A stretch of DNA of 64,000 bases, taken from assembly GCA_963848135.1 (NCBI GenBank), contig CAWKCK010000018.1, positions 200,938 to 264,937 of the forward strand. The letters run 5' to 3'. Under the pieces are notes generated by a model that saw nothing but the letters and a program-made list of their open reading frames with translations, made no database searches and was not told the origin of the DNA. This DNA is from an uncultured delta proteobacterium. GTDB lineage: Bacteria > Desulfobacterota > Desulfobacteria > Desulfobacterales > SG8-13. The translations under genes were made by a program, and so were the position numbers. This document shows positions 1-64,000 of the stretch, piece after piece; the stretch's first letter is position 1; each line of letters begins with the position of its first letter.

Positions 1-16
1 AGACAGCCGCACTATA

Positions 17-964
17 TTATTCAGTCGTCGCCGGGGCCTGATATGTCAAACGCCCCAGATTGGTATCGAGTGACGCCGTTAGACCGACCGGAATCGTCAG
101 GTTTCGTTTTCCGTGACCGAATTCCAGTCCTGTCAGAACAGGATAAGGCACGCTCTTGAAACGGTCCGAGATAATTCTCAAAAATTCCTCCGGCTGTCCG
201 CAAGCCTCGAAAGATCCGAAAGCCAGTCCGGCTATACCATCAAGAAACCCGGCCATATCCAGTTGGGTAAGCATTCGATCGAGCCGGTAGGGTGCCTCGC
301 CCCGGTCTTCAAAAAGCAGGATATGGTCGTGTGTCGATGGTTGAAAGGGAGTTCCGATCAAATGGCACAGTGTTGTTAGATTCCCGGCCAGGACTGGCCC
401 TCTCCCTATCCCCGGTCGAATGACTGTACCACCAGTGGCAGTCAGTTCGACGGGCGTGTCGCCGGCAACCGCCGCGATAAGTGCAGTCAACGAAGCCTTG
501 TCGCTCGCCGGTAAACTGGCGGCAACAGGTCCGTGGAAGGTAACTAAACCGCATCGCACGTATAAAGCCGTAAGAAGTGCCGTCACGTCACTGAAGCCGA
601 CCAAGATTTTTGACTGTTCGCGTATTCGTTTATAGTCCAATAACGGCAAAAGCCGCATCGAGCCGAATCCGCCTCTGGCGCAGATAATCGCCTTCACGAC
701 GGGATCATCGAACATCTTCATGACAAGGGCCGCTCGCTGCGTATCAGGGCCGGCAAGATAACCGTTTTTGAGAAAAATACTTTTAGACATGCGGACATTG
801 AACCCGGCAGACTCCAGCAGACTGACCCCGTAGTATAACTGTTCGATATCAAAGGGGCTTGCCGGTGCCACCAACCCAATGGTATCGCCAGGTCTCAATC
901 GCCGGGGGAGAACCAGCGGGTTAAGTTCGGTTCTCGATCCAGGGTAAGGATATCGTCTTGACAT
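17..964 (-). CDS. LD-carboxypeptidase (peptidase S66, LdcA/MccF family)
   Basis: Motifs ARGGFG, GFSDVT (catalytic Ser), LFEDRGE and EFGHG, typical of S66 peptidases. Confidence 0.9.
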
Positions 965-999
965 GGTAATGATTAAATGTTAGCAGACTGTTCTTGCGT

Positions 1000-1078
<79 letters not shown>

Positions 1079-1106
1079 AACAACAACATGCGGTAATTTA
1101 TTCGAT

Positions 1107-1139
1107 GACGGGACCGGTCTTAAGGGTGCCCGTTTTTTA
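1107..1139 (+). terminator. Probable intrinsic terminator after tRNA-Pro
   Basis: ACGGG...CCCGT imperfect hairpin followed by a T-run. Confidence 0.5.
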
Positions 1140-1320
1140 TTTATTCCGCAACCACGGACGGCGTGGCATTTGGATGGGCTCATTCGCACAAATACTATCA
1201 ACGCTGACCACTCTATCGACCGCCTGCATTTTCATAACCGCCGAACGGTACGCGCTTTAATCAGCATAACTGGCATATAATAGGGCACCCCCCATCGTAC
1301 TTTTATGACGTGCCTTACTC

Positions 1321-1349
1321 TTGACATCCTACTCTGTAGTATATAAAAT
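1321..1349 (+). promoter_or_regulatory. Sigma70-type promoter
   Basis: TTGACA (1321-1326), 17-nt spacer, TAAAAT (1344-1349); no ORF follows on this strand. Confidence 0.65.
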
Positions 1350-1355
1350 CACTTC

Positions 1356-1446
1356 AGCGATCATTCATCGACTCAAATGATCGTCTCACACTCCATCGCA
1401 TGTATGGGCGAGCCGCATCCCCAGCAGTTCGCCCGTACTCATTTTG
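1356..1446 (+). ncRNA. Candidate ~90-nt small RNA
   Basis: Starts 7 nt after the -10 box; 5' hairpin 1357-1384, CU-rich linker, 12-bp hairpin 1402-1438 with C-rich loop, short U-tract. Confidence 0.5.
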
Positions 1447-1586
1447 ACCGATGCATTCAAATCACCGTCTGATGGCAAACTCCCAACGGTCTCGATGCCG
1501 CCTAAATTCTGCAGGTGACAACGCTTTATGATATCACAGTCGCTTGAAATAACATAATAAAAAGACGATTTACTGGTGGGGAAACA

Positions 1587-3194
1587 TCAATTGCGAAGAT
1601 GGGAAAAAAGATTGGCAACCTTGCCGGTCGCCTGTTGACTGGATAATTTTCCTTCCTGATGAAGGTTCAGAAATATCTCCACAACTTCCGGATCAAATTG
1701 CGTCGTCGCGCCCTCACGGATGATTTGCAATACCTGACTTTCTTCCATGCGTTTACGGTAGGCGCGATCGGAGGAGACGGCATCGTAAACATCGGCCACT
1801 GAAAGAATGCGTCCGAGTATCGGAATTTCGTTTTTTGTCAACCCGTCCGGATAACCTTTTCCGTCGTAACGCTCATGGTGACAACGGATGATCTGTCGCT
1901 CCCGCTCCCAGAAGCCGAGTTGTTTGACAATGTTGGCCCCGATAACCGGATGCTCTTTGATTTTGGCAAACTCTTCTTCCGTGAGGCGGCCAGGCTTCAA
2001 CAAAATATCGTCACGAATGCCTATTTTGCCAATATCATGCAGGTGTCCAGCAAAATTTAGAATATCCAGTTCTTCCGCCGTACATCCCATGGCCTTGCCG
2101 ATTTCGATACTAAATGTGGTTACCCGGCTGGAATGCTGCTGGGTGTATGGATCTCTTGCCTCAATGGCGTTGACGAAAGCGTAAAGCGTGGCAAATAGAT
2201 TCTCGTATATGTTTTCGTAGAGTGCCAAATTTTCAATGGCCTTGGCGGCATTCTGAGCCATGAAGGAGAGATAATACAAATCCTTTTCGGTATAGATCGC
2301 TTCACCGGTTTCAAGAGCCGCCATCAAAACGCCAAACACGGTTTGCCGGATCTTGAGCGGAACCAGCATCAACGATCGATAATCCCGTGGAATCTTCCGT
2401 TGCCCCTGACTATTTGAAACCAGCAAGGGGATCTCATCGCCGGCCACCTCTGATATCAGTTGCTCAAGATTCGGCAGTTCCAATTCATCGGTTTCATTAA
2501 TCGGCCGGCATGGCTCCAGATTGCTTACCGCGACTGCCTTACCTGGCATCCCAGCAGGCTCTGCGGCCACTGCGAAAGGCTTGTCCATCGATTCATTGAT
2601 AATGTAAAAACATGCGCGGTCCGAACGCGTAATTTCGATCGCCATATCGACCAGCCGCTTGAACACTTCACTACTGGATGAGTTGATGGTAAAATCGCTC
2701 AAAATCCGATTGAGGATGTGTAATTCTTCCACCTTGAAAGTCAGTTCGCGGTTGAGGTTCTCCAACCGATTCTTACTTTCGACCTCTTTTTTAAGGAGTA
2801 AATTTTCTGCAAAAACACGCCGCTGGGTAAACACCCGGCGCACGCAAAGTTCCATCTGGCTGAGATTGACCGGTTTGATCAGAAAATCGACGACACCGTT
2901 CTTTAGGGTTTGGATGGTATTGTCGAGCGATGGATATCCGGTCATGATGATAACCGGCAAGGTGTTGTCCAGGTGACGGATGTGCTCGGCCAGGGCCAGC
3001 CCATCCATGCCGGGCATGTTGATATCGGTGAAACAGCAGTCGACAGTCTCGGTTTCGATAATCTTGATGGCTTCATGGCCGCTGGCGGCCGTCAATACCT
3101 GATACCCTCTGCGTTTGAAATATTCACGAGAAACATTCAGAATGCTCTCTTCATCATCCACAAAGAGAATCGTTTCGTAACTGGCGTCACCCAT
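1587..3194 (-). CDS. Response regulator REC-GAF-HD-GYP (c-di-GMP phosphodiesterase)
   Basis: REC domain (FVDDE...TDINMP...KP), GAF-like middle, HDIGKIG and HHERYDGKGYP motifs; start placed at ATG 3194. Confidence 0.9.
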   Translation of the reverse strand: MGDASYETILFVDDEESILNVSREYFKRRGYQVLTAASGHEAIKIIETETVDCCFTDINMPGMDGLALAEHIRHLDNTLPVIIMTGYPSLDNTIQTLKNGVVDFLIKPVNLSQMELCVRRVFTQRRVFAENLLLKKEVESKNRLENLNRELTFKVEELHILNRILSDFTINSSSSEVFKRLVDMAIEITRSDRACFYIINESMDKPFAVAAEPAGMPGKAVAVSNLEPCRPINETDELELPNLEQLISEVAGDEIPLLVSNSQGQRKIPRDYRSLMLVPLKIRQTVFGVLMAALETGEAIYTEKDLYYLSFMAQNAAKAIENLALYENIYENLFATLYAFVNAIEARDPYTQQHSSRVTTFSIEIGKAMGCTAEELDILNFAGHLHDIGKIGIRDDILLKPGRLTEEEFAKIKEHPVIGANIVKQLGFWERERQIIRCHHERYDGKGYPDGLTKNEIPILGRILSVADVYDAVSSDRAYRKRMEESQVLQIIREGATTQFDPEVVEIFLNLHQEGKLSSQQATGKVANLFSHLRN

Positions 3195-3386
3195 AAAACA
3201 ACACCTTGTAATTACAATATAATATTCTGAAATCAGCCTGGTCAACTGGATAGCGACGGCCAACGTAACGATGACTGCCTAGAATTCTATCGGCCAATTG
3301 CAAATATTCTGAAGTGAAAAATATTGATTAGAGAGCCTAAATATTGGTATCTGTCTGATAATAAATAATATTCACGGAGATAATCA

Positions 3387-4488
3387 ATGACGTTCCTTTT
3401 CCTTGAACCGTTCTACGGTGGCTCACACCGCGAATTTGCTGACGGTTTGCACACTTGGTCGCGTCACACCATAAAATTTGCGATCCTACCGGCCCGGTTC
3501 TGGAAATGGCGCATGCGGGGGGCCGCCTTGTAATTTGCCGGAGCGATCAAATCCCCCCCAAAGATACGCTGGAATTGTTGTTACCAATTTGATGAGCCTC
3601 GCCGATCTCAAGGCCATATGGGGCAAACGCTGTCCGCCGGTACTGCTCTATTTTCACGAAAACCAATTTGCTTATCCTTTGGCGCCTGGAGAAGCACGGG
3701 ATTATCAGTACGGTTTTACCGATATCACCTCCGCTCTGGCTGCCGACCGGATCCTGTTCAACTCGCAGACTCATTTCTGGACTTTTTTTGACACCCTACC
3801 CCAGTTTCTCAAAATGATGCCGGAATACGCACCCACCTGGGTCATCGACACTATTCGCGCCAAAAGCAGTATTGCTTACCCGGGTTGTCATTTTGACGGC
3901 ACTGCCTCGACACCTTTTCCGGATAGAGACAGGAACCGGCCGCCGGTTATTATCTGGAACCACCGCTGGGAATTCGATAAAAATCCTGAAGATTTTTTTG
4001 ACGCCCTCGAGGCCGTCGACGAAATGGGACTGGCGTTTGACCTGGTTTTATTGGGGGAGCGCTATCGAAGGGTTCCACAGGTCTTCAGCCGGGCACTCAG
4101 CCATTTCCAAAATCATATTATCCACTGTGGATTTGAAGCAAGCAAGGCACGATACCGCGGATGGCTGCAAAAAGGGTCGTTTGTGATCAGTACGGCACGT
4201 CAGGAAAATTTCGGTATGTCGGTGGTCGAAGCGGTTCGATACGGTTGTTTGCCCCTATTGCCGAACCGGTTGGTGTATCCGGAGATTATTACCGAAGAAT
4301 TTCACACCAAGGTCCTGTTTGCCAACCACCAGGATCTGATCGAAAAATTGGCGGCAGGCCTCCGTGATAATACCCAGGATGGCGATCTGCGTCAGAGGCT
4401 CTCGGCCGCCATGTCGCAGTTTGCCTGGGAACGGTGTATCGGAAATTACGACGACAAGCTGGATGAACTGGTGGCTATCAAAAATTAG
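3387..4488 (+). pseudogene. GTDC1/DUF3524-family GT-B glycosyltransferase, interrupted (stop/frameshift near 3531-3560)
   Basis: ATG 3387 after GGAG gives LEPFYGGSH...WKWRMRGAAL, then TAA at 3531; the family sequence resumes in the +1 frame (YFHENQFAYP, WNHRWEFDKNP, ENFG). Could be a sequencing error. Confidence 0.75.
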
Positions 4489-4498
4489 CATCGGAAGA

Positions 4499-5437
4499 TC
4501 ATTCTGAGGAATTTCCCGGGACAGTTTCGGGGATCGCCAATCGATACATTTTCCCTGCAAACTGTTTCCCGATATATTTTTCTAATCTGCGGGAACATTG
4601 AGCCACTTTAACGATATCGACACCCGTATCTATGTCCATCGAATTTAAGAGGTAGACGACATCTTCCGTGGCAATATTGCCTGCGGCACCGGGAACAAAG
4701 GGGCAACCGCCCATCCCGGCAAATGCGGTATCGAACCGCGTGATGCCGCATTCAAGAGCCGTTGTCAGGTTTACCAGTCCCAGGCCGCGGGTATCGTGCA
4801 GGTGGGCGATAACGGGTATTTCATCGACAGACGGTAATACGGCGTTCATCAGGCGACGGATGCTGCTGGGAGTGGCCATGCCGGTGGTGTCGCTGAACGA
4901 CAGGGCATCGACTCCCTGTTCAACGAAATTCAACGCCATACGAATGATCCGCTTCAACGCTATTTGCCCTTCGTAGACACAACCAAATGCACACTGGACA
5001 CCAGCGCGTACCTGCATTCCGTTTTCCTTGGCGAAATTTACCATTTGTTGCGCATTGGAGACCGCTTCATTTAAAGACATCCCGGTATTTTTTCGGCTGT
5101 GGGTGTCGCTGGCGGAAATGGATATCTCAACATGCTTCATGCCGGCACGCTGAGCCCTTTCAAGGCCCTGGCGGTTGAGTACGAGGCCGGAAAAGGTTAC
5201 CCCTTCCCTTACCGGGAGCGCTTGCAGCAAAGTTTCGGCATCGGCCATCTGGGGCACCCGTTGCGGGTGAACGAAGGAAGTGACCTGGATATGCTTGATG
5301 CCGGCGGCAACCAAGCCGCCGATGATGTCGATCTTCATTGAAGTGGGAATGATTTGAGATTCGAACTGAAATCCATCCCGTGGCCCCACCTCAATGAGGG
5401 TGACCTTCTCAGGGTATGGGTGCGTCTTGTTAATCAT
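4499..5437 (-). CDS. Hydroxymethylglutaryl-CoA lyase
   Basis: EVGPRDGFQ, HLHDTRG and GGCPFVPGAAGN motifs. Confidence 0.9.
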   Translation of the reverse strand: MINKTHPYPEKVTLIEVGPRDGFQFESQIIPTSMKIDIIGGLVAAGIKHIQVTSFVHPQRVPQMADAETLLQALPVREGVTFSGLVLNRQGLERAQRAGMKHVEISISASDTHSRKNTGMSLNEAVSNAQQMVNFAKENGMQVRAGVQCAFGCVYEGQIALKRIIRMALNFVEQGVDALSFSDTTGMATPSSIRRLMNAVLPSVDEIPVIAHLHDTRGLGLVNLTTALECGITRFDTAFAGMGGCPFVPGAAGNIATEDVVYLLNSMDIDTGVDIVKVAQCSRRLEKYIGKQFAGKMYRLAIPETVPGNSSE

Positions 5438-5740
5438 GCGACTCCGTTTCTCATCTGATTCAGTCAACGGATATCGTATCTATCGTCCGCCATTAATTGT
5501 CAATGTCAAGTCCACAACATAAACCCTGCATGTCCGTATTCTACAAATGACTTGACGTAAAGGCCTATTCTCTTTTAAGTCGGGGCGACCGTTTTATCAG
5601 AGTGGTTGTAAAAAAGCGTTCCGTTTTTCGAATGTTATTTTCTAAGACCACATATACAACCCTTACGTATTTCAGAATTTGTTTTTAAAAGCGGCGGAAA
5701 GGACTTCGTCGAGAAATCGTTAACGAATGCGCCAGATCTA

Positions 5741-7006
5741 ATGGGAATCCACCATGAAAATATTGCCCACCGGCCGTTACGAGTCTGTCTGCTAAGCTAT
5801 CGTAGTAATCCCCACAGCGGCGGCCAAGGGGTCTACATTAAGAATATAAGCCGAGCCCTTAGGGATCTTGGTCATCGCGTTGCCGTTGTCTCCGGACCCC
5901 CGGATCCACAATTGGATGCCGACATACACGTTCATCGGCTACCCAGCCTCAACCTTTACAACCCCGCCAATCCTTTCCGTCTCCCCACGATGAGAGAGCT
6001 TCGAAACCCTCTGAATCTGCTGGAGTGGCTGAGCGTCTCCACCATGGGATACCCGGAGCCCTTCATCTTTGGCATCCGCGCCTACCACTTTTTAAGGCAG
6101 CACAGGGAATCCTTTGACGTCATCCACGACAACCAAAGCCTGTCATACGGCATTCGGGCCATCAGCCGCCGACTGCCGACCGTGGCCACCATCCACCACC
6201 CGATGACTGTGGATCGGACGCTTGCCGTAAGGAGCGCTTCAACAGGGTGGCAGAAAATGAAGCAGCTGCGATGGTATTCCTTCATTGGGATGCAGGTGCG
6301 CGTGGCCCGCTGCCTGAACCGGCTGATCACCGTATCAAACTGCGCCCGAACCGATATCAGCCGGTCTTTCGGCATTCCGATCGAGAATTTAGCAGTTGTC
6401 CCCAACGGCGTCCGCACCGACCAGTTTCATCCCCTACCCGGCATTCCCAGGGAAAACGGCCGGATCATCGTTACTAACAGTGCCGACATGCCGCTGAAGG
6501 GCATGTCCTACCTATTGAAAGCCCTGGCTCACCTATCTCGAACCCGGACGGTACGCCTGGTTGTTATCGGTACCCTCAAAGAAAAAGGGGCCGTCAACAG
6601 ACTGATCCGATCGCTCGGTATCTGGGACCGGGTCGCTTTTAAGGGAAGAATCGATCCTCCGGCCTTCGCACAAGAATATGCTAAGGCTTGCGTGGCTGTC
6701 GTACCCTCCCTATACGAGGGTTTCGGCCTTCCGGCTGCAGAGGCCATGGCCTGCGGTGTTCCGGTAGTGAGTACCACCGGCGGCGCTCTGCCGGAGGTGG
6801 TCGGGGATACCGGCATTCTGGTGCCCCCCGCAAATACTCACGCGCTGGTGGATGCAATATCAAGTATTCTTGATCATCCAGAAGCGGCCGCCAGGATGGG
6901 TGAAGCCGGGCGGCAGCGGGCGCAAAGACTCTTCACATGGCCCAGTGCGGCCCGATTGACCGTAAACGTTTATCGGAGGGCAATCCGTGATTACGCCGAA
7001 TTTTGA
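5741..7006 (+). CDS. Glycosyltransferase family 4
   Basis: SYRSNPHSGGQGVY N-terminus and PSLYEGFGLPAAEAMACG GT4 motif. Confidence 0.9.
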   Translation: MGIHHENIAHRPLRVCLLSYRSNPHSGGQGVYIKNISRALRDLGHRVAVVSGPPDPQLDADIHVHRLPSLNLYNPANPFRLPTMRELRNPLNLLEWLSVSTMGYPEPFIFGIRAYHFLRQHRESFDVIHDNQSLSYGIRAISRRLPTVATIHHPMTVDRTLAVRSASTGWQKMKQLRWYSFIGMQVRVARCLNRLITVSNCARTDISRSFGIPIENLAVVPNGVRTDQFHPLPGIPRENGRIIVTNSADMPLKGMSYLLKALAHLSRTRTVRLVVIGTLKEKGAVNRLIRSLGIWDRVAFKGRIDPPAFAQEYAKACVAVVPSLYEGFGLPAAEAMACGVPVVSTTGGALPEVVGDTGILVPPANTHALVDAISSILDHPEAAARMGEAGRQRAQRLFTWPSAARLTVNVYRRAIRDYAEF

Positions 7007-7715
7007 CCATCTCCACCTCCACCCTGGTGACCGGGTGCTGGACATCGGCTGCGGCACCGGACGCCACACATGCGCAACTTACAAAAAAGCGGGTGTCGTC
7101 GCAATTGGGGCCGATCTCGATCTCGAAGACGTCCGGGAAGCAAAAAACCGCTTGGAATTGCACGATCGGCTCGGCATTCACGGCGGGGGGCGGTGGGGTC
7201 TTTGCGTCGCCGATTCACTCCATCTGCCATTCGATAACGCGGCCTTCGACCTGATCGTCTGCTGCGAAGTCTTGGAGCATATACGTGACCACCGAACGGC
7301 AGTGACTGAATTGGCGCGAGTCTTGAAGCCCGGGCATCAACTGGTCGTCAGCGTTCCTCGATACTGGCCTGAAAAAATCTGTTGGTCGATATCCAAAACT
7401 TATTCACGCGAAAAAGGTGGTCACATCCGCATCTACCGAAAATCCAGTATCGTCGAAATTCTCCGCTGCGCCGGCTTCAAGCTGCGTGCTGTGCATTACG
7501 CCCATAGCCTGCACACCCCTTATTGGTGGTTAAAATGCCTGATTGGGTTGGAACACGATGAGCACCAATTGGTTCGCCTCTATCACAGATTTCTGACCTG
7601 GGACATCATGCAGAGACCGTGGATTACCGGATTCATCGAGCGCCTCATCAACCCGATACTCGGTAAGAGTATCGTGCTCTATTTAGTGAAAAGCTCAGAT
7701 GCGAGCAGCGTCTGA
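6987..7715 (+). CDS. Class I SAM-dependent methyltransferase
   Basis: VLDIGCGTG motif I, EVLEH, RVLKPG; overlaps the end of the GT4 gene. Confidence 0.88.
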   Translation: MITPNFDHLHLHPGDRVLDIGCGTGRHTCATYKKAGVVAIGADLDLEDVREAKNRLELHDRLGIHGGGRWGLCVADSLHLPFDNAAFDLIVCCEVLEHIRDHRTAVTELARVLKPGHQLVVSVPRYWPEKICWSISKTYSREKGGHIRIYRKSSIVEILRCAGFKLRAVHYAHSLHTPYWWLKCLIGLEHDEHQLVRLYHRFLTWDIMQRPWITGFIERLINPILGKSIVLYLVKSSDASSV

Positions 7716-7787
7716 CCCCTTTGGGTATCGCAAACCATGGCTGAAGAAACAGCCGGGCATACCCGCTTTTAGACACAATGCTCGACC

Positions 7788-8403
7788 TTATTTTTTCCTG
7801 AGTACTCCGAGCGTTTTGGTCATGGGATGTTCCTCGAACCGGCGGTCGGACCGAGCCATCTGGTACACCAAATAGGGTGCCTGTCCACCTTGAACCGGAT
7901 CAACGAATATATCGTGAAAGAGTAGATACCCCCCGGGAACCAGGTGTTCTACCCATCCCATAAAATCTGCCATGACTGTATCGTATGCATGGCCGCCATC
8001 TATAAAGACTAGTCCCCAAAGGTGTTCGCCAGACACGGGCGACATCAGCCGACCGACATACCACTGGTAAAACGACATCTTCGAGACCCGCCCGTTCGAT
8101 TGACCGTCGGAAAAAAGAAAACGTGTCGATCGTCCCGCTCTGTGGCGCCCAGAGTTCGGGATCAAAGTATGCCTGGCCAGGTTGCTGCTCTTCAGAGCCA
8201 TGGTGGTGGTCGATTGAGAAGAGAACCGTTTGGTTTTCTCGGCAGGCGGCACCGAGGTAGAGAGCCGATTTCCCGCAATAGCTACCGATTTCCAGGCAGG
8301 GGCCGTAGCTGCCAGCTTCCAGAGCAAGCAGATACAACCGGCGTCCTTCCTCGTGGTCAAGAAACCCTTTGACATCTTTCAGCAGTTCAATATCAGGCAG
8401 CAT
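7788..8403 (-). pseudogene. Class I SAM-dependent methyltransferase (Methyltransf_24-like), +1 frameshift at 8014-8017
   Basis: LEIGSYCGKS...WRTPLG in one frame and LVFIDGGH...HDIF in the next; removing one base of a G4 run joins them. Confidence 0.8.
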
Positions 8404-8636
8404 CGGTTCTGAACACTTCAACCCTTCCCCGGACAGCCCGTAGCCATCCACGTGTGTTAGATGACACGATAGCGTGTCCAATGAATAGATATATGCGTTG
8501 AAAAAAAACATTCCGTAATTCGAACGTTTTTTCACCAGGCGCGCACAAAGTTTTGTGGACACTCTCTAGCTACCGTGGACCGGAACCGGAAACTTTGGAC
8601 ACTTCACAGCGGGGGAATAACCCTTTATGCATGACG

Positions 8637-10787
8637 TCACCCCATATTCTCGTAACTCCTGACCAGCACCTCCCTGGGTTTGGCACCATCCGCAGGCCCT
8701 ACGATGCCCTCTTTTTCCATCATCTCGATGATACGTGCCGCCCGGTTGTAACCGATCCTCAGATGCCGCTGAATCATCGAAATGGATGCCTGCCGGGTTT
8801 TGGTAATCAGGGCAACCGCTTCGTCATATTTTTCATCGGCATCCCGGCCATCCGCTTCGGCGGCTTCTGCCACCACCATTTCAGTGACGTCTTCGTCGTA
8901 TTCCGGTTTCTCCTGATTTTTCAAGTACTCGGTAATTCGAACGAGTTCAGTTTCGGAAATATAGGCGCCGTGTATGCGTTGCAGTTTCGCAGTGCCCGGC
9001 GGCATAAAGAGCATGTCACCGTTCCCGAGAAGATTTTCCGCACCGTTGGTGTCAATAATCGTTCGGGAGTCGGTTTTAGAGGATACCTGGAATGACAGGC
9101 GTGTCGGGAAATTGGCTTTGATTATACCGGTAAGAACATCGACCGATGGCCGCTGCGTGGCCAGTATCAGGTGTATTCCAGCCGCGCGGGCCATCTGAGC
9201 CAATCTCATCAGGGCCGATTCCACGTCTCGCGAAGCAACCATCATCAAGTCGGCCAATTCATCAATGATGATGACAATAAACGGCAGCTTTACCTCGGCC
9301 TCGGCATCCGCTGCGTCGGGTTTTGCCGGCTCGAGCTTGCGGTTATACTGAACGATATTGCGCGCCTTTTTCGCTGACAGGAGCTCATAGCGCCTCTCCA
9401 TTTCGCGCACGGCCCAGTAGAGTGCATTGGTGGCCTTTTTAACATCGGTGACGACCGGAGTAATCAGGTGTGGTATTCCGTCATAGCTCGTCAACTCGAT
9501 TCGCTTCGGATCAACCATGATCAGTTTGACCTCATCCGGTCCGGCTTTATAGAGCAGGCTGCAAATCATGGTGTTCAGGGCCACGCTCTTACCGGCTCCG
9601 GTGGCCCCGGCAATCAACAGGTGCGGCATCCGGTTGAGTTCGGCCACGAAGGGGTTCCCAATGATATCCTTGCCAAGGCAAATCGTCAGTTTGGATTTGG
9701 ATTTCTCGAAAGCACTCGACACGACGATCTCTTTGAACCGCACCATTTCGCGCGCGGCGTTCGGGACCTCGATGCCGATCACGGCCTTGCCCGGGATCGG
9801 TGCCACAATCCGTATGCTGGTTGCCCGAAGCGCCAGGGCCAGGTCGTCGGAAAGGTTGACGATCTTGTTTATCTTTATTCCCGAAGCTGGTTCGTATTCG
9901 AAAGTGGTAATAACCGGTCCAGGGGATATTGCGACCACTTGGCCCCTGACACCGAAATCTTCCAGTTTTTTCTCCAGGAGTTTCGACAACATCCTCAAAT
10001 TGTCGTCATCCGCTGAAATGGGGCGATTTTCCGGCTCTTCAAGCAAGTTAACCGAAGGAAGCTGAAAACCCGAACCAGACCGCATAAAACCAAAGACTTC
10101 CTGCTTGGGTATCGGAGCACTCTTGATTGGCGTATTTGTGGTATTTTTTATCTTGATCGGCGCCGCCTTTTTTAAGGCGTTCTCTTTGATCACTTTGCGG
10201 CGCTTTTTGGTTTTCTGACGTCTTTCTTTATGCTTCAGGTAAAAAGTCTTCACATGATCGACAATAATAATGCCGATGCGATAACACCACCTGGAAAAGG
10301 TTAGCAAAGAAAACCCGGTGGTCATGATGAATCCAATCAGCCAGATAATGCTCAGAATAATCACGGCGCCAATCGGGTTAGAATACCTGACAAGGAACAT
10401 TTTGAAGGGGATTCCGATAAAACCCCCTGCCGAAAAACTATTTCCAAAAAGCGCGAACGCGTGTTGACTCAGCGCCAGCAAACTGCCTGTCGTAACAATT
10501 AGCAAGAAACCGCCGAAAATCGTACAAAGAATCGCTGTCCGCGAATGACCACCGAGAATATGCATGCTGGTCAAAAGCAGCAGGAGGGGTATCCAAAAAG
10601 CGCCGAGACCGAATACACCGATGAGTAAACCGGCCAAGTGAGACCCAAACACACCGAAGAGATTATGAATCTTCCCTCCACCGACGGCATTGAGAAGGGA
10701 GGGATCGTCGGGGCTGTAAGAGAGCAGGCTTACCAGGGTGAAGACGACCAGGAAAAAAAGTAGAATTCCGATGATTTCTTTACGCAT
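8637..10787 (-). CDS. ftsK: DNA translocase FtsK/SpoIIIE
   Basis: N-terminal TM region, GATGAGKS Walker A, DELADLMM, gamma domain GYNRAARI. Confidence 0.96.
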   Translation of the reverse strand: MRKEIIGILLFFLVVFTLVSLLSYSPDDPSLLNAVGGGKIHNLFGVFGSHLAGLLIGVFGLGAFWIPLLLLLTSMHILGGHSRTAILCTIFGGFLLIVTTGSLLALSQHAFALFGNSFSAGGFIGIPFKMFLVRYSNPIGAVIILSIIWLIGFIMTTGFSLLTFSRWCYRIGIIIVDHVKTFYLKHKERRQKTKKRRKVIKENALKKAAPIKIKNTTNTPIKSAPIPKQEVFGFMRSGSGFQLPSVNLLEEPENRPISADDDNLRMLSKLLEKKLEDFGVRGQVVAISPGPVITTFEYEPASGIKINKIVNLSDDLALALRATSIRIVAPIPGKAVIGIEVPNAAREMVRFKEIVVSSAFEKSKSKLTICLGKDIIGNPFVAELNRMPHLLIAGATGAGKSVALNTMICSLLYKAGPDEVKLIMVDPKRIELTSYDGIPHLITPVVTDVKKATNALYWAVREMERRYELLSAKKARNIVQYNRKLEPAKPDAADAEAEVKLPFIVIIIDELADLMMVASRDVESALMRLAQMARAAGIHLILATQRPSVDVLTGIIKANFPTRLSFQVSSKTDSRTIIDTNGAENLLGNGDMLFMPPGTAKLQRIHGAYISETELVRITEYLKNQEKPEYDEDVTEMVVAEAAEADGRDADEKYDEAVALITKTRQASISMIQRHLRIGYNRAARIIEMMEKEGIVGPADGAKPREVLVRSYENMG

Positions 10788-10866
10788 AGATAGAATTTTG
10801 TCAGTTTACCCGTTCTTATCAATTCGCCCGGATGGCTGCGAATTCGAAATGCGGGGCATTACGGTA

Positions 10867-12525
10867 TCAGGAACGTATAACCGTCACAAAGGGCAAGATT
10901 ACCGGCCGCCGTCCAATCGTGAAATAAAAATACTGCCGCAAGGTGGACTGCAATCTCGCCCGAATAATTTTAATGCGGTCGGGAACTTCAGGGCCGACAT
11001 CCTCGACGATTTCGAGAATCACACATTGGGCGTCCTGCACGAGATGACCGGTTTCGGTCTCGAACACAAACCCGCGCGAAACGATCTCCGGCCCGTATAT
11101 CACAATACCCGTTTCCTCATCGAAAACCAGATTGACCACAACGAGGCCTTCTTCGGACAGCAAGCGTCTCTCTTTCAGAACGCTACGGCCGACGTCTCCA
11201 ACTCCTTTTCCGTCGATGAGCACCCTTCCGGTCATCACCGTGTCGTTCACTTTACCGCAGGTCTTGTCAAATTCGATAATGTGCCCGTTTTCTGCAAGCA
11301 GGACTCTCTCGGACGGAACACCCATTTGTTGGGCTAACCGTGAATGCAGCACCAAATGTCTGTACTCTCCGTGAATCGGGATGATATACTTGGGCCGGGT
11401 CAGGTTGATCATCAATTTAAGCTCTTCCTGAAAGGCATGTCCGGACACGTGGATTTCGGAGATTTTTTCGTAAATGACGTTAGCGCCCCTCTTGTAGAGC
11501 CTGTTTATGATATTGCCAATGGCCCTCTCATTTCCAGGAATAAATTTTGAAGAGAGAATGACCGTGTCTTCTTTTTTTATACTGAGTTGCTTGTGATTGC
11601 CTGCCGCCATGCGGGCTAATGCAGACATGGGTTCTCCCTGGCTGCCTGTGGTCGCAATAATGACCTCGTCGTCGGGGTACTGATTAACTTCGCTGATGTC
11701 GATGCCCATGCCGTCGGGAACAGTAATATAACCAAGTTCCCGGGCCAGGTTGACGGCGACTTCAATGCTGCGGCCGCTGAAAACGATCTTCTTCCCGCGT
11801 TCACGGGCGATATCGACGATGTGCTGGATACGGTTGATGTTCGAAGCAAAAAGCGCGATGATTATACGGCCTTTACTCTCGTCGATGATCTTGGCCAGCT
11901 TGTCGCGGATCTCTCGCGCCGAAATGGTGTAGCCTTCTTTTTCTATGTTTGTTGAATCGGACAGAAGGGCCAGAACGCCTTCTTCTCCGCACTGGGCAAA
12001 TCGGCCGACATCAGTTGCCAGGCCGTCACCAAGGCTGTGGCTGATTTTGAAATCCCCGGTATGAACGATCAGGCCCAACGGCGTGCGGATGGCAAGGCCG
12101 ACACCGTCAACCACACTATGACCGACCTGAATGAATTCAAGCATAAAAGGTCCCAGCTTCAACTGTTCGCCCGGATGGATTTCGTGCAGACCTCTTGGTA
12201 CGGTCGTGTCGTACTCCTGGAGTTTGTGTCGTACGACGCCGAGAGTAAATGGTGTACCGAATACTGGCGCATTGACTTCCTTTAGCAAAAAAGGCAGCGC
12301 ACCGATGTGGTCCTCGTGAGCGTGAGTCAGGACGATGCCGGAAATCAACGTGCGGTTCCGCTTCACGTAATCCATATCCGGAATAACGAAATCGACCCCC
12401 AGCATGTAGTCCTCTGGAAACATCAGGCCGGCGTCGACGATAAACAGTGTCGTGCCGTACTCGAACACCATCATATTAAGGCCGATCTCTCCGAGCCCGC
12501 CGAGAGGAATGATCTTTAACTGCAA
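10867..12525 (-). CDS. rnj: Ribonuclease J
   Basis: PLGGLGEIG, THAHEDHIG, HTGDFK, HVSGH and IHGEYRH motifs. Confidence 0.95.
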   Translation of the reverse strand: MQLKIIPLGGLGEIGLNMMVFEYGTTLFIVDAGLMFPEDYMLGVDFVIPDMDYVKRNRTLISGIVLTHAHEDHIGALPFLLKEVNAPVFGTPFTLGVVRHKLQEYDTTVPRGLHEIHPGEQLKLGPFMLEFIQVGHSVVDGVGLAIRTPLGLIVHTGDFKISHSLGDGLATDVGRFAQCGEEGVLALLSDSTNIEKEGYTISAREIRDKLAKIIDESKGRIIIALFASNINRIQHIVDIARERGKKIVFSGRSIEVAVNLARELGYITVPDGMGIDISEVNQYPDDEVIIATTGSQGEPMSALARMAAGNHKQLSIKKEDTVILSSKFIPGNERAIGNIINRLYKRGANVIYEKISEIHVSGHAFQEELKLMINLTRPKYIIPIHGEYRHLVLHSRLAQQMGVPSERVLLAENGHIIEFDKTCGKVNDTVMTGRVLIDGKGVGDVGRSVLKERRLLSEEGLVVVNLVFDEETGIVIYGPEIVSRGFVFETETGHLVQDAQCVILEIVEDVGPEVPDRIKIIRARLQSTLRQYFYFTIGRRPVILPFVTVIRS

Positions 12526-13241
12526 GCCGGCCCTCCTTTCACCTCAGCGAACCGCTGGCAAAGCAGGTCCCGGGTTTTGTCCATCAACTCATCCTTGGTC
12601 GTCCGATCATATCCTGCGGTCTCGAACGGCGGCAGTATGTCAAGGGTGACCCGGCTGGGCTTAATCCTCAGCCTGTTCTTGGGCATTATGGACCAGGTTC
12701 CGTTGACAATTACCGGAAGAATTGGAACGCCCGCATCGACTGCCAGAATAAAAGGGCCCTTTTTAAAGGGCTTGATCATGCCGTCCAGGCTACGAGTGCC
12801 TTCCGGAAACACCAGAACGGAAGTGCCTTTTTTTATGGTGTCAGCGGCTTTGGCCAGGCTCCGAAAAGCGGATTCACGATTAGAACGATCAATGCTGATG
12901 TACCCGCAACCATGCATGGCCCGCCCAAACACCGGAATTTTGAACAATTCAGCTTTGGCTAACCAACGGAACTGCAACGGTAAATGTGCCAGAAGAACCG
13001 GTATGTCGAAATTGCTCTGGTGATTCACCATCACGATGGATGACCGAATTGGGTCAATGTGGTCGGCCCCTTTCACAGAAACGTCAATTCCACTAAAGGT
13101 TAGAATGGCCCTGGCCCATACCCGGCCCACCTTATGGGGCGCGTCGCCGGTCTTGCTGAAAATAGCCGCAACAATTGCCGCCGTGGCAAAAACGAATGTC
13201 AACAGCAGCGTGCCGCTGTATATGAATACTGTTCTGAACAT
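12516..13241 (-). CDS. plsC: 1-acyl-sn-glycerol-3-phosphate acyltransferase
   Basis: NHQSNFD and FPEGTRS motifs. Confidence 0.9.
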   Translation of the reverse strand: MFRTVFIYSGTLLLTFVFATAAIVAAIFSKTGDAPHKVGRVWARAILTFSGIDVSVKGADHIDPIRSSIVMVNHQSNFDIPVLLAHLPLQFRWLAKAELFKIPVFGRAMHGCGYISIDRSNRESAFRSLAKAADTIKKGTSVLVFPEGTRSLDGMIKPFKKGPFILAVDAGVPILPVIVNGTWSIMPKNRLRIKPSRVTLDILPPFETAGYDRTTKDELMDKTRDLLCQRFAEVKGGPACS

Positions 13242-13482
13242 TAAAAACCGATCACGAGGTTCACTGAAGAGACGCGGATCTGTCTGCTGCCCTCTGGGGT
13301 CGCCATCAACGGTGGTCGCAACGTCGAGCAAGTGACTGAAAAACAAAGACAAAACCTGTCAAACGAATTAAAAAGCACTCGCACCAGCTATAAAATATGC
13401 TGATTTCCGAATCCCGGTTGACCTTTCTGATGGTGTATTTCCTTATTTTCAGAAACTCAGGCGAACATTGCCGGCCGTATGG

Positions 13483-13815
13483 TCAGGTATGAATGTCGAG
13501 TTGTTCGAAAACGCCATCTATGACTTTGACAATCCAGTTACGCTGGGTACGGTTTGCGTAAGCGATGCAGTCGCAACGAATTCTATCTCGTGTGCGCACC
13601 AGCAGTTCACATGACAGAGTACTCTCCTGCAACTCTACGGCGAAATAAAAGGGTTTGCAATCGGCATGGGAATCCTGTGTTTCGGTTAAGTGTCCTGAAT
13701 CGATAGGAATCCAAAAAACGCCGCCGAGATCCGCTGGCCCGAACCGCTGTACCAGGTGCTCATTGAGTTTATCGTAGTCTTCCAAACGCAATTCATCGAT
13801 AACATATTGCTTCAT
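13483..13815 (-). CDS. Conserved hypothetical protein
   Basis: Clean ORF from MKQYVIDEL with an ELLVR...RCDC motif; no function recognised. Confidence 0.65.
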   Translation of the reverse strand: MKQYVIDELRLEDYDKLNEHLVQRFGPADLGGVFWIPIDSGHLTETQDSHADCKPFYFAVELQESTLSCELLVRTRDRIRCDCIAYANRTQRNWIVKVIDGVFEQLDIHT

Positions 13816-14056
13816 AACCGTAAGATTTAGCACAGAAAATAACCGCTTGCAAGGCGATTGTTGTCCGGCGGCAATCATGGTCAATTGACGGTATTCAGCA
13901 ACTCGGCTACAATAAAGATCCTCTATTGCCATCAAGGAACACGAACCGGAGCATATTAGGTGGCCCAACACCTAAAACGGCATAATGCATGTATATTTTG
14001 AGATTAATAGCAACGGTCATCTTATCCAATGGCCAACGAGATGAAAAGAGGAAAAA

Positions 14057-15178
14057 TTGTTGAAAAACGGCAACAAGATCGCTCTCCTTTCGTGCCTGTT
14101 CGCTGCTCTATTTTTCACTCAAGCCGCCGGAAGCCAGGCGATATTATCGCCTGGCAATGACCGCTCTTTTGAGCTTGAAGAATCCCCCGCGTTTTATGCC
14201 AATACCGAAGACGCCATACAGGGCAAGCAAACCGCTCCCCACCATCGCCAGGCATCACCGGCGGCAGCGTCTGACCCACCCCAGAGGATCGTAAGCCGTA
14301 AGGTCGACCAAAAACTTTCAGGGGGAGCAAACAGCCTCTGGCGATGGTTTTTCAATACCGGTTACCGCCATGATGAATTGGATTGGAGTTTTGCGCTACC
14401 GAACATAAACATCCGGTCTGAACTTCAATGGCGTAATTTAGAAGGCATTCAATTTGAATTCGGGTTGCAGCGGCGTCTGGGACGACATTTTCGGCTCAAA
14501 GGCAATCTGGCGTATTCCTTCCTCTTCGATGGCGACAACCAGGATTCCGACTTCAATGGTAATAATCGCTTCGATGAATTTTCCCGATCCAACAACAGCA
14601 CCGAGAACGGAGATCTATGGGATGCCTCCATCGGTCTGGCGTATGACGTGAACCTATTTGCCGACCGTATTGTTCTGTCGCCGCTCGTCGGCTACTCTTA
14701 CCATGACCAGAATCTGCAAATAACCCGCGGGAACCAGACAATACCGCCCCTGGGACCGATTCAAGGGCTCAATAGCAGCTATGACCCGACGTGGTACGGG
14801 CCATGGATCGGCGCGGAATTTTTATACAAAAACTACGGCCAATCCGCACCAAGGCCGGGCTACGAGGCCTTTTTTGGAGTCGAATACCATTTTGCAAATT
14901 TCGAAGCCCAGGCCGATTGGAATCTGCGTACGGATTTGGCCCACCCTGTCAGTTTTCGGCAGGATGCCGACGGGTCGGGGTGGGTCATGATGGGCGGGAT
15001 CAACTACCTTTTCAATCCGCGATGGAGTATAAATTTGATCGGGAAATATCAGAAATGGGAAACCTCTTCCGGAAGACACCGATTTTTCTTTTATGACGGC
15101 ACCTCCTTTCAGACAAGGCTGAACGGTGTGAATTGGGATTCATTCTCGCTTTCAGCGGGGATAACTTGCCGTTTCTGA
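14057..15178 (+). CDS. Outer-membrane beta-barrel protein (omptin-like)
   Basis: Signal peptide, alternating aromatic beta-strands, SELQW and NQDSDF segments, C-terminal Phe. Confidence 0.7.
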   Translation: MLKNGNKIALLSCLFAALFFTQAAGSQAILSPGNDRSFELEESPAFYANTEDAIQGKQTAPHHRQASPAAASDPPQRIVSRKVDQKLSGGANSLWRWFFNTGYRHDELDWSFALPNINIRSELQWRNLEGIQFEFGLQRRLGRHFRLKGNLAYSFLFDGDNQDSDFNGNNRFDEFSRSNNSTENGDLWDASIGLAYDVNLFADRIVLSPLVGYSYHDQNLQITRGNQTIPPLGPIQGLNSSYDPTWYGPWIGAEFLYKNYGQSAPRPGYEAFFGVEYHFANFEAQADWNLRTDLAHPVSFRQDADGSGWVMMGGINYLFNPRWSINLIGKYQKWETSSGRHRFFFYDGTSFQTRLNGVNWDSFSLSAGITCRF

Positions 15179-15415
15179 GCGTCTCGGACTGGCTGCTGGC
15201 CATGGCGACACCCCTGACAGGACCCAACCCACTGAATTATCATGAGCAATGATCGGTTCCCATCCATAGTTGGCTAAAACCCTATCGCGTACCCAATCCA
15301 TAGATGAAGATTGTATCAAGTGAGTAGGGCCGCACAGAGGTTTGCGGTGAAGCGCGCGGCAGTCGGATACTTGTGCAGGACAGCTCTCAACCAAAAAATC
15401 GAATAATGACGGAAA

Positions 15416-16690
15416 CTAACGATCGAACGACGGCAGATGTCCATCTCGGGTAAACGCCATCGGCCGCCAAGGGGTCAAAAATTCCAAGTCCGGATTCGCT
15501 TCCACTTCTGCAGACAACGATTTCGAAACCTGAAATTTTTCAAGGTATTTTGTGTCCTTAATCCGCACCAGACGGGCCGCTGCCGGATCACTCAGCCCGG
15601 CGGTGCTGGCACAGACGGCGATAGCCTCTTGATCAGTATCGACGCTAAGGGGAACGGCCGCTTTTTCCGGTGAAATGGCTGTGATAGCGTTCATGTAAGT
15701 TTTTTGCATGTCGAGAGCCTCTACCAGGCGACGGGTTGTAACATCCGCCAAACCGATTCCATTGCCGTTGCCGTCGGATCCCGGACTCAGCTCGCGCACG
15801 AAGATGCGTTTGACATGGGGCGCCATATTGAAATCTCCGACAAGGTCTCTGTGGCGGCCGGTAACGTTGGAATCCATACCGATCCCGCTGATGTCCTTGC
15901 CAAAGCGGTCGACCACAAGAATGTCTATGTCGCTAAAGGGAATACGGGCCATCATGGTTGATGCTGCCTTGAGGAGTTTCTTTTCGCCAGCCACAATGTT
16001 CTCCGGTGTTAGCGCTTCAATCCGGGATAAGTCACCAGAGCCGTCCTCCAACAGCGCCAGGCCATAAAGAATCGAACATTTTCGGAGTACGAGGCGAGCG
16101 GCCGCTTCAATAATTGAAAAGGTGTGCCGGACGGCTTGTCGATGAAATTCCGCCGCGCCATCCGCCTTCCCCAGACCGATCGTCAGCATCTTGCACAAAC
16201 CACTTTCGATGTCTGCCCGAAATTTCGTGTGAGGTTTTACACGGTTGATGACAACGATGTGGTCGGCGGCCAATGCTGCCCTGGAAAAGCAGATCTTCGT
16301 GCCATTGGAAAGCCGATCGACGACCTCCACCGCCATGTCAGGCTCGACCGGGATCCCCAAGGTGCTCTCGCAGATACCCAACTTTTCCAGAACGGCATGT
16401 TGTCCCTTGGCCGTCGCACCACCGTGACTGCCCATTGCCGGAACGATGAATGGCTTTAGTTGTTTTTGACACAAGAAATCGATGCACGCACTGGCGACCG
16501 TACCGATGGCGTTGATGCCGCGGCTTCCAACAGCTACCGCCACCGTTTGTCCGGGTTGATAGACCCCGTTAAGATCCAGACCTTTCAAAGCAGCATGAAC
16601 CGCCCCGGGGACATCGACGATCGCCGCCCGATGCAGTTTCTGCCGGACCAGTGCCATATCGGGAAAGGATTGAGAAGTTCTACTCGTCAT
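15416..16690 (-). CDS. LarA-like (lactate racemase domain / DUF2088-DUF362) protein
   Basis: VAVGSRGI, VPAMGSHGG, NRVKPHT, GKDISGIGMD and GNGIGLAD motifs. Confidence 0.7.
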   Translation of the reverse strand: MTSRTSQSFPDMALVRQKLHRAAIVDVPGAVHAALKGLDLNGVYQPGQTVAVAVGSRGINAIGTVASACIDFLCQKQLKPFIVPAMGSHGGATAKGQHAVLEKLGICESTLGIPVEPDMAVEVVDRLSNGTKICFSRAALAADHIVVINRVKPHTKFRADIESGLCKMLTIGLGKADGAAEFHRQAVRHTFSIIEAAARLVLRKCSILYGLALLEDGSGDLSRIEALTPENIVAGEKKLLKAASTMMARIPFSDIDILVVDRFGKDISGIGMDSNVTGRHRDLVGDFNMAPHVKRIFVRELSPGSDGNGNGIGLADVTTRRLVEALDMQKTYMNAITAISPEKAAVPLSVDTDQEAIAVCASTAGLSDPAAARLVRIKDTKYLEKFQVSKSLSAEVEANPDLEFLTPWRPMAFTRDGHLPSFDR

Positions 16691-16893
16691 GGTCTTTTTC
16701 TGGATTCAGTAAGCACAAGTCAAGCCGGAAGAATGAACGTTGTTTTAGATGATTTTTGTGTGACTGAAAGTGGTTGCCGGATTGGAAAGAATCATGCAGG
16801 AAGAAATTGCCTCCGGGATGTCGGCAGGATGGACCTGGAGCATGGCCTTTCGGAACCGCTACACAATCAGTTCCGAAAGGCGAGCAGAACAGT

Positions 16894-17082
16894 TTAGGTC
16901 TCTTCGACAGTGATGGCGCCAGGTTCGCAAACTTCAATGCAGCTTTCACAACCGAGGCATTCTTCAGCATTCACCGGACTCGATTTTCCGTCCTGCATTT
17001 CAAACACTTCGACTGGGCAAACATCCACACACTCTTCACAACCTTCACATTTGTCCTCATCAACAATGGGGTTGAAAGCCAT
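16894..17082 (-). CDS. Ferredoxin, 2x[4Fe-4S] type
   Basis: Two CxxCxxCxxxC motifs in an acidic 62-aa protein; strong RBS. Confidence 0.93.
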   Translation of the reverse strand: MAFNPIVDEDKCEGCEECVDVCPVEVFEMQDGKSSPVNAEECLGCESCIEVCEPGAITVEET

Positions 17083-17274
17083 AACCGAATTCTCCTTTCT
17101 TGAGATTTTGGAAAAAGGTGATCCACATCACCTGTTGCTTCCAAACATGGAAAAAAGTCTTTATACCAATTAAAAAGGCGAGTCAAGCCTTGTTGTATTT
17201 TTATCGTCGATACAGAAATTCGAATGGATGACCATAAGAATTATCTTTAATTCTTACTGGTTATGAATATAAAT

Positions 17275-18294
17275 TCAAATTTCTATCAAGGCGACAACTG
17301 TGTTTTCTGGTTCTGGACCCAACGTTTGATCTTTCTTTAGAAATTCGGATTGCAGACCGACCGACTTATGAAATAAAGCTCTCGGAGACTTGCCGGCGAT
17401 CAGAAATACCGTCAGTTTTAGCCGCTGTGCGGCATCATCTAATTTGGGAACCATGGGCCAATCCATCCCGGTTGCCGTTTCCAGGGCATGGTTAGCGCCC
17501 GTCACCAACTGGAGCCGATCCAGAAGTTGACGGCGCCAGTTTTTAAAAACTTGCGGATTGTTGCCAACCACTGGAATGTCTTCCATCGTAAACATTTTTA
17601 CAGCATCGGCCATCACGGCAACAGAGTGGTCAACAGCTGGCCGGCTGGTCGTAACAAAAATCCCGGGAAGGTTCGTATCGGCCGACTCGGCAACGCCAGC
17701 CACCAGGAGCCACCAGGCCCGAAGACGCTCTTGGATCATATAGTCCTGCTGCATACCGGAGCCCGTCGCCACAGGACTGGCTGGTTGCGGTGCGGGGGCA
17801 CCGCCGTTCAGTTCGCTGAAAAGCTTTTTCTCGAATTCATCATGCCGCCGCAAGTCTGTCGCCAGGGCTTCGGCCCCCAAGTCCATTTCCTGGGCGATAC
17901 TGAGGAAAACCCTTGCGCTGAAAAACCGCGATACGGACGCCGATTCTCTGGGAATTCTTCCCCTTTTGATGTCGGCCCGAATTTGTGCCACGGACGTCTC
18001 ATCGAAATACGGCACCTTGCCCATGTGTGACCTGAAGTAGTCGAAACCTGTGCGATGCTGGCCACCGTACATGGCAGCCCAATTACGATAGTCCTTCAAC
18101 ACGAGGGCGAGTCGGTCCTCGTCACCTCTTGGTGGAACGATCATTTCAATCAACTCTCCCTGTTCCCATTCACGCATGACGTTAGGGACATCCCGTCGGG
18201 AGGGCTGATATACCACCACGGGGCTAAAACATGTTTGAATCGCCGCCATGCTCGCCACCGGTATGTACGTTTGTGGATAGCAAATGGGTCTCAT
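17275..18294 (-). CDS. Hypothetical protein
   Basis: 339-aa ORF co-oriented with its neighbours; no recognised motif. Confidence 0.65.
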   Translation of the reverse strand: MRPICYPQTYIPVASMAAIQTCFSPVVVYQPSRRDVPNVMREWEQGELIEMIVPPRGDEDRLALVLKDYRNWAAMYGGQHRTGFDYFRSHMGKVPYFDETSVAQIRADIKRGRIPRESASVSRFFSARVFLSIAQEMDLGAEALATDLRRHDEFEKKLFSELNGGAPAPQPASPVATGSGMQQDYMIQERLRAWWLLVAGVAESADTNLPGIFVTTSRPAVDHSVAVMADAVKMFTMEDIPVVGNNPQVFKNWRRQLLDRLQLVTGANHALETATGMDWPMVPKLDDAAQRLKLTVFLIAGKSPRALFHKSVGLQSEFLKKDQTLGPEPENTVVALIEI

Positions 18295-18450
18295 TCTATC
18301 TGCTCCTGCGCTGGTTCGGGGCGATAACCCCCTTATTAAGCATTATCGTATCCGATAGTATCTGATTGACGGCTACCGATGGGGCCTTTGTGTCCGCTGC
18401 CTGACAGCGAAAAGTAAGGCCCGGCCTGAAAACTCCCGCACCCAGGGATG

Positions 18451-20736
18451 TCAGGCGTTCCCGAATTTCTGGTCTTGAACACTCACTCCCATACTTCTGA
18501 GCTGCTCACGAAGCCTATCGGCCACGACCCAGTTGTGGTCGGCGCGTGCCTTATCTCTCTCCCGCACCAGCGCTGCGATGGCCGGGTCGTTTTGCTGACC
18601 GACGAAATCAATCACGTTCAAAACACCGTCCAAACTTTGAAATGCATCGAGGATTTTTCGGGCGCCTTCCAGGTCTATCCGTTGATTCTTAATCAGCTGG
18701 TTTACTTTTTTGACGACTTTGAAGACAGCTGCCAAAGCGGCTGGAATGTTCATATCGTCATCAAGACCGCTGGTGAATCCGTGTCTGAGGTCATATAGTA
18801 GTTGGTCAAGTTCGGGATATGACGGGCCTGACTTCACGCCGCGCAAATTGCGGATGCAATTGTTCAGGCGGTTCAGTGACCGCTGGGCGTCATCCAATCT
18901 ACCCCGCCTAAAGGCCACCGGCTTGCGGTAGGAAGATGTGATCAGCCAGAACCGGATCACCTTGTCTGGGTAGCCCAAGGCTTGCAGATCGGCCAGGGCC
19001 AATCCGGGACTCTTGTTATCTACTTTATGACCATCGGCCAATACCAAATCAGAATCGATCCAATATGTTGCCAGCGGCTTTCCAGTGGCGGCTGTGGCAA
19101 TGGCATTGACATTCTCGTGATGGGGAAACATCAACTCGCGGCTGCTGGCGTGGATGTCAAACTGCTCACCGAGGTATTTATTTGAAATGGCCGAGGCCTG
19201 CAGATGCCAGGACGGCCGCACATTGCCCCACGCGGTTTTTATATAAATACCTCTTTTCAGCTCCGACAAGCGGGCGCGCTTGAACAGGGTAAAATCTCTT
19301 GGATTGTCCTTTTCATATTCGTCCAAGTCAACCGTTGCTCCGATACGAATTTTGTTGATGTCAATACCTGAAAGCTGGCCGTATTGGGATAAACGCGATA
19401 TATCGAAATAAAGGGATCGGAGCTTTTCGTAGGCAAAACCTTTCTGTACCAACCGATCGGCCAGTTCAACCATATCATCGAGATGCTCACTGGTTCGCGC
19501 GAGAATTTCGGCCGGTCTAATGCCAAGGGTATCCAGGTCGTGCCTAAACTGCTCGATATGTCGATTTGTATAAACCCCCAGATCCTCGCCAGCGGCTTCG
19601 GAACCTGAAATCGTCTTGTCATCCAGATCGGCAATGTTTATGACGTGATTGAGTGTGTAACCTCGGAAAACCAAATATCTGCAGAGCAAATCTGAAACAA
19701 TGAAGCGCCGCATTTCACCAAGATGGATCGGTGCGTGGGCCGTCGGTCCGCACGTACAGATGGAAACTTTTCCCGGAACCGCCGGTACAAAGGGTTCCTT
19801 CGATCGGCTCATGGTGTTGAACAACTTTAAATCGACCTTTTCCTTAACGACGAACAGCGGTGTGCTCAAATAGCGTTCCCCGCCGTCGGGTAAAATCACC
19901 ACAATCGTACCGGTCTCCATGGCCTGGGCCTCCCGAGCAGCGATCGCCATGGCCGCACCGCTGCTCATACCAACCAGCAGTCCCTCATCCCGGGCCATAC
20001 GTCGGGTCATTTCAAAGGCCTCTTCGTCATCGATGTTGATCTTTTTATCCAGAAGGTTCTTATCAAAAATTTCCGGGCAGTAGGCCTCCTTCATATTTTT
20101 CAGACCTTGGATTTTGTGGCCAAGATAGGGTTCGATACCAATGATCTGAATCGCCGGATCGTATTCTTTCAACTTTCTGGCCAGGCCCATGAGCGTGCCG
20201 GATGTCCCCAGGGTTGCCACAACGGCGGAGAGTTTCCCCCCGGTCTGCTCCCAGATCTCAACGGCTGTGCCGTTGTAGTGCGCTTGCCAGTTGGCTGGAT
20301 TATTGAACTGATCTGTCATGAAATAGGTTTCAGGATTCTCTCGCACCAAACGGTAGACTTCTTCAATGGCCCCGTCCGTGCCAAGGTGCCCGGGGGTCAA
20401 CAGGATTTCAGCCCCACGGGCTTTTAATATTTTCTGGCGTTCCACACTCACCGCCTCAGACATGGCCAGCAGCAACTGGTAACCCTTGACAGAGCAAACC
20501 AGCGCCAAGCCAATCCCGGTATTTCCGGATGTGGCCTCGATAACGATTTTATCGGCAGTCAGTTCGCCAGATCCTTCGCCAGCTTCGATCATTGACAGGG
20601 CCGCCCGGTCTTTTATGGAACCACCGGGATTGAAATACTCCAACTTAGCCAACACCTTCACCCCCGGATTAGGGTTGAGGTGGCGTATTTCCACCACAGG
20701 CGTATTGCCGATTAGATCGAGAATTGATTGTCCCAT
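18451..20736 (-). CDS. Fusion of PLP-dependent cysteine synthase (CysK/CysM) and a degenerate cysteinyl-tRNA synthetase-like domain
   Basis: First ~295 aa: NPGGSIKDR, EATSGNTG, QFNNPAN, GTSGT. Remainder: CGPT, DDK, RPSWH, FPHHEN, DDDMN and a CysRS-type C-terminal anticodon region. Confidence 0.92.
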   Translation of the reverse strand: MGQSILDLIGNTPVVEIRHLNPNPGVKVLAKLEYFNPGGSIKDRAALSMIEAGEGSGELTADKIVIEATSGNTGIGLALVCSVKGYQLLLAMSEAVSVERQKILKARGAEILLTPGHLGTDGAIEEVYRLVRENPETYFMTDQFNNPANWQAHYNGTAVEIWEQTGGKLSAVVATLGTSGTLMGLARKLKEYDPAIQIIGIEPYLGHKIQGLKNMKEAYCPEIFDKNLLDKKINIDDEEAFEMTRRMARDEGLLVGMSSGAAMAIAAREAQAMETGTIVVILPDGGERYLSTPLFVVKEKVDLKLFNTMSRSKEPFVPAVPGKVSICTCGPTAHAPIHLGEMRRFIVSDLLCRYLVFRGYTLNHVINIADLDDKTISGSEAAGEDLGVYTNRHIEQFRHDLDTLGIRPAEILARTSEHLDDMVELADRLVQKGFAYEKLRSLYFDISRLSQYGQLSGIDINKIRIGATVDLDEYEKDNPRDFTLFKRARLSELKRGIYIKTAWGNVRPSWHLQASAISNKYLGEQFDIHASSRELMFPHHENVNAIATAATGKPLATYWIDSDLVLADGHKVDNKSPGLALADLQALGYPDKVIRFWLITSSYRKPVAFRRGRLDDAQRSLNRLNNCIRNLRGVKSGPSYPELDQLLYDLRHGFTSGLDDDMNIPAALAAVFKVVKKVNQLIKNQRIDLEGARKILDAFQSLDGVLNVIDFVGQQNDPAIAALVRERDKARADHNWVVADRLREQLRSMGVSVQDQKFGNA

Positions 20737-20905
20737 CTTTACCCACCGTTGATTCAGTGTTTTCTTCTTTTGTGTCTACCAATCAATGCTCGATGGCATG
20801 CTTGCGTGTTCCATTTCGGGATGGAAACGTTATAGATCCATTGTCGCCGACAAACCCAGAGCAGCTAACACGAATTTGAAAAGCCGAAAGGCTCGAAACA
20901 TTCGT

Positions 20906-21541
20906 TTAGGACTTTAGCACCTGCCGAAGGCCGATCAGGATTTCGTTCTGAACCGTACGGGGGTCGTGTGACGCATCGACGACATAAAAACGCTCCGGTT
21001 CGCTGCGAGCGATGGTCTGGTAGCCGGCGCGGATCTTTTCATGAAAAGTCAGTGCTTCCTCTTCAAACCGGCTTTCATCTCCGGTCCGCCCACCGTTTTT
21101 GATTTGAGCCCAGGCTCTTGCCAGCCCGATTTCCGGTGACACATCCAGCAGGATGGTTAAATCCGGCTTCAAGGCACCAAGGATTGCCTGGTGAATCCGC
21201 CGGATCAACTCTAAATCCAATCCTCGTGCGTATCCTTGATAGACGATCGTCGCATCGTAGAAGCGGTCACACAGAACCGTACGCCCGGCCGTCAGGGCAG
21301 GCATGATGATTTTATGCACATGTTCGACCCGATCAGCCTCATATAGAAAAAGCTCGGCCAGGGGATCGATCTGTCGGTTGGCCGGATTCAAAAGGATCGC
21401 ACGAATATTCTCTCCGATGCCGGTCCCACCCGGTTCGCGTGTGACCAGGACATTGTGACCCTGGTTTTCCAGAAAACGGCGGATGTTGCCCAATTGGGTG
21501 GATTTTCCCGAGCCTTCAATACCTTCCAGGGTGATAAACAT
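20906..21541 (-). CDS. tmk: Thymidylate kinase
   Basis: FITLEGIEGSGKST, TREPGG, LCDRF motifs. Confidence 0.96.
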   Translation of the reverse strand: MFITLEGIEGSGKSTQLGNIRRFLENQGHNVLVTREPGGTGIGENIRAILLNPANRQIDPLAELFLYEADRVEHVHKIIMPALTAGRTVLCDRFYDATIVYQGYARGLDLELIRRIHQAILGALKPDLTILLDVSPEIGLARAWAQIKNGGRTGDESRFEEEALTFHEKIRAGYQTIARSEPERFYVVDASHDPRTVQNEILIGLRQVLKS

Positions 21542-21544
21542 TTT

Positions 21545-22510
21545 CTAATCCTGTCCCCCAATTTCGCTGCGGCCGCGGTAGAAATGCCGTTCCAGAAGGC
21601 GATGATAGGATGTCCAAGGCTCGTTGGGATTCTCACCGGCCATGAAATCACGAATGCCGTTAACGCGAGCATCGATTTCATCGATATAATTGAGCAGCAC
21701 GGCCTCGATGGTCTTGGGTGGTTCCGGGGATCCGAATTCACGGGCGCCGTGATGACTGATGATCATATGCTTCAGCAATACAGCCTGTAGTGGTGGAAAA
21801 TCCTCTAGCATGCGCAGCTTTTCCTCGAGAATCTGGACGGCAATAACAATGTGGCTGACCAGCCGGCCTTCATCAGAATAATCGATCTTCGAATCGTATT
21901 CAAACTCGCGAATTTTTCCGATATCGTGCAGAATTGCCCCGGCGATCAACATATCTCTATCGATACCGCTGTAATGGGGAATGATCCGGTCCGCCAGAAC
22001 GGTCATTGACAGGGTGTGTTCCAGCAAGCCCCCGAGATAGGCGTGGTGCATTTTTTTTGCTGCCGGCGCTGTCTTAAAGGCCCGGGTAATTGAATCGTCT
22101 GCCCAGAAAAGATCAAACAGCCGCTTAAGGTGAGAGTTGTTCAAACCGTCGGTTATTTCCACCAGGCGGGCGAACATCTTGTCTACATCCCGGCTGGTGG
22201 CCGGCACGTAATCCACCGGGTCCACCGCTTCCGGCGGGCTGACCGCCATGTCCTTGACAACAAATTGGAGGGCGCCTTTATATTCCGCGATGGAGCCCTT
22301 GACGCGGACGAATTCACCGGGATTGGCGGTGCCGGCAATCCGGTCGACATGATCCCATACAACACCTTTTATCCGCCCGGTTCTATCGGCCAGTGAAATG
22401 GTAAGGTAATTTTCGCCGTTACGTTTTTGGGCGAGGTTCTTTTCAGCCAAAACAAAAATTTCCTCGACGGTATCGCCTGCCCGTAAATCTTGGGTGAATA
22501 TATTTTTCAT
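21545..22510 (-). CDS. 3'-5' exoribonuclease YhaM family (OB fold + HD domain)
   Basis: N-terminal OB fold, HHAYLGGLLEH, LHDIGK, SHHG motifs. Confidence 0.88.
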   Translation of the reverse strand: MKNIFTQDLRAGDTVEEIFVLAEKNLAQKRNGENYLTISLADRTGRIKGVVWDHVDRIAGTANPGEFVRVKGSIAEYKGALQFVVKDMAVSPPEAVDPVDYVPATSRDVDKMFARLVEITDGLNNSHLKRLFDLFWADDSITRAFKTAPAAKKMHHAYLGGLLEHTLSMTVLADRIIPHYSGIDRDMLIAGAILHDIGKIREFEYDSKIDYSDEGRLVSHIVIAVQILEEKLRMLEDFPPLQAVLLKHMIISHHGAREFGSPEPPKTIEAVLLNYIDEIDARVNGIRDFMAGENPNEPWTSYHRLLERHFYRGRSEIGGQD

Positions 22511-22580
22511 GTTCTCACTATCTGTAATGATCTATATTTAATATATTGAAACTATCATGCGATCGGGGGGCGAATTCGGA

Positions 22581-23347
22581 TTACAGTTCGACCACCCATC
22601 TCTTTATTTCGGATAAGGCGTCGTAATCGGTCATATCGCATTTGATAGGTGTAATGGAAATAAATTTTTCTTCCAATGCCCTACCATCACTGTCCGGGAT
22701 CTTTTCAAATCGCTGGACGTCACAGCTTTGCCAATAATAAGGACGGTTACGCGGATCGATACGTTTATCAAAGATTTCCACTGAATCGGCCAGACCTTGG
22801 CGACTGACACGCACTCCGGCAATATCCTCGATGGCCGTGTTAGGAATATTGACATTCAAAAACGTTCCGGACGGCAATCCGGTTTGACGAACTTTGTCGA
22901 TAAGTCTGGCAATAAAACTGGCGGCCTCATCATAATGAACGTATGAACCGTGTCGTTGACTTCCATCGATACAGCAAGTGCCGGGACACCACAAAGCGTG
23001 GCTTCTTTTGCCGCGGCCACAGTACCGGAATAGTTTATATTGACACCCACATTGGCCCCTGGATTTATCCCTGATATGACCATGTCCGGCTTTGTGCCGA
23101 GGAGCTCAATCAAGGCCAATTTTACGCAATCGGCCGGCGTTCCGCTTACAGCATAACCGTTGCCTCCACCGTTTGCGAGGACCCAGGATGCACGGATCGG
23201 TTGGTTTAACGTAATCGCATGTCCGATCGCGCTGCGTTCCCGGTCGGGCGCCACCACCGTCACAGTGTGAAAGTCCTTGAGTCTCCGGTAAAGCGCCCAC
23301 AAACCCTCGAAGTAAATGCCATCGTCATTCGTCAGCAATATGTTCAT
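22581..23347 (-). pseudogene. surE: 5'/3'-nucleotidase SurE, frameshifted near 22935-22951
   Basis: [27 protein letters not shown] in one frame; LNVNIP...SITP in another; junction is an 8-nt near-tandem duplication. Confidence 0.85.
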
Positions 23348-23448
23348 GTCGGTATCCGTTCTTGACTTTTTCCAACAGGTTGGCTTTTATACTGCAAATT
23401 CTCACCAGGTTCAACTGGGTTTCCCAAATTACCGCCACAGAAGGTCTG

Positions 23449-25791
23449 ATGACGCATCCATCCGCATTAACCACCACGCTCATCACTCAGCACCAGGATG
23501 AGAAATCCGGCAGGGTCATTCAGGCTCTGCATTCGCGATTCGGCGCTATCTTCCTACTGGTGCACTGTATCTGCCTGATATTGAGTATCACCCCGCTTGA
23601 GGCCCAGGACATCGACACCTTCATGGACAGCTTTAAAGGGGACGATTCCGCACTGCCATGGATCATAGAGGCCGACACGCTCAATTACAATGACATCAGC
23701 AGTCAATACACCGCTGAGGGGCGTGTCGTCATTCGCAAAGGCGATCGCGTTATCAGTGCTGACCGGATCCATTTCGACAAACAGAACATGACCGCCATGG
23801 CCGAGGGAAATGTTCGCGCGACAGCCGGCAGTGACTTTTTGACCGGCCAGCGGGTCGAACTCGACTTGCTGAAAAAAACCGGTACGGTTTATGATGGCTA
23901 TCTATATCTGCGGGAGAACAATTTTCACATCAAGGGCCAAACCATTCGCAAGACCGGTGAAGATACTTACGAAATCGAAAAAGCCAGCCTGACCACCTGT
24001 GATGGCGATCTGCCGGATTGGCGTATCACCGGCAACAGAGTCCGCGTCACAGTTGAAGGATTCGGCGAAGTCAGGGGCGCTACACTGCGTGCCAGAAGAT
24101 GGCCGGTTCTCTATTCTCCGATCCTTTTCTTTCCGGCCAAGACCAAGCGCCAGTCGGGCCTGCTGTTCCCCCAAATGGGGGTTTCCGATCGATGGGGATA
24201 CTTTATCAACCAGCCGCTTTTCTGGGCCATCAACGACAGCGCCGATGCCACGTTCTATGCAAATTACATGACCGAACGTGGCATCAAAATGGGCGGAGAA
24301 ACACGATACTTCTTGAGCGAAACCACCAAAGGTGCCTGGATGCTCGATTACCTCAACGACCACAAAATAGATAACGGTCTGGATGATTCCAGCGAAAAAT
24401 GGGGCTATGTGGGCGATGGCGTCCTGCGTCCCAACCGGGATCGGTACTGGTTCAGGGGCGGGCATTATTTCTCGGCCCCCATGGGCATGCGTGCCAGGCT
24501 CGAACTTGATATCGTCAGCGATCAGGATTACCTGACGGAATTCAAAAGCGGCTATTCGGGATTTGATACCTCCCGTGAGTACTTCCTACGCACTTTCAAC
24601 CGACAGTTGGATGATTTCACCAATCCGGACCGACTGAACCGCTTCGATCTTGCCCGCACTTGGGACAAGTACAACCTGGACATCGACTTCCGCTGGACAG
24701 ACGATGCGGTCAAACGACGCTTCGAGGAGACCGATGATACGCTGCAGCGGTTGCCGCTGATCCTTTTCACCGGCATCAAACAGCAAGTTTTCTCCTCGCA
24801 GTTTTTCTTCGACATCAACTCCAACTACAATTTTTTTTACCGCAAGGACGGCGACCGCGGGCAACGTCTGGATGTGTATCCACGCCTTTACAGGCCATTG
24901 CGCTTTGGTCGTTATTTTACCCTCGAACCATCCATCGGGCTTCGGGAAACCCTCTGGTGGGTTTCTCCGGAGGAGAATTCTGTCTTGGGAAACAACGGCG
25001 ACCGCTTTCTAAACCGATCTTTGTGGGACGGCAGAGCGGAAATGACCTCAGAAATATTCAATGTCTTCAACGTTGATCGGAAAAGGATCGAGAAGATAAA
25101 ACACACCATTCGACCGAAAATAATTTACCAATACACGCCCGACATCGAACAAGCGGATCTTCCCAGCTTCGATGCCATCGACCGCATCCTGCCCGAAAAT
25201 ATTGTCACCTACTCCATTACCAATTTTTTAATTTCCCGGGCCCTCCAACTCTCGGGGAACAAAGAAGACGACCGCGCGTCTCCCCGATACACTTACAACC
25301 AGTTCTTCCGCTTCAAGCTCGAACAGAGCTATGATTTCAATGAATCCCGAGGTATCGGCATAGAGGCTGGTGAGGATCGGCGTCCATTTTCACCCATCGG
25401 CGCTGAGCTCGATATTTTTTGGTTGCCCGAGGTTGTCCTTGACTCGGATGCAAAATGGGATATCTACGACAACCGGCTCGATGAGGGCAACGTCGGATTG
25501 CGGCTATCGGATTTACGCGGAGATACGCTGGCGGCAGAGTATCGCTATACCCGTTTTGAAACGGAATCCATATACGCAGACTTGCTCATCCGGTGGAATG
25601 AGGCCGTGTCGACCGGTTTCCTGTACGAACGGAACCTCCGCACGGGTAAACGGTTGCAGGCTGGTGCCAGATTGCTCTATCGTGCTGGTTGCTGGGGCAT
25701 CGGCATCAATTATCTCGATGAACCGTTCAACCGCAGAATAGAATTTTCAATTGAGCTTTTCGGCCTGGGTGAGTTTAAGACCGCCTACTAA
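23449..25791 (+). CDS. lptD: LPS-assembly protein LptD
   Basis: OstA-like N-domain (IEADTL, TTCD...W), RQSGLLFP, large beta-barrel ending ...GCWG...LFGLG. Confidence 0.88.
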   Translation: MTHPSALTTTLITQHQDEKSGRVIQALHSRFGAIFLLVHCICLILSITPLEAQDIDTFMDSFKGDDSALPWIIEADTLNYNDISSQYTAEGRVVIRKGDRVISADRIHFDKQNMTAMAEGNVRATAGSDFLTGQRVELDLLKKTGTVYDGYLYLRENNFHIKGQTIRKTGEDTYEIEKASLTTCDGDLPDWRITGNRVRVTVEGFGEVRGATLRARRWPVLYSPILFFPAKTKRQSGLLFPQMGVSDRWGYFINQPLFWAINDSADATFYANYMTERGIKMGGETRYFLSETTKGAWMLDYLNDHKIDNGLDDSSEKWGYVGDGVLRPNRDRYWFRGGHYFSAPMGMRARLELDIVSDQDYLTEFKSGYSGFDTSREYFLRTFNRQLDDFTNPDRLNRFDLARTWDKYNLDIDFRWTDDAVKRRFEETDDTLQRLPLILFTGIKQQVFSSQFFFDINSNYNFFYRKDGDRGQRLDVYPRLYRPLRFGRYFTLEPSIGLRETLWWVSPEENSVLGNNGDRFLNRSLWDGRAEMTSEIFNVFNVDRKRIEKIKHTIRPKIIYQYTPDIEQADLPSFDAIDRILPENIVTYSITNFLISRALQLSGNKEDDRASPRYTYNQFFRFKLEQSYDFNESRGIGIEAGEDRRPFSPIGAELDIFWLPEVVLDSDAKWDIYDNRLDEGNVGLRLSDLRGDTLAAEYRYTRFETESIYADLLIRWNEAVSTGFLYERNLRTGKRLQAGARLLYRAGCWGIGINYLDEPFNRRIEFSIELFGLGEFKTAY

Positions 25792-25816
25792 ATAGACGAG
25801 AGAAAGCCACAGAACA

Positions 25817-26341
25817 ATGATAAAAGTACTTCAGCCAACCTGGTATGTTCTTCACACCAAGAGCCGTTTTGAAAATGTGGTTCATGACGCTTTATTCAAA
25901 AAAAATATCGAAGTGTATCTGCCGAAAATCAAGGTCAAGAGCAAGCGCCGTGACCGCCGAATGATGATCCGGGTCCCTCTCTTTCCCGGATACGTATTCG
26001 TTAAATCGGACTTGACCCCTTATCGACATCTCGACATTGTCAAGACAGTTGGTGCGGTTCGCCTTATCGGTACGAAAAGCGGTCCGGTGCCAGTCCCGGA
26101 AGACACCATCGAATCGCTGAAAATCATGGTTTCGGTTGATCAGCCTGTAACCACCGGTAACCGATTGCGAAAGGGCGACCGGGTTATGGTCTTGAACGGT
26201 CCTCTTGCAGGGGTCACCGGAACCTTTGTCCGATATCGCGGCAAAGGGCGGGTGGTCGTCAATATTGATGCCCTGGGCCAGTATGCCGGGGTGGATGTCG
26301 AAGAGAACGATGTCGAACGCATGCCCGACATAATGTCATAA
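25817..26341 (+). CDS. NusG-paralog transcription antiterminator (UpxY/RfaH/LoaP-like)
   Basis: WYVLHTKSRFE, PLFPGYVFV NGN domain, KOW motif GDRVMVLNGPLAG. Confidence 0.88.
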   Translation: MIKVLQPTWYVLHTKSRFENVVHDALFKKNIEVYLPKIKVKSKRRDRRMMIRVPLFPGYVFVKSDLTPYRHLDIVKTVGAVRLIGTKSGPVPVPEDTIESLKIMVSVDQPVTTGNRLRKGDRVMVLNGPLAGVTGTFVRYRGKGRVVVNIDALGQYAGVDVEENDVERMPDIMS

Positions 26342-26419
26342 CTGCTTGACTTTTTATCAAGATTTGATTTATAAATATTAAATGAACGTCGTCCACTCAT
26401 TTTGTGAGAAGGAGGATAT

Positions 26420-26701
26420 ATGAACAAATTGGAACTGATTTCAGCGTTGAAGACTGAAGCGAATATATCAAAATCTGAAGCGGCAAAGGTCATTCAGATT
26501 TTTTTTGACAGGATGGCAGATGCATTGGCCGTAGGTGAAAGGGTTGAGATACGCGGGTTATGCAGCTTCTTCGTCAAGGAATACAAAGCCTACACCGGTA
26601 GAAACCCCAAGACCGGCGAAAAGGTCCTCATACAACCCAAAAAGCTTCCGTTTTTCAAGTCAGGCAAAGAGCTGCGCGAACGGGTAGACACGGCTATTTA
26701 A
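26420..26701 (+). CDS. ihfB: Integration host factor beta / HU family protein
   Basis: MNKLELI, RVEIRG, GRNPKTGE, PFFKSGKELRERV. Confidence 0.85.
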   Translation: MNKLELISALKTEANISKSEAAKVIQIFFDRMADALAVGERVEIRGLCSFFVKEYKAYTGRNPKTGEKVLIQPKKLPFFKSGKELRERVDTAI

Positions 26702-26705
26702 TCCT

Positions 26706-27764
26706 GTGGCCAGTTCTGCAACGATTATGAACCAGGATCGACCCTTTCAGATCCTAAAAAACCTCTTCGAGAAAGCATCGATTCCCCATGCGCTCCTGTT
26801 TACGGGATTGGCAGGGGTCGGAAAACGAACGGCCGCCAATGCGTTCGCAATGATCTGCAATTGCACCGCAATCACGGCCACCCAGGGTATCAGCGCGACA
26901 GGTCCTGTGCCATTCGCATCGTGCGGTAAGTGTTCATCGTGCAGGAAAATTATCGCCGGAAACCATCCGGATATTCTGCACATCAAACCTGCCGGTCAGT
27001 ATATCAAAATCGCCCAAATTCGCGGTCTTATCGAAACGCTGGCGATGAAACCCTATGAGGCTCAGTTGCGTGTCGTCATTATTGCCGAGGCCCAGTCCTT
27101 GAACCCTTCCGCCGGCAATGCCCTGCTCAAAATGCTCGAAGAGCCCCCTGACCGGACCCTACTGATCCTCACCGCACCACAGAAAGCCGATGTGCTGCCG
27201 ACGATCGTTTCACGGTGCCAAATTGTGCGCTTCAATCCTGTGTCACGCGAATCAATCGCTGCTGAACTGACAGAAACCCACAATATGCTACCGGAAAATG
27301 CGAAGGTCTTATCGGCCATGGCGGATGGCAGCATGAACCGGGCCATCGAATTGCATCGATCCGGTTGGCTCCGTTATCGCGATTGGTTGATCGACGCATC
27401 CGGATGCGAGGAGATCGAAAAGATCGGCACCCGCCCAACCGGGATGCTACTGGCTTTTGCGGAAAAATTGTTTGTGCGTAAGACCCAGGTGGCGCTCGCC
27501 CTGGAAACCATGCTGACCTGGTTGCGGGACATCATTGTTTGCCGCCATGATCCAGAAAGGGTGGTCAACACCGATTTGATTGACAAGCTGAGGAAAGTAT
27601 CGCAAAAGATGTCCGAAGCGGTCTTGTTGGAAAAAATGGAAATCATCCTTGCGGCCCAAAAAGAAATCGATGCCAATTCCAACTTGCGGCTGACCCTGGA
27701 AGTGATGATGTTGCGACTGGCACGCACTCGACCCGAAAATATCATTTTGGAAAAGAATATATAA
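26706..27764 (+). CDS. holB: DNA polymerase III delta' subunit
   Basis: HALLFTG, CGKCSSC zinc site, HPD, NALLKMLEEP, TIVSRC. Confidence 0.93.
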   Translation: MASSATIMNQDRPFQILKNLFEKASIPHALLFTGLAGVGKRTAANAFAMICNCTAITATQGISATGPVPFASCGKCSSCRKIIAGNHPDILHIKPAGQYIKIAQIRGLIETLAMKPYEAQLRVVIIAEAQSLNPSAGNALLKMLEEPPDRTLLILTAPQKADVLPTIVSRCQIVRFNPVSRESIAAELTETHNMLPENAKVLSAMADGSMNRAIELHRSGWLRYRDWLIDASGCEEIEKIGTRPTGMLLAFAEKLFVRKTQVALALETMLTWLRDIIVCRHDPERVVNTDLIDKLRKVSQKMSEAVLLEKMEIILAAQKEIDANSNLRLTLEVMMLRLARTRPENIILEKNI

Positions 27765-28568
27765 ATGAGTAAAAAAGTTGGTATCCGATTCAAACCGGCC
27801 GGTAAAGTATACGACTTCGACAGCGGGGCATTTGTATTGAAATGCGGCGATCAGGTTATCGTCGAAACAGAGCAAGGATTGAGTTTTGGCGCTGTGGCCG
27901 TTGCTCCGCAACCGATTGATCAAGATCCACCGGAAAAACCGCTTAAAAAAGTTCACCGACTGGCCAACGACAATGATGTGCGCCAAATTAGTACCAATAT
28001 GGAAGACGAAAAAAAAGCGCATATCTACTGCCTTGATTGCATCAAGAAGCTCGGTTTACCGATGAACCTGTTTGCCGTCGAAAAATCCTTTGACGGAAGC
28101 AAATACACATTCTTCTTCACCTCGGATGGGCGAGTCGATTTTCGTCAATTGGTTAAAATGATGGTAAAACGCCTTAGCGTTCGCGTCGAAATGCGACAGG
28201 TGGGTATCCGTAACCAGACAAAGATGTGCGGGGGCATCGGTCGCTGCGGCCGGGAAATATGTTGTTCATCATTTCTGGACAAATTCGGACCGGTATCAAT
28301 ACGCATGGCCAAGGAACAGGACTTATCCCTCAATCCCACGAAGATATCAGGGCAATGCGGTCGGCTGATGTGCTGCTTGACGTACGAATTTGAAACGTAC
28401 AAAACGCTAAAAAAACGTTTTCCTAAAAACGGTAAGGTCGTTAAGACTCCGGCCGGCGAGGGAAAGGTTATCCGTCACAATGTTTTGGCCGAAATAGTGA
28501 CAGTGCGGATAGAGGGCGGCGCCGAAGTGGATGTTTGCCTGAAGGACGTCACTCAGCCGGGCCACTGA
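27765..28568 (+). CDS. PSP1-domain protein (RicT/YaaT family)
   Basis: RVDFRQLV, GRCGREICCS, KISGQCGRLMCCL; usual holB-PSP1-metG order. Confidence 0.92.
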   Translation: MSKKVGIRFKPAGKVYDFDSGAFVLKCGDQVIVETEQGLSFGAVAVAPQPIDQDPPEKPLKKVHRLANDNDVRQISTNMEDEKKAHIYCLDCIKKLGLPMNLFAVEKSFDGSKYTFFFTSDGRVDFRQLVKMMVKRLSVRVEMRQVGIRNQTKMCGGIGRCGREICCSSFLDKFGPVSIRMAKEQDLSLNPTKISGQCGRLMCCLTYEFETYKTLKKRFPKNGKVVKTPAGEGKVIRHNVLAEIVTVRIEGGAEVDVCLKDVTQPGH

Positions 28569-28762
28569 GACGCACCCGCAGACATCGCCGGTGTAAAAAG
28601 GCAAATTCGTTCTGCAAATGAAATTTGAGAGAGTAGGCGGCGCCTCGACATTGTTTCTGTACAGCCAAACCCTGTTATGATTTCATAAAACTTGCGAGTT
28701 AACAACACCTTCTCCCGACCGACGATAAACCTCAGCGATAAATTTCTCTACCAGGAGCGATC

Positions 28763-30685
28763 ATGACCGACAAGTTTTACATCACGACGCCGATCTATTA
28801 CGTCAATGCCAGGCCCCACCTCGGACATGCCTACACAACGATTATTGCGGATGTCGTTACCCGCTTCCACACGATGAAATCCGAAGAAACCTTCTTCCTC
28901 ACCGGGACGGATGAACATGGGGACAAGGTCGTACGGGCCGCAAGGAAAGAAAATATAAGCCCCAGAACATACGTTGACGGAATCAGCGGCCTTTTCCGAT
29001 CACTATGGCCGGAGCTCAATGTTTCCTATAGCCGTTTCATCCGTACGACGGAAAAAGAGCATATGACCGTGGTTGAAAGGATTCTTCAGAAAATTTATGA
29101 TGCCGGAGATATTTACTTCAGTGAATACGAAGGGCTGTATTGTTTTGGATGCGAACGTTTCTATACCGAACGAGAACTTATAGAGGGCAAGTGTCCGGAT
29201 CATGAAACAGCACCGGAAGCCATCAAGGAATCCAATTATTTTTTCAAGATGAGCCGTTACCAGGACTGGTTGATAGACCACATAAAAACACATCCGGATT
29301 TTATCCGACCGGAACGTTACAAAAACGAGGTACTGGCGTTTCTAAGAGACCCCCTTGAAGACCTGTGTATTTCGCGACCCAAGTCAAGGCTCAAGTGGGG
29401 GATTACGCTCCCCTTCGACGACAAATATGTCACTTATGTATGGTTCGATGCATTGCTTAACTACGTTTCGGCCCTCGGATACCCGGATGGAAATCTCTTC
29501 AGAAAATTCTGGCCCGTCGCTCAGCATATCGTCGCCAAGGATATTCTGAAACCCCACGGCATCTATTGGCCCATAATGCTCAAAGCCGCCGGCATCGATA
29601 TATACAGGCACCTGAATGTTCACGGCTATTGGAATATTGAACAGAGCAAAATGTCCAAAAGCTTGGGAAACGTGATTGAACCATTGGAGCTCAAGAACAT
29701 ATATGGACTCGACGCATTTCGATTTTTTCTGACCCGCGATATGACGTTCGGGCTCGATTCGAATTTTTCGGAAGACGCGCTGGTCCACCGTATCAACTCT
29801 GATTTGGCCAATGATTTAGGCAACCTGTTTTCAAGAACACTTACCATGGTCCATAAATATCTGGACGGCATTGTCCCGGAGGTAGCGGCCGACATAGAAG
29901 CCGAATTGGGCCTGGACCTTGAAGTGCATGCCAAGGAAACGATTTCTCAGTTCGCATCAGCGATGAATGAATTTGCCTTTCATCACGCGCTGCAGGCCGT
30001 ATGGAATTTCATCTCCCGAATGAATAAGCTTATCGACGTGATGGCGCCATGGGAACTTGCGAAAAAGGAATCCAGCCGCAACCAGCTCAATGCCGTTCTT
30101 TACAATTTACTGGAGGGCTTGCGGATCGTGTCAGGCCTAATCTATCCGGTAATGCCCGAAACGGCCAAAACCATGCACAAACACCTCGGGCTGAATCCTG
30201 ACTCGCCTTTTTATACCCTCGACAGGTTAAATCACTGGCATGGAATTGCGCCCGGCACGAAGCTTGCCAAGACGGTGATTCTTTTTCCGCGGATCGACCT
30301 CGAAAAATTAAAGACCGCCGGTGCTCACCAGGCAAATGAAGGGGATCCAATCCCCGACGTCAAACCCCAAATATCCATTGAAGACTTTGCCAAGATCGAT
30401 TTGAGGGTTGCCACGGTAATTAAGGCCGAAGCCGTTCCTCGGGCCAAGAAGCTTATCAAACTCGAAATCGATGTGGGAGAAAGAAGAACGATTGTCGCCG
30501 GTATCGCCGGCAGCTATACGCCCGAGGACCTTCAGGGCAAACAGATTGTTGTCGTGGCCAACCTCAAACCTGCCAAAATCATGGGTATTCTGTCTAACGG
30601 AATGTTGCTTGCCGCAGTCGGTGATGCCCGGACAAGCATTGTCACACCGAATCGGCCGATGAAACCCGGGACGCAGCTAAAATAA
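28763..30685 (+). CDS. metG: Methionine--tRNA ligase
   Basis: FYITTPIYY, HLGH, KMSKS, C-terminal tRNA-binding domain. Confidence 0.97.
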   Translation: MTDKFYITTPIYYVNARPHLGHAYTTIIADVVTRFHTMKSEETFFLTGTDEHGDKVVRAARKENISPRTYVDGISGLFRSLWPELNVSYSRFIRTTEKEHMTVVERILQKIYDAGDIYFSEYEGLYCFGCERFYTERELIEGKCPDHETAPEAIKESNYFFKMSRYQDWLIDHIKTHPDFIRPERYKNEVLAFLRDPLEDLCISRPKSRLKWGITLPFDDKYVTYVWFDALLNYVSALGYPDGNLFRKFWPVAQHIVAKDILKPHGIYWPIMLKAAGIDIYRHLNVHGYWNIEQSKMSKSLGNVIEPLELKNIYGLDAFRFFLTRDMTFGLDSNFSEDALVHRINSDLANDLGNLFSRTLTMVHKYLDGIVPEVAADIEAELGLDLEVHAKETISQFASAMNEFAFHHALQAVWNFISRMNKLIDVMAPWELAKKESSRNQLNAVLYNLLEGLRIVSGLIYPVMPETAKTMHKHLGLNPDSPFYTLDRLNHWHGIAPGTKLAKTVILFPRIDLEKLKTAGAHQANEGDPIPDVKPQISIEDFAKIDLRVATVIKAEAVPRAKKLIKLEIDVGERRTIVAGIAGSYTPEDLQGKQIVVVANLKPAKIMGILSNGMLLAAVGDARTSIVTPNRPMKPGTQLK

Positions 30686-30852
30686 ACGCTGGAAGATTTC
30701 ATTTGAAATCATCGCCAGAAATATAGCGTTCGAACCGGCGCAAACGTCACCATAAAGGATCATTGCTTAGTATCTGATCCCTATCGTCAATTTAGGCAAC
30801 CGTTTTGGCCGTTTTGATTTTCACATTGAGTTAAAACCTGGTAAAATAAGGC

Positions 30853-31614
30853 ATGCTCGCATTTCCCCAATGCTTAGGTATTATACCAGCGCGTTACGGA
30901 TCTCAGCGTTTCCCCGGGAAACCCCTGGTGGATATTCTCGGGAAACCGATGTTCTGGCATGTTTACAACCGGGCCCGTCGGTGTCCCGAACTGACACGCG
31001 TGGTGTTGGCCACGGATGACGCACGGATCTACACTGCAGCTGAAGGACTCGACGTCCCTGTGGTCATGACCCGGAAAGATCACCCCAGCGGCACAGACCG
31101 GGTCCTGGAAGCCGCCGAGCACCTCGGTGTCCGCGATGAAGCGGTCGTTGTCAACATCCAGGGGGACGAGCCGTCGCTGGAACCGGGTATGTTGAGTGAA
31201 CTTTTAGCGCCCTTTGCGAACGCGACGACTCGGGTGGCAACCCTTGTACGGAAAGCGACCGCAGCAGACGTCGAATCCGCCGATGCGGTTAAAGTCGTCT
31301 TTTCCAAGAGCGGTAAAGCGCTTTACTTCTCCCGTTCATTCATTCCCTTCCACAGAGACATGCCACCAGAATACGTTTATCGGCACATTGGCATGTATGC
31401 ATTCCGAAAAGAAACCCTTAAAAAATTCGTCACATTCGGGCCAAGTTCCCTGGAACAAACCGAAAAGCTCGAACAGCTTCGCCTGTTGGAAAACGACATC
31501 CCCATTCAGGTTGTGGTGACCACCAGCCGCAGCGTGGATGTTAATCGACCGGAGGACATCGATACTGTCAGCCGGATTCTGTCAGCCGGCGGGTGTAAAA
31601 CACCATCGATCTGA
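30853..31614 (+). CDS. kdsB: 3-deoxy-manno-octulosonate cytidylyltransferase
   Basis: [35 protein letters not shown] motifs. Confidence 0.95.
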
Positions 31615-31643
31615 AATTTATCCTGAATCAGGAGTTTAACCAT

Positions 31644-34600
31644 ATGAAATTGTTGAAAAACCTTCGAAGGGTTACCGCTTCATGTTTGCGGTCAACCTCT
31701 ATATCTATTGCCGCTCTGCTTCGGGCGGAAGTTTATTTCAGTCGCTGTCTGTCCCAGGTCCCGAACGGATCGATCGTGCTGTTTCCATACAGAGCGACCT
31801 TTTTTTCTTGTGGTTTGGCCGGCATCGTTGCGCTTAAGAGACTGAACAAACCGACTGATCCGTCGCATTTGCAAGACATAAACCGAACGGTGGACACAAT
31901 TGAACGCTATCGCTACCGTCAATGTCTGGAACCGCACATCGACCTGATGGATAAGTATGTTGGCGGTGACGCAATTATCGAAAAAATCTTGGCAGCCGCC
32001 CGCGGATTGAAATGTCGCGACCGTTTCCGCGAAATTTTTGGCGACCGGGATAAGATGGCGTTGATCGAATCGATTGCACAACGTCTGCACAAAATTGTTG
32101 CCGAAGAGAGGGCTGTACTCGATAAAGAGATAGGGCATATAGACACTAATGTCGTGGAGGTTTTATCTCGGCGTATCGAAGATTTGAAGGATGTCGCCTG
32201 GTGCCTATCAGTTGAAGTCATCGAAAATATAGCTAAAATAAAGGATTTGGGCGACATTAAAATCCGAAGCGGCGATCTGCCCCCGAACCAACTGAGATAT
32301 CTATAAGAATATAAACACTGTTCTTAACAGTATCGACCGCCTGGAAGTCAGAGGTCGCGACTCGGCTGGAATTTCTCTAATGTTTATACTGGAGGGATCA
32401 GAATATCAGGATTTCCAGGCTAAGCTTGTTAACGACGGGTTGGATGAACAGTTGCAAGACCGCAGAAACCGGGATGTTCTGGTAAACGGCAGCATCACTG
32501 TCAACGAAACGACAGGCGGCAGTGGCCAACCGATGGTCACGGTCACCTTCACTTTCAAGGTTGCCGCAGAAATCGGCCGGCTCGGAGACAACATCCGCTA
32601 CCTGAGGCAGCAGATTAAAAATGATCAGCTACTGAAACGTCTGGTTCTCTATCCCCACATGTACCACACTGTTTCCAGTCACACCCGCTGGGCATCTGTG
32701 GGAGCCATCACTGAGGCCAACTGTCATCCGGTCGACAATCATGTCATTGTGGGCGCCGGTCCACAAAAAAGCATCATTCATGTGTGCCTCAATGGCGATA
32801 TCGACAATTACATTGAATTGTTGGCCGATCACCAGAAAAGCGGTAAACGACTTCATAAGGATGTTACCACCGACACGAAAATTATTCCGCTTCAGGTCGA
32901 AAAGTATATTCTTCAGGGTTTTGAAGTTGCGGAAGCCTTTCGCCGCGCCGTAAACGATTTTCAGGGGTCACATGCCATTTCCATGCATACTGATCTGGCA
33001 CCCGGAAAACTTTTCCTGGCACAGAAGGGCAGCGGTCAGACGTTATTCATCGGCCTGTCCGAGGATCTGTACATGCCTACCTCCGAAGTCTACGGCTTTG
33101 TAGAAGAAACCCAGCATTTTATCAAAATGAACGGCGAAAAGATTGTCAGAGGTAAAAAAGGTGACACCCAGGGCCAGATATTCATTCTCAACCAGGATAG
33201 CACCGGGGGTCTGAACGGCATCCGTGCCATGTACTATGACGGTACCCCCTTAAAACTCAGATCAGGCGGATATCAAACGCACTGAAATCACATCGCGGGA
33301 TATCGATCGCCAGGTATTCGACCACTATTTTTTGAAGGAAATCTCAGAGTCACCGAATTCTGTAGAAAAAACGCTGCAGAACCGGTGGAAGATTCGAAAA
33401 GATAACGGCATGCTGCAATACGTGCCGGCACTGGAAAATGTCATACCCGAAAAGTTGCGCAACGCTTTGGCTGCGGATCCGGCTAACGCCGGGATTCGAC
33501 GTGTCTATTTCGTTGGACAGGGAACTGCAGGCGTTGCCGCGGCGGCCTGCGCCGATATTTTGAATTACTACCTGAACGAACCGGCTCTTCAAATCAGAGC
33601 ATTGAAAGCTTCCGAACTGAGTGGGTTTTCAATCCAACAGGAAGACTCATCCAGCAGCATGGGGGACGCTCTGGTGATCGCGATCAGTCAGTCCGGCACG
33701 ACCACGGACACGAACCGGGCCGTGGATATGGTTCGCGAACGCAGCGCGCACACCCTGGCGATTGTCAACCGGCGGGATTCGGATATCACTTTCAAAGTTG
33801 ACGGGGTTGTTTACACCAGCAGCGGACGCGACATTGAAATGTCGGTCGCCTCTACCAAGGCATTTTACTCCCAAATCGTCGCCGGTGCAATTCTTGGCCT
33901 CTATATCGCCGCCGTGAGAAAACGCCGGGACGCGGGTTTTATTACCGCGGAAATCAAACGGCTGCTTGAAATACCGGATCATATGCGGACGGTTCTGGCA
34001 AACCGCACTGCCATCGGTGAGTCCGCCCAGAAGTGGGCAACACAAAAAGCCCACTGGGCGGTTGTCGGTAGCGGTCCCAATAAAGCCTCAGCTGATGAAA
34101 TCCGCATCAAATTGAGTGAACTCTGTTATAAAACGATATCAAGCGATTACGTCGAAGACAAAAAGCACATCGACTTGTCGGCGGAACCGTTGATTATTAT
34201 CTGTGCCGCTGGAACCCGCCAAACGGTCATTGGAGACATCATAAAAGACACGGCCATATTCAAGGCCCATAAGGCGACACCGTTGGTGATTGCGTCGGAA
34301 GGGGAAAATCGATTTGAACCTTACGCCGAAGACATCTTCTATGTACCGTCAGTCAGTGAACACCTTGCCCCGATTCTCAATACGTTGGTCGGTCATATCT
34401 GGGGATATTATGCCGCCCTGACGATCAACGAAGGGTCGCGGTTTCTTTTCAACTTTCAATCCGACCTCCAGAAGACGATCAACACCTTCACCGCCGACGG
34501 CCTGGACATCTACGAGGTTCTCCTCGAAAAACAGTTCAAAGAGAAAATCGTCTCATTCTACGGTGAGTTCCGGCACAAGAAAGCCCAAAAGAGATTTCCG

Positions 34601-35440
34601 GCCAGTATGGGCCTGGAGGCCGCAACAGATCTGACCCTGTTATTGAAATACCTTGCCGGCAAACTGCCGGTAAGCGATTATGAAATCGACTTCGGAACAA
34701 AGGGCACACCCCTCAACATGCTGAACCGTCTTTTCGGACGAATCGGCGACGGCATCAACGCCATGGCCCGACCGGTAGATGCCATCAAGCATCAGGCGAA
34801 AACGGTGACAGTCGGCACCAGCCGGATCAGCGAAAAACTTGAAGGGCTGCTCTTCGAAACGCTTACGAAATATGGTTTCAATGTATCCCAATTGACCACC
34901 AGCAATATTATCGTTTTGAAAAACCTGCAGGATATTGTCGCCGGAATCAAAGGGGCCATAAGATACCGCATCGACCACTTGAATCTGCTTGGCGAACCCA
35001 CAGAAGAGACTACCATCGAAGTGGAACAAAAAGATGGTGTCCTCGCCCCCATTCCATCACGGGTAGAAGCTGACAGACAGCTAAAGGGGAGCAAGAGAAT
35101 CATCGTTCGTCAGGGAAATGTTTATATCGGCAAGGGACGCAAAGATGATCGCAGTATAATCGTGATCCCGACCATTTCTACAAACCCGGAAACACCTAAT
35201 ATTATTGAACATATACTGTTACTCAACATCGAGTTTAAGAGCGATGTCAGCCTGACCGCTAAAATCAAGGCGCTCGGCGGTAAATACGAGCACATTGCCA
35301 GCATTGTGCAGGAAAACAGCGTCGCCTGGAATGACGAATATCTGCAAGTTATTGCGATGGATGAGCTTTTTGGTCGTTCTGCGGAAAAGATTGGTGAGTA
35401 TATCGTATCAGAAGTGAGGTCAGATCGGAAAACTCTCTAG
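31644..35440 (+). pseudogene. Giant GlmS-like glutamine amidotransferase / double-SIS protein (~1,264 aa), split by two +1 frameshifts
   Basis: CGLAG, LEVRGRDSAG, HTRWASVG, NGDIDN, SQSGTTTDT, VASTKAF, KLSELCY, AKTVTV motifs spread over three consecutive frames with junctions near 32295 and 33260. Confidence 0.8.
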
Positions 35441-35561
35441 ACATAGCGCCGCCGCTAACGTTAAAAATCATGCCATATTAACATTCATCCTCAGGTTTAA
35501 ATTAAAAAAAACCATTCGAATTGCCGCAAACGCTGCGCTGTATCACGCAATCATTTCCCGA

Positions 35562-37214
<1,653 letters not shown>

Positions 37215-37270
37215 TTACATCTCCACAAATAGTTCGCTAAAATTCATCGGGTCAAATGCGCACCGTCAAT

Positions 37271-38149
37271 CTATTCAAAAATCCTGCGAAAACGTTCGAT
37301 GGTTTTCTGCACTTCACTTTTGCCGCCGGGTTCAGGTTGACCAGACTGAAGTGGCTCGCCCGTAGGATAGATCGACTTAAGATGGGCAATATCAAACAAT
37401 TGGTGGGATAATTTTGGATTTATCCGTACCCTGGCGACTTGAATTTTTCGCAGAAGACGCTCCCCCTGATAGATTTCGATTTGATAAGGATACCAGATGG
37501 TCCCCGTCTTGCGCCAACCGTTGTACCTGATTTCTACCGTATCGCTCAAATAATCCGTTGAGGTGGGCCGCAGAAGCCAGCGCACAGGCCTGAAGGTGGT
37601 TTTATCAAGCCACAGTTGCGGTGCAGTTTCGTCCGGGTATTGAGCCCCCAGCACATAAACGAGTGTTCCCTGAAATCGGCCGATGCTGGAAACATCCGGA
37701 GCTATTCCGAGCCGCTGCAGATGATTCTTCAACAATTCCCTCGAATTAAACAGGAAAATATCTTTGTACCGATCGAGGTCGCTTTCCCTTTCGGATACGA
37801 TGTGTTGATTTAAAATCGTCAAAGAACGGCCGCCGGAGTAAATGTGGATATGGTTGCCGGCTGCCGATGTAAATTCCGATCGAAAGGAACCCGGTATCAG
37901 GTAACTGATGGTTTCATTGACACCAGTAGCCACTTCCGGTGTACCCGCATCTTCAAGGGTCGATTTCTGAACAACCTGCAGCTCCCGGGCGCTACCCATT
38001 TCTTTGAGCATCAAATCAAGGAGGTGGTACCCGTGGAGAACGTAGGCCTTGGTTTCAGGTGGGTCTGCAATGGACGATATGGCAAGCAAGAGGACAAGAG
38101 ATATGATGGTGGCAATCCGTGGCATCACACCGTCCTGGCGGGCAGGCAT
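37271..38149 (-). CDS. Exported LolA-like / outer-membrane lipoprotein-sorting fold protein
   Basis: Signal peptide, LWLDKTTFRP and INPKLSHQLF segments typical of LolA-like folds. Confidence 0.55.
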   Translation of the reverse strand: MPARQDGVMPRIATIISLVLLLAISSIADPPETKAYVLHGYHLLDLMLKEMGSARELQVVQKSTLEDAGTPEVATGVNETISYLIPGSFRSEFTSAAGNHIHIYSGGRSLTILNQHIVSERESDLDRYKDIFLFNSRELLKNHLQRLGIAPDVSSIGRFQGTLVYVLGAQYPDETAPQLWLDKTTFRPVRWLLRPTSTDYLSDTVEIRYNGWRKTGTIWYPYQIEIYQGERLLRKIQVARVRINPKLSHQLFDIAHLKSIYPTGEPLQSGQPEPGGKSEVQKTIERFRRIFE

Positions 38150-38200
38150 CTGTTTTTTGACCGGCCGTTCGGATCGAATTTAAGGTTTGACGTTTGACAA

Positions 38201-39556
<1,356 letters not shown>

Positions 39557-39661
39557 TTACTCTTACGAAAATTCAATGTCAAGCATTTGAGTATCTAGTT
39601 ATCCAAAATATTATCAAAGACGATTCTTTTCAGTTTTCATTCAAGAATCAGGCTCTGAATC

Positions 39662-40081
39662 ATGGCGTTTGAGGATCTCTACACCAGTGCGCACCTGTTT
39701 GTTGCCGGTATACGCTTGTGCGAATACAGGGACAGCAAACAACCATCCATTGATGCTGTCTGCGCGCTGCTGTCCTTCTCTTTGGAACAGGGTAACCATG
39801 TTTGCAAGAAGCTTATGGAGTATGGCATTATCGATATGGTCGAAGGCGGCTTCGGCACCCGTCTATTTATCAAGGACCATCTTAAAATCGAGGTGATTCC
39901 CCGGGAAGAAAAAGGGAGCCGCATGAATGATGAAGTGAAAAAATTCCAGGACAGTAGAAAAGAGTTTGCTCAGAAGATCGAATCGATAAAGGCCGCTCAA
40001 GCCGAAAAGAAAAAAAACCTTTTTGCCGATGTGGAGAAAAAATTAAAAGAACAAATGGGAAAAAAGCTCCCCCCGGAGTAA
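39662..40081 (+). CDS. Hypothetical protein (possible winged-helix N-terminus, coiled-coil C-terminus)
   Basis: 139-aa ORF with ATG start and a Lys/Glu-rich tail. Confidence 0.65.
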   Translation: MAFEDLYTSAHLFVAGIRLCEYRDSKQPSIDAVCALLSFSLEQGNHVCKKLMEYGIIDMVEGGFGTRLFIKDHLKIEVIPREEKGSRMNDEVKKFQDSRKEFAQKIESIKAAQAEKKKNLFADVEKKLKEQMGKKLPPE

Positions 40082-40292
40082 ATTCAAAAGCATCAAGCCT
40101 GCCGATAGAGCGGGTACGGGCACCCCTGAAATCCTCCGATTTTTCGAATCTTAAATATGCCTTTCCTATTCGGTAAGACGACACGCATATCAATTTAACC
40201 ATTGCCTCAATCTCTCACCAAACTTCGCTGATTCAAACCACATTTGGTATCGATAGGATTGCAACGTCCAATGTGCTTCAGACCCTAAAATT

Positions 40293-40400
40293 GTAAGCGT
40301 TTACAGGGTGCCGCAGATGCAAGGCGGCGGGCACGCAGACGTACTTTTGTACTTCAAGTGCCCGACAACATAGCAGATGCGGTGCCCTGTGAATGCTTAC
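40293..40400 (+). repeat. Palindromic REP-like structured element
   Basis: 23-bp terminal stem GTAAGCGTTTACAGGGTGCCGCA / TGCGGTGCCCTGTGAATGCTTAC, inner stem CGGGCAC/GTGCCCG and a GTAC-TTTT-GTAC hairpin. Confidence 0.7.
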
Positions 40401-40449
40401 CGCATTTGTAACGAGTTGCATGCCTTCATTTGCAGGGCGCACATTTTAA

Positions 40450-40608
40450 CTTAATTTGAGCGATTTTTGACTCGCGCTGTACCCATCTATTGTCCATCAA
40501 GAGCCTGTGCCAATCCTCGACATAGCCATGGGTATGCCTGCGGTTGGCGCAGGCCCTTGATGAACAAGAACTCAGCACATTGGTTCCTCAAAAATCGCTC
40601 AACTCAGG
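40450..40608. mobile_element. MITE, subtype B (159 bp)
   Basis: Inverted ends CTTAATTTGAGCGATTTTTGA / TCAAAAATCGCTCAACTCAGG flanked by direct repeat TTTAA (40445-40449 and 40609-40613). Confidence 0.75.
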
Positions 40609-40942
40609 TTTAACCCCTAGCGATCGGATGCGTGATCTCGCAAAGCGGCGCATCCGGAGCCATGAATGCCGGCATTGGGGAAAGGCCCAGATTCATACTC
40701 AAGCGTTTGGATTTCATACCGATAACACTTAGAGACGGAAATTATGGATTCAGTTTACGAAAAAGCACCCTGATTCTCCTGAAAAAACCCTGCGAATGAG
40801 GTCGTATTTTGATGCTGAGCCAGGATTTTTCACTTGACTAAAAAGCACTTTAATAGTACCCTAGTATCCTGAATTATTGATAAATTTTGTTTTCCGTTAA
40901 TATCATACTATCATCGCAAAAACGCGGAGTTAAGCGAGACTG

Positions 40943-41410
40943 ATGGAAACTTCAAGACATAACCGTCTTCAAATGCATTACCGCAAAATCACCCGTTTGG
41001 ACAACAAGGAAGTCTTGCTCGACGCCGATATGATTCGCCTGCTCATAGCGATCGATGAAAACAAGGCCTTGGGGAGAATTGCCCAGGAAATCGGGATGAA
41101 ACCAGACAAGCTGGGTGTGACCCTGGAAAAGCTTTTGGAATTAAAGCTTGTCGAACCCGCAAGCAAAAACGGATCCCGTCTCGGTAGTCAATTCATAGAT
41201 GCATTGAAGCATCATCTCTCCCGCGCCGTAGGCCCCATGGCTCAGATCATATTGGAAGACGCCGTGAGCGACATGAACTTGTCGGGAAAGGAAATCCCCC
41301 AAAACCAGGCTGCCGAATTGATCAGCCTGCTAGCAGTGGAAATTCCGGAAGAAGACATGCGCATGCAATTCAAGAAGGCAATGCTGCCTCTGATTAAGGC
41401 TCAGGTCTGA
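40943..41410 (+). CDS. Hypothetical protein (wHTH-like N-terminus, helical GPMAQII C-terminal domain)
   Basis: 155-aa ORF upstream of the Cache-HAMP gene. Confidence 0.7.
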   Translation: METSRHNRLQMHYRKITRLDNKEVLLDADMIRLLIAIDENKALGRIAQEIGMKPDKLGVTLEKLLELKLVEPASKNGSRLGSQFIDALKHHLSRAVGPMAQIILEDAVSDMNLSGKEIPQNQAAELISLLAVEIPEEDMRMQFKKAMLPLIKAQV

Positions 41411-41512
41411 AATCTCTGTAAATAAATGCCTGTCTGTTTGATGGTTTCACTTGATTTTTTCTGACCGATTAATGCAAAAAATAAGAAATCTTACAGCAAG
41501 GAGCTCACGGAA

Positions 41513-42919
41513 ATGATGCAGATTACCTGCAACAATTGCGGTAAAAAATACCGGGTAGACGAAAGTAAAATAAAGGGTGATAAGGCCCGCTTAAAGTGCA
41601 AAGCATGCGAGAGCATAATCGTCGTCACCAAACCCCCGCCATCGCAGGCATCAGGGCCTCAAAACAAAGATATTTCTCAACCGGCCGCAGCACTGGACCA
41701 CCAAACGGAGCCGACACCAGGCGATCAGGCTACTGAGGAAGAAATAGAGAAGCCGGTTCAACCGCATGCAGATCAGACGGACACCACTGGAAGTCGCTCC
41801 GCAGCAGGCGCAACAGACGAAGATGCAACGCCGGGGTTGGCCAAGCAGAAGGTCCGCTTCGGTCTTTTTACAAAAATCATCCTGATTATGCTACTCATCA
41901 GTCTGCTGCCATTCGTTGTCTTCTGGGGCATTGCCTACAAAGAAACCGTCAACCGAATTCGTAACGAGTCCGATCAGTTTTTCACCTTGACCGCGGAGAG
42001 CCTTGGAACCCAGGTGGACGGATGGATCGGCAACAATATCCTGATCCTCGACTCTGCGACCGAATTGCCGAATATCAAATCAATGGACCGCCCGAGCCAG
42101 GAACGGGTCTTGCGGGAGCTTCAAAAAAAATACCCCTACATGTACCTGGTTTTTACTGTCGGCCTCGATGGGCGTAATGTCGCCCGCAGCGACGATGTTC
42201 CATTGAAGGATTACTCGGACCGCCAATATTACAAAGACATCATTCAGGGTAAATCAGTGAGTTGGCAAACGCTTATCGGCAAAACATCGAAGAAGCCGTC
42301 CCTGGTTATTTCCGTCCCGATTAAAACAGGCGATCGACTCGTCGGCGTCTTGGCCGCAGCGATGACGATCGACGATCTGTCCAAGTATATAGCGAAATGG
42401 AAAAGAGGCAAATCGGGCTTTGCCTTTCTGCTCGACGAAAAAGGCAAGGTGGTTGCCCATCAGGTTCAGTCCTATGTCGAATCTCAGAAGAACCTCAACA
42501 GCCACCCCCTGATCGCAGCGTATCGAAAGGGTAACTGGACCAACTTTACAGCCAATTTCACCAATGAGAAAGGCAAACCAAGCTACGGACATGTGAGAGA
42601 AATCGGCCGCGGGTGGACCATCGCCCTCCAGCAGGAGGATGCCGAGGTGTTCGCCGCCATTAAACGGGTGCAATGGGTCGCATTGATCTTACTGGCAGCA
42701 ACGGTTGTGCTTGTTTCACTGATCGCCTGGTTTTCAGCCCGGGCCATCGTCACTCCGATCACAAAACTGACCGAGGTTGCCGAACGGATGAGTTTAGGCG
42801 ACCTGAACATGCAGATCAATATACCTTCGAAGGACGAAATCGGCTTACTGGCTCAAGCGATCAAGCGAATGCAAACCAGTTTACGCCTGGCCATGGAACG
42901 TCTGCGGCGAAAAAGATAA
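41513..42919 (+). CDS. Zinc-ribbon (MJ0042-like) - TM - dCache - TM - HAMP membrane sensor with no output domain
   Basis: CNNC...CKAC finger, acidic linker, two TM helices around a Cache domain (DYSDRQYYK), HAMP (PITKL...DEIGLLA) ending at the stop codon. Confidence 0.85.
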   Translation: MMQITCNNCGKKYRVDESKIKGDKARLKCKACESIIVVTKPPPSQASGPQNKDISQPAAALDHQTEPTPGDQATEEEIEKPVQPHADQTDTTGSRSAAGATDEDATPGLAKQKVRFGLFTKIILIMLLISLLPFVVFWGIAYKETVNRIRNESDQFFTLTAESLGTQVDGWIGNNILILDSATELPNIKSMDRPSQERVLRELQKKYPYMYLVFTVGLDGRNVARSDDVPLKDYSDRQYYKDIIQGKSVSWQTLIGKTSKKPSLVISVPIKTGDRLVGVLAAAMTIDDLSKYIAKWKRGKSGFAFLLDEKGKVVAHQVQSYVESQKNLNSHPLIAAYRKGNWTNFTANFTNEKGKPSYGHVREIGRGWTIALQQEDAEVFAAIKRVQWVALILLAATVVLVSLIAWFSARAIVTPITKLTEVAERMSLGDLNMQINIPSKDEIGLLAQAIKRMQTSLRLAMERLRRKR

Positions 42920-42959
42920 TGTGAAGCATTCTTAAGGCTGGCAAAACACATCCAAGTCC

Positions 42960-43008
42960 ATAAAAACGAATAGCCCACGCTGCTTGCGCGTGGGCTATTC
43001 GTTTTTAT
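42960..43008. terminator. Bidirectional intrinsic terminator
   Basis: Perfect 21-bp inverted repeat ATAAAAACGAATAGCCCACGC / GCGTGGGCTATTCGTTTTTAT between convergent genes. Confidence 0.85.
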
Positions 43009-43017
43009 AAAGTTTTA

Positions 43018-43225
43018 CCTAATTTGAGCGATTGTCGAGGTTGCCGCAGATACAAGGAAGATGTCGTTTTGCTATAGTCGGCTATGCGGGACGGCATATG
43101 ACGCCGTAGGTGCGGCAAGATCGGCAATCCCAAAGGGTTTCAAATTTTAAAATCAAACGATGATAGAATTCCTTATAAATAAAGCAGTTCCTCCTCTATT
43201 TAAAATTTGAAACGCTCACTTTAGG
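43018..43225. mobile_element. MITE, subtype A (208 bp)
   Basis: Ends CCTAATTTGAGCG / CGCTCACTTTAGG, flanking direct repeat TTTTA; closely similar to 56152-56357. Confidence 0.85.
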
Positions 43226-43227
43226 TT

Positions 43228-45459
43228 TTATTGTATTTGGTTCTGGATACGCTTCAAATCGTCCCAAGCCCATTTCTGCGGCAGACCGTCCGGACGAATG
43301 GCCCGTTCCGTTTTGACGGTTTCAAGACACGCTTTGTAGGCCACTGCAGCGCCCTTCAGATCGCCACGCACCCGCAGTGACAATCCGATGACATATGCTG
43401 CTGCCGATTCCCATTGCGCGCCCCGGGCCATTCTTCGCTTTAATTCATCTACCGAAATGCCCCCTCGAAGGAATTCCGCCTGCCATGCAAAAAACCTAAA
43501 TTCCCCAAAATCGGTAACGATGGCATCGAAGAATTGTCGACCAATCGCTATATCGTTATTAAACCTGACCGCTGTAATACCAGCGGCCATGGCCGCCCTG
43601 ACCCTTAAATGCCTGTCAGCGTCATGGGCATTCATCACGAGTTTAAACAGGCTGATGGCTTGGGGGTAGTTTCCCAAGTCGATCATGCGATCAGCCACAT
43701 ACATGGCCGCTTCGGCATTTTTTGATTCGAGGACAGCCTTTTCAAGTGTAGCGAGTTCTTCGGCTCTCTTGCCCTGCCGGCGATATATCTCCGCCATAAG
43801 CAGCAGGGAATCTTTTTCGGTCGGGTTCAACCGTATGCTCTCCTGTACATGCTCCTCGGCGGTTTTAAAATCCCCCTGGTCCAGGTAATAGCGCGCGATT
43901 TCATTGATCGCATCCGGAAAATGAGGTTCACGTCGCAAGGATTCATGCAGAAATTCAAGGCCTTTGTCTCTGTCTCCTTTTGATATCAAAACCCGGCCGA
44001 TATGATAGGGCGAATCTGGATCCCAGGGAAACGTCTCCATTGACGTTTGAAAATGCTGCAGGGCCTCATCGAGACGGCCAACCGAACTCAAGTGAATGGC
44101 GGTGTGGAAGTCGTGTCGTGCGATCTTACGGTTTTCAAGGTCGGGCCAGTCCGGCCAACACAGCACGCTCAATACGATGAGGAATAGAAAGGCTCGAACC
44201 ACAAAACGCGGATCACCCAGCCGCCAATGGCGGCAAATCTGCCAGCCTGCTGCTGCGGCAAAAATCGACAACAAAACAGTGGTGGGCAAACGGTAACGGT
44301 CTGAAGCCTTGAAGAGGATGATCGAGAGAAAACTGATGATCGTGCAGCCGGCTATCAGCAACTGATCTTTCGACGGTCTGCGCAGAAGCAACAACCCTGA
44401 AATGCCGAGGGGGCCGACGAGCCAAAAACCGACCCACGGTAAGGAAAGAAAATTGGAATAGGCCCGATAGGCGTAGACATTGAACTCCTGGCTCCATTCA
44501 CGGGCGTTGATGAAAATAGTCAATCGTCGCAAGAGGTTGACGGCGGTGCCTGCCGGATCATTTTGGATGACATCGATTAGCTTCTGCCCCCAGAAGCGTT
44601 CGACGTCTTTTTCCGTGCGCAGTCCGGCCTGTAGAGGTAAATGCATGTACTTGTCAAACAATATGCCGACCGGCGGGTGCAACCCCTTAAACTCGGGATT
44701 CAGCCCGGCATAAAGGCTCCAAGTCGCCTGCGCCCGCAACATGGGCTCACCGGATATTTGGTAATTACGGTAAACGATGGGGCTGATGACAATTGTCGTA
44801 CCGATGCAAAAAAGAACGGCACGGAAGACCCCACGTTTAATGCGGGGCCGGTTAAACCAGATCAGCCACCAGGCGAGGAAAGGAAGGAGTAAAAAGAGAT
44901 TGGCCCGCGCACCGGCAGACAGGGCAAAAGCGAATCCAGCCGCGGTGACGCCCCATATTCGGATGGAAGGATTCAGGAGCAACCAGATGGTCAGGCTCAT
45001 GAAGAATATGCTGAAGCCTTCGGCAAACTTTTCGGCTTCGAAAACCACCAGCAGCCAATTAGCGGCCACAAGGTAACCTGCAATCAGGCCGACATTTCGA
45101 TTCCAAGCTTGGGCGGCAGACTGAGCGATAAAGACAACCGACAACGAACCCATAAAACTCTGAACCAGTTTGTTGACCAGTGGACCTGTGCCGAATAACA
45201 TTTTCTGCAATGCCAGAAAAGCCGGATAGATCGGCAGATAATTTCCGACGGAGTCCCAGAGCCAAACACCCTCGGCTATCCGGCCGGCCCACTCGTCGTA
45301 AACCTTCGCATCGATAACGGGCACGCCAAAAAGCGGATTGTCGGCGGATTGAATAATGTAGATCAGTCTGATACAGAATGCCACCAGGAACAAGACAAGC
45401 GCCGAATCTTTTCCGATGGCCGATTCGTTGGAGGCGTCGGAATTTACTGAATGGTTCAT
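43228..45459 (-). CDS. Membrane glycosyltransferase (GT-C, ArnT/PMT-like) with C-terminal TPR repeats
   Basis: Many TM helices, D..VYDEWA, P.YPAFLA, RANL and DRYRLP motifs, then TPR-like helices. Confidence 0.75.
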   Translation of the reverse strand: MNHSVNSDASNESAIGKDSALVLFLVAFCIRLIYIIQSADNPLFGVPVIDAKVYDEWAGRIAEGVWLWDSVGNYLPIYPAFLALQKMLFGTGPLVNKLVQSFMGSLSVVFIAQSAAQAWNRNVGLIAGYLVAANWLLVVFEAEKFAEGFSIFFMSLTIWLLLNPSIRIWGVTAAGFAFALSAGARANLFLLLPFLAWWLIWFNRPRIKRGVFRAVLFCIGTTIVISPIVYRNYQISGEPMLRAQATWSLYAGLNPEFKGLHPPVGILFDKYMHLPLQAGLRTEKDVERFWGQKLIDVIQNDPAGTAVNLLRRLTIFINAREWSQEFNVYAYRAYSNFLSLPWVGFWLVGPLGISGLLLLRRPSKDQLLIAGCTIISFLSIILFKASDRYRLPTTVLLSIFAAAAGWQICRHWRLGDPRFVVRAFLFLIVLSVLCWPDWPDLENRKIARHDFHTAIHLSSVGRLDEALQHFQTSMETFPWDPDSPYHIGRVLISKGDRDKGLEFLHESLRREPHFPDAINEIARYYLDQGDFKTAEEHVQESIRLNPTEKDSLLLMAEIYRRQGKRAEELATLEKAVLESKNAEAAMYVADRMIDLGNYPQAISLFKLVMNAHDADRHLRVRAAMAAGITAVRFNNDIAIGRQFFDAIVTDFGEFRFFAWQAEFLRGGISVDELKRRMARGAQWESAAAYVIGLSLRVRGDLKGAAVAYKACLETVKTERAIRPDGLPQKWAWDDLKRIQNQIQ

Positions 45460-45472
45460 GAATATATCGATG

Positions 45473-47476
45473 TTATTTGAGCCCAACATCCCAATTCCAC
45501 AAACCCGGTCGCTTTTTTAGCTCGATGTTGCCTGGCACGGGCTCGACCAGATGGACAAAAACCTGGTAGCCTGCTTTCTTCAGCTCAAGCTTCTTTATCT
45601 TCAGATCCAGCTTCCAGTTGGGATACACCCAATAGTTCTGGTCGTACCGGTGCACCCATGCCTTTTCGCCTTTTGGGCTTGTAAACGGTTGGTCTTCATG
45701 AATGCTTTCGGATACGGTGCGGGAGATACAAAGGGGCCAGTTGCCATCGATGACGATACCCAACGGTAATGGGCTTTGGCGCGGAAGTGCCAGAAGGTCT
45801 TCCCCGCCCAACTCGGGGCTGACGATTGCACCCGAAAAACCAAGATCTGCCGCAACCCCGAGTGCCAAAGGGTTACTCAGATTGCAGAACGGGCCGGCCC
45901 AGAGGTTCAGATTCTTTTCGGAACCTGTCAATCCTGTTTGCCAGTGCGTGTTCAAAACGAAATGGCGGGCACCATTACGTTGTGCGGACGTGACGGTTTC
46001 TATTACAGCATTTTCCTCATCAGGCCAGACGACAGGCGGGAGCCACCACCAAACTTGGGCAAACAGTTCCGCTGGTATCTTATCGAGGATATCCTTTGTC
46101 AACCACAGGCCGATTCGTCCGATACGAGACCGCCGGATAGAGGTCCGGTAGACATAAAGGTCATGAGCTTTTGATTTCGTCCTGACGATGCCAGGCAGTT
46201 TGAGACGAAAAGCCGGAAAAACCACCACCTGCTCTTCCGTCAAATTGAGCTCCCGCTCCAACCCTTTAAGCATATCCACCAGAACCGCTTCACGCCGATC
46301 GGTTAAAAACACAGGCGTCCCCCTGGCCGGTGGCCGTTTGGTCACCAGGGAAAGCGTATAGCGACCTTTTTTCGGCACTCCCCTGCCGACCCTTTGGACG
46401 GCATGCCACGTCTCATCCTCATACCCCAGGCGCAGGACATCTCCGCGTAAAAGATCGAATCTAGGAACAATATATGGTCGCTTGGCAGACCCTTGCACAC
46501 TACCGACAAACAGTCCAGATCCGGTCTGGAATCTTATATCCACAGGGTTCTGGGGCCTCTGTGGCAAAAAATGGTAATGCGTGCCCGGCCGACCCAGGGC
46601 CTGCTCCAGGAAAGCAACCGCTGTTTTTTTGACTTGTGCCCGGCTTTCGGGCTGATCATCGATGTCGCGCAGCATCCGATAGGCTTGAACCGTGTAGTAG
46701 ACGTAATGGGGCCCTTTTTTGCGTCCTTCGATTTTCCAGGCCTTTACCTGAGGCTCATGCAGCAGCGTATTGACCAGAACATCCAGAGACAGGTCATGGC
46801 AGGAAAAATATCGCCGCGGCTGTCGATTGTGGGTGTATTGCCGGCGGCATGGTTGGACACAGCGCCCTCTGAGGCTGCTTTTCCCGCCCATATAAGAGCT
46901 CCAGTAACACCTGCCGGAAACCCCGTAACAAAGTGCACCATGGACGAAAACTTCCAGCCCCACCTCGCTGGGGCACGCGGCGGTCATGGTCTTGATTTCA
47001 TCGATAGAAAGTTCACGCGGCAAGACGATACGTCTGATTTCGGGGAAACTCCGTATCTGTTTCAGGGCAGACCCAGTACTGAAATTTGACAGTGTGGACA
47101 GATGGATTTCACCGGCGAAACCGGTTTGGCGGGCCAATTCGATCAACCCGAGATCCTGGATAATCAGGGCATCCGGGACAACCGACTGTTGGAGCTGTTT
47201 TAAAAGGGTGCCGGCCTGTTTTAAATCGTCCGGCTTTAATACCGCGTTGATGGCCACATAAACTTTGATACGTTTATCGTGCGCCAAGCGGGTCAACTCC
47301 GCAAGCTCATTGAGCGTAAAATTCTTGGCCTCCATACGGGCTGAAAAGTGCTTCAGGCCACAATAAACGGCATCGGCACCGGCCCCCACAGCCGCCAGAA
47401 AAGCCAACCGGCTTCCGGCGGGGGCCAGAATTTCGGGTTTGGGTCGCGTCTTATCCGATCGTGATGTCTGGGCCAT
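45473..47476 (-). CDS. Peptidase U32 family protein (RlhA-like RNA hydroxylase)
   Basis: PEILAPAG, GADAVY, HGALC..SGRC...RGRCVQPCR Fe-S motif, KIEGR. Confidence 0.85.
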   Translation of the reverse strand: MAQTSRSDKTRPKPEILAPAGSRLAFLAAVGAGADAVYCGLKHFSARMEAKNFTLNELAELTRLAHDKRIKVYVAINAVLKPDDLKQAGTLLKQLQQSVVPDALIIQDLGLIELARQTGFAGEIHLSTLSNFSTGSALKQIRSFPEIRRIVLPRELSIDEIKTMTAACPSEVGLEVFVHGALCYGVSGRCYWSSYMGGKSSLRGRCVQPCRRQYTHNRQPRRYFSCHDLSLDVLVNTLLHEPQVKAWKIEGRKKGPHYVYYTVQAYRMLRDIDDQPESRAQVKKTAVAFLEQALGRPGTHYHFLPQRPQNPVDIRFQTGSGLFVGSVQGSAKRPYIVPRFDLLRGDVLRLGYEDETWHAVQRVGRGVPKKGRYTLSLVTKRPPARGTPVFLTDRREAVLVDMLKGLERELNLTEEQVVVFPAFRLKLPGIVRTKSKAHDLYVYRTSIRRSRIGRIGLWLTKDILDKIPAELFAQVWWWLPPVVWPDEENAVIETVTSAQRNGARHFVLNTHWQTGLTGSEKNLNLWAGPFCNLSNPLALGVAADLGFSGAIVSPELGGEDLLALPRQSPLPLGIVIDGNWPLCISRTVSESIHEDQPFTSPKGEKAWVHRYDQNYWVYPNWKLDLKIKKLELKKAGYQVFVHLVEPVPGNIELKKRPGLWNWDVGLK

Positions 47477-47577
47477 TTGGTTTTCTAAACAGTTAATTCC
47501 AGCCGCTGGAGTCAGCCGATTAAATTAAACATTTCAATCACCGCAAGCTTCCGATTACGCCGCCAACGGAAAACCGA

Positions 47578-48489
47578 TCATCTATTTTCTCTCATTATAT
47601 CGAGCAGGTATTGCCCATACTCATTTTTAAGGTAAGGGCCGGCGATATGGTTAAGTTGATCATCGTTTATGTATCCCATGCGCCAGGCGATTTCTTCGAC
47701 ACAGGCAATTTTGAGCCCTTGCCTCTTTTGGAGCGTTTCGACAAAAACAGCGGCTTCCAGGAAAGACTCGTGGGTACCGGTGTCCAACCAGGCGAACCCC
47801 CGCCCGAGGAGTTCCACCTTCAGCTGCCTCTTCTGGAGGTAAGCCTTAATGACTTCGGTGATTTCCAGTTCACCACGGGCCGACGGTTTGATGTTCGCCG
47901 CCACCGTTGCCACCTCCTTGTCGAAGAAATACAGACCCGGAAGAGCGTAGTTCGACTTGGGGCGATCCGGTTTTTCCTCGATGCTGAGAACATTTCCATT
48001 CTGATCGAATTCGACAACACCATATCGTTGTGGGTCCCTGACCCAGTAACCGAATACCAACCCGCCCTCTTTCATCTGCACGGCACGGTTGAGTATATCC
48101 GGCAGGCTGTGACCGAAAAACAGGTTATCTCCCAGAATCAAGCAGCAGTTTTCATCGCAGATGAAATCTTTTCCGATGATAAACGCCTGGGCCAATCCCT
48201 CCGGATTCGGTTGGATGGCATAGGAAATTCGCAGCCCGACATGTGATCCGTCTCCAAAAAGGGTTTCGAACTTGGCGCGGTCTTCGGGAGTCGATATGAT
48301 CAAAATATCCCTAATTCCGGCCAGCATCAAGACCGACAAGGGATAGTAAATCATCGGTTTGTCGTATATCGGCAGAAGTTGTTTGCAGACCACATGGGTG
48401 ATCGGGTAAAGGCGGGTTCCCGATCCCCCCGCCAGAATGATTCCCTTGACCGACGTGTTGTTCGGTTTCGGAAATGTCGCATCGATCAT
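47578..48489 (-). CDS. rfbA: Glucose-1-phosphate thymidylyltransferase
   Basis: [29 protein letters not shown]. Confidence 0.96.
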
Positions 48490-48538
48490 GCTTCTCTCCT
48501 CCTACTTACTAATGAAGTCGTTGATATTTAGACATAAT

Positions 48539-48820
48539 CTCACCGCCCGCTCGCAATCACTCGCTCGAGACACGAAGGACACAGAGAATTTCATTTTTTT
48601 GCTTTTCGCTGAGACGCCGAAAAGCAAAAGCAACTTGCCCTTTGGGCAGAACTATGGTGCATCAGCGGCCTTTAAATTTGAATATCTTTAAATACAGTAA
48701 AAATTTATGCTTTCTATCCGTTTCTGTTCGAGAGAGGCGATCGCTTATTATGTTTTCCGGCGTCTCAGCGGGAAACATAAAGAAAAATAATCTCTGCGTT
48801 CTTTGCGCCTTTGCGGTGAA
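48539..48820. repeat. Structured intergenic inverted-repeat element between rfbD and rfbA
   Basis: CACCGC...GACACAGAG / CTCTGCGTTCTTTGCGCCTTTGCGGTG ends; two internal hairpins whose 11-nt loops are reverse complements. Confidence 0.65.
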
Positions 48821-48823
48821 TAT

Positions 48824-49723
48824 TTATTTTGATTTCTTAGGATTAGGGTTGTATAACTCGGAAATCATCTCAGATAGCGCTTCCTTCCAGGGGCGCGGTT
48901 TGATGCCGAAATTCTTTTCGATTTTCCGGCAATCCAGAACCGAATTTAAGGGCCTTTTTGCCGGTGTTGGATAGTCGGACGTCTTAATCGGCACCACGTC
49001 TTTCAGGGGCAGCTTCTCAAACTTGCCGGCAATCTTATAGATCGCCTCTGCGAACGCATACCAGGTCGTCGACCCGCCACCGCAATAGTGATACGTGCCC
49101 CACGATGTTGAACTTCCCTCTGTTCCTTTCGCGACAACCGATACTATCGCATCCGCAAGGTCAGCCGCAGAGGTGGGGCAGCCCCGCTGATCCGACACCA
49201 CTTTAACGACCGGCCGCTCCCGCCCCAAAGACAGCATGGTTTTGACAAAATTCTGACCATCTACACCATACAACCAGGCTGTCCGTAGGATAATGTGTCT
49301 CGGCAGGTGATTTCGGATTTCCATCTCTCCGGCAGCCTTGCTCTCTCCATAGACGCTCATGGGCAAGATATCGTCCTGCTCGGTGTAGGCCTCAGTTTTA
49401 GTGCCATCGAATACGTAATCCGTGGATATGTGAATCAACGGCAGGTCTGAGGCGCAACAATACCGCGCCAGATTGTGTGGCCCGTCGCGGTTGACGGCAA
49501 AAGCGGCTTCCGGTTCCGATTCGGCCTTGTCAACGGCCGTGTATGCGGCCGCGTTGATAACCCAGCCGAGTTTTTCCGATGATATTCGGGCCTTGATGGA
49601 AGCAGGATCGGTGATGTCGATTTCAGGCACGTCCAACCCCAGGATCTCAAACCCCTTCCGTCGCGCTCTTCGCACCAACTCTCTTCCGAGTTGCCCGCTG
49701 CTGCCGATGACGGCAATTTTCAT
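48824..49723 (-). CDS. rfbD: dTDP-4-dehydrorhamnose reductase
   Basis: GSSGQLG, AAYTAVDKAE, ISTDYVFDG, YGESK. Confidence 0.95.
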   Translation of the reverse strand: MKIAVIGSSGQLGRELVRRARRKGFEILGLDVPEIDITDPASIKARISSEKLGWVINAAAYTAVDKAESEPEAAFAVNRDGPHNLARYCCASDLPLIHISTDYVFDGTKTEAYTEQDDILPMSVYGESKAAGEMEIRNHLPRHIILRTAWLYGVDGQNFVKTMLSLGRERPVVKVVSDQRGCPTSAADLADAIVSVVAKGTEGSSTSWGTYHYCGGGSTTWYAFAEAIYKIAGKFEKLPLKDVVPIKTSDYPTPAKRPLNSVLDCRKIEKNFGIKPRPWKEALSEMISELYNPNPKKSK

Positions 49724-49761
49724 AATTAATTTCCAAACTTCTGATTTTGTATTTATTTAGT

Positions 49762-49931
49762 CCTAATTTGAGCGATTGTCGAGGTTGCCGCAGATACAAG
49801 GAAGATGTCGTTCCGTCCCGCCGCCGGCGGGATCAGCTATGCGGGACGGCATATGACACCGTAAATGCGGCAAGGTTGGCAATCCCAAAGTTTCAAATTT
49901 TAAATTTAATATTTGAAACGCTCATTTTAGG
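49762..49931. mobile_element. MITE, subtype A variant (170 bp) inside the rml operon
   Basis: Ends CCTAATTTGAGCG / CGCTCATTTTAGG, flanking direct repeat TTAGT; internal deletion and a nested GC palindrome. Confidence 0.85.
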
Positions 49932-50001
49932 TTAGTAATAACTTGGTGTGGTAGTGTCATAGGTATGGTGGTCAAAGGCAAATCATCTTTCGCCTTTTCC
50001 C

Positions 50002-50559
50002 TTATGCCCCAAACTCCGGCAATCTATCCGGGGAAATATCAGCCAGGCAGCGGTAGGATCTATCCTTTTTAGAGAGTATCGGCGCCGTTACCGGCCAATC
50101 GATCCCCATATCGGGATCGCACCACAGCACCCCGTTTTCACAATCCGGTGCGTAATAGTCGCTGCACTTGTAGTGGAAAAGGGCAGTATCGCTAAGCACA
50201 CAAAAACCGTGGGCAAAACCACGCGGTATGAACATCTGGCGTTTGTTTTCCGACGATAGGCGGCTGGCACACCACATCCCGAAAGACGGCGATCCCTGGC
50301 GTATATCCACGGCCACATCGAAAACCTCACCCTGCAGCACCTGAACCAGTTTGGCCTGCCCGCGCGGGTATTGAAAGTGCAGTCCCCTAAGGGCGTTATT
50401 AAAGGAAAACGACACGTTATCCTGTACGAAATCGACGTCGATCCCGGCATCTCTATAGCGAGCTTTCTGGTATGTTTCCACGAAAAATCCGCGGGGATCT
50501 TCAGAGATCCGCGGCTCTAGTATCAGCACGTCTTTTAGGGCTGCCTCGATGACTTTCAT
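50002..50559 (-). CDS. rfbC: dTDP-4-dehydrorhamnose 3,5-epimerase
   Basis: DPRGFFVE, LRGLHFQ, VAVDIR, GFAHGF. Confidence 0.95.
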   Translation of the reverse strand: MKVIEAALKDVLILEPRISEDPRGFFVETYQKARYRDAGIDVDFVQDNVSFSFNNALRGLHFQYPRGQAKLVQVLQGEVFDVAVDIRQGSPSFGMWCASRLSSENKRQMFIPRGFAHGFCVLSDTALFHYKCSDYYAPDCENGVLWCDPDMGIDWPVTAPILSKKDRSYRCLADISPDRLPEFGA

Positions 50560-50712
50560 TGTGCCCTTCCCTGTTAATCGTTTCGTCAATTCTTCTACAG
50601 ATTCTCAGTTCTCAGCCCGTATTATGATCTTTATTCGGTATCCCTTGAAAAAATCTCATGAATATTTCGGAAAAACATCCCGAACCGGAGTGACGCTGAA
50701 GAACCGCAGAAG

Positions 50713-51804
50713 TTATCGTGATCCGTAATTCTGCTCTATCCACCGGCGGTAACCGCCGCTGCGAATCGACTCCACCCAGTCCAAGTGCGACAAATACCAG
50801 TCCACCGTCGCTTCCAGAGCCGCAGCGAAGCGATACCGTGGGCGCCAGCCGATCTCTCGAGAGATTTTTTCGGCGTTGATGGCATAGCGCCGGTCGTGAC
50901 CGGGTCGATCGGTGACAAACGCGATCAGTTGTCGGCTCGACGCCTTGCCTTTGCGCCCTAACCGGTCATCCATGACATCGCACAGCAGGTGAACCACCTC
51001 GATATTCTGCTTCTCCGAATGGCCACCGATGTTGTAGGTCTCGCCGGGTGTACCTTTTTCAAATACCTCGAGCAAGCCTTCGCAATGATCACTCACATAG
51101 AGCCAATCCCGGACGTTTTTACCATCGCCGTAAATCGGCAGTGCTTTCTTATCGAGTATGTTAAGAATTATTAGCGGTATCAATTTTTCGGGGAATTGAT
51201 AAGGGCCGAAGTTGTTGGAACAATTGGTAATAAGCGTCGGGAGGCCATAGGTTCGGTGATAGGCCTTGACGAAATGATCGGAGGCGGCCTTTGAGGCTGA
51301 ATATGGGCTCGACGGGTCGTAAGGTGTCTCCTCGGAAAACAGACCGGTTTCACCGAGACTCCCGTAAACCTCATCGGTGGATACGTGGAGGAACCGAAAC
51401 CCGCTATCCCGGCCGGCCATCCGCCATTTGTTGTGCGCCGCTTCCAAGAGACGGAACGTCCCGAGTACGTTGGTCTCCACGAAGGCTTCCGGACCGACAA
51501 TCGAACGATCGACGTGGGATTCGGCAGCAAAATGGATCACCCCAATGATGTTGTTGTCGCAGAATAGCTTTTCAAGCAACGCATTATCCCGAATGTCACC
51601 GCGAACAAAGTGATAGCGGCGGGCCACGTCTGGCACCATATTTTCTAAGTTTAAAGGGTTTCCGGCATATGTGAGCGCATCAAGATTGATGACTCTCTGT
51701 TCTGGCCGTTTATCCAGAACATATCGAATAAAATTAGAACCGATAAAACCGGAACCGCCTGTAACCAATAACGTTTCACTATCGATGGCCACGTCTCTCC
51801 CCAT
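50713..51804 (-). CDS. rfbB: dTDP-glucose 4,6-dehydratase
   Basis: TGGSGFIG, AAESHVDRS, STDEVYG, YSASK, DRPGHDRRY. Confidence 0.96.
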   Translation of the reverse strand: MGRDVAIDSETLLVTGGSGFIGSNFIRYVLDKRPEQRVINLDALTYAGNPLNLENMVPDVARRYHFVRGDIRDNALLEKLFCDNNIIGVIHFAAESHVDRSIVGPEAFVETNVLGTFRLLEAAHNKWRMAGRDSGFRFLHVSTDEVYGSLGETGLFSEETPYDPSSPYSASKAASDHFVKAYHRTYGLPTLITNCSNNFGPYQFPEKLIPLIILNILDKKALPIYGDGKNVRDWLYVSDHCEGLLEVFEKGTPGETYNIGGHSEKQNIEVVHLLCDVMDDRLGRKGKASSRQLIAFVTDRPGHDRRYAINAEKISREIGWRPRYRFAAALEATVDWYLSHLDWVESIRSGGYRRWIEQNYGSR

Positions 51805-52165
51805 GTTTGTATTACAAGATTGTAATTGATAATTAACCGCAAATTCCGTATAATTGACTAATTATAGACAATTCTATCATTGGCGCAATTGAAAAATTTA
51901 TCTGTAACGAAGCTGGAGAGCAATAACTGGAAAACGATTTTCTCAAAAAGTGTTGAGACGTTTCGCCTCACATTCTGAATTCACCGTAAAACGCACGTAA
52001 ACTTTGAGACCTTTGAATTATGCCAATCATTGTTCAAATTCAAGGAAGACGAAAAATTTATCCTCGGAAAAATTTTTGTATTTTTCGAGGATGACATTTT
52101 GAGTACGACACCGGAATTGGGCAAAAAGTGGCGTTGATCAAGGGTTTCGCTGTATTGGAGTTGAT

Positions 52166-53539
52166 GTGGCTAAAATACTCATCATAGATGACCTCCCGCT
52201 GTGGGAGGAAGAACTGAAGATAGAAATTGAAGCGCATCACATCCTCTCTCATTGGCCTTTTCGCATTGAAATGACCGAATACCTCAAAAAGGAAGAGTAC
52301 GAAATCATCCTTTTGAACCTCCAACTGCGAAGGGTTGATAGCTTCGGCTTGCTGAAACAAATTCAACAGGCCAGTCCTTATACGCCGGTTATCGGTCTCA
52401 GCGCTTCGGATCAGGCCGCCCTGATCGTCAAAGCGGTAAAAAAAGGCGCATTTGATGTCATTGTCAAACCCTTTTTCAAAGAAAAAATCCTTCTTTCGAT
52501 CGAACGGGGCTTGGAAAATAGACATCTGAAAAACGAAATCGACTATCTCAAGCGCGAACAGGATATCGTTTACGACTTCAACCGCATCATCGCCCAAAGT
52601 TCCACAATGCGACGTATGATCGCCACACTGAAGAAATTTGCCCAGACAGATTCGACCATCCTGATCACCGGTGAAACCGGCACCGGTAAAAGTTTTTTAT
52701 CCGGTGCGGTACATTATAACAGCCGCCGACGTACCAAACCGTTCATCAAAATCAACTGCGCCAACCTGCCTGAAACCCTTCTGGAGAGTGAGCTTTTCGG
52801 ACATGAAAAAGGGTCTTTCACCGGTGCCAACAAAACGCGGGTCGGCCGGCTCGAGCAGGCCAAGGATGGAACGGTTTTTCTCGATGAGATCGGTGAGATG
52901 AGCGGCACCCTGCAAGCCAAACTGCTGCGGGTGCTGGAAGAAAAATCTTTCGAACGGGTCGGTGGTAACCGGACCATTTTCTCGGATGTTCGTATCATCG
53001 CCGCCACCAACCGCAAACCGGAATCTCAGGTAATGGAAGGCACATTCCGGGAGGATTTATATTACCGCCTGAATGTCCTCAGGGTTCATATCCCACCGCT
53101 GCGGGAGCGGAGAGAGTGCATTGAGCCGCTGTCGAAATACCTGCTTGAAAAAATCTGCCGCAATCTGAAAAAGAAGATCAACGAATTTGCCCTGGATGTC
53201 ATGGCAGCGTTTAGGGAATACTCCTGGCCGGGCAACATACGCCAGTTGGCAAATACCATCGAACGCGCCACAATCCTCGAAGATAGTTCCGTGATCGAAA
53301 TGCAGCACGTCATTCTGCCTGATTTAAAATCAATTCAGCCGGTTTCGGGTGAATCACGCCACCCGAAACCGGCGGAATCTCTTGCGGAACGTGAGAAGGA
53401 GACGATCTTATGCGTCCTTGAAGACTGTTTATGGATCCAAAAAGATGCTGCCCAAAACCTGGGCATCACCCCCCGGGCCCTGAACTACAAAATCAAGAAA
53501 TACGGCATCACCCATCCCCGGTGGCGTAAAAATAAGTAG
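52166..53539 (+). CDS. Sigma54-dependent activator (NtrC family) with atypical receiver domain
   Basis: GETGTGKS, ESELFGHEKGSFTGA, FLDEIG, WPGNIRQL, Fis-type HTH; receiver has Asn at the usual phospho-Asp position. Confidence 0.92.
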   Translation: MAKILIIDDLPLWEEELKIEIEAHHILSHWPFRIEMTEYLKKEEYEIILLNLQLRRVDSFGLLKQIQQASPYTPVIGLSASDQAALIVKAVKKGAFDVIVKPFFKEKILLSIERGLENRHLKNEIDYLKREQDIVYDFNRIIAQSSTMRRMIATLKKFAQTDSTILITGETGTGKSFLSGAVHYNSRRRTKPFIKINCANLPETLLESELFGHEKGSFTGANKTRVGRLEQAKDGTVFLDEIGEMSGTLQAKLLRVLEEKSFERVGGNRTIFSDVRIIAATNRKPESQVMEGTFREDLYYRLNVLRVHIPPLRERRECIEPLSKYLLEKICRNLKKKINEFALDVMAAFREYSWPGNIRQLANTIERATILEDSSVIEMQHVILPDLKSIQPVSGESRHPKPAESLAEREKETILCVLEDCLWIQKDAAQNLGITPRALNYKIKKYGITHPRWRKNK

Positions 53540-53797
53540 AATTATAAAATCATCATCTCAGGTATTTGTTAACTCCGGGGACGATCAAAATTTAGGAATC
53601 TGCCCAATAAAACCGGAGATTTACCAAAGATTAATATGAAATATTTTTCCTATTTTACCCAAATTACATTCCCTATATTACACAATTAATACTTTTACCT
53701 TTAACGAGCCCAAATCATTATCTGCCTTTAGGCCTATAACATTCTATAATTATTCAGTTTTATTAATTTACCGATTTTCACCCTTAGCCATATTCCA

Positions 53798-53813
53798 TGG
53801 CATTTTTTTTGCA
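53798..53813 (+). promoter_or_regulatory. Sigma54 (-24/-12) promoter
   Basis: TGGCATTTTTTTTGCA with exact GG-N10-GC spacing, upstream of the PEP-CTERM micro-gene. Confidence 0.7.
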
Positions 53814-53920
53814 TATCTAAATGACTCATTAGAAACGATACGATGATTTCGATTTACCAGATACGATAGGCATGCATTCGGATGGATTTTCCGATTACAA
53901 ACAATATAGGTGGCGCAAAA

Positions 53921-54103
53921 GTGAAAAGGTTAACGAAAATATCAATATTCTTTGTTCTCATATCCATAATTACAACAGTTTATGCATTTGCGGCATTCAT
54001 CGGCAACCAAATCCAACCGCTACCGGAACCCCTTTACTTGCTGATTCTGGGGGTTATGTTGCTGTGCGTCAGTCATTTCATTAACCAAATGACTAAGGAA
54101 TGA
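53921..54103 (+). CDS. Minimal PEP-CTERM-like sorting-signal protein (60 aa)
   Basis: GTG start after AGGTGG; signal peptide, then PLPEPLYLLILGVMLL transmembrane segment. Confidence 0.65.
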   Translation: MKRLTKISIFFVLISIITTVYAFAAFIGNQIQPLPEPLYLLILGVMLLCVSHFINQMTKE

Positions 54104-54212
54104 TTTCCGATTCGATAACCCCAACTCAGACAATCGCTCTAATTAGGTTTAACAGTCACTATAAATCGCCGTAACTTTGTCACTTAAATTAATATCGTCA
54201 GGATAAAACGAG

Positions 54213-54242
54213 AAAAAGCCGCTCTGGTAGAGCGGCTTTTTT
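54213..54242. terminator. Bidirectional intrinsic terminator
   Basis: AAAAAGCCGCTCT-GGT-AGAGCGGCTTTTT. Confidence 0.85.
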
Positions 54243-54291
54243 AAATGGGGATGTGGACCGGTAGCGCACGGAGAAATTGTATGAGTACACC

Positions 54292-55254
54292 CTATATCAA
54301 GCCCTGCTCCAATAAATGGTGTATGTGCAGTAAACCAATAATCTCATCATCTCCGTTTGTTACGATTAAAGACGTTATCTTTTTCCCTTCCATCATCTTC
54401 AGAGCCTCTGTGGCCAGCGCACTTTCTCTGATCGACCGTGGATTACGGGTAAAAATCTCCTCGAATACGATGTCACTGATTTTATCATATCGCTCGATCG
54501 TGCGGCGTATGTCACCATCCGTGTAAATTCCCACAAATTTCCCAAATTCGTCGACAACGATAACAACCCCTTGCTTGCCTTTCGTCATTGCTGCAAGGAC
54601 CTCTTTGAAAGAGCTTTGCATGGGGATAACGGGCAGGTTTTCCCTGATCATGATGTCGCTGACCCGTGTCAGAAGCCGTTTCCCGAGAATGCCCCCCGGA
54701 TGCCGCATGGCAAAATGCTCCTCTTCGAAGCCCCGCATAGTGAGGAGAGTAATGGCCATTGCATCTCCAAGCGCTAAAGTAACGGTCGTACTGCTCGTCG
54801 GCGCCAGGTTCATCGGGCAGGCTTCATCACATACATAGGTATTTAGCACCACATCGGCGAATTTTGCCAACTTCGAATCCGGATTTGCGGTTATGGCGAT
54901 GATCGGAAGCCCGAGGCGCTTTACCGCCGGAATAGTTGACAGCAATTCAACTGTATTTCCGCTATGTGAAATCATAAGGCAGACATCCCCGGAAACCATC
55001 ATCCCCAAATCCCCGTGAACGGCTTCTGTCGGATGAATAAAAAACGACGGTTGGCCGGTACTCGCCAGCGTGCCGGCAATTTTACGGGCGATATGCCCCG
55101 ACTTGCCCACACCGAGAACCAGGAGTCGTCCTTTGTTTTTCAGGATAAGTCCAATCGCATCCTCAAAGACCGGGTCTAATCGTTCGACCAGGTTGCTGAT
55201 AGCGTTGGCTTCACGCTTGAGTACGTCTTTGGCGATATCAATGGGTTGCGGCAC
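54292..55254 (-). CDS. kdsD: Arabinose-5-phosphate isomerase (KpsF/GutQ)
   Basis: GVGKSGHI, EAVHGDLG, APTSST, HPGG, CBS pair; GTG start overlaps the kdsA stop. Confidence 0.93.
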   Translation of the reverse strand: MPQPIDIAKDVLKREANAISNLVERLDPVFEDAIGLILKNKGRLLVLGVGKSGHIARKIAGTLASTGQPSFFIHPTEAVHGDLGMMVSGDVCLMISHSGNTVELLSTIPAVKRLGLPIIAITANPDSKLAKFADVVLNTYVCDEACPMNLAPTSSTTVTLALGDAMAITLLTMRGFEEEHFAMRHPGGILGKRLLTRVSDIMIRENLPVIPMQSSFKEVLAAMTKGKQGVVIVVDEFGKFVGIYTDGDIRRTIERYDKISDIVFEEIFTRNPRSIRESALATEALKMMEGKKITSLIVTNGDDEIIGLLHIHHLLEQGLI

Positions 55255-56081
55255 TATTTGTTTTCCTGCTTGATCAGATTGTCTATTTTCAACCACAAAG
55301 GGAGCTTTTTATCGAGATATTCGGGCGTTATCATGTTGGGGCCGTCGCACTTGGCAAACTCGGGGCGGTCATGCACTTCCAGAAATAGTGCATTAACGCC
55401 GATAGCAAGTGCGGCCCTGGTGAGTGGGTCAACAAACTCCCGTTGGCCGCCAGAGCTTTCCCCCTGCCCTCCGGGAAGCTGCACACTGTGAGTGGCATCG
55501 AAAACGACCCCGACGCCCAATTTCTTTACAACTTCGAGTGCCCGCATATCCACAACCAGGTTGTTGTAACCGAACATCACCCCTCTTTCGGTGATCAGCA
55601 GCTTCTTGTTGCCGGTGCTATGCACCTTGCTAACGATATTTCCCACGTCCCAGGGGCTCAAAAACTGGCCTTTTTTGACATTCAGCACCCTGCCGGTCTC
55701 TGCCGCCGCAGTCAGAAGTTGCGTTTGGCGGCATAAAAACGCCGGTATTTGGATGACGTCCAACACCTCGGCGGCGGGTTTTACCTGTTCGATAGAATGG
55801 ACATCACTGATGATCGGAACATCGAACGCCAATTTGACCTTCTGAAGGATATTTAGGCCTTTATCCAGACCGGGACCAACATATGATTCGATCGAGCTTC
55901 TATTCGCTTTTAAAAAAGATGATTTGAAAATAAAAGGAACACTGTACGTTTGCGTCAGGTTTTTTAAAGTTTCGGCCATGAACAGGCAGTGGTCGAGGCT
56001 TTCGATAACGCAGGGCCCGGCAATCAATACCAGTTGATTGCCGGAAGAAATCGGGATGTGGTCGATTTTAAATTCGTTCAT
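55254..56081 (-). CDS. kdsA: KDO-8-phosphate synthase
   Basis: AGPCVIES, KANRSS, PAFLCRQT, KKGQF, DATHSVQ. Confidence 0.96.
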   Translation of the reverse strand: MNEFKIDHIPISSGNQLVLIAGPCVIESLDHCLFMAETLKNLTQTYSVPFIFKSSFLKANRSSIESYVGPGLDKGLNILQKVKLAFDVPIISDVHSIEQVKPAAEVLDVIQIPAFLCRQTQLLTAAAETGRVLNVKKGQFLSPWDVGNIVSKVHSTGNKKLLITERGVMFGYNNLVVDMRALEVVKKLGVGVVFDATHSVQLPGGQGESSGGQREFVDPLTRAALAIGVNALFLEVHDRPEFAKCDGPNMITPEYLDKKLPLWLKIDNLIKQENK

Positions 56082-56151
56082 TTTGTCGCCTGCGGATTAA
56101 TAGACCAGAATACGAATCCCATCGTCACATGAACACCATGGCAAAGGATAA

Positions 56152-56357
56152 CCTAATTTGAGCGATTGTCGAGGTTGCCGCAGATACAAGAAAGATGTCA
56201 TTCCGCTATAGTCGGCTATGCGGGACGGCATATGACGCCGTAAATGCGGCAAGATCGGCAATCCCGATGGGTTTCAAATTTTAACATCAAACTTTGATAG
56301 AATTTCTTAAATAAAGCAGTTCCCCCTCCATTTAAAATTTGAAACGCTCACTGTAGG
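56152..56357. mobile_element. MITE, subtype A (206 bp)
   Basis: Ends CCTAATTTGAGCG / CGCTCACTGTAGG, flanking direct repeat GATAA. Confidence 0.85.
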
Positions 56358-56840
56358 GATAACCAACATTTCGTGATTATTACCGATAACATAGCAAAAC
56401 CGTTCGATTTTGAATGCCTCCGCCGCTGATATCGAAGGAGGGATCGATATGGCCATGTTGTTTCTGGATTGTATATCAGTTATTTTTTATTTTTTCCAGC
56501 AAAGGAAAGGTCAGCGGGGCAAGCTGGCACAGCTCCCGAATGCATTAGCCCACATATTTCATGAAATCTTTTCAATACTATGAGATAATTTAATCATTAT
56601 AGATAATTGAACAGAAATTTAATCATATCAGCAAGAGCACAATTTGCACCCTATGATATTTTTGAAAAAGGCAGAAAAGAATTCACCCTCAGGGGCGTGA
56701 AATATTCGGGGTAGGCTGAATGGCGCTGAGGATTCCTTCCGCTGCGAGGGTAACGATAGCTCCCCGGGGGATCAGGTATTTAGGCGTTGAATCGTAACGC
56801 GGGAAGAGAACCCGCCAAGTGAGGGTGACTCTTTTTACAT

Positions 56841-59425
56841 CTAAGGTTTAAGATTCATATCGTCGGTAATGATAAGTTGATCGAGTTTCGTTCCGGCTTC
56901 TCTCTGTTTGATGACAAGGGTATGTTTTCCTGTCGCAAGGGTATAGGTAACCGGGTTTGCACCGGTACGATGACTGACCATGTCCCAAACCCACTTTGTT
57001 GATCGGGTGACATCCCAAAGCGAATCTGCACCGCCGTCCATGGAGACGTAGAAAGAGTCAGCGAACCCATCGGGTGCCAGCACCCGTCCCCAGATGATAT
57101 ATTTTCCGGCCTGGGTAACGTCAAAGGTGAACGTCGCATAACCACCCGAATCACCGCCGGTGGGAACCCAGATGTACATCCCGGAGGACGCATTGTTGTC
57201 CGCAGCTCTTTCCATTGTATTGCTCATGGTTCCATCTTCAGCTTCAATTTCAGCATTGACCGATTCCGTGATCGAAATTGTGGTCGAGCCGGAGCCGGAA
57301 GACGCGCTCGTGGTGAATGGGCTCCCGTTAAAGATAGAGGTGCTCGGAACCGAAGTGGTGTTTTTTGAAATCACGACGCAGTCGAGTTTGGTTCCCTCTT
57401 CCCTATTGTCGATGCGCAGGGTGTGTGTTCCCGCGGCAAGATGATAGACGACCGGATCCCCGCCACCGCGATGACTGACCTTGTCCCAGGTCCAGTTTGT
57501 CGACCTGGCGGTATCCCAGGTCGATTTCGCGCCGCCGTCCATCGAGGCATAGAAAGAGTCAGAGACCCCATCGGGCGCCAGCACCCGGCCCCACACGATA
57601 TAGTCACCGGCGGAGGTGACATCAAAGGTGTACTGCGCATAGCCCGATCCGCCCCCGCTCGGCACCCAGATGTATGTTCCGGAGGACGCATTGTTGTCAC
57701 CGGATGTCACCATGGCATCGTTGATGCCTCCGTCTTCTGCTTCAAAGGCAAATACCGTCTGCGAAGAATCGTAGTCGTCGGTCAATTCGCCGAACACGGT
57801 AGAGCCTGTCGGATTAGAAGGAGACGGAGCGCTCGTTGAATCGGAAGGAACTGTGGGGTTCGTTGTGTTGGAGGGGCTCCCGTTAAAGATATCGGAAGGA
57901 ACTGTGGGGTTCGTTGTGTTGGAGGGGCTCCCGTTAAAGATAGAGGTACTCGGGACCGAAGTCGTGTTTTTTGAAATCACGACGCAGTCGAGTTTGGTTC
58001 CCTCTTCCCTATTGTCGATGCGCAGGGTGTGTGTTCCCACGGCAAGATGATAGACGACCGGATCCCCGCCCCCGCGATGACTGACCTTGTCCCAGGTCCA
58101 GTTTGTCGACCTGGCGGTATCCCAGGTCGATTTCGCGCCGCCGTCCATCGAGGCATAGAAAGAGTCAGAAAGCCCATTGGGCGCCAGCACCCGGCCCCAC
58201 ACGATATAGTCACCGGCGGAGGTAACATCAAAGGTGTACTGCGCATATCCCGATCCGCCCCCGCTCGGCACCCAGATGTATGTTCCGGAGGACGCATTGT
58301 TGTCACCGGATGTCACCATGGCATCGTTGATGCCTCCGTCTTCTGCTTCAAAGGCAAATACCGTCTGCGAAGAATCGTAATCGTCAGTCAATTCGCCGAA
58401 CACGGTAGAGCCTGTCGGATTGGAAGGAGACGGAGCGCTCGTTGAATCGGAAGGAACTGTGGGGTTCGTTGTGTTGGAGGGGCTCCCGTTAAAGATATCG
58501 GAAGGAACCGTGGGGTTCGTTGTGGTGGATGGGCTCCCGTTAAAGACGGAGGTGCTCGGGACCGAAGTCGTGTTTTTTGTAATCACGACAGAGTCGAGTT
58601 TGGTTCCCTCTTCCCTATTGTCGATGCGCAGGGTGTGTGTTCCTGCGGCAAGATGATATACAACCGGATCCCCGCCCCCGCGATGACTGACCTTGTCCCA
58701 GGTCCAGTTTGTCGACATGGCGGTATCCCAGGTCGATTTGGCGCCGCCGTCCATCGAGACATAGAAAGAGTCGTAAGTCCATTGCGCGCCAGCACCCGGC
58801 CCCAAACGATATAGTTACCGGCGGAGGTGACCTGAAAAGTGTATTGAGCATAACCCGATCCACCCCCGTTCGGAACCGCGATGTACGTGCCGGAGGACGC
58901 ATTGTTGTCTCCGGATGTCGCCATGGCATTGTTGATGCTTCCTTCTTCAGCTTCAAAAGCAAATACGGTCTGCGAAGAATCGTAATCGTCAGTCAATCCG
59001 GACGACACATTGAACGAGAATTGAGCGTGTCGATTGCTCGTTGAATAGAAGCAACAGGAATTGGAACTGATGGGGATGGTATAGGGGATTTCAAGTGAAT
59101 AGGCGCTTTCAACATTACTGGTATTGTACGCGGTGGCAGCAAAGTAATATTTTTCCCCTTCCTTAAGACCGGAGAGGCTGCAACTCGTATTTTTACCGAC
59201 GTTGACGTTATGGGTGTAGTTCTTGCTGGATGTTCCGTAATGTATTTTGTATCCAGCGATATTCGAAAAGGTGTTCGCATCCCAAGCCAGAGTTACCGTG
59301 CCTGCAACCGCGGACAACGGTACCATGATGCACAGAGCAAAAAAAACCAAAATGAGAATAGATTTGTGAAAAAATAAAATTGCATCGTCATAAGTTCTAA
59401 AATTCTGCACGCCAACCTCGCACAT
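56841..59425 (-). pseudogene. Secreted FN3 + 4x carbohydrate-binding-like beta-sandwich protein, 1-nt deletion near 58773
   Basis: Signal peptide, FN3 (VTLAWD...GYKIHYG...YYFAATAY), four EAEDG/EAEEG...WGRVLA...HTL domains with Ser/Thr/Pro linkers; the first repeat lacks one base relative to the other copies; start uncertain. Confidence 0.78.
57320..59000. repeat. Intragenic tandem repeats, 606-bp period, with nested 51-bp duplications
   Basis: Near-identical sequence recurs at 57371, 57977 and 58583; 51-nt unit at 57841 and 57892. Confidence 0.9.
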
Positions 59426-59488
59426 ATAAAGGATAAAAGGGAAAACGAAAAATCGTGCCGCACAGTGCTATTTTTTGCGGTTGGTTCG

Positions 59489-59504
59489 TGCAATTTCAGT
59501 ACCA
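59489..59504 (-). promoter_or_regulatory. Sigma54 (-24/-12) promoter
   Basis: Minus-strand TGGTACTGAAATTGCA with GG-N10-GC spacing, just upstream of the FN3 gene. Confidence 0.65.
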
Positions 59505-59870
59505 CCTACCTATCATGCTGTTATCATTACAAACATAGCGTACGTGAATTTAAACTATATACAATAAGCGTATGAATTCTCCTTCACCAATTCACGTTAT
59601 GCCGCTTATGCCCCAACGAAATTGAGTAATCATGGCAACTTACATTGTATGATTTTAACAACACCTCTGAAACCAAAGATTGTATTTTGTATTTTTTTAG
59701 TATCTTATGCGATTGTTCTCAGCCAAGGACGAATGGTTTGAAAAACGGGAGGAATCTGGGAGGGGCATTATTAGTTCAGAAGCATTCAGGGTCATATCTG
59801 TTTTTATATCGAAACCGAGTGTCAAAGTCGAATATAGTGGTAAACCATCAGATCACCCTTACCTTTCAAG

Positions 59871-61478
59871 TCACCTGGTGAGAAGCCTGCACACTCCTAA
59901 TCTATTTTTCCAAAAGTCTAACGACATACCAAACGTTATGAAAATGAATGGCAGGTATGGAAGTACATTTCTTGTGTTAGCTATTTCCACTTGCCAGCTG
60001 ATCCACATGGATCCGAAAAAAAGAAGTATAGTAAATGTATAAAAAACACCGATATTCAATCCATTCAATGACGCAATCAATTTAAAATTTAATTGATATT
60101 TGCTTATTAATAACGACTGGAGAACCAAAATAATTAAACAAACTCCGGCAAAAACGAGGCTATTTATTCCCAAGCTGACCAAAGCGACAATCGGGGTACC
60201 CATAATGAAAAACACTAGCGTTCCATATCTCACCTGAAAAGTCTTTTTATTTTGGTCGGATGAATGCAAAAAAAGATGAACTCCGGAAACAAAATAGGCA
60301 CAGTATGTTGATAATACAAAGAAAAGAACCAAGGGATAAATCCACTTAAAGGCCCGGTAAATGTAGTCGAAAGTCTTGTAAACAATATCTCCAAATACTG
60401 TTGGCAGTTTTAGTATCGTCATTGCTATAGGGGGAAGAAGTTCATCTGTATTGAGAGGATCATACCATTGCTCCTCTCCGAAGCCTAATCTGTAGGGCCT
60501 CTTTCCAATTGTAAGTACAAATTTTCTGATGCCTAGCTTTATATAGGCTAAAGGTTTATTGAGGATCGCTTCTTTTGCTAATCTGCCAAGTAACGCTTCA
60601 CCACCAAACTTTCCTTTCTCAACATCCGGTATTCTTAATTCCCAATGATTTTTTCTGCGCCTGTCGGGATTAAATTCCATTATGGCCTTGTAATCTGGTG
60701 AACTGTTTAGGGCGTCGTCGGTTATCGGCATAACGCCCTGCCAAAGATGCCTTCCGGATGAGTTTGTCAGTTCGAACCGGCCATATCTAGCCAAGTTACT
60801 CAACGACAATGCCATTATAAAAATGACCGTTGTTACTAAAATCACAGATATAAATCCATAAAAACACTGATTATCGAGTCGAAGATAAAACAAGATGGCT
60901 AGGCACGGGATAATGAGTATCGGAATTATACGGGTCACGACGAGCGCTCCAATTATCATTCCACAAGTGACACTTTTCAGCCAAAAACCGGCAGGCTGTC
61001 TTACCTCGCCGACATGGATCATAACCGTCAGATAAAGAACAGTTGAGAACAGGAAAAGCACCGTATTCTCAGACCAGAAGGCCTGAGGTAGGCCCGTTGA
61101 CAGAATGAAAACTAAATAAAGTATGGCTACAAAATTGCTTATTCGCTGCATCCCCATCTTTTGACATGACCAAAGCACGAATAGAGACGATAGAAAGACA
61201 AGAAAATTCTGGGCTATGCTCCCCATATAAAATTCGGCTTTCAAGTCAAGTTCCAATAAATTAGCGACCTCGTGGATGAACTTATGGAAAAAAGCTGGTA
61301 CCGCAATCGGGGTATAGTTATCTTCCCCTAATAATTGTCCGAAGATTCTATATTGTGTTTTAAACCATTGATCGCGCGGCCAGGGATTTACGGGTAACAT
61401 CAGCGCTGATGCGATAGTAAATAAAAATAAAATGCTACCTGTACGACTCACATGTTTAAATTCCTTGAGTATCCACAT
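59871..61478 (-). CDS. Polytopic membrane protein, possible GT-C glycosyltransferase
   Basis: Many TM helices with a periplasmic loop; WSE, VTR and TRNVLP segments; AT-rich. Confidence 0.55.
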   Translation of the reverse strand: MWILKEFKHVSRTGSILFLFTIASALMLPVNPWPRDQWFKTQYRIFGQLLGEDNYTPIAVPAFFHKFIHEVANLLELDLKAEFYMGSIAQNFLVFLSSLFVLWSCQKMGMQRISNFVAILYLVFILSTGLPQAFWSENTVLFLFSTVLYLTVMIHVGEVRQPAGFWLKSVTCGMIIGALVVTRIIPILIIPCLAILFYLRLDNQCFYGFISVILVTTVIFIMALSLSNLARYGRFELTNSSGRHLWQGVMPITDDALNSSPDYKAIMEFNPDRRRKNHWELRIPDVEKGKFGGEALLGRLAKEAILNKPLAYIKLGIRKFVLTIGKRPYRLGFGEEQWYDPLNTDELLPPIAMTILKLPTVFGDIVYKTFDYIYRAFKWIYPLVLFFVLSTYCAYFVSGVHLFLHSSDQNKKTFQVRYGTLVFFIMGTPIVALVSLGINSLVFAGVCLIILVLQSLLISKYQLNFKLIASLNGLNIGVFYTFTILLFFGSMWISWQVEIANTRNVLPYLPFIFITFGMSLDFWKNRLGVCRLLTR

Positions 61479-61797
61479 GACATTACCTGCTCTTCAATTT
61501 AGCTTGTTTATGTGCCTGGAAATTAAGGAGTGCCACCCTTAAACAGACAAAATCAATGAGAAAATAAAATATGATAACCCCGGCCTACTTAAATTTTTGG
61601 CCTGCCGTTAACTAGGCGTACAATAGTCACAGGCCCTCAAGGTGTGTTTTTTGAACACACCCCTATCGTGACACTCAAAGTGTTCGGGATGGCTACAACA
61701 CTGGATTTTTGGGTCGAACAATCGTGGGAGTTTTGAGAAGTCGGAGATAAGGGGAATTTTGAGGATGAGAGATTACTGATTTATTACAACGATCATT

Positions 61798-62520
61798 TCA
61801 ATTGGGCGCCAACTTTCTGCCAGCGACGACAATTGTCGGCTGAAGCCAGCCCGGAAGGGACAATATCAGTTTCTTAATTAGGTTTATGCCGAAGGGAAAG
61901 ATACGCAAAATTTTTTCAATCTCAGTGGAATTTAGGGATTCTCTTTTTATCAATTCGGGTTGTAAACCTGCCTGGGTCATCTTTCTTTTCAAAGACTTTA
62001 TGGTTTGAAGATTCGAATGCCCGCAATCAGGGTTGTGAAAAATTCTGTTTACGATACATCGAAGCCTTCCTCGACTGTCACGATTTATTATACACCACCA
62101 CAATATATCCATAAATATATGTGGTGTGGAAATTAAGCATGCCCCCCCGATCTTTAGAACTCTCTTAGCTTCTTCAGTATACAGGTTGCCGACGTTCAGG
62201 TGTTCATACAAATTAGAACTGAATACTAAATCAAGGCATTCATCTTTGAAGGGCCATGGTTTGGCAGCGTCAAAGGAAACGATTTTTAAATCGCGATAGT
62301 TGGTCTGAGTTGTCCGCAGGCAATGAAATTCAATATCCGAACCAACTATACGTGGCAGAATATCTCTCAAATTGCCTGCAACATGCCCGGAGCCGCAACC
62401 GATTTCCATGACGTTAGCATCTCTCTCAAGGCATGAAATCAAGCGCTCAAGCCCTGCAATGGATCTAACACCATAATCTCTATCTATAGTTTTATAATAA
62501 TCACCTTTCATGCCATTCAA
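61798..62520 (-). CDS. Class I SAM-dependent methyltransferase
   Basis: MEIGCGSG, NLYEHL, RVLKIGG, STP. Confidence 0.85.
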   Translation of the reverse strand: MNGMKGDYYKTIDRDYGVRSIAGLERLISCLERDANVMEIGCGSGHVAGNLRDILPRIVGSDIEFHCLRTTQTNYRDLKIVSFDAAKPWPFKDECLDLVFSSNLYEHLNVGNLYTEEAKRVLKIGGACLISTPHIFMDILWWCIINRDSRGRLRCIVNRIFHNPDCGHSNLQTIKSLKRKMTQAGLQPELIKRESLNSTEIEKILRIFPFGINLIKKLILSLPGWLQPTIVVAGRKLAPN

Positions 62521-62570
62521 AAAAAACTTTTGAATTTACATTTCCAGATCGCCGCTTGCACTAATAATAA

Positions 62571-63785
62571 TTAAGAAGATGATTTCTCGCCGCTTTGTAT
62601 ATTAGGAAGCGTTTGCCTATCGTTAGTAAAATAATGTGAAATTTTAGCGCCCAATTTCATTCCCGGGGCCTCTATGAACCGATAAAGGAATGCTGATGCC
62701 ACCAATGTCGATATGATGGTTGTCGGCATAAGTATCCATAGAAACTGCATGGAATTCAGTTCATGAGCGAACGGAGAGACAGCTTTCATTATAAATATGA
62801 TCAATAGTCTATGGCTCAAATAGATAGAGTAAGAAATTTTCCCCACGTATGTAATTGTTTTATTGTCTAAAATCGGTGATAACCTTGCTACCAGCCAGCC
62901 CTTTTTTGACGTTATCACAAACGGAAAAAGAAGCAGCCATATTACAAATGGAAAAGAACCGTTTACTCTATAATGCGCCTTGGTTGTATAGGCGATCACT
63001 GAAGCAATCAACAAGCAGATCAACAATACAAGATCCCGGTCAACATTTTTAAAAGACAGATACCGTGACAGAAAATATGACGCCCAGCCGATGATGAAAA
63101 AATGAATCTTATAAGGTAAAAAGGCCCCCCTCAGGACCGTAGGGTATACCGCTTTGATTATGATTGCAGCAAATAGTGTGAAAAATAAAAATGCAATTGC
63201 TCCTGCATAGTTTTCCTTTTCGATCAACAGCCGTTTTGACATATAAAAAAAGAGGGGCGCAAGCAAATAGAACTGCCATTCAAGCGATATACTCCATGCA
63301 AGGGGAAGGAACGCTATCGGTGCGGTGGGCAATACCGTTTCCGGGATCATACCATGTAACATCAAAAGATGGCTAACGACATGCAGCTCAATGTTCGCCC
63401 ACCATGAATCCAAGTACGATAGATGCGGGAAAGGTTTTGAAACGAAAAGATGTGCATAGGATTCGGCATTATCGGGAATGAGGGTACAGGCTGGTATAGC
63501 GATAAGAAAAAGGATAAAAGAAACCGGGAACAATCGGAAGAAACGTCTTGTTATGTATGGCGAATATTTTTCCTTTTTTTTGTCAAGCAGAAAAAATATA
63601 ACGAAACCACTTATAATAATAAACAAATCGACCGCATACGTCCCGGTTAAAACATATTTGAAACCGATTGAAAAATCACTCTTCGTCAAGCCTGTATTTC
63701 CGATCACATGTCCTACGACGACCCATAGCGCAAACACTGCCCGCATTCCGTCAATGGATGTGATTCTCATCGATTTATTCTGCAT
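62571..63785 (-). CDS. Acyltransferase family 3 (O-antigen/EPS O-acyltransferase)
   Basis: IDGMRA, VDLFIIISGF, RRFFRLFP, WSISLEWQFY, ISYSIYLSH, IEAP. Confidence 0.92.
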   Translation of the reverse strand: MQNKSMRITSIDGMRAVFALWVVVGHVIGNTGLTKSDFSIGFKYVLTGTYAVDLFIIISGFVIFFLLDKKKEKYSPYITRRFFRLFPVSFILFLIAIPACTLIPDNAESYAHLFVSKPFPHLSYLDSWWANIELHVVSHLLMLHGMIPETVLPTAPIAFLPLAWSISLEWQFYLLAPLFFYMSKRLLIEKENYAGAIAFLFFTLFAAIIIKAVYPTVLRGAFLPYKIHFFIIGWASYFLSRYLSFKNVDRDLVLLICLLIASVIAYTTKAHYRVNGSFPFVIWLLLFPFVITSKKGWLVARLSPILDNKTITYVGKISYSIYLSHRLLIIFIMKAVSPFAHELNSMQFLWILMPTTIISTLVASAFLYRFIEAPGMKLGAKISHYFTNDRQTLPNIQSGEKSSS

Positions 63786-64000
63786 TACATCAGGGTGGCA
63801 AGTGCCTATAGAAATCGATTTGGTGGTGCAAACACGGAAATTCTAATAAAAATATCGAGCAATTCTCCTTTTCCTATCGGCTTTAACCCGAGACCTTTGC
63901 AAAATCCCAGAAAGACGCCCTAAAATTTGACCATTCCGATTGAATTTCCTTCAATAATATTGCCTAAAAAATATTATTTTGTCATTTTTTTTCTGCCAGT

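Follow-up and report, generated by a model that had tools for sequence, protein, structure and literature searches.

The window, the whole 64,000-nucleotide stretch of DNA analyzed here, carries on its minus strand an uninterrupted open reading frame (18451..20736) that starts with ATG and encodes 761 amino acids followed by a stop codon, in agreement with an earlier note that had described the gene as intact. Four Pfam domains are arranged along the product: PALP at residues 6-284 (E = 5.6e-71), tRNA-synt_1e at 316-618 (E = 9.4e-69), DALR_2 at 654-707 and CysS_C at 718-757. The N-terminal part is a PLP-dependent cysteine synthase domain of the CysK/CysM type (residues 1-298; 19843..20736, minus strand, as for all features of the gene given below), assigned from PALP and TIGR01136. 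A very short inter-domain linker of about 7 residues (placed at residues 299-302; 19831..19842) connects it to a cysteinyl-tRNA synthetase (CysRS)-like half, for which alignment to the CysRS structures 8qhp and 1li5 begins at residue 303. This half consists of a Rossmann, CP and KMSKS-loop region covered by tRNA-synt_1e (residues 303-625; 18862..19830), in which fixed substitutions have rebuilt the active site, and of the helical-bundle (DALR) and C-terminal anticodon-binding domains covered by DALR_2 and CysS_C (residues 626-761; 18454..18861).

The gene neighborhood is conserved but housekeeping in nature, with surE, a yhaM-like gene, tmk and lptD, and with tmk and a 339-aa ORF directly adjacent to the fusion; no sulfur or tRNA theme was seen among these neighbors, and they offer no functional clue. 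The 339-aa ORF, which lies downstream (17275..18294, minus strand), has no assigned family and no Pfam or NCBIfam match, and is often kept beside the fusion: of 28 fusion loci, many of which are truncated, 13 have a homologue of it. Its top Atlas match, an unnamed cluster, scored 0.85 and serves as a lead only. A scan of the whole window at the Rfam gathering thresholds returned one RNA gene only, a tRNA at 1000-1073; a permissive Rfam scan of 20600-21000 for an upstream regulatory RNA gave a single meaningless match (E = 0.85), and a promoter and terminator scan of 17000-23500 gave counts not above those in shuffled sequence.

The first 298 residues align end to end with O-acetylserine sulfhydrylases (E = 7e-76), the nearest structures being ordinary enzymes of this class such as 3zei and 2q3b. 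On the cysKM model TIGR01136 the fusion reaches 355.7 bits (cut-off 344.15; 359 bits in the genome-wide profile search). Of the separate equivalog models for CysK and for CysM, between which its synthase half falls, it passes the cut-off of neither. The PLP and substrate motifs of the CysK/CysM O-acetylserine sulfhydrylases (M. tuberculosis CysK1, 2Q3B and 3ZEI; E. coli CysM, 2BHS) are all shared by the fusion, which, unlike those enzymes, bears a C-terminal pseudo-synthetase of 460 residues. The SIKDR (residues 40-44), TSGNT (69-73) and GTSGT (177-181) motifs that the earlier note had reported as intact are all present, and SIKDR includes the PLP lysine, Lys42, whose codon is at 20611-20613. 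Their conservation was assessed across 120 homologues, which are the best matches to the window protein and are mutually related, so that counts among them are not independent: K42 is present in 119, TSGNT in 120, G177, T178, G180 and T181 each in 120 and S179 in 104, S179 being the only exception to conservation in 119-120 of the homologues. The TSGNT loop of CysK enzymes grips the carboxylate of the free substrate. The PLP half is also the slowest-evolving part of the protein (76-85% identity across six genome pairs, compared with 53-69% for the CysRS-like half). In 31 of the 129 carrier genomes of the order, including the closed or near-closed genomes G027, G129 and G067, the fusion is the sole cysKM-family match (E <= 1e-50) and must therefore supply the free cysteine there. 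The PLP half thus looks catalytically active.

The CysRS-like half is collinear with CysRS over its full length (residues 303-759; E = 2.7e-88 for 8qhp and 1.4e-71 for 1li5), and shares the Rossmann, CP, helical-bundle and anticodon-binding domains of canonical class I CysRS (E. coli CysS, 1LI5 and 1U0B; closest solved structure 8QHP). In contrast to the canonical enzyme, it has lost KMSKS, carries an acidic residue at the fourth position of HIGH, has E208Q, G204S, D229E and Q241I fixed (CysRS residues are given in E. coli numbering) and, besides its fusion to CysK, comes as an extra copy alongside a true cysS. Each of the motif changes listed in the earlier note was found: HLGE at residues 338-341 (19714..19725), VRPSWHLQASAI at 506-517, DIHASS at 527-532, HHENV at 539-543, YWID at 558-561 and KVDNKS at 571-576 (19009..19026). 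In the alignment of the 120 homologues, H338, G340 and E341 of the HIGH remnant are present in 112, 110 and 112 sequences, respectively; in the KMSKS remnant, the S268 position is Asp in 107 (D573 in the window protein), and the K269-equivalent position, 574, is most commonly Glu (78/120) and is Asn in the window protein. Glu at HIGH-4, Asp at S268 and Glu at K269 put negative charge at the site of the ATP phosphates. As the fourth HIGH position already varies between H and N in canonical CysRS (the genome's own CysRS has HIGN), the oddity lies in the acidic residue and not in the loss of the histidine. The changes fixed relative to canonical CysRS comprise Y33H, H40E, G204S, E208Q, G226S, D229E, Q241I, M267V, S268D and K269x, and the non-canonical R507, S509 and Q513 are fixed in 118-120 of the 120 homologues. 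The canonical reference set was picked for intact HIGH, WH.EC, HH..E and KMSKS, so its 100% conservation at these motifs is by construction; the anticodon positions were not among the selection criteria.

The zinc site is altered as well. In our alignment, the quartet C28/C209/H234/E238 of the E. coli enzyme corresponds to C329 (19750-19752), A514, H539 and V543, bearing out the earlier note's claim that two of the four ligands are changed, with those equivalent to C28 and H234 kept; the two lost ligands and the retained H539 lie within 19108..19197. The window protein also lacks T68 and H256. The quartet is whole (CCHE) in 62 of the 120 closest fusions, compared with CAHV in the window protein, so the family as a whole has not lost C209 and E238. 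The window protein belongs to a sub-clade of 26 fusions that lack C209 and carry H256D, and in which the zinc/cysteine site has been lost too. These losses make binding of cysteine through a zinc-thiolate unlikely in the window protein and its sub-clade.

The fusion scores 313.6 bits on the cysS model TIGR00435, below the cut-off of 340. A separate canonical cysS (440.3 bits on the same model, with HIGN, WHIEC and KMAKS) was found on contig C3, answering the earlier note's question of whether a stand-alone gene exists: the fusion is not the only CysRS in the genome. A cysE-cysK pair is also present, and all five closed genomes tested from other orders contain both a stand-alone cysS and the fusion. 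The loss of KMSKS, the acidic residues found in the family at HIGH-4, S268 and K269, the two missing zinc ligands, the sub-threshold score and the separate cysS together suggest that the CysRS-like half of the window protein is very unlikely to cysteinylate tRNA, as the earlier note had supposed in saying that it probably cannot.

The anticodon-reading residues present a different picture. R423, R427, W432, D436, R439 and D451 are each invariant in all 120 fusions; they are among the positions that PMC13449415 names as anticodon contacts of CysRS. In the window protein, R727, R731, W736, D740 and R743 (18508..18558) are the equivalents of R423, R427, W432, D436 and R439, and lie within the R..AR...NW..AD.LR pattern (residues 727-743) that the earlier note had listed as retained. 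The sub-clade of the window protein keeps the anticodon contacts in 26 of 26 members, and six very divergent fusions keep them (R/K and W/F/Y swaps being allowed) even where every catalytic residue has been lost. Conservation elsewhere in this half is uneven: the CP insertion is its best-conserved region (mean column conservation 0.92), and the helical-bundle and anticodon-binding region evolves the fastest (44-55% identity across the six genome pairs; it diverges 2.2-2.65 times as much as the CysK half), so that tight conservation there is confined to a few residues. Because the anticodon contacts are invariant, the CysRS-like half looks like a retained tRNA-Cys-binding module, and the earlier note's proposal to that effect gains support from contact residues kept in all 120 fusions, and nearly so in the very divergent ones. 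With the ATP and zinc sites lost and the anticodon readers kept, this half probably binds tRNA-Cys, of which the genome has two GCA species, without charging it.

To consider how the two halves are disposed, the full protein was predicted with AF2. Both halves fold well (mean pLDDT 86.1); the pTM of 0.60, together with a low-confidence linker zone (residues 296-300, pLDDT < 50), means that no fixed inter-domain orientation is predicted. Complex prediction of one half against the other gave a score of 0.56, compared with 0.03 for the best of three controls, with at least 90% of contacts agreeing between runs and a partner pLDDT of at least 84. Of 157 solved complexes, 116 reach the mark used for such predictions, as do 2 of 215 mismatched pairs, yet scores of 0.60 or below account for just 18 of those solved complexes and for both of the passing mismatches, so the models give a weak indication of a defined contact between the halves.

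Among sampled genomes, 129 of 151 from the order (best E <= 1e-160) and 104 of 251 from the phylum carry the fusion, which makes it nearly a core gene in this major order of sulfate reducers and a frequent one in the phylum at large. This distribution and the fixation of many non-canonical residues speak against neutral decay, the outcome with which the earlier note had contrasted its own reading. The family instead forms a graded series, from a near-intact CysRS, through forms with the ATP site lost and forms with the zinc site lost as well (the window protein), to forms in which mostly the anticodon readers are left, providing a natural experiment for dissecting which function selection acts on.

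The account that we prefer, and which we regard as evenly poised between being right and being wrong as a whole, is that of an active cysteine synthase joined to a non-charging, tRNA-Cys-binding pseudo-CysRS that most likely couples cysteine synthesis to tRNA-Cys. The N-terminal half would act as a PLP-dependent O-acetylserine sulfhydrylase of the CysK/CysM type and produce free cysteine. The C-terminal pseudo-CysRS would neither bind ATP productively nor form Cys-AMP, and in the form found in the window would also be without the zinc site that grips cysteine; by virtue of its CysRS fold and its readers of the GCA anticodon, it would hold tRNA-Cys that the fusion itself does not charge. Through such binding, the pool of tRNA-Cys or its state may be tethered, or allosterically linked, to the synthesis of cysteine, in what would be a built-in sensor of demand. 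What the analysis shows directly is the domain layout of the fusion, the states of its motifs, its pattern of conservation, its paralogy and its distribution; the loss of aminoacylation, the retention of tRNA binding and, above all, the regulatory coupling are inferred.

Four other explanations were weighed against this account. First, the CysRS-like half could be a ligand-free structural relic, kept for the folding, solubility or oligomerization of the synthase. Evolutionary rate, measured as the relative amino-acid divergence between the halves because synonymous sites would be saturated in the nearest DNA, which is about 75% identical in protein, is consistent with such relaxation: divergence of the catalytic-like core relative to the CysK half is 1.79-fold in the sub-clade of 26, compared with 1.18-fold in the 62 fusions with the full quartet. 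Moreover, the canonical CysRS of these genomes changes more slowly than the CysRS-like half (its identities across the six genome pairs are 70-77%), and the Desulfovibrio-type fusions have been stripped of nearly all of their active-site residues. However, a relic leaves unexplained both the invariance of the anticodon contacts, in all 120 fusions, and their retention in the forms that have degenerated furthest, and the fixation of the non-canonical Q513, S509 and R507, and we consider it an unlikely explanation.

Second, the dead CysRS pocket could bind free cysteine and feed back on the synthase, as an end-product sensor of the HisZ type. For the 62 of the 120 closest fusions that keep W205 and T68 along with the zinc quartet, and in which the catalytic-like core, at a ratio of 1.18, is almost as constrained as the CysK half, this is plausible. 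The window protein has lost C209, E238, T68 and H256, however, with the same loss in its sub-clade of 26, and sensing of free cysteine would not account for the retention of the anticodon readers; this explanation appears quite improbable.

Third, the fusion could have residual or altered aminoacylation activity, by charging tRNA-Cys slowly, by using another amino acid or by a non-standard activation chemistry. The first His and the Gly of HIGH, K266, R42, D69, D72, W205, H206, H224, H234 and H235 are retained; since K266, H37 and G39 are mostly retained, some residual nucleotide binding is conceivable. Related fusions in other orders, with KMSRS and the zinc quartet kept, score 444-457 bits on the cysS model; two rows read in the wrong frame, G167_fus and G189_can, were set aside in that comparison. 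Against this stand the Asn at K269, the Asp at S268, the Glu at HIGH-4 and the two missing zinc ligands of the window protein, its score below the cysS cut-off and the presence of a canonical CysRS, and we hold activity of this kind to be highly improbable.

Finally, the PLP half could convert an aminoacyl group borne on tRNA-Cys, in the manner of SepCysS or from Cys-tRNA to a persulfide or to selenocysteine, with the dead CysRS presenting the tRNA: about 7 residues are indeed all that separates a PLP enzyme from a module that appears to read tRNA-Cys, and PLP enzymes that work on aminoacyl-tRNA have precedents in SepCysS and SelA, but this is the least probable of the explanations considered, and on-tRNA cysteine synthesis by the fusion, an option raised in the earlier note by analogy with SepRS/SepCysS, is unlikely, as profile searches of the genome detected neither SepRS (TIGR00470; best 25 bits, cut-off 380.65) nor SepCysS (TIGR02539; best 27.7 bits, cut-off 365.25), the TSGNT loop is invariant, the PLP domain is nearest to ordinary O-acetylserine sulfhydrylases and the fusion is the sole cysKM-family gene in 31 of 129 carriers. 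The sub-threshold matches to the SepRS and SepCysS models are unrelated paralogues. The SepRS/SepCysS system (PMC5424206) resembles the fusion in linking cysteine synthesis by a PLP enzyme to tRNA-Cys and differs in its PLP fold, which in the fusion is that of CysK and not that of SepCysS; no CysK-CysRS fusion is mentioned in the available part of that paper.

Two CysRS relatives with other roles were also compared with the fusion. CysS*, an extra CysRS paralogue of Desulfobacterales, is described in the accessible portion of its report (Mukai et al. 2017, PMC5389517) as being without an anticodon-binding domain, located downstream of selC* and selB* and proposed to charge tRNA-Cys(UCA). The fusion, in contrast, has kept its anticodon-binding domain, has CysK as its partner and is surrounded by housekeeping genes; the presence of DALR_2 and CysS_C and of the tmk and 339-aa ORF neighbors rules out its identity with CysS*. 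MshC, the mycothiol cysteine ligase, is like the fusion derived from CysRS with a non-translational role, and remains an ATP-dependent ligase according to the part of PMC2922099 available; the fusion scores 166.5 bits on TIGR03447, far below the cut-off of 485.1, and is not MshC.

A regulatory role, which the earlier note had raised by analogy with HisZ or the HisRS-like domain of GCN2, would fit the data, and in its logic the proposed demand sensor resembles the latter; both are established regulatory pseudo-synthetases of amino-acid metabolism. HisZ, a paralogue of HisRS, is the regulatory subunit of ATP phosphoribosyltransferase, with HisG, and the fusion shares with this system a putatively dead synthetase paralogue joined to a biosynthetic enzyme of its own amino acid, its inactivity here being read from its motifs. 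HisZ, however, is a separate subunit that responds to the free amino acid and has no anticodon-binding domain, whereas in the fusion the link is covalent, nothing is kept better than the anticodon readers and, in the window protein, the amino-acid (zinc) site has been lost. GCN2, a kinase of eukaryotes, binds uncharged tRNAs of many kinds; its HisRS-like domain is a dead synthetase domain on an effector, as the CysRS-like half appears to be, and is thought to bind tRNA that it does not charge. The fusion differs from GCN2 in having a metabolic enzyme as its effector and in retaining contacts specific to the Cys anticodon. A sharper version of the account, which we offer tentatively and as possible rather than probable, is that the dead CysRS half is a sensor of tRNA-Cys charge that directly gates the fused cysteine synthase: uncharged (or charged) tRNA-Cys, held by the anticodon and acceptor contacts, would toggle the PLP site on or off.

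The main texts searched, which included the available parts of PMC2922099, PMC5388404, PMC5389517, PMC5424206 and PMC13188885, yielded no description of the fusion; supplementary cysS-paralogue figures of Mukai et al. may bear on the matter. Nor did that literature yield any account of a reader specific for one tRNA that is attached to an enzyme making the same amino acid. Databases label the fusion proteins "cysteine--tRNA ligase" or "cysteinyl-tRNA synthetase" (thousands of entries) or "cysteine synthase". As the window-type protein is argued to be unable to charge tRNA, reconstructions that count it as a CysRS, or overlook its cysteine synthase, would be wrong. Since the fusion is the sole recognizable cysteine synthase in about a quarter of its carriers, its putative tRNA-reading half bears on central sulfur assimilation. 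If the charge-sensor version is correct, it would provide the first example of allosteric control of an amino acid's synthase by the cognate tRNA and a bacterial, metabolic counterpart of the logic of GCN2, and translational demand would set cysteine output at the level of the enzyme in these sulfide-rich bacteria.

The fusion gene (18451-20736, minus strand) is an uninterrupted 761-aa open reading frame with an ATG start, in which Pfam places a PLP-dependent enzyme domain (PALP, residues 6-284, E = 5.6e-71), a CysRS catalytic domain (316-618, E = 9.4e-69), a DALR_2 domain (654-707) and the CysRS C-terminal anticodon-binding domain (718-757). Among solved structures, the O-acetylserine sulfhydrylases 3zei and 2q3b match the N-terminal half over its whole length (E = 7e-76), and CysRS homology covers residues 303-756 (8qhp, E = 2.7e-88; E. 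coli 1li5, E = 1.4e-71), leaving a gap of only ~7 residues between the two homologies. The protein scores 355.7 bits against the NCBIfam cysKM model, above the cut-off of 344.15, and 313.6 bits against the cysS equivalog, below its cut-off of 340. The observation behind the earlier note, a cysteine synthase with its motifs kept joined to a CysRS with altered signatures, is confirmed, because every motif string quoted was found at its expected position. AF2 modeling of the full fusion with 87 sequences (mean pLDDT 86.1, pTM 0.60; segments below pLDDT 50 at 296-300 in the linker, 463-473, 713-716 and the C-terminus) predicts that both modules fold, with their mutual orientation undefined. Folded as separate chains, the two halves gave a complex score of 0.56 (best of three controls, 0.03), with contacts agreeing to at least 90% between runs and partner pLDDT of at least 84. 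Among solved complexes 116 of 157 attain the complex-score mark, as do 2 of 215 mismatched pairs, but with a score at or below 0.60 only 18 of the 157 solved complexes do so, along with both mismatches that passed; the result weakly supports a contact between the halves.

The source genome (6.03 Mb, 98.65% complete) contains the separate canonical cysS that was sought, on contig C3 (440.3 bits; HIGN, WHIEC, HHTNE, KMAKS), so that the fusion is a second copy and not the CysRS of the cell. A stand-alone cysK (442.3 bits) adjoins a cysE-like gene (166 bits, below the equivalog cut-off). RNA genes include one tRNA-Sec and two tRNA-Cys(GCA) (C4:277396-277470 and C5:310020-310094), each with G1, U73 and an encoded CCA; 12 of their 75 positions differ, most of these in the anticodon stem.

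A word-indexed protein search returned 7878 matches at E <= 0.001 among 8000 candidates scored. The best 120 are all 758-776 aa long, share 67-100% identity with the query and contain both PF00291 and PF01406; those that a source names come from organisms of Desulfobacterales type and are called "cysteine--tRNA ligase", "cysteinyl-tRNA synthetase" or "cysteine synthase". Near-full-length matches in a genome-contig scan comprise 28 loci (L017-L044), all from records labeled Desulfobacterales, Desulfobacteraceae, Thermodesulfobacteriota or "Deltaproteobacteria"/"Proteobacteria". Within the window's order, 149 of 151 sampled genomes have some match and 129 carry the fusion (best E <= 1e-160, including a few partial or contig-end-split copies); a cysS-family match exceeds the cut-off in 141 of the 151, a count not purely of stand-alone genes because some fusions themselves pass. 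Across the phylum, matches at E <= 1e-110 occur in 104 of 251 sampled genomes, with families mostly all-or-none, and in other orders each of five closed genomes encodes a stand-alone cysS (535-598 bits) together with a fusion (355-457 bits). The fusion is the sole cysteine-synthase-family match (TIGR01136, E <= 1e-50) in 31 of the 129 carriers, genomes G027, G129 and G067 among them. Departures from the single intact gene include the single-contig G065, with two distant pieces (C1:5988054-5989550 and C1:802624-803388, matching residues 1-499 and 502-756), and G125, with two full-length copies on contigs C20 and C18. Stand-alone CysRS across the order falls into two score classes, ~415-450 bits (that of the source genome) and ~520-607 bits, which suggests two different cysS lineages, possibly through replacement by gene transfer.

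On the minus strand, surE (in two overlapping frames) is followed in turn by the gene for an OB/HD YhaM-like nuclease, by tmk, by the fusion and by a 339-aa ORF, with lptD divergent upstream. Of the 28 related loci, many of them short, 11-16 hold homologues of these neighbors. The 339-aa ORF (17275-18294, minus strand), directly downstream, matches no Pfam or NCBIfam family, has a homologue in 13 of the 28 loci and may be functionally linked to the fusion. In surE (22581-23347, minus strand), 22856-23347 covers SurE profile positions 1-133 and 22581-22994 positions 133-185, suggesting a frameshift or sequencing error. Further along lie a nickel-pincer-cofactor-dependent (LarA-like) isomerase of group 22 (15416-16690, minus strand; NF052515, 473 bits, cut-off 400) and a Pom-family (Protochlamydia outer membrane protein) beta-barrel (14057-15178, plus strand; PF17251, E = 1.9e-57). 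No riboswitch or T-box was found by an Rfam scan of the window or a permissive scan of 20600-21000; the sole RNA family match in the window is a tRNA gene (1000-1073, plus strand; RF00005, 62.8 bits).

The best 120 homologues were aligned and compared, in E. coli numbering, with E. coli K-12 cysS, the source genome's CysRS and 58 stand-alone CysRS, which were picked for intact HIGH, WH.EC, HH..E and KMSKS, so that their conservation at these four motifs is by construction, other positions having played no part in the choice. The PLP motifs of the 120 are essentially invariant, and the CysRS-like half has fixed non-canonical residues: Y33H, G226S, D229E, Q241I, M267V, E208Q (120/120), G204S (118/120) and Glu at the fourth position of HIGH (112/120). 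With S268D (107/120) and K269 mostly replaced by Glu (78/120), the ATP-phosphate site has therefore turned acidic, and its fixed residues speak as much against neutral decay as against adenylate formation. As the earlier note proposed, this half probably does not cysteinylate tRNA, judging from the acidic site, the score below the cysS cut-off and the canonical cysS elsewhere. R423, R427, W432, D436, R439 and D451 are each invariant (120/120); according to PMC13449415, which draws on PDB 1U0B, E. coli CysRS contacts the anticodon through R427, W432, D436 and R439. When very divergent fusions are added, in an alignment of 87 sequences, R727, D740 and D755 of the window protein (the first two being R423 and D436) are invariant, and R731, W736 and R743 (R427, W432 and R439) reach at least 90%. 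The conservation pattern, an altered catalytic-like core beside retained anticodon contacts, bears out the suggestion of a putative tRNA-Cys-binding module.

Surveyed on representatives at 50% clustering, the fusions form a graded series: CysRS motifs are near-intact in P0122 and P0280 (Deltaproteobacteria MAG), the main Desulfobacterales clade is without the ATP site, and the Desulfovibrio ferrophilus-type proteins P0126, P0129 and P0131 lack HIGH, C28, C209 and H224 and have kept the anticodon readers. Intermediate states are seen in the fusions of closed genomes outside the order. In a quick maximum-likelihood tree built on 68 rows, of which 31 are canonical CysRS, 6 are divergent fusions, 11 are extras and the rest are every sixth of the 120 fusions, the main fusion clade has an SH-aLRT of 100% and the near-intact forms fall between it and canonical CysRS. 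A direction of change from near-intact to ATP site lost is suggested and no more, because the root is midpoint only and several supports are 82-95. P0124 (Nanoarchaeota MAG, 768 aa), CysK joined to a fully canonical CysRS (HIGN, WHLEC, HHQNE, KMSKS), nests within canonical CysRS, so the two enzymes were joined independently in this DPANN archaeon.

The zinc quartet divides the 120 homologues into 62 with all four ligands, 32 without E238 (one member lacking C209 instead) and 26 with C209 lost and H256D. The last sub-clade holds the window protein and its closest relatives (P0002-P0018), and some of the 26 also lack C28. At a matched CysK-half divergence of ~0.17, catalytic-like divergence relative to the CysK half is 1.18, 1.21 and 1.79, respectively, from pairs that are not independent in a sample biased to the window's relatives; all 26 sub-clade members keep the anticodon contacts. 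When six other genomes are compared with the source genome, the CysK half shares 76-85% identity, the CysRS-like half 53-69% and stand-alone CysRS 70-77%. The cysteine/zinc pocket is probably still in use in full-quartet fusions and appears dispensable in the window protein; a HisZ-like cysteine sensor is plausible for the former and not for the latter.

CysK enzymes grip the free carboxylate of their substrate with the TSGNT loop. Cysteine synthesis on the tRNA, which the earlier note entertained as a precursor-charged tRNA presented to the PLP site in the manner of SepRS/SepCysS, is disfavored because neither partner was found in the source genome (best matches 25 bits for SepRS, 27.7 for SepCysS), the loop is invariant and free cysteine must come from the fusion wherever it is the sole synthase. 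A CysRS-like half that is purely a structural relic would leave the invariant anticodon contacts unexplained.

Searches of the main text of openly available articles yielded no description of a CysK-CysRS fusion; the nearest system among them is CysS* (Mukai et al.). The best-supported reading, which we hold with about even confidence, joins an active cysteine synthase to a pseudo-CysRS that reads tRNA-Cys without charging it. Recognition of tRNA-Cys would be the feature common to all fusion forms, and we infer a functional link of cysteine synthesis to tRNA-Cys.
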